In this document: positions 1-52,896 of the stretch, piece after piece
How positions within the stretch are numbered: position 1 is the first letter of the stretch
Layout: each line of letters opens with the position of its first letter
Assembly (NCBI GenBank): GCA_002633005.1
Contig: NMRA01000025.1
Coordinates: forward strand, 1,660,304-1,713,199
Direction: 5' to 3'
DNA from: Phoronis australis
Taxonomy: Eukaryota > Animalia > Phoronida
DNA: 52,896 bases
Program-made: the position numbers and the translations under genes
Notes under the pieces: model-generated
Databases searched by the model: none
Told to the model about the DNA's origin: nothing
The model's input: only the letters and a program-made list of their open reading frames with translations

Positions 1-2833
1 CGTGCCAAAATTGATTTTTTAGATCATCGAAAAAATGTTTAGATTATGCTCTTACCTGAAGCGTTAAATACTCACAAATTTCGGATCTCAAAATTTGCCG
101 GGGAGGGGGGGAGGTGTATGAAGAGAAGGATAAAAAGTTCGCTAACCACAACTTCGCATCTAGTACCTGTTTAGTTGCAGTAGCTGGCTACGGGCATAGA
201 ATATAGGGTTTAGAGAACATCGACCTCGAGAAACATCGGAACCGGAAAATATCAGTTCTGGGTTATATCCATCCCGAGGAATATCGTAAAGCATCAGGTC
301 TTTTATAACCGCCGGGAATCTAAGAGTTCATTTTCAAATAAACCATTGGCACCCGGGTGGTTAACAAAGCCAAGCTGGTATACTCTTTCATTTAGGACTG
401 CTGCTGTTCTCTTTTGATGTGCAGCTTTGAACTGGTGCGAACGCGTGAGTTCACGCACTTGAATCGCTGGAATAGGCCTACACTTTACGTTGGCAACAAC
501 GTGTGAAAGACAAATCATATTTTGCGCACGTATCCCCAGAAACAATTAGTAATGGGGTTTGAGAATTTCTTGGCAACTGAAAGTAAAGATGTGATCGTCG
601 TTTGGGGATTAATAGGTTGTCATTTTCACTTTGGCTGTCTTATGGGATAAAAACGAGGCGCACATCTCTAAGTCACGATTGTCTGCCCGGACCGCTTGCA
701 CAATAACAACGGGACCGACCAGTGCCGTAGTGCGATATCAGGGATATTGTCGTGGATATTAGATACATGTAATAAGGACATCTTAAGCGAAAAACAAACA
801 TATTTGTCCCCCACGAAGTTTGGTAAGTTGATCGCTTAAGAATTAATAGAAACACCGCTGTTTTGTGAGATTTTATCACGTGTTATGTGGCCCGAAACTT
901 TCTTCGGCGAATCCGGAAATTTGCAAAAGTGGCCGAAAATGTTAGCCAATGAAACGCGTCAAAGATCGATTCTGCATATCCCATGTTCACGCGACTTGCT
1001 TACAAGTCATCGGGAGGGCCTGTTCTCAGTTGGTGTTCTTTTGAACTTGGATTTGGCAACAATCAAATAATGGTCGGATTAGCAAGAATTGCTTTATATT
1101 TGCCAGGTATCTGCCGAGAAGTGTAAAAACTCAGCTCGCATTCGTTGGAAATTCCAGGTCGCATTTTGCGACTTGATACGAGCTGACAAAAATCTCAGTC
1201 CGCATTTCCAAATTTCAGGTCTCAAATGCGACCTGCAGCTAGTTATGTCGAGCTCTGCAGATTATTCAGGACATCGGCACATTTAAAAAGTTTTCCAAGC
1301 CATCAACTTTGACTGGTTGACCATCCTCATAAAATTGAGGCATCTCATGTCAACGGTAGGTGATCTTTCAACAGACTCCTTTCCGCGTTAGAAACCAAAT
1401 TATATCATGGTATGAATGGAATAGTTTGAGACTGAATCGGCCTACATCCTAATTTTCATGTTAAGGTAACATGAACGAAGATAAATTCTGTAATTTTTCT
1501 TTCTCTTGACAGTTCACATCGCATGGTAACACTAATGATAACATTTGGGGAGGAAATTAACTGAATAATTAGAGGAGAGACATGATGAGTCCCAAAATCT
1601 AAAAAATTACTCACAGGGATGTACTGGTTATGAATATCCAACTTTCCTTGTGGTTTTTGAATAATGACACCAATTTGAAGAATAGTTTTTGTACTGCCAG
1701 TACAACAAACCAGCAACCGAGCACGACATAATTAAAGAGCCTAATTAAAGAACCATCAGAATTACTATTTCTGGCTTAGATATAATGAAAAAATAGAGTA
1801 TTTGGCTGTCAATGTTTACAATCGTCTTGAACAAAATTTCAAAAGTAACACGTCCTTTTTATATGTAAAAGCTCTCAACCAGCTTTGCGTCAAAACAAAG
1901 ATCTTGATTTAGACATCTCCTTGCCGCTACAAAACCGGTCTCAACCGGTTCTTTAACTTAGTTTATAAGTGATTTCTAAACTATTAACCTCACAGGGTTC
2001 GTATACGAGTATCTTTGTAACGAATGTGTTGTTGTTCAGTCATTTTACATCAGAATATTACGCTATCTCGTGAGCATGGTCATATTGTCTAAGCAACTTT
2101 GCTTGCCACAAGACAATTGTTGCCAATTTCTATCCACGGGCATGCCAATGGTGGTGCTATTGACTTTGTTAGAGAGAAAAGTTCAAACTTTAATATGGCA
2201 TAAAATCAATTAATGCAACCGTGGGTGCTTCATAGATTTCAGGTTTGGGAAAACTGGAACTTTTCCAGTCGAATGTATGCTCTCGGGTAAAAAAATGTCA
2301 AAAATTCTCAAACCCAAAAATTGCTTTGAATGTAAGGGATGTATTGGACATCAATTGAAGAGCTTTATTGGTAAGTGGTTTAAACAAAGTTCTATTTCTG
2401 GCTGAAAGATGGTAAGACAAAAATATTCGAAAAGTTAAAAAGTGTTATTGTGGTACAAACAAAGCAAAAAGAAACGCTGTTTTTAATGTAGTTCATAAAA
2501 AGAATAAATGAAAGGCTTAATGAAACTTTCTCTGAATTAAATAGATGTGCCAAACCATTCCTGGACTAGGTTATTCAAAATCCATACGTTGCATATAACA
2601 CAGTTATCTTCTCAGTCAGGACCGACCCTTTTTTAGGCTCAGGTATGTTTACTTTCATAGGCCAACTGAGACATTTGTATTCTTGATTAAGAGCAGGGTT
2701 CACAAAGAAATGTTTTCACTGCCAATTTCAAAAGGTCTATTGTATGTACAGAAACCAATGATTTACAACCATCCACAGACCTCTAAGCCACTGTGGTGAC
2801 TAGTTATCCCAGCTAACTCCAAAATAGACTCAC

Positions 2834-3468
2834 ATGCTTGTGTCCCATTCCATGCCCAGTGTGTTGAAATAGCCCCAACTTGCTGCATTGTGGGTTGACA
2901 TAATAGGCTTGTCTGAGTTACATAACATTGCAACCACGAAGTCTTGAATTGTCCCAGCACAGTCATAGGCTGCTAGATAATCAGGTCTATTCCTTACCAG
3001 CCAGAAGGTTGTTGCGCACCCATGACCGGTGGACAGTCTAAGATGGGACGTGGGCACTGGGAGAGTTGATAGAAACTCAGGGGAACATCGACTATCTTGC
3101 CAAGTTATCAAATTACTCGTGCACTGTCCTTTCTCAAATCTTCCGAAAGAGTTCCTTTCCCAGCCTTGACGTGATTTCCAAAAAATCACGCCGTGCATCT
3201 GACCAGCGACGCCAATTTTGTCGACTCTTAACAACTTTTCTTTCGGTAAAGAGGAGACGCAGAATTGCAAAGAAGTGAGAATTTTATCCGCATCCTGCTC
3301 ATCTGTTAAAAATCCTGTTTCCAATTCGTTGTGGAGAGTAGCTTGGTGTTTTCTACTCAACTCAGAGATAATAGATCTTGATCTCTTATCAATCAAAACA
3401 ACTTTTACTGTTGTTGTTCCTAAATCAATGCCCAACACATAAGACACAACCGCTCCGTCCGATGCCAT
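2834..3468 (-). CDS. SHPK: Sedoheptulokinase (FGGY carbohydrate kinase family), first coding exon; remainder presumably left of the window
   Basis: Likely start MASDGAVVSYVLGIDLGTTTVK (ATG at 3468) with the FGGY phosphate-1 motif. Also GVAGQMHG, LITWQDSRC, LSTGHGCAT, AGTIQDFVVAML and HNAASWGYF, as in SHPK/CARKL. The ORF ends at a phase-2 donor AT|GTGAGT (2833-2828). No downstream exon recognised in 1-2800. Confidence 0.9.
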
Positions 3469-6400
3469 GTTGTGAACTGCCAGCAGTTTGATAATGAAAC
3501 ATTTTGACCTACTTTGGCTACGCTGGTACTCGCGGCAGAAGACTATACTACTGTATGTATGCGTTTTTAGGCCCATGCTACTTTATAACTCTGATTCGAG
3601 TAAAACTCGGGAAAATTGAATGTTTGCAGGTAATACCATGGTCAAGCGTGTTTCTCCAGTTACAGATTCACCCCATTTATGTTTTAAAATAGTCTCAGCA
3701 TCATTTGGCTCCTGGAATCAGGCGAAGAATATTGAAGAATATGATCTAGTAGGCTCGTGCAGTTTACCGCGCCTCACCCAACATGCAACGTATTTTTAAC
3801 ATTTAGGTTTTTGTTTTTCAATTGAGAATTTTTGAAATTTTCACTGTGTTTTATGACAACTGGCTACAGGTCAGTCGAACATTTCTTTAAATACTTTCAA
3901 ACATGCACTATTTCAGGTGTAGTTGGTTCGATCAATTCACGATGTGCTAGTTTTTTATCGAATTTTCCATAATTGTTTAAATAAATTTTGCAGCTCTTCA
4001 CTAGTCTGTTTTGTTATTCATATGAATAAGCATAAAACTTAACAAGTTACTTTATTTTGCATGAACGCGCTATACATTTTGCACGACACTGAAGTATGCC
4101 AAGATGCTTCCGTAGAAAGAAATTTGTGTGCCGTCATCTACAACTAGACATGGATCTGTGTAAATGATACACACCTGCGCCTATAAACGAAAATTGGGTT
4201 TCAAATTATGCGCGAAGACCTCGAGTAAACAAATGTATTCGAGGAAAACGCATTTATTTCGAATATAGTCTCTTGGGTTGAAATTTATGTATTCACGGTA
4301 GATCATAATTTACCGCGGGTACCAGAGTATATTTTGACACGCTGAAACTAGGGCATTCGTCTGCTTTGGGCATTGGACCTCAAATTCAACTGACCTTTTA
4401 AGGAAATAGCACGGAAATCGACGTGCATCCAGGGAGTCGAAACCAACTCTACCACGGGCGCGCACCTCTACCACCGACAAATATTCTTACCACTCACAAA
4501 TACCCCTGCCACAGAACCTGCCATGGCACTCATGCACAAAGTCCTCAGCTAGTGTAAGTGACCGAAGTGAGCGCTAGAGCTCCAGTACTATTTTTTCAGT
4601 CGCATAAAAATGCTTATAATAATATTATACTCCAGGGTCGTAGGAAGTGGGGGGCCGGGGGGTGCGGGCCCCTCCAAAAATTTTTCAGGCGTCATGGTTC
4701 AACCGTGGCAACCGACATACGCGTGGGGCGGAGACAGTCGAGAAAAGAAAGACTGCTAAATGCGAATAAGAGAGAAAAATCAAGAGAAACATTTAACAAC
4801 TCTATATCGGAGCATGGTTTACCTTCGGTTTAACCTGGCCAGGACATTGCTGTTGAGGTCTCCGCTTTCGCAGCACAGGTCGTCTAAATACACTTGGAAA
4901 CGTGCACGTAATGATTCATACATTATATTTCGAAAAATCGAAAGAAATTGTAAAGCGAAACTTTTGTGGAGCGTATTAATTTACTTGATTTTTAAATTCA
5001 ATAAGCTCAAAATTTTGCGATTGCAAAACCATATTTTTCCAGAGGCCCTCTCTGGCAAGGGATAACGGAAACAACTGTCGCTTTTTTCTCGAATTGTGTA
5101 TCACTTGATGCCCTGGCAGATATCATCAATTGCTGCACATTTCTTGATTTTTCAAAATATTGATAATTTCATATTGAGGGGCCCCACCCTTGAAGGAGGC
5201 CAATGATGACATTCAAATGGCCACTCTTTTTATGTTTTTATTGACAAAGTCTTAAGGGTCCGCTCACTGATAGAGGGCCCAGTGTTGGACTTGATTACGT
5301 CTAGTTTCCTGTTTTTGTGAAATCGTCCAACTGACTTTCATGTTGAAGAGGATCACTTCCTGCACCGTCTTGTGACCCCACGACACCACCCAGCACTGAA
5401 AAAGTGGGGCTATAGCCTCCCAGCCCCATTTGGTGCGCCGCCCATGGACACTGCCAAGTATTCTCGAGCGAAGTTGAGATTCCAAATCATAGGCATCTTA
5501 ATACTATTATGTGGTGTCTATGTTCCAAATTCATAAAAAACACCAACATTCGTGCACAGCACAGCAGAATCAAGACATTCGATCCAAACAACCAAAAAAT
5601 GTGAAAAAATACAATAGGATTGACCATCATCGAAAGGATGGCATTTTGAAGAACGTAAAAACCCCTATTTGTTAATTACACAAAAGGATGGTTTGTTATA
5701 GAATAATTAGAAAACGGACAATCGCCGCACAAATAAAAAAGTTCATGTTAACTCAACGTTACGTCTTTTCATAAGACATCATCAGGATATGTACAGTAGG
5801 ACATCAAGTGTCGATTACCATTCCAAATCCATGTGGTGAAATGAGTGTGAGAGATTGTCCGTTTTCTAATCGTACTATGGCCAAAAAAATAATGTAATTA
5901 CAAAATAATATTATTGTTTCCCATAGTACCTCTTTTGAAAATGTTTACTATGGGTTGTTTGTAAGGAATTTCCACATGTGGAAAACATTGCTGTCAAGGC
6001 TACCATTGGGGTGAACGAGAGTACTCAAGTACTCCCAATAATAAAAAAATATTTCAGCGTTCATTTTTGGGGGGGTCAAGTTAAACTCGTGAACCTTTAT
6101 AGGTACCTCGGTAATGTGCAAAAATACACCTTACTATGAATGCCCAATCTCCCATTTTCCCCGGGTTACCCGCTTAAAATCTGCGAGCATGGCTGCGGAT
6201 ATTGCTTATAACATTGATTTCCGTTTTGATTAACAAATTCGTTAATTTCTGATTTACATGCTTAATATGCATCTACAAAAACCGACAGGTTAATAGATGC
6301 TTTTTGCCAATTAGAGGCTAATCTTTTAAGAAATGATGATTCTCAAAGACATTGATGAAATTTGGACACTTCCCAAAAGTTTACTCACAATTCACATGAC

Positions 6401-7631
6401 AATAAAGACAATGGTTTTTAACTTCGGAACAAGTTTTGTTGTTTAAACTCACTAACAGGGGATCAAAAGAGAATTAAGTCATTAAATCAAGGTAAACGCA
6501 ATGCTCATGGATTTGATTGCTGGTTTCTGATTTGCATGTTTATGTATCTATGAAAGTGGACTGATTGACGGATGATTTTTTTGACAATTAGGAGCTAATC
6601 TTGTAGAAATGAGAATGCTTCAATGAACTTAATTGCAAGCAGACACCGGGAAAATTCGATCTATCATCAGATCTCCAAATATAAAAGTACGCTAAATGAT
6701 TTTTGCATCCAAATTAAACATGATATTGGATTCGCATAAAAAAATTTCCAAAACTGCGTGTCCTTGTATTCTCTAGCCAAACGATTACAGAAAAGTCTGA
6801 TCTACGATTTTTGTCAGAGAATGCTTGAAGGACACACACTTTGGGGATCTTGTGTACCCGGAGTCAAAGATCATGATTCGTTTGGACGAGTAACATACAA
6901 AAAATATTTATCGGTAGCTTGAGTTTTAGCCCCTTATTCACCAAACTCTGGCCTAGCAATTTTAAAACATCCTTGCTTGACACTCACAACTCATTCTCAT
7001 ATGTGACAACTGTAAAGCTTAGTAAACCTAATTTAATTATGAGATTGTTATGAAGATGTACCGATTGGCGATAGTTTGAACACTACATCAGGACATTCGC
7101 ATTTTTGTTAGTTTCAGTGTCCGCAATTCACCCAGTTCACCATTCTTGCATCGTTGTTGTGTAGATTTCAAAGTTATTGAACATTGAAAAAAGCTCGAAG
7201 TCTGTCACCTTCAACCCATTTTACGGTAACTAAAAATCAACTTTGCGCTATCTTTACAATAACCAGTATAGTAGAGTGTCAAGTAAAATAAATCGAAAAA
7301 ATCCTTTCCGCCGAGAAGTACTCGACTCTGGCACTTTGTAACCTCAATCAATCTGAAAACGGATGAATGATGATATTGCCTAAGGGTGTAACAGAATCAT
7401 AGCAGATATTTTCTAATGAAATAGCAAAATGCGTTCTATTTAGAAAAATAACCTAGGGCTATTCGAGATAGATTTTTCCCAACACAATTGGTGTGTCAAG
7501 GAGTAAGCATTTCCATTCATGGTCACTGTTTATTCTGCAGTGCCTGGTAAAAAATTGGCACAGTTTGTGAAGCCTTTGTTCCTTGGAATTTTAAGGTCAT
7601 AGTGAGCTGTGAATCTGTTGTGAAGCCGGGC

Positions 7632-9648
7632 ATGGAGAAGTCAGAATCAGGCAACTTACCGGTAACCAAGCGAGACATTGAGTTGGTCAATAAGACATGG
7701 AACACTGTCAAGGAAGGCGGACATTCGTTTGAAGACGTGGGACGGGATATCATTATGAGGTAAGTTTACATTGGTCTAATTTTAGCTGGGCCTATGGGCG
7801 TACGAAGTAAAGTGGATGGCCGGCTAGTGCGACCCCGCTAAAGTAACCAAATGGAGAGGCTGAAGATTTGTAAAACTGGTGTCCACGAAGGTGGGGCGGG
7901 CGGAGGCAAGGACTGGAGATATAGGCAATAAACTGGGGTCGACCTAGGAGTGAAACTGGGTGATATCGGTCAACCAGGGGTTGCGCTCATATTTGCCAAA
8001 CACCCCTCCCCTTTCCCATGCACCAAACCTTGCTGCGCCTAAGAGTATTTTTACCGGGAAAATGTGGACGTGTTGATGAAAATAGTACATCATCCGGGTG
8101 TGTACACTGTTTCTGTCACTATATACTCATGATAAAATACAATTATGTTGTTTATGTAATTCATGTCTTTGGTTAGTGGACATTGCTAAACAGCTGCCTC
8201 CTGTTCAGTAACGCTAGGACCTCGCTAAAAAGCAAGACTTCGCGAGATTACGTGAGATATTGCCGTGCATTTTAAATGAGAGCACGTGACTTTGACTATA
8301 GGTTTTAGCTAGGTCCTAGCATAGGTCCTAGCGTCTACTGAACGCACGCCTGGACCACAGGCGTCCTCAGCTTCTGATCGTCCCCAATACACTACATATA
8401 AATACTACAAGGTATGACACTTCGGACTTGAAATTCCACNTTTTACTCCAGTAAGTATCAAAATAAACTTTTTATGTTTAGTATCAGCACAACCAATTCA
8501 AAAGCAAATACAATTATTTAGAAGTTTCGTAACATTGCAGAAAAAAATCAGAAACTTGGCATAAATTTCAATTTACGAGTTTTTTATATTTTTACAATGT
8601 TCATAATATGTATACATACATGTGGATTTTCAAACGCCAGAGATGAGTAAAATCATCCCCGCCTTGGCTATTTTTCCAGAAATAAGTGTTCAGAAACTCC
8701 ATCTCTTACTTGAGTTATTCCCATAATTTTGAATATCCAATGCATAGATATATGACATACATTGATAATCTCTGTACAGCGTCACCTCTGGCAGTGTGAC
8801 CCCTCGTAGTACTGGGAAAGAATGTAAAACGATGTGGGAAATTCATATTCGCAAAATAGTATTATGGTTCATGCGTCTTAGAGATAACATTTTTTTGTTT
8901 TAGCCTCTTCGAAATAAGCCCTGAAGTCAAGTCCTTATTTTCATTTGGGTCGGAAACAAATGATGAACTCCGAGAGAGCCCAGGGATAAACAAGCATGCA
9001 AATGATTTTGTCACCATGGTCGACAAAGCAATTCAGTTACTTTCTGGAGGTGAAACAGAGAAATTAACGCAAGAGTTTAAGGAGCTTGGACGAAAGCATC
9101 ATGGTTTCGGAACAAGGAAGCAACATTTTCAGGTGAAATGAAATGAAAGCTTAAGTTCGGTGATATGAATGTTCTGTTTGACATAACTGGAATATCTGTC
9201 TTTTTGCAGCGCTACCAGATAACATTGTGACGATATATAAACATAGGGCATCTTCCTTTGTTGATTTTCAGGACTTTTGTCAAAAGATTAGCTTGAATGA
9301 ATGCAGCTAATAGTGCCGAATATTTACTGACATGCGATAAGTTTCCAAGATTCCTGAAAAAGAAATCCGTAAAAAGACTAGCACGAACGAGCCTATAAGA
9401 AGTTTTGTATTAGGATTTCATTCACGATTCTCAGAAAACCTTGTTTATTTTACTCTGAAACTGGAAAGAACAAATTAAACGATATTGTATTTTTACCAGT
9501 TTTGTTTTTACAGGACATGGGGCGTGCTGTGTTAACGACTCTTGAAAACAAACTTGGAGAAGAATTTACCAAGGAAGTGTGTCAAGCGTGGATAGACGTT
9601 TTTGTAACGGCCATAGCTTCAACGATGGCGAAAGAAATGGACGAGTGA
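7632..9648 (+). CDS. Single-domain globin, 163 aa; exons 7632-7759, 8904-9132, 9514-9648
   Basis: Spliced translation: MEKSESGNLPVTKRDIELVNKTWNTVKEGGHSFEDVGRDIIMSLFEISPEVKSLFSFGSETNDELRESPGINKHANDFVTMVDKAIQLLSGGETEKLTQEFKELGRKHHGFGTRKQHFQDMGRAVLTTLENKLGEEFTKEVCQAWIDVFVTAIASTMAKEMDE*. Has Trp A12, Pro C2, Phe CD1, His E7, His F8 and the H-helix AW. GT-AG introns sit at the canonical globin positions B12.2 and G7.0. Confidence 0.93.
8203..8343. mobile_element. Small MITE in globin intron 1
   Basis: TIR GTTCAGTAACGCTAGGACC / GGTCCTAGCGTCTACTGAAC. Confidence 0.55.
8355..8395. repeat. Dispersed ~40-bp repeat (MITE terminus); also at 14466-14505 (inverted) and as a hairpin at 41113-41185
   Basis: CACAGGCGTCCTCAGCTTCTGATCGTCCCCAATACACTA and its reverse complement. 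Confidence 0.7.
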
Positions 9649-11596
9649 AAACGTTTATGAACTTAGATGCTGTAACTGCCCGTGATATCATTCATTCTTC
9701 GTGATTTGCACAGCATTCAAACATAAAAATGTGACGTTGAGCTATATATGATGTGATGTAACCAAACATGTGAACTCTTTGGAACACCTGTGACCGAAGA
9801 TTTTGATTTTACAAGTTGTAGATGTCGGGCAGCAATGTGATAGAACACCCATTGCTCTAAAACCGTACCCCCCCCCCCCCCAGTATCCACCGCCACCTTT
9901 CACAAACTCCTGCTCTTTCGCCAACACTTTTGCCGATTCCCGGATGACCGTGACCATGACACATACGTCGTCATTAACTTTGCCGCCAAAGTCGTCTCCT
10001 AATAATTGAATTTGGCTTCCACACTGATGTTCAAGTGGGCCCAGTCGGAAATGATTACATGAAGTAAAATACAGACAACTATGTACAATTAGATTGAAAA
10101 GATAATAAATAAAATAAAATAAATTAGTATAAAATTAGTTAATATGTACAATTTGATGAATAAATAAAATAAAATAGAGTAAAATAATGATGAATTGCCT
10201 ACAGCAACAAACCACGCACAAAGTCTTAGTTATTCTGTTTGAAGGCATGGACATTGGGCGCGTTCGCGTTGGAAATCCCAAGCCTGTTATAAGCGGTACA
10301 GCACCTATGTAGGCAAAAATTCTTTTGCCACAGTTGTTGTTAGGTTTAACTGGTGCCAGGCAGCCAGAAACACTCGCTCTTGTATTGTATTGTAATTGTG
10401 AGAATCTCTGACTGCCTTGAGTTTAGTAGTAAGGTAATTGGATGTGAGGATATGTGTGGCTTTGCACACTAAAAAGTTTAAATGAAAGGCACGCCTGCTA
10501 ACCGAACTGCACATTTTGTCTCAAAGCACGATTGCATGTGCGCGCACCCAACCTAAAAAGATAGGGGGCTCGAATTTCTGGATAGTATACTAAAAAACAA
10601 ACGGAGGACTTAATTAAAAAATCGGGAAAACGGTTGCGCAGGTCGTCCGAGTCGGACACTCGCAATCCGGNGGCCCCCCCCCCCCCCCGGTTAATTACCA
10701 GGGTTTATTTCCTCACGCTCTTGCTGTTTTAGTCCGAAAAACTGCCGAAGTGTTGTCTGAGACATTCGCGTAAGTCTGTGCAATCATGGGGCAGTTTTAC
10801 TCGTGCTTCTTTGCCGCCAGTTATGTCAAGTTGAGCCGTGGCTTTAGCGTATGCAAACGAAAATCAAAGTAAACTTAAAGCCACACATAGCCTCACGCCT
10901 AGCTAAGGCAAGAATACCGTAGCTTCATCAGAGACCGTTAACGCCTTTGGTCCACTAAGGCCTCACTTATGACCTTTGCTAAAACTTTAGTTGTTATTCC
11001 TCAGCTTAAGTCAGGTTTTGTTCAGAAATTTTAGTCTGTAGTGGTCAGTTCGCACATAAAAGAAAGTGGGACAAGCTATTCCCGCCTGGTTTGATAATAT
11101 AAAACTTTGATCACGAAATCAAAAAGTGAATAGTTATTTTCTATAACGTTTTGTGTATTCGTTCGCCATAATGCTGAGTTAAATTGTGAACAATACGATT
11201 TCGTTTTGTAAAGATTGCACCATAGCACTAATGTTCTGTGCGACATCACCACCTGTGCACTCAAGTTACTCAATGAGTCATGCATGGGAGTTCTGCAGTT
11301 ACTTGTCAGTCTTAATGTAATTAAAGTGTCAATTTAAAACCATTTTTTTGTTGTAGACAACCAGGATTTAAAAAAAAATATCGTTATTAGCAAAAAATAT
11401 CAAAAGTAGTCAAACACCACCAGCAGATCGGCCATTAGGGGGCGAACATTATTGGTACCGGGGACTTATGCAACTTCCTGGGCCGCGACCACCCGCAGCA
11501 GCAAAACCTGTGCTGTTTTGTACATTGAAAGTTTTGATAAAGCCACTTACAAAGGCCCTTTCATTTTATTCCTCACTCGGATTATACGTGATTGTT

Positions 11597-11750
11597 TAGG
11601 GGCGGATCCAGGATTTTGTGTTGGGAGGGCAGAGCAGAGCATTGGTCAGGATTTTGCCCTTCAAACATTCGCACTCCCGAACTGCCAAATGGAAATTGTG
11701 AGAATTTTTGGGGGGCATGGCCCCCTTAGCCCCCTCTAAATCAGCCACTG
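11597..11750. mobile_element. Short GGCGGATCCAGG-family MITE; relatives at about 15744-15910, 21822-21983 (inverted), 25436-25627 and 46510-46545
   Basis: Shared termini GGGGCGGATCCAGGATTT ... (A/G)ATCC(G/A)CC. The first three copies share the internal CGAACTGCCAAATG and GGGGGGCATGGCCCC-like blocks. Confidence 0.7.
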
Positions 11751-13525
11751 TTTCTAGGCTTGATAATAACTGGCAGGTCTTCATAATTGTTTCAGGCCAC
11801 TAAGTTGCATGTTACGACGAGTTAGTTTCAATGCAGTGACGCACATCAGGGTATTTGTATCGAGTGTAAATTTACGGTTACTCTAGCTCTATGAAGGAGA
11901 AGAGTTTTTCTTTGCGGTATTTGTTTACAGAGCGTCCTCGTCGCAGAACGCCGGTTGAGAAAAGAATGAGTACGCGACGTCTTGTATGCTAGAACTCTTG
12001 TAATCATTGATATCAGCATTTTAGGCGTTCTATAAGAAGATAGAGACGGTCAGTGCGACAGATTACGCGATGAATGTATCCTCATTTTACCATTTTACCT
12101 GAATTGTCGAGTCATCATCATTTACAAATATACCACATCACAAAAAACATGTAGGCTATTGTGGACATCTCAAGTTTCTTAATTAACAATACACGTTTTT
12201 TTGTAATGTTTCATTGTGAATTAAAAAATGTGGGTTGTTGGACAAGTGTCTTGTTGCACAGCCGGTTCAGAATGAGTAAAGCCGACGGCGGATTTATTTT
12301 GGTAGTGTCCAAGGGGAAGGGTACTTTATGATAAATTTACTTAATGGGTTGTAGTGCTTGAACGGAATGGAATAGTATTCAATTTGACGTTTGCGTTCAT
12401 TTATCTTTGCGGACCGAGGGTCTCTGTTATACTAATATCAGAAGACAAGTGACGAAAGTTTTCCATGTTGTCTGCGATATGAAAATTAGAAATTCTGAAC
12501 TATTCTAATCGAGCTCGTTGGGGGCAAACAATCGGATTTCTCTTACTCCACCTGGGGTCTTGCTATTTAAGAATTAGCACATTCTGGACTTCTCTTTTTC
12601 GTGTAGGTAGATAAATACATTGCATGACACACCAGGCACTCCTGAGTTGAGTACAAAGTGATGTACACCTCGCTAACTTACACCTTAGTGTTAATTTCTT
12701 GGTTGCAGCACTGTAAAACAAAGTGAAATAACACTAAGTTTGCTTGCATTGTGATTAGTATATGAGGTTGGCGTGGTAACAATTTCATATGAAAACAGGA
12801 CAAGTGCATGTGTTTCATTCACCGCGTCTGTAGTTGAATACTTTATGAGTATGGTGCTCTGCTACAAGAATGTTTAGCGTGGCGTCTTTTTGACGTCATT
12901 ATGACGGTTTGAACCCAGTGTGACGGCATAGTCTATTCTTATTTCCGGGTCCAAATGGTGTCATCTACTGACATGACACGCCACCACCAAACAAGTGAAT
13001 ATTTCAGAACAACCTGTGGAATTTTACGTTTCGTATAGCCTTTTAATTTATTTGCCTATCTCTTCGTGAGTCAGGTAACTCACCAACGAGTAATTCGTAT
13101 ACTTTGACGCATACAGCTTTCGATTCTCCTAAAATCTGAAGTGCAAACGTTCTTATTCCCGTATTCTTGTTCCGGTTCTTGGATACACTCTCTCCAGGCC
13201 ATGTTGTCATTGTATAACATGGGAAGGTATCAAAAACAAAAATACTTGAAACAAATGAAAAATAAATGTCACTTTCAATATGATCGCAATTAGTATTGTC
13301 AGTTCGGGTATATTTGGATGTCAGTGATAACATATCTGACACATGACCTGATTTGGACCCACACATAGAAACAGAAATCCACAGGCACATCACATTTTCA
13401 AAAAAATTGCAGCTCTTGGAATTTTTCCCATTCAGGTAACCACGGGAGCAAGGAGCTTTAAATGTTCACAGAGGGATTAGGCGGTGTGCTCAGACAGCGG
13501 GAGTTCAGAAGGAATATGATTGCCA

Positions 13526-13780
13526 GGGGCCCGTTCCAAGAAAACTGACTTAGCTAAGGCAATTCTTAAATTTGTGACAAATTTGAGATAAAACTTCAAT
13601 TTGTATTAAGTTCGTTCCAAAAAACTGAGTGATCTAGGTTTACCGGGTAACTTAAGTTTTTGACTTAAGTTTGTCGTTTCATTCACTTACCTGATGTGGA
13701 AGTTTCAAAGTTTGAATGTTGAGACAAATCTTAGAGTTAAGTCGAAAATGAATTTAAGTCAATTTCTTGGAACGGGCCCC
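13526..13780. mobile_element. 255-bp MITE (PIF/Harbinger-like termini); diverged relative at about 38365-38605
   Basis: Perfect TIR GGGGCCCGTTCCAAGAAA / TTTCTTGGAACGGGCCCC. Shares TTAGCTAAGTCAGTTTTCTTGGAA (reverse orientation) with about 38574-38598. Confidence 0.75.
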
Positions 13781-14679
13781 AGGTCCACGACCAGGTAATG
13801 CTTTTTGAAATGGTTAATAATTAACAGCGGTACATAACTGAGACATAATTATTTTTGTTCCTAATTTTGGCGCCCATTAAATTGCGTAAGGAAAAATGCC
13901 AAGAAACAGGTTGAAGTTATGTAGTCCGCCAATATGCTATTCTAGTAATCTGCAGCAGTCTTTGTGAAAAACGTTTTGCTATGACGTCCCTGTCTTATCT
14001 GTTCAAATCAGTGGCTGTTCGACGCCAGGTAGCGCTGTTTACTTTCGAGCGTTACAACACATTTTTGTTGTAGACATCGTTTGTTTTAACCTTGAGCATG
14101 CGCGTTGAAATCTACCAGCAGAAAGTCGAACATCAACTGTTCAAAGCGTCTGTTTTTACGATTTCTGGTTTATAAAAAGCAAGGCGAGTAAAGACGACAG
14201 CTGATTCTCCGGACGGGCTTTTTGGTAAGATTTTTGTGCTTTGACCACGAATTTCTTGCGAACTGGGTGAAGCAGGACACCGGGAATGGTGTTGGGAGAA
14301 AGAACAATTCCTCATGCCATGGTTTGTTGAACCTCTGTTTTGTGCTGGGAGTAATATTATAGTCCTAGGTTTTGTGTAAATTTATTGAGTTTTGTGTTTG
14401 CTATGGACGGCTGAAGTGAAGCACCCGTGGAATTTCTAGTCGGAAGTGTCATACCTTGTAGTATTATAGTGTATTGGGGACGATCAGAAGCTGAGGACGC
14501 CTGTGCCTGTGGGGTGTGGGGAGGACAGTCAAAACTGAAAAAGTAGGTGGTGCTCCATATCTGCCTCTATGTAAAACCCACATCAGTAAATTACCTGATT
14601 TCAGACTTCAAAGTTAACTATAAGACAATTTGTGTTATAAATCGTTTCCTTGGTCTTTATATAGTCCGATTACCTCTCG

Positions 14680-15030
14680 TCGTCAGTCTCCAAAGGTCGT
14701 CCGCCATCTTGTTTCGCGTGCAGCGCTGCCACGCGGGACTTAGCGTTCCAATTTGGAACGCTCGTCTGCACGTTAGGTACTAACCTCTCGGGAGAAACAC
14801 GCGTGNGCACATGACGACCATAGGTGTCATTATAAAATGGCTGCCGAAAAGCAATGCACAGTTGAACAACTCGGCTTAAGTAAAAGAAAACGTTTGAATC
14901 AACGAATACTATATATTTGTGAGAGTTAAATCAAGTCCTATTCAGATCATAACTTTGAAGTGGAATAATTGGGTGAGTAAGACAACAAGCCGGTTTTATG
15001 CTTAGGCGGACGACTATAGGGTTTCGGAGT
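14680..15030. mobile_element. Ends of the same TIR element as 18555-19900, joined across an assembly N
   Basis: Direct sequence similarity to 18565-18680 and 19676-19900; N at 14806. Confidence 0.65.
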
Positions 15031-16356
15031 GTAAGTTTGTAATCTTTTTGTCACGAATTATCGCTGATAAATAACTTTTTGTAAGTTTTTTAGCACACGA
15101 TTTTCCGCCATGCTATCAACTTTCGAAAAAGTGCTTCTTGTTCCTCCAATCCAAAAGAGCACTATACTTTCGATTACAAATATGAAATTTGGAAAGGATG
15201 TAGTTTAGATGTGTGCGCACCTGCTCAAATTCTTTTCTTGAAGTCAAGGCCAAGTTTTCATGGCGTGTTTTCGATCGTCCGGAAGGCCTAATTTTGATCG
15301 GTTGGGAGATTGATGTTTTTGCAGTTGCGTAATATGCCCCCAATTTTTAGATGAAGAATTTATCACTCTTTTAATTGAGAATTATTTCATTTTCAGAAAT
15401 TCTGTCAAACTGCTGCGCCTTGGCACTTTTCAAACAGCAGTCGTTAGTTCACTAAATCGCCGCATGTCAGTGCCACGAGCAGCTTTGTTGAAGTCCAATG
15501 GTGCCGCAACTTAGCCGTTCAAAACAAAATTGTTACAAAGACTTTTTGTTGCGTAGATGATGAAATCCTTCTTGTTAAGAGGATTGGTTTGTTTTCCCAA
15601 ATGGTCTTTTGTGTACTGTCTGATGTTTTTTGCCATGATACGTTCTGATAGTACATAGGTGGGGCAGCACTGAAAAAAGTGGGGCTATAGCCTCCCCCAG
15701 TCCTCTATCAGGCTATGATGTGCTGCCCATGTAGTAGTACTCTGGGGCAGATCCAGGATTTTTTGTTAGGAGGGGAGGGGGTGGCCAGGGCAGAGTATTA
15801 GGCAGGATTTTACCCATAAGGTATTTGCACCTTCGAACTGCCAAATGAAATCTTGGGGAGTTTTGGGGGGGGGCATGGCCCCTTTCACGCCCCCCCCTTC
15901 CAAATCCACCAATGTTATCTTTTGGTATGATGTGAAATTTCGTCCTAGCTCAGGTGTATTTATTTCTAAGCTTATGTGTTGTCTTTGCTCTTTTCCTTAT
16001 AAGCTGTGTAATCCATTGTTTTCGGGGTTGATGCTCCTGTTCCATATGCTAACAACACACTTAAACCGCAATATCTGTGCAGAAATCGATCCAAATTGTA
16101 TATAATACACACCACCATGTTCGTCTCAATGAGACAAATCTTTTGATATGCAGCACATATATATTCTTTTATTTTTTACGAAATTATGTAGAAAGTCAGA
16201 TATTTTACGCATAATCGTCGCATTTCAACGGCCATTTTCTCGGTTACTGCTCACCCAATTTTTATGATTTTTACACCATTTCATTTCTCACACCAAGGGC
16301 TTTTCAACAATGTATGACACATGGGCGTTGTAAAAAAATTAAAAACGTCCTCCCTA

Positions 16357-17181
16357 CAGTAGACACTGGTGACCTAAAGTCGTGAATATAGGCATAAAAA
16401 GCAGCTGATTGTCATACAACCCAATTTCCGTTAGCAACTGCTCATGTGGTGTCATGGACATATATCAGTCTTCACAAATATATGTGTTTTGACAATCTTA
16501 TCCCTTATTTGTCTCCGTAAGCAGAGTTTTGAAACAGTCACTGATATCGCCGACCATTTTGAATGAGGCCCTAAAGTCGTGACCGTTTCGTTTAGACGAA
16601 AATACACGAAGTAAGACCACACAAATCAACTACAGTGCTTACAGTTACTCTAGACGACATAAAAACGCATCGCATTAATTGTTTATTAATTCAGTTTCAA
16701 TTGAAATAAATTGTTATGTCTTTTGCACCCAACTTCGATGTGCACAGACATTTTCAATGAGGTTATCTACGTAAAACACTAAGAACCCAGCATCAGTTAT
16801 CTCTCTGTATTTTGTTGCTTTGGCCTTACAAAACTTGGTCGACTGTGGGACATTTTGATACATTATTCAAGCCACCCCTGGAGCGCGTGTTACAGGAAAT
16901 CTGAATGATGTTTAGTTTCGAAAATATATTCTGAAAATGCACAAAAAAGTGGATTAGTGAAATGTGCTGTTTTTAAGATGCATTTGTAAAAAGAAGCCAC
17001 ACACTCACTGTATTGTGAATATCAACACGTCCTGGTATTCGTTTGACGTTCGTAAGCAAACAAACACTGGAAACTTCAACGCTAGATGTCGCGTGACCGC
17101 ACAGAAGCAGAAATAAGTTCACAACTTTAGGGCACTCATGACTTAAGGGCACTCACGACTTTAGGACCTCTAATGGTACTA
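16357..17181. mobile_element. About 820-bp non-autonomous TIR transposon (Tc1/mariner-like), copy 1
   Basis: Starts TA|CAGTAGACACTGGTGACCTAAAGTCGTGA and ends TCACGACTTTAGGACCTCTAATGGTACT (imperfect TIRs). Colinear with the copy at 20478-21272. Confidence 0.75.
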
Positions 17182-17213
17182 TGGGGTTATTCCCTTCACT
17201 GACTTCAGCAAGA

Positions 17214-17670
17214 GTAGACAGTACCACCGTTACAGCTGGCCACAGTGGAGATGGTAGTCATCCCATTGGCCCTCCATATGCTGAAAGTTTTTCAGCAAAT
17301 TATGCCTCACATTAATTAAGCCATCAAAGGCGCGTTGTTATAACTACCTTTTGCACACAGAGGGACACCTTAGAGGTCCACTGATGTCTTTAACTTTTCA
17401 CAACTCAAACAAATGTGGGCAACTGAACAAAGGACCCTTCGAATAGTTTGATTGCGGAGTATTTGTTTGAGCTGTGAAAAGTGAAAAAGGTAGACATCGA
17501 CGTCCTCCTAAGGTGTCCCTCTATGCACAAAAGGTATTTATTGCAACATGACATTGATTGCTTAATTAATGTGAGGAGCAATTCACCTAAAAGTTTCTGG
17601 GATATGGAGTGCTTATAGGATGACTACCATCTCTACTGCAGCCTGTTAAGACGGTGATATTGTCTACAGC
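17214..17670. mobile_element. Foldback/MITE with imperfect inverted arms of about 200 bp
   Basis: Mirror blocks: GAGATGGTAGTCATCC/GGATGACTACCATCTC, CCTCACATTAATTAAGC/GCTTAATTAATGTGAGG, AGAGGGACACCTTAG/CTAAGGTGTCCCTCT, CTCAAACAAAT/ATTTGTTTGAG. Confidence 0.8.
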
Positions 17671-17893
17671 AAGAGCTGAAAAGAGGTAATCAGTCGAAGC
17701 AAATCGACCTTGGTTAATTTTTAATATCCCGGAATACCAATTCAATCCGACAACATCGGACTTGTTACAGTAAATCTACTTTACAAAGAACAAACACAAC
17801 AGGGCTCGACGCTATTAAAATCGCCAGGTCGCATTTTGCGACCTAGCCAAAATCCCAGGTCGCATTTTCAAAATCCAGCTCGCATTCGGTAAA

Positions 17894-18553
17894 GCAGAAT
17901 GGTGAATGTTGGCCAATTCCCCTTTTGTCCACTGACGTCACAAGCATACTGGCGCCCCCAGTGGAGGCCCTGAGAACTCGTAAACAAGCATGCTGGCGAC
18001 TGTGGTTAAAGTATTTTTTTATGATTTTTCCAGAGTCGCTATGTTTTAGAGTGTTTTTTAAATAATGTTGCATGTCATACCTCTCACAAAATTAATATTG
18101 TTCCAATAAATTAAGAAAATTGGAATATTCATTCTCGCGATCCTGCAACACCATCCATATGTTCTTCTGTGACACACGGCAAAGCCAAAGTTTTATCCCC
18201 ACGCGAAATAGCCTCGTTTACGCTCGACTAAAAANGCCAAAGTTTTATCCCCACGCGAAATAGCCTCGTTTACGCTCGACTAAAAAGGAATCTTTCAACC
18301 ATAATTAATTGATACTATATACCATTCATTATTATATACCATGCATTATGTTTTTAGAAAAAAAAACGATACTCAACGTCCCACAATAAATACAAGTCCG
18401 TTCGCCAGCTTGGCTCGGCCGTTGCTAGGCTGGATACTACCGGGTTCATGAACTCGGTTTAGTTATGAGTTTTCAGGGCCTCCACTGGGGGGCGCCAGTA
18501 TGCTTGTGACGTCAGTGGACAAAAGGGGAATTGGCCAACATTCACCATTCTGC
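17894..18553. mobile_element. MITE with near-perfect TIRs of about 90 bp (contains an N join at 18235)
   Basis: GCAGAATGGTGAATGTTGGCCAATTCCCCTTTTGTCCACTGACGTCACAAGCATACTGGCGCCCCC at 17894 is mirrored at about 18480-18553. Confidence 0.8.
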
Positions 18554-18554
18554 C

Positions 18555-19900
18555 GTCGGTCAGGCTCCAAAGGTCGTCCGCCATCTTCTTTCGCATGCAG
18601 CGCAGCCACGCGGGACTTAGCGTTCCAATTTGGAGTGCTCGTCTACACGTTAGGTACTTACTTCTCGGGAGAAACGCGCATGGAAGAACTGAGAATAAAA
18701 TTAATGCATTTACCGACTGTTTTTTTGAGACCACTTAAAAACTTGTGGATTTTACTAATGCCCTTTTTTTGTTCATTTTCAGAAGATATTTTCGAAATTT
18801 AATTTTCTTCAGATGGAGCAAAAAACAACTCAGAGATTGTTTATGCATTGTATCTATTTGTCCCAGCCACTAACCGACACCCGTTAGGCCAAAGGAAAAA
18901 CGCAGCAGACAAATGGAACACGCTGGGTGCTTAACAGTTTCGGCTCACGCATTCGTCATCAAAATATTGTCCACTTGTTTTTTATTGCAAAACACAGTAC
19001 TGAGCTAAACATTTATGTTGAAATTTTTGGTTAAAGCATTTTGAATTTATTTGAAAAAAATTAAAATACTTGAATTGATAGAGAATGGCCACCAATAAAG
19101 TAAAACATTGACTTTATTTCACTATACTGCATTGTTACGTACAACACAGCATGACATGATCAAAAATAAAAGAAGAGATTGAGCAATAAAACACAAATAC
19201 AACTTGGGTATTTATTTATTTATTTATGATTGCAGAAGCCTGTTAAAGGTGAGAAAAAATCAAACAATACGATATTGGGTAATTTATTAGAACAATTGTA
19301 TCGAGGTTCAATGATCAACTTGCACAGACAAAGTCCCAAAGGGTTACAGTTCTGTTTTGGCTGACAAGGTGTTAACAGAGAATGAAGAAAAACTGAAAAG
19401 AAAAAGAAAGACAGCAGAGATAAGTGATGTTAAGAACAACAAGAGCAAAAAGTTAAATAAAGAGGACACAAATAGAAAATAAGTAAGATCTATCTGGAAT
19501 AAAGCAATTGCGATTTATTTTCCAGGACTGAAATTCTAAATCAATTTTAATCGATTTAAAAATCGATATCATACTAGTAAAACAGTTTTTGGTTGTAGTA
19601 GAATTGCTGTAAACCACTTTCCACTATTTTCTTGGCCTTTTTCTGTGTGGTTTTCTGTTCTTTCAAAAGGCGGCAGCATATGACGACCATAGGAGCCATT
19701 ATAAATTGGCTGCCGAAAAGCAATGCACAGTTCAAACAACTCGGCATAAATAAAAGAAAACTTTTGAATCAACTAATACTATGGATTTGTGGGAGTCAAA
19801 TCAAGTTCTATGCAGAGCATAACTTTGAAGTGGAATAATTGGGTGAGTACGACAACAAGCCGGTTTTATGCTTAGGCGGACGACCATTGGGTTCCCGAGT
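18555..19900. mobile_element. About 1.35-kb TIR element; second, gap-collapsed copy at about 14680-15030
   Basis: Ends CCAAAGGTCGTCCGCC ... GGCGGACGACCATTGG. The left ~115 bp and right ~220 bp recur at 14688-14805 and 14807-15030, joined by an N. Confidence 0.65.
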
Positions 19901-20477
19901 ATAATATGGAGGGAAAAGTAGCAGCATTTCACCTTTCCATTTTTTTATAATTGTGACCAGTTGATCATTTTTCCACGAAATTGTTTGAAATGATATCATT
20001 TTCACCAATATGGACCTCAAAAACAACTCCCGCTTTTTTCGCGCATTTGTGCTAGTAAATGCGTACCAGGGTCAAATTCGAACCCTTGGGACCGCAACTC
20101 GGGCGAGGGATAGATGGGTCTCGGTCAATTTGACCTTATGATAAACAATGATCTGTAGAAGTCGGTAGATTAGTTCAGTTTTTGACCACCAGGTGACTCC
20201 TTCCATTCAACATGGCGGTATCACTACCGCGTACCTGGAAATAGTGCCAGCAGAAATTTCACAATAAAATATTAAGGGAACGGGGTAGGAAAAAATTCTG
20301 TGCATTTTTGAAAAGATAACGTTGCAAGGAATCGAACGATACCAAAATCATGTGTCAATGTCGTCATATTGTAAACAATTACCTTTTTCAGCTTCTGTTC
20401 TATCCATGTGGCTCACAGCAGACAATTCTATTGTTGTATTATTGCAGGTTCACTAGCTAAGCCTCTAGGCCTCTAGA

Positions 20478-21272
20478 AGTAGACTCCGGTGACCTAAACT
20501 TCAAGTCGTGAATACAAGCATAAAAAGCAGCTGATTGTCATACTACCCAATGTCCGTGAGCAACCATGTGATATCATGGACATGTATCAGCTTTTTCAAA
20601 TATACATGACTTTGTTTTCCAGTCTTAAGTCGTTTTGAAACGGTCGCTCATATCGCCAGCCATTTTGAATGAGGTCCTAAGTCGTGACCGTTTCGTTTAG
20701 ACGAAACTGCACGAAGTAAAGCCACACAAATCAACTATGCTTACAGTTACTGTAGACGACATAAAATGCATTGCATTGTTTATTAATTCAGTTTCAATTG
20801 AAATAAATTGTTATGTGTTTTGCACCCAATTCCGATGTGCATAGACATTTTCAACGAGGATGTTTATGTAAAACGTTAAGAACCCAGCTTCAGTTATCTC
20901 TCTGTATTTTATTGATTTGGCTTTACAAAACTTGATCAACCCTGGGAAATTTTGATACATAGTTCAAGCTACCCCTGGAGCGCGTGTTTGAGCAAATCTG
21001 AACGTTGTATATTTTTGAAAATATATTCTGAAAATGCACAAAAAAGTGGATTAGTGAAATATGCTGATTTTTGAGATACATTTGAAAAAAGAAGCCACGC
21101 ATTCACTGTTTATTATCATATTGTGAATATCAACATGTCCGGGTATTTGTTTGACGTTTGTAAGCAGACAAACACTGTAAACTTTTAACACTAGATGTCG
21201 CGGGACCGCGCAGAAAAATAAGATCGTTCACGACTTTAGGGCACTCATGACTTTAGGACCTCCGACGGTACT
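20478..21272. mobile_element. About 800-bp non-autonomous TIR transposon, copy 2
   Basis: Diverged direct repeat of 16357-17181 with the same subterminal AAGTCGTGA / CACGACTTTAGG motifs. Confidence 0.75.
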
Positions 21273-22159
21273 CACCAGTTAAAACACAGCTACTCAAGCT
21301 TCGATAAAACCCAATCGAGGTGCTCGTCCCTGACAGCCTGATTGCCTGCTGAATGACTGCCAGCAGTATAAATAAAAGAAACATCCGGGGAACCATAAAA
21401 CTGACAAATCACAAGCCGCCACCACAGAAAGATCAAGGACGAATGATGTTGACGATAACAACACTATGCAACAATTTAAAAATAATACTACACAATAAAA
21501 TTCAATACGGTACTATACAGTGGGGCGTAGCATTGTATTGGATTGTTCTACTACAACAGTACAGCTGTGGTACTTTCTAATCCATCCTGTATCCTAGAAG
21601 ATTATCATCAAGTTATGCATTTCCTTGCTAAACTATCAGTCATGTTATTGACGTCACTCTGTGTGTTTGGAGGCAGTTGGAGATACTTCCAATTCCAGCC
21701 CAAACAAATGCTTTTGCAATCAACATCAAGATCATGTCTGAATAGTCCATGCGTACATGGAATTGAAAACTGATTTCCATTATGTACAGCCAATGCGTTT
21801 GCGGTTGAATGGATAGGTACAGAGCAGCGGCAGATTTGGGGGGGGGACAAGGAGGTCATTCCCCCCCCCCCCTAAAATTCTCCCATATTTCATTTGGCAG
21901 TTTGGGAGTGAGAATATCTGATTGGCAAAATTATGCCAAATACTTTTCCCTGCCCCCAACTCAAAATCCTGGATCCGCACCTGCAGAGGGTTGTGAGGAG
22001 GTCATTCATCAGCTGGCCATCCCAAGAGGGGCAGCACAGATGGGGTCGTGTCCACTGTGGTGATAGACTATGGCATTTTTATGTGTTGTCAGCATTTCCC
22101 TATGCTTGTCGTACAAGTTGTTTCTCTCACATTTCAGACCACGCTGACCAGTTCTCGCT

Positions 22160-25100
22160 ATGGATGATGAGGAACTAGCACTGTCCAGCTCAACTTTAGC
22201 AGCTCTCAATGAATTTTTAGCGGAACAAAAGGAGAGAGATGAGAGGAAGAAGGACACGCTGCAGAAGTTGTCAAACAGTGAACCATTGAGTGTTGACTTT
22301 GATGAAGACTGGGTTAGTGAACGTAACAAGTTTTGTACGGTGATTTGCCAACTTTCAGCACACAATGTGGCAGACAAACGAACTTTTATTTTTCGAAATT
22401 TTCAACAAAAACCAAATTAAATTAGAAAGGAAATTTTAGTCTATTATTAGCGGAAGTTGAACAGTCTAGGTGGCATAACAACACTTTGTCACCCTTATAT
22501 GTAAAAAGGCAATTGTCCTTTGAAAAGTAGAAAAATGAATTTTGACAAATATTTTTCTGGGAAATAGTAAAGAAATACCATACTTTCTGGTGCATCTTGT
22601 GTGTCCTTGGAATTTGATATTATGTTTGTACACCCTGAAGTGGCCTTACGCATTTTGCGAATGAGCACTTTCTTTGCAATTTAGTTTAAGAATTAGATGT
22701 TAATTTAGGAGCAAATTACATTCAACTAAAATGAGTACCTCAACAATTGGTATTAATATTTTGTCTACCTTTCCATCTCTGGCAGAAAGAGGTTGGGATG
22801 AGACGAAACGAAAGATTTTAAAGTAATATAGGACCTTATCACCTTATCGACATGTCTGAGCATTTAGCCAAGTGTCTTCAAAAGTAAAGAAAGAATGTGT
22901 CTCGCTATCATTTCTAAGTTTGGTCAGCAGGCCACCTGTGGCTACATCACATGGCCAGACTTCAAGATGTTTGCAATTCCTAACAATGCTTTGGAGAACA
23001 TAACATAAAACATAGCATGTGAATCGGAGCTGAATTTCCACAATGTAACATTCTGAGTGCTAGGGTCCTGCACATACATAAGTCTAAAGACCATTTTATC
23101 CAATTTTCTTTTGAAGTTTGTGTACAACCTTTCAGCAACTGAGTCAGTTCTGGTATGACGATGACACAGCAGATATTCTCGCCAGGGAAGCGCTAAGAGT
23201 GGTCGGTGAACACGGATGTATAGCGTGCGTCTCCTGTCCCACCCTGTATGCACGCCTACGCCAGGTGAAGCCACAGACTTGCAAAGGTGAGTAATATGTT
23301 ACTCATTGTGTGTTGCTTATTACAGTTAAGTGTGTGTTGGGACAATCTTAACCATAGACGTCTATATTGTCACGAATTTCCATGATCTGAACACAGAGGG
23401 CGTTTTCTGGAAATGATCTCTCCGTATCGCCGACAATTGCTGCTGTATGTTTGGTGGCCACCGTGTAAAAAGTTTCCACGTCGCTGTTATTAAAACCCCA
23501 TACAGCACTAATCAGGTGTTGTTGAAAACGCAGATCTTAAACTGGGTGATGAATGGAGTAGTGTGACCAATCTCTGAACTTTTTTTTATTCTTGGGCTAT
23601 ATTGCATAAAATCAGATACAATAACTCACTGTGTAGTAAAAGGTGTTCTATCCCAAAATTTTAATAGCAACGAAAGTTTTTATTGAAGACACTGCACGTG
23701 TCAAATTCTGACGTTTCCTTATCATACAGTATAAATGAGAATGGTTTGTTGGGGATCTTATATATTTATACATTATGTGTTTGTGTTCCATCAACATCTA
23801 CTTGTGCTTGGTACTATGTTTGTTCAGGTCAGTGGTAACGTTCAGCTTGATGCCCCTGAATTATCAAGCAACCATGATATTACATTGCATTTGGTTTGAC
23901 ATTCACCTCTTTGTTTCCCAGTGACACTCTGCCTCACATTTACTTGAACAGCTACGGTGGCAATAATCACTTATGGACTTTGAGAACCAGTTGATACCTG
24001 TTATTCAGTGCAGAAAACTGGTTCTCAAAATGTGGGAGTGGGACCCTGTGGGTGACCATTATGATTAAGGTAACATAGTCGCTCTATCTTACTGATATTA
24101 GTGTAATAATCATTAAATGTTTCAGTGACCCTGTGGGTGACCATTATGATTAAGGTGACATAGTCGCTCTATCTTACTGATATTAATGTAATAATCATTA
24201 AATGTTTCAGTGACCCTGTTCGAGTATGACAATCGGTTTGCTGTATACAAGGATGACTTTGTGCAGTACGACTATCGCTCACCTCTAGATATTCCCCGTG
24301 ACCTGAGGGATACGTTTGACCTAGTTGTCGCTGACCCTCCATTTTTAGCTGAAGAATGTCTGACCAAGACTGCTGTGACGGTGAAATTTCTAACAAACCA
24401 AAAAATAATATTGTGCACTGGTAAGAATATTGTGTTTTCTTGAGCTATCTTATTGCAAAACATGAGGATCCCACTAGAGATAAAACTTGACCATCGGATG
24501 ATGATTGTCAGACTGTTGGAGTTTGCTTAAATGCAAACGCAAAAGCTGTTGAATTCAGTCCAGCTGCTTGGGCTGCTTGGTCATATTATGTAACCCTTTA
24601 TGACAACTCATTATATCATAAATTTATATGTACATTTTGACTGTTGGCAGCCCAGCCAGGTGGCTCTCAGTTGTGTTGACAGGGAATGGTGTAATTGAAA
24701 CTTGTGCTTCAGTTCACAAATTTAATTGATCAAAAAACGGACAATCGCCGTACAGGTATAAAAGTTCATATCGATTCGACGTTTCATCTATTCATTAGAC
24801 ATCATCGGGTTGTAAAACAATGAGGCATACCAGTCGGGTTACATCCCTTCAGTGAAATGAATGTAGCAAGAAATACAGGGAATAGTTCTGGCTTGAATCC
24901 TACCTGTAATAGGTCCATCATGGCTTTATGTATTATGACCTTGCAGACCAAATTTAAGTCACTTCAAGATGGTTACTTCAACTCAGTCAAATTAAATCCG
25001 ATAGTTGTTATAACATAATAAATTTTAAGCAGTGCTCGTCAAGAAATCATGGAGCTGTAAAACCTCACATTTCCAAGCAATCGAACAGAAGACAGCCAAT

Positions 25101-25832
25101 TGAAACTTGCCAGTCAAATCAGATTTTAGTGAAAATCTGCGACTCTTACTGTACACACCTAAAGTGTTCAGACAAAATGATACAGAATTCCCGGCATAAC
25201 GGTTGGATGCAAGCCAAAGTTGTCATCAGCGTAGCCTTCTCTAATGACCCACAATGAAGGGGAATTACCAAGAAAATTAATAAAATGGCGAGGTCCTTCT
25301 GCAATGACAACTTTGATGCTATTATCGTCATTGCCAGACATTTTTGCTGTTAGCAGAATTAACCGTCGTGGTGGCATCTTGTAGGCTTACTTTTGTCTTG
25401 TGCTGTAGGTTCAACATGATGGAAATGGATAACATAGGCGGATCCAGGGGGGTCAAGAGGGTCCAAACCCCTCTCCCCTTTTCCCCTTGATGTTAGTGAT
25501 TTCAAATCTAGAATTTTCAAATTGTTGACTTGAACCCCTCTTTCCCTCTTTTTAAAATTCTTGATCTTGATCCTTTTCAAAAAATCCTTGATCCACCCCC
25601 CCTTTAAAAAATCCTGGATCCACCCTAGGATAACCATTTCTAAGCGTGTTATGTGACCCATTTTTTACCACGTTTTACGTTACTTGTAGGCGAAGTGATG
25701 GAAGAGTTAGCATTACGACTGTTGGAGGCCAAGGTGTGCAAGTTTGCTCCAAAGCACAAAAGTAAACTGTCCAATACATTTCGGTGCTTTGCAAACTACA
25801 ATATGGACGAAGCGCTGGACAACATTAGTTAG
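22160..25832 (+). CDS. EEF1AKMT1: EEF1A lysine methyltransferase 1 (N6AMT2/Efm5), 218 aa; exons 22160-22312, 23136-23286, 24211-24420, 25690-25832
   Basis: Motifs [15 protein letters not shown]|[48 protein letters not shown]|[21 protein letters not shown]. All introns are GT-AG with consistent phases (0,1,1). An acceptor TTTCAG ending at 22137 suggests an upstream non-coding exon. Confidence 0.95.
24042..24219 (+). repeat. 85-bp tandem duplication including the EEF1AKMT1 exon-3 acceptor
   Basis: GACCCTGT at 24042, 24127 and 24212 (period 85); TTTCAG|TGACCCTG occurs at both 24125 and 24210. Confidence 0.9.
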
Positions 25833-26041
25833 CGTTATTAGGACACACGAGTGTTGTTTGCATGGACAGGCTGTGAGAGGTGGCTGAAGTCTCGAAAACT
25901 AAAGTTTGCTGTCTTGTGTTTACGGTGAATGTGGCCTTTATTGAAGGCATTTTTGGTAAACTTTTGACATGTTTTACTGTAAAAGGCATTTTAAATCTTT
26001 TCCATAATAATACAACAGAAATGTCATTTCTTGAAACAGGA

Positions 26042-26135
26042 AAGCGTGATGCAATGAGCAGTCCAAGCGTGATGCAATGAGCAGTCCAAGCGTGATGCAA
26101 TGAGCAGTCCAAGCGTGATGCAATGAGCAGTCCAA
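26042..26135. repeat. 23-bp minisatellite x4, downstream of the EEF1AKMT1 stop (likely 3' UTR)
   Basis: (AAGCGTGATGCAATGAGCAGTCC)x4, perfect copies. Confidence 0.95.
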
Positions 26136-26784
26136 ATATTTTTTCTTAATGGCAGAGATGCTTATTTTTTTCAATCCCAGTCCCATTACATAACAATTTG
26201 CCATTTGACTTGTGCAATGGAGTCAGGAACATGTAATAAAAGTAATACAATAGTGATTCAGGTCAACCAATGTTTGCATTGTTTAACTTACACCTTGACA
26301 CTTACAGTTTGGAGAAATGTTATTTTTGTGAAAATTCTCATTTATAGAAATCAACTTTAGGTTGGAAATACCTTTTGGTGTAGGTAAATATACCAATTTT
26401 ATAGAAAACATCTTAAAAAGGGTCACATTTCCCTTTAACTGAAGACATGTGTTATACGATGTGGAAGAGCTGCAGTATAATACTGCTAGTGATTTACAAA
26501 ATGGAAGTAAATAATTATGTATAAATATTAAAGTATCAATATGACAATGAAAAAAACTTTTGGTGTTTCAAAAAAAAACAATACACAATAATAAAGATCT
26601 GTTCCCAGAAAGCACTAAAAAGCAATGTAGCTGGGCATTATATCTAGTGTAATGTTTCACATTTTGATTCATTGAAAATGAATAAGGATGAGACGTCAAG
26701 AACCATTGGCGTTCGAAATCTTGTTTTATTAAAATTATAGCAATTTACAGAGGGATCTTTTTGGAATATTGCACCAAGAACATC

Positions 26785-27684
26785 TCATTTGCAAGCTTTT
26801 GTATTTACAATGATCTCCACATCAGTGGAATCGTAACTCGGCTCCTTCCGTTGTGACCATGATTTCATTGTCGCCACATGTTGGAACACATGCACAGATG
26901 TGTCATTGAAAACGTCACTATACTTTGTTCCATGTGGAATTCTAAACTCGCACGTGTAAGGCAACAGTTCTTGAATATACATATACTTTTCTTTAAAAAC
27001 TCTTTCTAATAAGTTTTCCTCCATTGCCTTAAAACTATTCCCAATAACAACTATATTCTTCAGGCACTCGCCCCAGTTGGCCCATAACAAATTGTTGTAC
27101 AAAGCTTTCCCACAGTGAGGCATATAGTACAGTGTCTTAACACCAGCTACACGTTTTCCTTCTTCATTATTGTCAATCATTTGCATATCTAGACCTCCCA
27201 GGATTTCCTTCTCCAGCTCACTGAACACTGGATCATACACCAGACATCTCTCTGGCTTCACGCACTCAATTAGCAATAACAATAGACTAAGCTGCCACCT
27301 GGCAGTAGGACATGAACTAAAGTTCCCCAAACCATAGCATACAATCTCTGTCCATGGGTATTCTTTTTTGCTGTCACAGTTCCCATGGCTTGTTTTGCAA
27401 TGAGATTGTAGGCCTCCCATTTCATCGTTACCAGAGTAAGGTCTAGAACTTATTTTCGGGATGTCTTGATCAATCATTGATTGTGCAGCTTGCTTTAATA
27501 CTTGTTCCATGTCTACCCATAATCCATCAGTGATCAAGTCTTGCTTGGCATTATCCAGCTTTTTCTTAAACAGTCCAACATCACAGTGTGTGTCGTCGTG
27601 AACTGGATCCACCAATGGTTGCTTCTTCGCACGCCGAGCGGCCTTACGGCGAGACACAACACAAAACTCAGAGTCAGCCATCAT
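26785..27684 (-). CDS. SRRD: SRR1-like protein (SRR1 domain), 299 aa, intronless CDS
   Basis: Motifs IVCYGLGNF, ARWQLSLL, VYDPVFS, NNEEGKR, TLYYMPHCGKALYNNLLWANW, VIGNSF and DVFNDTSVHVF are typical of SRR1/SRRD. Minus-strand AATAAA at 26725-26730. Confidence 0.93.
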   Translation of the reverse strand: MMADSEFCVVSRRKAARRAKKQPLVDPVHDDTHCDVGLFKKKLDNAKQDLITDGLWVDMEQVLKQAAQSMIDQDIPKISSRPYSGNDEMGGLQSHCKTSHGNCDSKKEYPWTEIVCYGLGNFSSCPTARWQLSLLLLLIECVKPERCLVYDPVFSELEKEILGGLDMQMIDNNEEGKRVAGVKTLYYMPHCGKALYNNLLWANWGECLKNIVVIGNSFKAMEENLLERVFKEKYMYIQELLPYTCEFRIPHGTKYSDVFNDTSVHVFQHVATMKSWSQRKEPSYDSTDVEIIVNTKACK

Positions 27685-27692
27685 AACTTAAC

Positions 27693-30600
27693 TCACTTCC
27701 AGCAAAGTACAATACTGGGGTCTGACTCGATTCTATCACTCAACTCTTGGTGGCTCATTTCTGAAATTGGTTAAGAAAATTCAGAATTATGACTGTTACC
27801 AGAAATTTAAGGAAACCTGACCACCCAAATGTACCACCATGGGTCTATATTCAACCTACTTTTGCAGTCACAATTTAATTTTCTCAGTGTTTGTGAGTTT
27901 TCACAAAACGTCCACTGTCCGTCTAAAACAAAGCTACAATGGTTCATTCAGTGTTTTTAGACTGCCCAGCCATTACATTTGCAACTAGGCAGACTCCTAT
28001 TACAACATTACATGATGCATTTTCTGTTTATAGACCCCTCATTTCCAAAAGTACACAATGTGGGTTTACTTATGGGTTAGAGGAGGCAGTGTGGCCTAGT
28101 TGATAAGTGCCCGGCCCGCTTTCTTTACTCGAGGTCGTGGGTTCGAGTCCCACTGTGTCACATTGCTAAACCCTTGAGCCAGGTTTCCAGCTCCTCAGCT
28201 CAGTTTTAGCCATATATTAATAAAGCATAACAAGAGCAACGCAGAGCGTTGAAATGCGCCCACAATTACACCGCATACGGTATCCTTCTAGGGTTGTTCA
28301 TTGGTACCATAAAGTGGCCAGTAGAGGGCATATATGTAGTATGTTGTACTTTGCAAAATGGAAAGGCATGATCCTTGTCTCCTCAATAGGCTAGGGGCAA
28401 AATGTGAGTAATCTTCATAATACAAGCACATCCTATACACCAGTTGCTTAAAGCACCACAGAAACATAGAATTAAAAACAAATTTACCAACATACGAGAT
28501 TAGCACAGCATTAGAATGCCAGAAACAAATTTCTACTTGGAACTTTTCCTTCATAGTCACGAAGTAACACAAAGTACACACCTGAAGAAAATACAGAGGT
28601 CAATGTAAAATACTAAAATTGCCACTAGAGGCAAATACTAAAATTGCCACTAGAGGAATACCGGTAGTCAGAATCATCCTAAAGTCGTCATCGTCCGTTG
28701 TCAACATCACATAAATACACTTGCTAAATTTAGTAAAGATCCTGCAAACGGTTTGGGAGATACAGCCATGGGCGCAAAAAAAAAACAAAACTACCACTAG
28801 GAGGCGCCACAGTAGTCCAAATCATCTGAAAATCATTGTCAGCTGTCTTCCTTATAGTAAGCACATACACGCCAATTTTCACAATCATCCTTTGAGCGGT
28901 TTGGTTGATAGAGGGGTGGACGCAAAAATACAGACTCGAAAACAGTAAAAATGGCCACTAGGTGGCGCAAACTACGTCGAATCCATCTGAAAACAGTAGG
29001 ATAGCGTCATCTCACTAATAGGTGCCTACATACCAAATTTCATGAAAATCCGTTCAGGACTTTTGAAGATACAAAGGTAAGCGTAAAAAACTAAAATTGC
29101 CACTAGGGGGCACACCGGTAGTCGGATCCGTCCGAAAGTTCGCACATGCCGTCCCATTCATGAATGGAACATATGTGCCAAATTTCATGAACGTATGTCA
29201 AAGGGTTTTGGAGATAGAGCAGCGGACGCCAGACGCCGGACGGACGCCGCCCGGACGGACGGACAGAGATGACGGCATAATGCGTCCACATATAAATATG
29301 TGAGCGCATAAAAATGGTTCCAGGTGATCAGTGCCATGGGCCCACATGCGAGGCATGCGCACGTCTGGTACAACGTATATCAGACCGCATGCAATTATTT
29401 TTTTTACTTATGGGTTACCAGACAGGTAAGGTGTGCTGAGTATACACCATGGAGCTTACTATAAAAATTGCTGAATAATTTAGCCATTCCATCAAAACAG
29501 CAACAAAAATGAAGGAAATCTGATGAGAAAAAAAATTCAGACAAACCTTTTGTGAGAGTAATTGTCAATCGTTTTGAAAACTACAATTACTGCACCTACC
29601 ATTTTTGGAGCATATCTCATCACAACTGTGTAAGCCGTTGAACCAGGATGCGAGTTTGAAGGTTTTGGGTGGTGACAAAGACTCTGTCTGTAGTTTGACG
29701 GGGTAGGGGTGGAGCTTCCTGATAAAGTCGTGGATCAGACCAAATTGAATCAGTCTCCTACAGTGTAAAGTTTAACACAGTGAAACAACAGTACACCCTG
29801 CACCACAAATTTTGCTCGCAGACAATATTTTAGAACACTAGTACCACGTCAACTGTACAAAATACAAATCATTGATGTAAAAGGACAAAACATTTTATGA
29901 GAACATTCATAACCCAATATATATACAACATCGGATGTTCCGCTTCAGTCAAGCATCGTCAGTAACTATACAACCAATGAGAAGTTCAACAGCAAACTAC
30001 AGTACTGCAGTAAAACATCTTATGGTTTATATTATATGTTTTATTGAAATATGAATGTTCTCATGAAACGTTTCGTCTAATTTTTATTAGTATCATGACC
30101 AAAAACTGATATTGTACAATCATTACGTTAGAATACAAGTTGACTTGGCTACACCAAACTTTGATTACAACTGATATTTTTAGAAAAGCTTGGTACGTTC
30201 CTTGTACTTTTATAGATTGTAGCGAGTGTCCCACTTCATCAGATAACTTTCATCAAAAGTTAGCATAGTATATACTTGAGCGAGCAACTGGTACTTTTAT
30301 ACTATTGTGTCCACTCTCAACAAGCTTACATGAGATTTTTAGTCGCGCCTTAAATTATAAGGTAATAGGCGGATATGATGTGCCCTCATTTTGAGAACCA
30401 GTTTTCTCCACTGAATATCAGGCATCAAACTGGTTCTCAAAATGTGAGCACATTAGATCTGACTATTGCCAATTAGAAAATAAGATTTTTAACAAATACA
30501 TGACATATAGCCCCATTTTGGTTGATATGAATCCACATCAGGGTGATGAAAAATGTTCAGTCTGGTATTTGTCTAATTAATTATCAATCATAGCATGTTC

Positions 30601-33600
30601 CATGTAAAACCTCTTCATCATTCACCATTGCACAGTGATAAGACATTATAAATTATCACACCAGATGATAAACCTGCATGAAATACATCAAACATTGACA
30701 TACATCATTTATATGAATTTATAGAAATGGTTGACTTGAGTGTATTAATTAAAAAGAGCATTTATCATAAACGGAGACAAATCAAAATTGTGTGTAATAA
30801 TACCTGAAGTTTTAAAAATCTCGGCACGGACTGAATATTTTGGGAATAAAAACCATATGCTTCGATTCAAAAACAGTATTCTCTCAACATCTCAAATTCA
30901 AATTCCTTTGGTAGAAGTAGAATACACATTGTATGAGTGACCTAGTTTTCGAAAGGTATGGCCACTAACAGACTTCCGCCCTGAGCTGGACTAGTGGGGA
31001 ATGTCCCACTTAGCGTGCCGATTTTTTGTTAGGAGGGGCAGCATTGTGACTCTATAAATCAGTAGAACGGTAATGGTACCAGAATGTCCAGTGATGAACT
31101 GAGTGTGATGTAAAATAGTGGTAAGCACGCCACAGTGACACAACTGCCCTCCTTACACACAGCATTGTGGGTAAATACCACAGAAGCGAGAGAGGTGTTG
31201 TGGCATTTAGGTATGTGATCATTGTAACAACAATTTAGCATGCAGGCTTACTAATAGAATTACAATACACCTCACATTGTGAAATTGAATATGACTAGCT
31301 GGAAACAGGTGACAATAATAAATAAATTCACCGTATTGGCCAAGTCCACAAATTCAGAGCGTACCTTTCATTAACCTTGAGAGTACTCGGGTTATATCTT
31401 GTACAAAGGTCTCGTACAGTGGTGCCAGGAGTCAGCGCACAGTACATTGAGAAGACGTCGCGAAAATGAGGCAGTGACCGTGCTGAAACATTAAGTGATT
31501 GCAGACACATGACCGATGACTGAAGGTCTGTTTCATGATAAGTGACTTAAGACTTGAGTCAAAAATTTGGTCTTGCGCTCCACACAACAATTTCTGGAAA
31601 ATAATTAAATCTCAGTTACGAACAAAAAATGCAGCAAAGTCTCCGACAATAAGGGCTAGTTACTGAGATAATTTCAATAAATTATTTTTATATTTTGATG
31701 TGGTCATAATTACTTGACTAAACTTTTATTCAATAATTGAGAAGTGGGAGTATAAGACCAAATTTCTGTCTTCAAATCTTAAATCACTTTTCACGAAGTT
31801 AACACCACGGCTGGGTTGCATAAAACTTAAAAAATTATCCGCTGGATAAGTTTGATTGTTGTACGTCAGGTTTATTGTTCAACAATAACGGTGTGATGCG
31901 TGATAATGCGACGTCATAGTTGCTATATGGCGTATAACTTTTATGCAACTGGGTCCTGGTTTTCCATACATCTTATCTACCAGCAAATTTCACTTAGAAG
32001 TCAAGGCTCCTATCCACTGTACATATTTATCTACATCCCCTAACTTGTGCTTTTCATACATTCTCATATTTAATGTTCAGATGAATTCATATAAACACAT
32101 AGTACTTTGTAACAGATAAATCAAGGTACATGAAACACACCTAGCCATACATGGTGCACAGTGTGCAAATACATGATGACTTATAATAATGTATAACATT
32201 GCTTCATGTATCACTCATTGACTATTTTAAACTATGAATGACACTTCAAGAAGGCTAACCTTACAAAAAAACGAAGAGAGATGATCATAATTCTTATGAA
32301 AACTTCCAGAATGCATAAAAATGTTAGTCAAGAGTATTTATATCCATAGAAAGGTTGAACTTTTAAAGCTGTTTTTTGCCCTGTTCAGCTGGCTAAAATC
32401 CATGAGGCCTTTTACTTTATAAAATTGGTCTCACAATGTTTCTTATTGTGACAGGATTCTATTTGGATTACCAATAAGAAAGCTTCAGTTTATATGTTGT
32501 CGGCAAATCCTAAAAATAGCACATGTAGGCATTACCTGTGACTTGATCTGATGACGGAATTAGAATCTCATCATAAGGAACGTCATGGAACTGATTTTAT
32601 GAGAGTAAAAAGTCTAATTTGACTTTCCCTTTTTAGCTAGTCAAGCAGGGTGAAATGTAGTTTTAAGTTTCATAAAACAGCCAGCTCGCGAGTGCCCCTA
32701 TCATTTTCATAAAACAGCCAGCTCCTGAGTGCCCCGATCATTTTCATAAAACAGCCAGCTCCCGAGTGCCCCTATCATTTTCACAGACAGCTTACGGCCA
32801 TGTATACTATATTAATTTTGTAAACAGCTGAAGACAACTGTAAACTGCATGTTGACACATACCGTGTTTAGCTACGTACTGTAAGCAATTGGACTGTAGC
32901 AGTTTGTTATGCACCAACTCCTTGATGCGGGCTGTGGTTGTGTAGACGTTAGAATACTGTAAAGGTCAAACAAGGACAGTCAGTGCCAGGTCTGGCAGGA
33001 CTATGGTCGATTGTTTAAAATGAAGTATGTACAGTTGAATTTAGAATAGTTTTTAATAATCTCCTTACTCATCAAGAGACAAGCAACACAAATCACTGTG
33101 GTTACCACATGGAACAGGTACAGTACATCAAAAATTGCTGAGAAACGTCTTATTAGGGGTGCCAGGTGTACTCATTGCACCCCTTTTGCAGGGTAGATTT
33201 TTCTGTAGGAAAAACGGGACGACCAGTGTGCCGTTTGTGGAGCTCATGCCAATGCAGTTTGCCTTTTGCGGGGACAAAATGGACATTTAGGGGCTTATTG
33301 GACCCTGCGCGGGTACCGCAAAACTTGCTGAAAAAGTACTGCCTACCCGCAATTTTTGGTACACGCCTGCGGGCACCTTATCAATATAAGACACTCCCAG
33401 GGGACTCAGGTAGGAAGACGTTGGCCGAAAATAACATAATAATACTGCACGTATTTGCTAGTAAATCTCCACTTATTTTGCCATTTTTCAAAGGTTGATT
33501 TTGATTGCCTTGCTGGAAATGAAGGAAACTTTACCAATATTGTTTTTTATAGTCTGGTCTGCATGCCACCTGTTGGCCACATGACTAGGACACAATCATT

Positions 33601-36600
33601 TGGTCACACTGCAAACCATGCTAGTAAAAGGCTAAAATTTCTTTAATCTTTATTTCTGAGGAGAAACTTTTAATGACAAAATAGAATGTCACTTGTCGGC
33701 CATATCGTGGGCTAAATAAGTGAAGAATTATGGTGCACATAAATAGTGTAAAACACAGGCACAAGTTTCGTATTTAAAAATATGAGAACTTATCACAGCA
33801 TGTGTTTTCAAGAAATTACAACCAGGCCCAGAAATCTTGTTGGCACTCGGTTGAGAATTCATTTTTACTAAAAGCTGTTAAAATTTACTTACCTGAAATA
33901 TCGGTATGAGTTTTATCTTCTTAAAATACCTGAAAAAAAATTAAAAGGAGACCATGTCACTAACATCAATATTCATTCACATTAAAAATGGGGCGGAGTT
34001 AATGACAACAGCCACTTGTGAGACACTCACAATGAGAAATCTTAGCAATGGAAATGTTCAGTTTATACGCTGTGTGTTTATGTATGCATACTGCCATAAC
34101 ACAACAGTCCAATGTGAACACCTAAACTCTTACAGTGGCGCTCAGAGTGAAACACTTGGAATAAACGAAATTTTGCATCATATTACTAAACTCACAAAAC
34201 AAAAAGTATATAGGAAGCACATTCCTGCTTTCAACAAATTTCCAAATTACTGGTTACTTACAGTAGATTCTGCATACATGCTTTCACCAAGTCAAGTTCC
34301 ACGTCAGTTTCTGCAGCGATCTTAGCAACGTGGTTGTAGCCATTGACATGGGAGAGCACCTGAAAAATATCACATTCAGTCACTGCCAGACAGAATGGAG
34401 ATACAGTACAGGGCAAAAGAAATCAAACAAAATACTGTATTCCTCCATCATGACAGCTAATTTTAATAACAGCAAAATTGACTGATAGGGACAACAAAAT
34501 TCTAATTACAGAGTGTTTTAGCCACCTTCTAATTGTCCAGAAAATTCCTCTTCATTCACAGTCATCAGGGGAGACTACTCCGCTGATAAAGTCATGACGG
34601 AATTCTGGGTCATTTTGTCCCAATACTTTTGGCTTGTACTGTATTAGGGACAAAGACCATCCCTTTATTTGAGATTAAAGTTACTAAATAACAAGAATAT
34701 CATAAAGCATTGAAATGTGCTCACAGCTGCACAGCAAATGTAGGCCTATGCTTCTAGGGAAAAATGAAAAGGACTCCTTGTTCCCGTAACAGAAAAATAT
34801 TTGCAGAATTTCATGAAAATTTGTCCAGAAACTCCAAAGATACAAATGAATGAAAAAAAATATAGAATTGCTTCTAGGAGGCACAGCGGTAGTCAGATCT
34901 ATGTAAAAGAAGTTGTCATAGGAATACACATATTTCACAATGAAATGCAAGGAGTTTAGCCGATAGAGCTGTTGTAGCTGCCAAGGGCAGCACAGGGAAT
35001 GATAATCACATGAACAACAAGAGTCATGTTATAAATTGTTTATTCATTATGTCGTTCGTTGTCATGCTTTATAGTCATTCATTTGACTCAAATCGGTTGG
35101 TAAACTACAACAAACAATATAAACTACTAAGAACCACATGTAAGTGTTGACGAAGAAATTTTTTCTGTCAAACGATGCTCTTGTCAGCCCGAATACGTCT
35201 GCCAATTTTGATAATCATCCAGATGATTCAAAAATAATTAAAATGGCCACCAGGCGGCACAGAATACGTTAAATCCATCCCAAACTGAAAAGCTGCTATT
35301 GCCATCATAAGAAAAATTTGTTTGCCAACTTTCATTATAATCCACCACAGAACTCTGAAAATACAGAGGCAACAGTAAAAAAAATGAAATAGCCACTAGG
35401 GGGCGCAGCGATAATCCGATCTTGTCCAAAAAATGTCGTCATCTGTTGTCAGCTTCATAGGAACACATCTGCCAAGTCTCAGTCATTAAGATCCTGCAAG
35501 ATGACGCAAATATGCACCCATATATAAATATGTGAGCGCATAAAATGGCTGCTAGGTGGCACAGAATACATCTGAACTATCCAAAAATAGAAACACATTG
35601 TTTCCCTGCTCACAGAAACCTTTTGCCACGTTCCTGTAATTCCATCAAGAAACGCTGAAGAAACAGAGGTAAACATAAAAACTAAAGTCGCCACTAGGGG
35701 CACAGCAGTAGTCGCCCGTGGCCCATATTTCCAACTGCCACATAGCAGACTGTACAATTCCACTTAACGTTGACAATGCCAGGTGCATTTAATGGCAGCA
35801 GTAAATATCACTTACTTGTTCTAATGTGGAACAGCACGATGCTCTCATTTGAGCCTGATCGCCACTAATGAACACAGGTACATCCTGATCACTGACTATA
35901 GCTGGCTCACAGCCTCCCGTCACTACTTTTAAATGGATAAAGTTGGAGTCATCTGTAATTAACAATTAATTCTGTTTATGTGAAATGACGTATAAGTCGT
36001 GCACTTTGCGTACAAGGCGAAGATGAAGGGACGTCAAATAATTCAATAACAGAATTGGCTTCGCATGCCATATTTTCCATTTTTCTCAAAATACACGGAA
36101 TGTGAAAATTTTTCATGACTTGTGCAGGAAAACAATTTTGAATCGTTTATGTTATATCACTTCACTATAAAGCCTATCTTCAACGATAACACCTGTAAAT
36201 TTGGTTCCTACAGTATGTTAAGAGCATCGCTCTAGCCCACTAGTGCCATAAAATTGCCAAATGTAACGAACTGTTAGGTGTACTGGCTTGCTTTTGTCTA
36301 TGTCACCGCAAGAATCACCTTTTAATTCAAACAGCTGCGAATAACACCCGCACACAATGGTGTTCTATTCAGACCCCTATTCAATACAAGTGTTATCGGC
36401 CTTTTGTTGTTTGTGCTGGGATCTCACGGTGACGCAACATGGCACAAAAAGGCAGCTTCACCTATCATTTGAAGGGCTTTCATTTGTGAGATTGAACTAT
36501 CTGGTGAGTTCAATACATCTAAAATAACAAAATTCCATTGAAGTTAGGCTATAAAGCCACACAACACCACCATGTTTACAACACACCATGTTTGCAACTC

Positions 36601-39600
36601 ACCATGTTTACAACACACCATGTTTACAACACACCATGTTTACAACACACCATGTTTACAACACACCATGTTTACAACACACCATGTTTACAACACACCA
36701 TGTTTACAACACACCATGTTTACAGCACCATCACTATGTTTACAGTACCACCACGTTTAAAACACCACCACCTGTTTATGACACCTCTGAACTATTCCTT
36801 TTTGGTACTTGGTTATGTCAGTTAAAGCTGCCAGGCTCTAGAAAGTTGTGTGTAGGACCACACTCAACTGACTAGCTCTTTATGTTAGAAAAGCAAATTT
36901 GGGCAATCATCACTTACAGGGGTCCAGCATTTTGAGAACTAGCTTGACGCCTATTATTCAGTGGAGAAAACTGGTTCTCAAAATGTGAGACCTTTATGAA
37001 TATTAAGTGACTATTATCCAATTTTGCACTAAAAGCAAAACTCATTTTTTCAACAGCTTATCAAAATCTAATCCAACTGCGATGCAACTCTTTCATTTTT
37101 TCAATAAAAACAGAAACTCATTTTAGATATATAAAGAGGCCAGTGTCAAGTAAATGAGACATAACCAGGTTTATCATTTTGGCAATATCTGTAAAAATGC
37201 ATCTTTGACATTCCACTTTTTGCAGAATGTTATCTTACCTCATTACAAATGAGAAATTTTTGACAAAAATCAACATTTGCTTTATACATAGTACAAGAAC
37301 AATAGAGAGCATGTGTGAATTTGGAATAAATGTGCCACAGACACATCAATACTAATGACACCACAGAGGCCATGTGCTGTAGAAACGTTGAAAGCATAAT
37401 AAATCTTGAGAGGATAGTGAATCCTGTTTTGATGATTTCCAACCAATCCTCATTGTATCACCTGCTAATGCATCATTGCTGTTAACCTTAAAAGATAAAA
37501 GCAGGAATCAACAAAAAACTCATACCCCCTATATCACAGACTGGACATTATGGTTCTTGGTGGGTGGTCTTTACCCACAGTTGCTGAGTAATTCGCTAAA
37601 AGTGTAGGTAATGTTTGCCCATTTAGCAGATTTTGAAAGGAGTTTTCAAAATTTCCCACAAACTTTCGACCGTTGTCAAGGGTTACAGATCATTATTGCA
37701 GTTTAGAGAACAGGATGGGAAAGTTGTTTTTAGCATCTGTTAATAGGCAAAAACCGGATTTGGTATCCTTTTAAGGTTCATCATACGACTAACCCCGCAT
37801 AACTACCTAATTCTATTGAACAACAGCCCGCTGTGTTTAGCTCAACAAGGATCTTCTTCAGAATGATAGGGAGGTTGGTCTTACTTTCTTCTTTAGATAA
37901 GAATCCTTTCTCAATCTGAAAAGAGCAAGTTTGGAATGAAACACGTACTATTTACCAACTGTTTTGACGAATCAACCCTAAGAAATTGACTCTCAAAACT
38001 AGGCCATTTCATAGCAATCTATTGGGATTCAGTTCCTTTTAATTTTATGTCTTGAGATTCCTTCTCACACTGAAACTTGAGAATTCTGAGGTGATTGGAA
38101 CCAATGACAATGACAATGACAATGACAATGACAATGACAATGACAATGACAATTTTGATACTGAATTTACATTAGTTGTTTTAATATTTTCCTGTTTAAG
38201 CAGGGAGTAGGTAGAATTGTCCTTTTAAGTGGTACGAAAGGCAAGTGTCACTTTAGGGGTATCGCATTTTGAGAACCATTTTGACGCCAGTATTAAGTGG
38301 AGAAAACTGTTTCTCAAATTGCAGGACACCTTTAAGTGACCGTTACCGAAAGGGAAAATAAAGCTCATGGGCATGTTCCAAAGTTCAATTTTGACTTCAG
38401 TCTACGATTTGTCTCTACCACCCAATTTCGAAACGTTTACAAACAAAATTACGTCAAACTTAAGACAAAACTTAAGTCAAAAGCTTAAATCAAACTCAAG
38501 GTCACTTTCTTGGAATGGACTTTAGGACAAACTTCAGTTACATCTTAAAATTGAAATAAGTTCAAGATTTATCTTAGCTAAGTCAGTTTTCTTGGAAATG
38601 GTCTCGTGTCTGTTGTTTTCCTGGACTTATCAAATGTTTCCTGTGTTTTTGAAGCATGACAACTGAATACAACAAACTGTTCTGGCTGTTAACGAAGCAA
38701 TCTAGAAGCCAGTTTGATTCCGCAGACTACGTGGTCCAATAAGACTTTTAAGAACCAAACTTACTTCATAAGTGCGCAAGTATCCAGCTAGCTTTTTCAC
38801 CACACCTTCATAGCACTCGGAGTTCTTGATAGTGCAGTCAAAGACGAAACACAGATTGAAGATGAGAGCATTCCTCTTGTACTGATGTCCCTCTATGACG
38901 ACTGGACAACCAAGTATCTTGTAACCAAGGACATTACTGCCAATACATGAAAACAATTCAGTAAAACAATAGCAGCAGAAAATTACCGAACACTGTACAA
39001 AGAGTAATAGCAATGAAAATAATAAACACAGTTTAGCATTCAGTTCATGAATATTTATCACATGAAACAAAATGGCTCCCAGGCATCAGGAAGAAAGCAA
39101 GTCAGGCAGATTAACATTCCAAAAAACAAAAACGTCCCTCAGCTACATTCATGTGTAAATCCTATAGGTCTGAATATTGCCCACTTGATAAGTTTCTTGA
39201 CGTATACACAGGACTTGGAATGACCAATGACAAAAAAGAGGAAAATTTTCCAGGTGAAAGAAATGTTTCAAAGTTTTAGAACACAAACCCTAGCTCAATA
39301 GAATGTCGTCATCCAATGACATCCAGCTATTCACACACCGGCTCCGTTATTTTCCCACCAAATGTTTTACATGTTGCGTGTATTTATTCTTTTGATAATA
39401 CAACTCATAGGAATTTGTGAAACGTCAAGAACTTGCAATAAAGATGGAATTTTATAAACCTTGATCGTCAATTTTATTCTCAGCTACACTTAAGACGAGT
39501 AAAGAGCTTGCCATTCCCAGTGACGTACATTGTGATTAATTTGTTCTGTAGCTCCGGCTTGGTTATAATGAACACGTGAAGGTACCTATCAAACTGTTCC

Positions 39601-41393
39601 CGACTCAGGTAATCCTCAGGTATCTACAATATACAAGGGTATTAGTATTAAACCATTTACGTGTAAAAACAAAGTAACAGCAAAACACCCACAATTCAAG
39701 ATCCAAATGCACCGAGAAAGTGTAACAAAACAGCACTCTGATGTCGTACTCTTTGTGCCACATTTGCGTTTACGTCAAAATTGTTGGTGCTACCTCAAAC
39801 TGTTTAACATACAAAAAGGTGGGCAAAATGTTCTTGAACACTACCAAATTCCACAACATTTTCTTTTTGATTAAAATTCATACATATCACATCACATGTC
39901 ATTTGCCATATCGCGCTTCATTGTACTTTATCTCTTTTTTTGTTGAGAAAAGATTTGATTACATACGAAAATTTCAATTGATCCAGTAGTGTTCTTTTTG
40001 TTTTCATAAATCAAACTTCATGGTTTATCAAGGTAACTTAATTAGGTAGGGCAGAAACTCTGGATACCAAAATCAATTTTGCAATTCAGATATCAAACAG
40101 CTACTCTATCAACTTCCAAAAGTTGGGCAAAGATAATTAGAATTACACTTAATGACTAAGTTCGTCTATGCATTCAAAATTTTACTAATGTTTGGTTCAT
40201 TATCTACGAAGTGACTCTGAATTGAAATGGCTGAAAGGGAGACGCTTACGTGAGTGACGTCTGTAGTCACAGTGTGGTTTAGCCTAGCCTTGGCACAAAC
40301 CTGTACTAAATATATAGCTTTGCGCCGACATGCAAAAAACTGATCAGATAAAATCTGACACAAAATTAGTGTCATTTAAAATTGCATTCTTCCTTGAGTA
40401 CACTAAATTATTTAGCGGTGTTGGAAAATTGGTATTCTACAGTTACTCCGCAGCTAAAATTGTGGTGCGATCTTTTGCGTCGGCTTTTAGCGCCATGAAA
40501 TTTTGCATTACTTATTCAGTTTCTTTCTTCGCCGATTCTTCAATCAACTAGCTGTTGTCCTTTCACGAGCTTGCGTACACCTCACAACAAATTATCGGAA
40601 TTGCTTTCACTTCATTATAAGTGTTTCGATTTCTGATACTTGCAAACCGAATTTCAGAACAAATTTTACTGCTGCAAAGGTCATCATCTCCCGAGAAATG
40701 TAGCAAAAACTTAGGAAATGGCACATGTGCGTGTCATGAGCGTACTGTTTTCGAAACAACGACATACTTTTCTTTGTTACAAAAAGGGGAGAATTACACA
40801 AGAAATGACAATTATTAGATTGCTTTTCACTTAAACAGCTGTAACGCCAACGGGCAAGGTGAGTGGCGGCTGTCTTCCTGATTTTGCATGCACCCGCGCC
40901 GGTCTTTGATCTACATGTACAAGTTTCACGGCGAGGTGATGAGCAGAACGACCTGGGCTGTGTGCAATTTCAAGGTCTGTCGGAGCTCAACAGCACACAG
41001 TGGTAGCTAGCTGGCTGGCTATAGTAGCCCCGCGGAGGACAGAATGTCACCTAGCCAACACTCAGCTTTTAAACACAGCTCCCCTAGGGCCCTAAGCTTA
41101 GGGTTGGTTTACCCACAGACGTCCTCAGTTTCTGATCGTCCCCAAAACAATTGGGGACGACTAGAGCTTAGAAGCTGAGGACGCCGCCTACGGACTATCT
41201 ATGTCATTGTCACTCTGCCTAAGACTAAGTCGTGGTGTACTGCTCTGTACTGCTCGTGCTATATCACGATAGAATGAAACTAAAAGTTCTAATGGAAAGT
41301 ACTTACCTGAAAGGCTATCTTAGGACCTGCAGTAGGATGGAATTCACTAAAGACTATTGCTCGTATGTCACCATAAGTTTCGCTGTCTGACAT
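27693..41393 (-). CDS. NPRL2: GATOR1 complex protein NPRL2, 390 aa; 11 exons: 41393-41307, 39623-39529, 38936-38765, 37915-37807, 35952-35816, 34359-34262, 33929-33893, 32956-32863, 31482-31365, 29757-29600, 27760-27693
   Basis: The spliced frame is open over 1173 nt and all introns are GT-AG. Motifs [34 protein letters not shown] (arginine finger, human R78), [34 protein letters not shown], and C-terminal [21 protein letters not shown] (human [22 protein letters not shown]). Confidence 0.96.
28080..29402 (+). mobile_element. tRNA-derived SINE, interrupted by a HINE insertion and flanked by a 15-bp TSD, in NPRL2 intron 10
   Basis: A-box TGGCCTAGTTGA (28092-28103) and B-box GGTTCGAGTCC (28140-28150). 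Direct repeat TTTACTTATGGGTTA at 28065-28079 and 29403-29417. T-rich tail. Confidence 0.75.
28229..29314 (-). mobile_element. DINE-1/HINE-like non-autonomous Helentron
   Basis: On the minus strand: T-run, then subTIR ATGCGCTCACA with a partner inverted copy, a GTCC microsatellite (around 29225-29265), internal GCCACTAG(A/G)GG subrepeats, 3' subTIR TGTGGGCGCAT, hairpin CAACGCTCTGCGTTG and terminal CTCTTGTT. Confidence 0.8.
30361..30470. mobile_element. About 110-bp palindromic MITE; further copies at about 23959-24035, 36901-37019 and 38240-38347
   Basis: Core TTTTGAGAACCAGTT ... AACTGGTTCTCAAAATGTG hairpin in four intronic copies. Confidence 0.75.
32669..32783. repeat. About 37-bp tandem repeat x3
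   Basis: TTCATAAAACAGCCAGCTC(G/C)CGAGTGCCCCTATCATT units. Confidence 0.9.
34690..35760 (-). mobile_element. Degenerate HINE-family copy in NPRL2 intron 5
   Basis: Begins AACAAGAATATCATAAAGCATTGAAATGTGCTCACAG, contains GCCACTAGGGG subrepeats and the end motif ATATAAATATGTGAGCGCATAAAA (around 35522-35545), shared with 28229-29314. Confidence 0.65.
36560..36745. repeat. 16-bp minisatellite, about 11 copies, in NPRL2 intron 4
   Basis: (ACAACACACCATGTTT)n. Confidence 0.95.
38102..38153. repeat. (CAATGA)n hexanucleotide microsatellite, about 8 copies
   Basis: Directly visible. Confidence 0.95.
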
Positions 41394-41639
41394 GTCCAGA
41401 GACCCAAGCACAAATTATGGAAATTACATGACGTTCTTGCTGAGAAGTAGCAATACAATATTAAGAAATATTTATAGTTTTTAAAATATAGAATTAGAAT
41501 AAAAAGATACGTTGACATGTGTTTAATATTTAAATTTACTGAAATACGTTTAATACAGTTATCAACAGCTAACGGTAAAATTTGATGTTAAAAAATGGTA
41601 TGCCGACTATTGTTTTGCACATAGTAAACACGTCTTGTA
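41394..41639. promoter_or_regulatory. Putative bidirectional promoter / 5' UTRs between NPRL2 and CYB561D2
   Basis: Only 246 bp of AT-rich sequence separates the divergent start codons (41393 on -, 41640 on +). The TSSs are not directly visible. Confidence 0.65.
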
Positions 41640-44600
41640 ATGCAATCGGTGCAAACGGACAAGCAAAGCAAACAGCCAATTTGTGTAGTCTCGTCGTCGG
41701 ATGACAAGATTACTTGCACTTTACTTAGGTTGTTCACAATGGTGGCCCATTTTGTTGCAGTTCTGTTCTCAAGTTTTGTCATTTACACTGCGTGGCCAGG
41801 TTCCAGTAAGTCAAATCTGTTACTAACAGTGTTAGCCAGCTGGTTACCCCCGTGAGTGTACTTAACTCTTAAGTTATGATCAAGCAGCACATAGGTATAT
41901 TGTGTTTTGGCTTATTATCATGACGTAACCCTTATCTAAACAGCTGGGTAAGGCAAAACTCTGTAAACCAGTCATACAGAAACCAATGTTTCATTCCAAA
42001 TATAATGACTCATTCATAGCGATCTGGCTAAATTGACAAACAAAAAATCTCTAAGAAAATTACAATTAGTGGTTTTGGACGTGTCCCTCATAATTCATAT
42101 GCACCCTAGCCTAACTAATTGGCCAATATGTGTATTTTATTTTGCAGTAGACCTATAGTGTATTTTACTCTCCTTAATCAATGCCATCTTCAAACTGCAA
42201 ATAACTAAATGTTTATAACCTCTTGTTTTGTTTTTCAGGCTTGTTCAGTTGGCATCCAACGTTAATGACTGTTGCTGTGAGTGAATTAATTTTTGCTAAG
42301 ACAGTTGTGAAGCTCATTCAACATTGTTCAGCGCTTGGAATTTTCGTCTTATTAGAGGATTTTCTATTTTTTGGTTTGGATTTTCTCTTATTTGGTTTCC
42401 AGATTCCTCTTTTTTCATCTATTTATCATATTATTTTGACTTTATTCATGAAAAAAATTCATTTCAGTTAAATTTTACAACACAAGAAATATTTCTGTCA
42501 ACACAACCCTTTTTATTTGTGGAACGATACATCACCTGGAAAATTTTCCTTTAAAGTTTTGTCATTGGTCATTCCGAGCCCTGATTGCCAATTCAAGAAT
42601 TATCCAGTCTTTCAAAATCATTAAAGTCAGTTTGAATAACCCTAAAAGAATTTTGAAACACCATACACATAGTGTACCTAATTATCGGACGGAACCTAAA
42701 TATCGGCATTTCATAGAATCTTACTTGAAGCATAATCTGAGAATTAAATGACACCAATTTTTGTTCCGTTGTAATGCATTCAATGTCCGGCACCGTCTCG
42801 TTTTTTTACAGCGTTGCCTCGTTTTGATTTCACCGAGAGAGGGTGCAATTTAGACCCCCAAGTCGGCCTAAAATGGACGATCGCATAAATCGGTTATAAA
42901 AGTTGAAAATAAAATCTTTTTCCACAATGAAACCATCTCATTGAACTGACAATATGTCACTGTTCCATTTTTCCGTTTGTTTTTAAACTCAAGTCAAACC
43001 CCGACCGCGCACGTGCGGGTGTCATATCAAGAAGCCTAAGTCATACTAAAAACTGCAGTGAGTTTGCACGTGCTTTAGTCGTCTGCACTAATTCATCGAA
43101 ACGACTTGGCGCCGTCATCAGATTTCATTTCATGGATAATTTTGTTGCGAATGGACCTGGGTTCTAGCAGCATATATGTCAAAACACTCGAGCTGAAATT
43201 TGGCGACAAGGTGCCCGCTGCCATTACGTGGTTAGTCAGTTTTCCGCGGTGTGGCGTATGGAGAAACATGGTGTCCGATATTTAGGTTCTCCGAAGGTTT
43301 GGTTGTTGTGTTTTTTGAAGATCAGTCGGAACATAAATGTGGCTTTCAGTGACAAGATATAGTAACAGAACAATTCCGTGAAGGTAAATCTTTATTTCAG
43401 CTAAGAATTTACAACAATCCGTAATATTTTCAATTAAATATAATGCAAAATGTGCCAAAACGTCCGATTATTAGGTCACTTGACTGTAGTTTATAAATTA
43501 TAGTATAGATATATATGATTCTGCAGAAAATTTCAATTTTGACTTTTGTATAAATATATGTTTTTTAAAATGTTTTTTCAGTTCGCTTTCTTCATGATTG
43601 AAGCCATATTGCTGTTTTCACCAGAGAGCTCTCTTTTAAAATATGCCCAACGGAGTTTAAAGGTAATTTATTTTAGAGTTTAATATCTCTGTAATAACTG
43701 TAACTGTTCATCACTTACTCGGGGTACCATATGGAGGTCAATTTTATCTTGTCAAATTTCTCAGCAAAAATAAAGATTAAAGTTGCGTTTTGTCCTGCTT
43801 GGCTGGCTAAAAAATGATCTCATTAAAAGGTAAGTATGGCAAATTTAAAACCAACCATTAGACGTAGCCGCCCTGGTTACTTTGATTTCGTACACATCTC
43901 AAGCTAAGCGCGTTTTTGTTGTGGAGTGGAGACAGCATCATGCTGGGCATGGACCTCCTCTCTGTATTCATTTGGCTCATAGTGCAAATCAAACTTTCCA
44001 CCTTCATTCACTGAAAAATTATTTCTACCCATTTTTTGTGTTTTCTTTGGATGAATTAATCTTTGTTGTAAACAAATATCCACAATTTATTTTTGGAGCA
44101 TCAAAATTCGCATAGAAATTGTAAAGCTAATACTTGTGTTATCTTTACATCTGAGTCCTCCAGCACACTATCCAAAAACACATGGCTCACAAACAATAAA
44201 TGAAAATTCTCTACCAGAGTAAATTAGTATGGCCTACGGTGAATCATTTGAGGATAAACTTACCTAACCCATCTGATGATGACTCATGTTTGGCATTTCA
44301 ATATTTCACTTATTGTAATATTCTTCACCATGATAAAGAGTCAAGGATATCAAAACGATATGCAACTCAAGAAAGCACTTCAGAGTTTATTGGGATTGGT
44401 CAACACTAAAGTTGCAAATTCGAAAATGGTATGTGCAAACATTCCTATTGTCTCGAGTTGGGTTATGGAAATGGTATCCTGTTATGTTAAGGATTATTAT
44501 GAGACTGATTGTATGAGAGCAAGAGGCCTACAGGGTAATTTGATTTTCGTTTCTTAGCCAGCTAAACGGGGCAAAATGCAGCATAAAATTTTAGTTGGCT

Positions 44601-46163
44601 GATGTTAGCTAATAGCTAGGTTTGTTCTGTTGCCATATTCCATTTTGTAAAATTTCCATTATTTACTGTTGAAAAAAATTACAATTTTCACAATTTTTTA
44701 TGTGATAAGTGTCAGAAGAATTACTGCAGTTGCCTGAAAATTTGAGAGGAAAATTATGATTGAAGTGTTAAAAAGAATTCGCCAAGAGTGTCCTACTGTT
44801 AAGGCATGGTAATGGTGCTGGCTCTGACTATAGAATATTAAGGCATGGTAATGGTGCTGGCTCTGACTATAGAATATTAAGGCATGGTAATGGTGCTGGC
44901 TCTGACTATAGAATATTAAGGCATGGTAATGGTGCTGGCTCTGACTATAGACAGAGGTGTGCCTCAAGTGGAGATTTGCAATATCTCTGTAGAGAGTCTC
45001 TGTGACATCTATGGCCACTTGTAAGATAGTTCTAGTTCGTCAGCGAGGCAATATCGACCATGCTGCAAAATGCAATTTACTTTTTATGATAAGGTCAACG
45101 TACAGCAATGTTTGCAAACACGTCCAAAAGTAAACTTTAAATGTTTTGTACATGTAAATTTTTTTTTAATTTTACCTTAATTTTCTAAATCCCGTTAAGA
45201 GTAGATGTTTACCGATGACTGAATACACAAAAATTCAATGTTATATGTAATCATAACCTTGGCTCAACATCCAATAGTAATCATAACCTTGGCTCAACAT
45301 CCAATAGTAATCATAACCTTGGCTCAACATCCAATAGTAATCATAACCTTGGCTCAGCATCCAATAGTAATCATAACCTTGGCTCAACATCCAATAGTAA
45401 TCATAACCTTGGCTCAACATCCAATAGTGATACCAATTCTTCAGCCATGTCTCACATGTTCTCTAATTTGGGTTTATATCTGGATTTAAGATATTATATT
45501 TACCTTCATATTTATCTTGTGCGTCTCTGAGTTCATGGAAATGCAGTGTACATAACTTCATTTGGAATAAATATTACCATGTTCAGTAACCATGACAAAT
45601 AAGAACAGTCCGAAACACACTATTTCTTAGAAATCAAATGGTATGAGAGAAGCCTGAAATGTTATTTTTTAGAACTTGAATGACTCAAGAAAAGTGTGGA
45701 ACGTTTTTATTTATTTTTTTCGAAATAAATCAGTTTGTTGATATTGCAGGTCCGTGTCCACTGGATTCTACAAACCCTAGCAGTTATTTGTGCTGTTGGT
45801 GGCGCTGCTGTCATTTACTACAATAAGGACCTCCATAGCAAGCCTCACTTTACTACATGGCACGGCCTTATAGGACTCATCACCGTCATCTACACAGTCG
45901 CACAGTCTACTGCTGGCATTACACTCCTGTATCCCAACTTTGTGAAATCAATCAAGCTTGCTCATCTCAAGATATATCACGCAACATCAGGACTTGTACT
46001 GTACACTTTTGTGTTTGCCAGTCTTTGGCTGGCAATGTTCTCTAACTGGTTCGTTACAAACGTGACAGGAACGTCGTGGTATGCTTGTTTCTGCTGCCCC
46101 TCAATTCTTGTTCTGGCAGTCATGCAGCAGATCACCACAACTTATTTGCCTAAAACACGGTGA
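41640..46163 (+). CDS. CYB561D2: Transmembrane reductase CYB561D2 (cytochrome b561 family), about 232 aa; exons 41640-41805, 42239-42276, 43582-43662, 45750-46163
   Basis: Motifs PGS|SLFSWHPTLM, EAILLFSPESSLL, HWILQ, TWHGLIG, LKIYHATSGL and VTGTSWY. All four heme-ligand His are present and intron phases are consistent. The exact start ATG is uncertain. Confidence 0.93.
42666..43486. mobile_element. About 820-bp TA-flanked TIR element (Tc1/mariner-like) in CYB561D2 intron 2
   Basis: TA|CACATAGTGTACCTAATTATCGGACG ... CGTCCGATTATTAGGTCACTTGACTG|TA. Confidence 0.7.
44799..44951. repeat. 39-bp tandem repeat, about 4 copies, in CYB561D2 intron 3
   Basis: (TTAAGGCATGGTAATGGTGCTGGCTCTGACTATAGAATA)n. 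Confidence 0.95.
45247..45428. repeat. 30-bp tandem repeat x6 in CYB561D2 intron 3
   Basis: (GTAATCATAACCTTGGCTCAACATCCAATA)x6. Confidence 0.95.
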
Positions 46164-48500
46164 AGATACCCACGGACAAAGAAAAACTGCAATTTGTGAT
46201 GGAGGCAGCCTTGAGGACCAAGGATCACTGTACCATACTGCAATTTGACATGGAGTCAGCCTTCAGGACTAAGTATCACTGTACCATACCTGCCAATGAT
46301 GGGAATCCACAACTGAATTTTTTTGCCATGAAAATTTATTTGGTTTTGGATGTAGTCAGGTAGAGTACACAACCAATTGAAAGCATTGTGTTATTACATG
46401 CAATAAATAACCTCCTTGAAACGGTACCAGAATTTTCTGCACACAAGGCCGGGGCATTTATTTGGAAAAAATCAGCTTATAGACTAAACGTCAAGTTCAA
46501 GTATACACCCAGTGGCGGATCTAGGATATCACAAGGGGGGGCCCAACATTTTGTCTGGCTGTAAGCATTTGTGCAAACGATTGTAGATGCATATAGCACC
46601 GAATGGGGGGAGGTTGGGAGGGGGGTCATAATGAACTGTTGAATGGCAGTGAGCTCCACTATGATCTATCAGTCACCGTGCAATACCTGGTCATTTTGTC
46701 CTTTATACGTGTATTGTACGTATAAGTTGTGTTGACACTTAACATTCAGTTCTGTTAATAACTTTTATTCACCGAGTCATTGATAATTCATGAGTATGAG
46801 AGTACAGATAGCTTGTGTAAAAGTTTTTGATAAAATGAAAATCAGTTTTTTTAAAAAAATTTATTGAAAACACTTGTTTTGCCATAAACATTTAACTATT
46901 ATACGCAACATTGTAGTCGCGTCTTCATAAAGGAGAACATTTTTGTTTTGGAGACAACCAATACGAGGAATACCACAAAATACAATATACAGTCAAGGTA
47001 AACTATATACAATATAGTCAATTTTGATACGAATGTTCAAGATGAAATTTCAAAACTGCTGTTAGTTTCCTAAATTTCGATTTAATTTTTGTTTTTTTCA
47101 ACTTTTTTATTTTTCATAAAATCATACAAATTCTATGTTGAATAGTCCCTCATGCCAAAGTGCACAAACAATTTAAAAATAATTCCTAATTCCTAGTATC
47201 TGAGAGTTTCATTTGAATTCTATCTATCATTTCTTAGATAATGTGATTAAGTCAAATAGAGACATTTTTAGTGTCTTGCATAACCTTAAAACAGTAATTT
47301 GTGAACAATCTGTCTACAAAAGATTTCTTTTAGTACTGAAATTTACACCATCAGGTTACAGAAATGTACACCAATTCATAGTGACACAATCGATGTTCTT
47401 GAAAAAAATCGCACACAAACTTAAAGCAAATTTTGACTTGTAGTTGTAATGTTCCATTTTATTTCTTCAACATCGGATCCACATTGTCACAGATTGCTCT
47501 CATCTTTGGTATTTTAACGTACCAATTGATTAATGCACATGGCTTCAACTGGGAAATGCACAATGAAAAGCTAAATTATGACTAAGATCCCATTCCTATA
47601 ACAGCACTTAGGCTCAGCGTTACTTAACAAATTTATTAATCGTAATACACGCTACAGATTCATAAAGTTACTTTTTGTGATCACCGACAAATATGAGACT
47701 ACAGCAAAGATTTCCAGGAAAGTTCGACTCCCAATGGTCCTCTGGACACGATGATACCAGAACCTCTGTTCTTTCACTCAAATCACACCTCTATTTAACT
47801 GGTGATTCCCCGACACTCAACAACTGGAAGTATCCTAGGTTATAACAGCTACGGAGTTATACACACATACAAACTTAGTCACTCGTAACAGAAACTAACT
47901 GCTCACTGCTCACTGTATCAGAACAGTTACACAGCTCCTAGCACATGTTTCCAAACACAATCTACAAGAATGTCAGCAATCATCCTAGTCATGAACAGTA
48001 TAACTGCCACATTTAGACAAACAGGTATTCAGTGAAAGAGATGCATCACCAACTTTTGATTTCATGAGGATACACGAACAGCAGGATATAAATAAAGGGC
48101 ACATCCAATAAAGGGCACATCCAATAAGGCAAACGTCCCTTAGCGGACAAGTGCAGTCAGAATTCTTATACCATGGAAATAGTAAAAAACTTACCATAAT
48201 TCAACATTCCAGTTTGGCCACCATGTTAAGTGTGGCGGCCATTTTGCTAGTGTGTGCTCATAAGGTCGTGACCTTATTAACAAAACATGTGCGTGATCTA
48301 GGCTAGTTCGTAAGGCACCTGCCTCAGTGAATATGTCCCCACTGTAAACATGTTCCTGCTGTAAACATGCCCCTACTGCAAACATGCCCCTACCGTAAAC
48401 ATGCCCCTGGTGTAAAGATGTCCCTGCTGTGAACGTGCCCCATTTGTGAACACATGTGAGCACAGCTAGGTGACCACCAGTAACGAACCCGTAATGTGCG

Positions 48501-51940
<3,440 letters not shown>

Positions 51941-52673
51941 TTACAAGGCACACAGAATAAAAAAATTAGCCTTTATTTAAAATCTCGTTAATTTGTAGTT
52001 GTGTGACTCTACGAACCTGTCACATGCAAATAAGAAATTAGAAAAGGCTTATTTATTCAGAGAACATTTCATTTTGGTACGCGGAATATACCTTAGCATG
52101 GAGAAACTATATTCAATTGTTCACTAACTATCTTAATTTTTACGAAATGCCATACGTGAACTTGACCTTTGAATTCCAAAACAATGAAAATATCCCAGGT
52201 AGATACAACCGGCCCCAAGTGGTGATCTCAATGTCATCCAGATTTTAAGGCAAAAAAGACAGTGACATCACGGAGAACTGACAGAGACAAAGCTTAATCA
52301 AGAACCCAGAAACACTAGTCATGATCACACATTTGAGTATCTAGTGCTATAGCAACTAATCTGCTGTTCCCCCAAGTTAATACACTTGTAGATTTAAAAG
52401 ACGATTTTTGGAATGTCTCTGGATATACATGAGCTCTCGCTATTTACGGCTGAGCACAATGGCTTGCTTAATTGGGCTGACACTACATAATTCTCAGATC
52501 TACACAAAATTTCACACAAACAATCAAAATGACAACAAAACAAACACATCTGAAGGATTACTTAATATGAGGTCCTTAAATTTTGCCACCACTGTCACGT
52601 TAAAACAACCCAAAACCGACCCGCGTGTTTCAAGTTCTACAATCACACCAGACCCACAGTAACTTTAATTTGT

Positions 52674-52896
52674 ACAAGAGCAACGCGGAGCGTTGAAATG
52701 CGCCCACAATTGCACCGCATACGGTATCCTTCTAGGGTTGTTTATTGGTACCATAAAGTGGCCAGTAGAGGGCATACTTTGCAAAATGGAAAGGCATGGT
52801 CATTGTCTCCTCAATAGGCTAGGGGCAAAATGTGAGTAATCTTCATAATACAAGCACATCCTATACACCAGTTGCTTAAAGCACCACAGAAACATA
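52674..52896 (-). mobile_element. HINE-family copy, truncated by the window end, in a METAP2 intron
   Basis: Nearly identical to 28230-28467 apart from one internal indel and a few substitutions. Confidence 0.85.

Follow-up and report, generated by a model that had tools for sequence, protein, structure and literature searches.

The window analysed here, a 52,896-nucleotide stretch of the Phoronis australis genome, carries on its minus strand two tandem genes: NPRL2 and SRRD, the latter encoding an SRR1-domain protein. The NPRL2 model, built from homologue tblastn matches and an open spliced reading frame, comprises 11 exons with AG/GT ends throughout, encodes 390 aa and matches named homologues exon by exon. 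Coding exon 1 (41307..41393) starts with an ATG at 41393 that has a purine (G) at -3. It is followed by exons 2-10 (29600..39623), that is, exons 2-6 at 39623-39529, 38936-38765, 37915-37807, 35952-35816 and 34359-34262 and exons 7-10 at 33929-33893, 32956-32863, 31482-31365 and 29757-29600, and then by exon 11, whose 68 coding nt (27760-27693) lie directly behind a TTTCAG acceptor and end in a TGA at 27695-27693. The exon 10-11 splice is the sole NPRL2 splice seen in reads (14 reads and one contig), and the other splices are drawn from homology and AG/GT ends. The predicted protein contains the Pfam NPR2 domain (PF06218, E=6e-15), is collinear with NPRL2 proteins over its full length, and has a C terminus that coincides with the homologues' end in tblastn.

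Behind the NPRL2 stop, a spacer of only 8 nt (27692-27685), with a weak AG and an SRRD-frame TAA in it, leads to an intronless ORF of 299 aa (26785..27684). This SRRD ORF opens with tandem ATGs at 27684 and 27681, the second of which has A at -3 and G at +4, and the RNA reads have no splice joints listed within it. An ATTAAA inside the SRRD coding sequence (27499-27494) could serve as a proximal poly(A) signal and give an NPRL2-only mRNA. A single AATAAA, at 26730-26725, lies between the NPRL2 stop and the end of the RNA; it probably signals polyadenylation of the shared last exon, and RNA depth tapers to zero just beyond it. The first-pass annotation had proposed this anatomy and named both genes, and all of its coordinates and both identities hold. 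It had also raised misassembly; raw reads span the stop-start junction without loose ends, and thus the locus is not a misassembly.

The SRRD protein itself is well conserved, with the Pfam SRR1 domain (PF07985, E=3.5e-47) and its conserved motifs present. In an alignment of 17 sequences, all 39 invariant columns are kept in the window's intact ORF. Moreover, residues 1-58 score 34.4 bits against a profile of homologue N termini (shuffles reach at most 6.9), which indicates that the AUG adjoining the NPRL2 stop is the one under selection. The window's protein was absent from the protein collection searched. Reads differ from the sequence at four sites, and two of these change an amino acid (residues 80 and 95), both in a variable linker.

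These data bear on whether the two genes could be fused, or whether SRRD could be a decaying, untranslated copy. Used as an acceptor, the spacer AG at 27688-27687, which the first-pass annotation had overlooked, would yield an open, in-frame fusion of exon 10 to SRRD of 668 aa, and the two amino-acid differences in reads might be taken as a sign of decay. However, no loose read ends are listed at 27687: 14 of 16 partly aligned reads fall at the normal acceptor, and the two in run X2 are unlisted. In addition, the polypyrimidine tract of the spacer AG is poor (50% vs 68%), and a search of 1076 longer candidates returned no protein with both NPR2 and SRR1, its one match being a reverse-transcriptase fusion without NPR2. 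Among the best 150 of 1965 representative matches, seven of the longer ones, including the sole one above 600 aa, were inspected and likewise lack NPRL2 sequence. Read-through from NPRL2 reaches a TGA after three codons, and the SRRD frame is closed upstream at 27738, 27735 and 27690, in keeping with the first-pass view that a fusion protein is disfavoured. Decay, which the same annotation had considered, is disfavoured by the intact ORF, the 39 of 39 invariant columns and the confinement of the changes to the linker. Fusion or decay is thus extremely improbable.

Transcription across the junction was assessed with three stranded runs (X1-X3), under a fifth of which was read, and one contig from X4. 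Minus-strand depth is unbroken from 27760 to ~26720 in X1 and X2, where no internal 50-nt bin falls below 2.0 and 3.9, respectively, and continuous from 27760 to ~26810 in X3; it is 0 in the preceding intron at 27811-28010 in all runs. Loose read ends are listed at 27761 only, in 8 of 8 partly aligned reads in X1, 6 of 6 in X3 and the single X4 contig (agreement 0.99-1.0). All 14 reads with a listed consensus, as well as the contig, match the end of exon 10. SRRD therefore lies in the terminal exon of NPRL2, and transcription of the two continues over the stop; the exon 10-11 splice, together with the unbroken depth, means that the NPRL2 mRNA carries the SRRD coding sequence as 3′ UTR. Neither a spliced leader nor an alternative first exon occurs among these 14 junction reads, which gives no support to the earlier option of a trans-spliced or alternative-first-exon SRRD mRNA; the upper 95% bound for any such form at exon 11 is 19%, and a minor form below that is compatible with the data. 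No poly(A) tails were seen in the reads at the proximal or the distal site. Reads placed over 26000-45900 were dominated by repeats in the introns, and the depths of 7-14x that they give for exons 2 and 8 were set aside as unreliable, since intron-only bins show a similar background.

The depth across the shared exon is uneven. Pooled depth near the junction is 17 (27511-27710), about half of the 37 in mid-SRRD (26961-27460). For each of four insert sizes, none of 2000 uniform simulations reached this ratio, which concerns an interval chosen post hoc. Moreover, reads over the exon 10-11 junction number ~17 vs 32 expected (p=0.002), with only ~1 in X2. Coverage fits give a chi of 72-83 for uniform dicistronic RNA, 42-54 at best for dicistronic plus SRRD-only RNA, and 43-56 at best for overlapping monocistronic RNAs; 4 of 300 bootstraps gave as large an improvement over the uniform model. 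The bicistronic transcript of the first-pass annotation thus stands as regards co-transcription and the shared terminal exon, but as the uniform sole RNA it fits the coverage worse than either a mixed dicistronic and SRRD-only population or two overlapping monocistronic RNAs. An extra SRRD-only RNA that starts in or near exon 11 may therefore accompany the long mRNA and make up about half of SRRD RNA. The argument that overlapping transcripts must raise depth in their overlap was dropped, because simulation with end effects contradicts it.

One may argue that SRRD is merely a passive 3′ UTR of the long NPRL2 mRNA and that the protein is translated from a short capped RNA of its own, which would start inside exon 11, have a 5′ UTR some tens of bases long and be read by ordinary scanning. 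The best coverage fits, with starts at ~27610-27720 and roughly equal shares, agree with this, as do the halved junction reads and the ramp of X2 from near 27760. In Drosophila a promoter of the 3′ cistron's own is frequent, and dicistronic RNA alone is made at only 45 of 159 dicistronic loci (PMC4528330). Nevertheless, the positions of the dips differ between runs (27511-27610 in X1 and X3, the junction in X2), uneven RNA-seq depth is common, and no site with many molecule starts is listed at this low depth. The 200 nt of intron before the exon are also free of reads, and CpG o/e is 0.2 in the 300 nt before exon 11 vs 1.48 at 41401-41700 upstream of the NPRL2 start, which weakly indicates that no promoter-like signature lies there. 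Overall, we regard this explanation as possible, though on balance doubtful.

A second reading has two overlapping monocistronic genes and no two-gene mRNA, with NPRL2 ending at ~27475 via the ATTAAA and SRRD starting in exon 11. Its coverage fit equals that of the mixed model, and X1 and X3 taper and then ramp around 27560, but X2 has no dip there. The motif, flagged earlier as a caveat, does exist, but its presence is no more than chance would give (0.63 copies expected in the SRRD coding sequence) and its downstream region is U-poor, with 26% U vs 39% at the distal site, which has U-rich flanks. Such an arrangement would require that a weak signal be used selectively, in addition to a promoter that was not seen, and we consider it unlikely. 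A full dicistronic NPRL2-SRRD mRNA is likely, and both proteins are probably made from it.

How SRRD could be translated from this mRNA can be approached from the sequence upstream of its start. The spliced mRNA has 19 AUGs before SRRD, 14 of them out of frame as against 13.3 ± 2.5 in 500 synonymous shuffles, so there is no depletion. The NPRL2 ATG, with G at -3, is not in a weak context as judged by the general animal, rather than a species-specific, consensus. The undepleted AUGs make leaky scanning unlikely, as first argued, and reinitiation the preferred candidate mechanism. TURBS-dependent reinitiation uses an 18S-complementary UGGGA motif upstream of the stop; TGGGA, GGGA and TGGG are all missing from the spliced mRNA over the 150 nt that precede the SRRD ATG, which bears out the first-pass observation. 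RNA folding near the junction gives z values of -1.81 and -1.69, with 10 of 200 and 12 of 200 shuffles folding equally well. The stop-start geometry, an 8-nt spacer with a change of frame, falls within the ~20 nt, out-of-frame range of reinitiation after long ORFs (PMC10275272). The TGA in the NPRL2 frame that overlaps the tandem SRRD ATGs was set aside, since homologues end at the first stop and the frame match arises 1 in 3 times by chance.

Stop-independent internal initiation on the dicistronic mRNA, either IRES-like or eIF4G-driven, would account for the lack of a reinitiation element at the junction. FlyBase postulates an IRES or scanning for second cistrons without general proof, and its authors suggest that internal entry may be common, since most pairs fail the scanning requirements (PMC4528330). 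However, an internal entry site has no need of an 8-nt spacer, and what lies upstream is conserved coding sequence of NPRL2 that shows no notable structure, so this route appears very unlikely. Termination-reinitiation is the best putative mechanism for SRRD. Our predicted model, to which we give about even weight for and against, is that SRRD shares an exon on an NPRL2 mRNA running to the distal poly(A) site and that some ribosomes restart at its AUG. The spliced NPRL2 mRNA would continue past the stop and through SRRD to the poly(A) signal beyond it, and single molecules would carry both whole ORFs. Some ribosomes would finish NPRL2 and then restart at the SRRD AUG, as the short out-of-frame spacer and the tandem AUGs in good context suggest, and a shorter SRRD-only RNA with its start in or near exon 11 may supplement this output, as at many Drosophila dicistronic loci. 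Under NMD rules, exon junctions in a 3′ region trigger decay; SRRD is intronless, so the long 3′ region has no such junctions and the mRNA would be spared.

The pairing was then sought elsewhere. NPRL2 lies beside none of 72 other SRRD loci, all metagenomic and many with short flanks or from distant lineages; there was one chance match (E=0.68). Similarly, when the NPRL2 model was compared by blastp with 121 SRRD matches, the single match had E=0.63. In the literature searched, the pairing is unreported, and it was likewise new to the first-pass annotation. Neither gene was found in 12 of 13 supplement files of the fly dicistronic list (by names and CG numbers), and the terms SRR1 and NPR2 are absent from seven supplement files of PMC7896298. 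SRRD does sit closely behind the MED28 stop in two diverged species (23 and 34 nt), behind BBIP1 (169 nt), and behind an SLC25 carrier in three species (138-216 nt). With 0 of 72 other SRRD loci carrying NPRL2, the functional coupling of GATOR1 to SRRD put forward at first is unsupported, and this locus shows no such tie. Most likely, SRRD would be a hitch-hiker on a housekeeping transcript rather than a functional link to mTORC1 control. A bolder proposition is that SRRD is a recurrent passenger second cistron in eukaryotes, usually intronless, that has repeatedly come to lie close behind the stops of unrelated housekeeping genes, and that here it is made solely by TURBS-independent reinitiation after 390 codons, tied to NPRL2 translation. 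We think it rather unlikely; if true, SRRD output would be coupled to the mTORC1 inhibitor NPRL2, and the locus would be a natural cellular model of reinitiation after long ORFs.

Like animal dicistronic loci, this one has two intact, conserved, non-fused tandem ORFs in one transcribed exon. Spliced-leader operons, known from nematodes, tunicates and others, also co-transcribe close same-strand genes; the present locus differs in its 8-nt spacer, reads unbroken through it, and junction reads with a listed consensus that carry no leader. The closest parallel is Drosophila, for which PMC4528330 describes 159 dicistronic pairs and states that ~82% of polycistronic loci join dissimilar genes. Many unrelated pairs that its File S1 gives as "all dicistronic" have 1-20 nt spacers, and the spacers under SO:0000722 include Lasp-CG43954 (9 nt), Gint3-CG42306 (5), Rad1-CG34314 (1), tectonic-CG42730 (2) and SuUR-CG45101 (20). 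As in those loci, unrelated same-strand ORFs are separated here by less than 20 nt without trans-splicing, and monocistronic isoforms, frequent there, fit here as well. Unlike them, this is a different gene pair in a large-intron animal that is not insect-like, and the full-length two-ORF mRNA is a candidate. NPRL2-SRRD is thus a probable new pair within the Drosophila-type dicistronic class, and it shows no new kind of system.

Reinitiation after long ORFs is known from calicivirus, the influenza B TURBS, the SART1 retrotransposon and human overlapping ORF2s (PMC10275272, PMC3923131). According to PMC10275272, no more than 20 nt separate the stop from the start, which is in another frame, and the distance requirements are unsettled. 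The present locus resembles these systems in its close, out-of-frame stop and start after a long first ORF, but unlike TURBS systems it has no UGGGA in the last 150 nt and no ORF overlap, and both ORFs are conserved cellular housekeeping genes. Green-algal bicistrons similarly place conserved genes on nuclear two-ORF mRNAs without trans-splicing; they use leaky scanning, in which the start of ORF1 is weak and AUGs are depleted ahead of ORF2 (PMC11291117), whereas NPRL2 starts with a purine at -3 and the 19 AUGs before SRRD are undepleted. How second cistrons are reached after long ORFs in animal mRNAs is an open question. With conserved, full-size proteins whose ORFs are 8 nt apart, and no signature of either leaky scanning or TURBS, this locus offers a clean substrate for reporter assays outside Drosophila. 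For annotation it carries a warning as well, as SRRD may hide as the 3′ UTR of an upstream gene.

The NPRL2-SRRD feature is real and expressed, and, as inferred from short reads, the locus most likely yields a dicistronic NPRL2-SRRD mRNA. By homology, the source organism is an intron-rich invertebrate animal. Searches by tblastn with named NPRL2 homologues, together with splice-site inspection, place the 11 NPRL2 exons between 41393 and 27693 on the minus strand, with an open translation of 390 aa whose C-terminal end falls where the homologues end in tblastn, and on re-inspection the minus-strand sequence around the NPRL2 stop and SRRD start agrees with the first-pass annotation. The SRRD ORF (27684-26785, minus strand, 299 aa) matches the Pfam SRR1 domain (E=3.5e-47) and has 39 invariant columns in common with 16 homologues in an alignment. 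Its residues 1-58 score 34.4 bits against a profile of 20 homologue N-termini, compared with 6.9 for the best shuffle (499 reported of 500 shuffles). Because these first 58 residues match the homologue profile, selection acts on the AUG adjoining the NPRL2 stop as the SRRD start, rather than on the Met at 27510, the next in frame. Reads differ at four SRRD positions (27268, 27382, 27401 and 27446), two of the differences being synonymous and two changing amino acids, at residues 80 and 95, both within a variable linker.

Continuity of RNA across the junction was assessed over 26511-28010, where 82, 79 and 49 reads were placed from three stranded raw runs of the same species label (X1, X2 and X3; ~18-19% of each run covered), along with one contig from a contig set (X4), mostly at 99% identity or above. 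In X1-X3, minus-strand depth is unbroken from the exon-11 acceptor through the NPRL2 stop and the spacer into SRRD, and tapers off to zero just beyond the AATAAA at 26730-26725; it is also zero over 200 nt of intron sequence at 27811-28010. Loose ends are listed at the exon-11 acceptor only (8/8 partly placed reads in X1, 6/6 in X3 and the X4 contig; the two in X2 fell short of the threshold for listing). Their consensus sequence corresponds to the 3' end of NPRL2 exon 10. Since these are the only listed loose ends and depth is unbroken, the reads over this interval give no sign of an intron within SRRD or of misassembly, and the suggestion that SRRD is made from a trans-spliced or alternative mRNA entering exon 11 is not borne out: the junction reads carry no spliced leader or other first exon (upper 95% bound 19%). 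The 3' UTR of the NPRL2 mRNA is the SRRD coding sequence and nothing else.

Depth across the interval is uneven. Pooled depth is 17 at 27511-27710 vs 37 at 26961-27460, windows picked post hoc, and uniform sampling of one transcript reproduced the contrast in 0/2000 simulations at each of four insert sizes. Reads crossing the exon 10-11 junction number ~17 vs 32 expected, unevenly by run (10, 1 and 6), and depth dips lie at different positions in different runs. Three transcript models were fitted with end effects included: a single dicistronic RNA gave chi 72-83; a dicistronic RNA plus an SRRD-only RNA starting at ~27610-27720, in about equal shares, gave 42-54 at best; and an NPRL2 RNA ending at the ATTAAA (27499-27494) plus a separate SRRD RNA gave 43-56 at best. 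The improvement over the single-RNA model was equalled in 4/300 bootstraps, drawn from a null smoother than real libraries. The depth fits do not separate the latter two models. The ATTAAA occurs at chance level (0.63 expected in the SRRD CDS) and is U-poor downstream, and CpG o/e is 0.2 in the 300 nt before exon 11 vs 1.48 upstream of the NPRL2 start; together these lean, weakly since few known promoters in the window serve for comparison, towards an NPRL2 transcript that reads through to the distal AATAAA. That a two-ORF mRNA exists is quite probable, perhaps with an SRRD-only isoform alongside it.

As to translation, leaky scanning is implausible, in line with the first-pass annotation, with 19 AUGs to pass (14 out-of-frame vs 13.3 expected from synonymous shuffles). 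A read-through fusion is likewise disfavoured, as read-through stops after three codons and a stop at 27690 closes off the SRRD frame. If the 8-nt spacer's cryptic AG served as an acceptor, an in-frame 668-aa NPRL2-SRRD fusion would result; this was judged unlikely, since the pyrimidine tract before the AG is poor, none of the listed reads use it, and a search of 1076 longer candidates turned up no protein of this kind. In the reading we favour, ribosomes finishing NPRL2 would restart at the tandem SRRD AUGs across the spacer, and the chance that SRRD is made from the two-ORF mRNA by reinitiation is about even. The TURBS motif, complementary to 18S rRNA and used in caliciviruses, is UGGGA. None was found near the junction, consistent with the annotation, nor did folding find clear RNA structure there. 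TURBS-independent reinitiation is described for human mRNAs (PMC3923131) and for yeast under selection (PMC11952965). The stop-start geometry, an out-of-frame gap of 8 nt leading to tandem AUGs of good context, resembles that of reinitiation after long ORFs (PMC10275272). Green-algal bicistrons (PMC11291117) differ from this locus, in which upstream AUGs are not depleted and the NPRL2 start codon has a purine at -3. The locus is thus a useful test substrate for reinitiation.

The closest class is the Drosophila dicistronic loci (PMC4528330), with 159 pairs (45 exclusively dicistronic), ~82% of polycistronic loci combining dissimilar genes, and spacers of -34 to 319 nt; NPRL2-SRRD is a further member of this known class. 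NPRL2 and the fly SRR1 gene, sought by name and CG number, were not found in 12 of the 13 supplement files on those loci, and literature searches found no report of the pairing. SRRD, biochemically uncharacterised, is reported to take part in organising aggresomes and intermediate filaments and in the replication of viruses (PMC12455975, PMC10868785); for the proposed coupling to GATOR1, the literature consulted offered no link.

Beside the NPRL2 start lies a CYB561D2-like cytochrome b561 gene (41393-46163, plus strand). Its first exons are presumably those near 41650-41850 and 42230, where there is no Pfam match, and the two genes probably lie head-to-head, no more than a few hundred bases apart. 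NPRL2 and CYB561D2 are also listed as neighbours at human 3p21.31 (PMC6678546). This shared adjacency suggests that NPRL2 has long occupied its site and that SRRD arrived later. On the other side, a gene with an N6-adenineMlase domain (PF10237; 22148-26810, plus strand), which we take to be EEF1AKMT1-like, converges on SRRD; X3 plus-strand RNA extends to ~26810, an antisense overlap with the SRRD 3' end, and that of X1 and X2 does not pass 26511. NPRL2 intron 10 contains a highly expressed repeat family (28100-29400; depth 500-2000x from copies elsewhere, mainly on one strand) and a tRNA-like short element near 28100-28230.

A metagenome contig scan gave 72 SRRD-family loci, many with short flanks, and none of the 72 had an NPRL2 match. 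The SRRD start region was examined in 26 of them; 172 upstream open frames from 30 loci were listed and 87 of these scanned against Pfam. Several loci have a same-strand gene close upstream, which is no more than a lead, at the DNA level, that SRRD may be a recurrent passenger behind unrelated genes. An intronless MED28 ORF (90 aa) precedes an intronless SRR1-family ORF by 34 nt at L028:3557-4700 and in the 99.8% identical L030, and by 23 nt at L051:2213-3320. The L028/L030 and L051 species are far apart (61/90 MED28 residues identical, 46% identity in SRR1, unrelated spacer sequences), making MED28-SRRD a candidate conserved dicistron. In three species a mitochondrial SLC25 carrier gene lies upstream of SRRD and shares its strand (L011:892-2170, gap 216 nt; L019:1063-2230, 138 nt; L024:1-460, 163 nt). 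In each, the SRRD ATG is directly preceded by a branch-point/acceptor-like AG site, so the pair may form a trans-spliced operon. An ORF for the BBSome subunit BBIP1 precedes an intronless SRRD by 169 nt at L003:1382-1900, where the sequence ahead of the ATG is acceptor-like and rich in pyrimidines, and in L020 a CUE-domain gene precedes SRRD. The other Pfam-scanned loci gave no same-strand family match above noise, and genomes with close SRRD neighbours may just be compact. Opposite-strand neighbours in L022, L023, L002 and L006 speak against a general rule. At L004:1-140, a 46-codon frame, already open where the contig begins, closes with a stop overlapping the SRRD start region; it could be a further upstream cistron or a chance occurrence.
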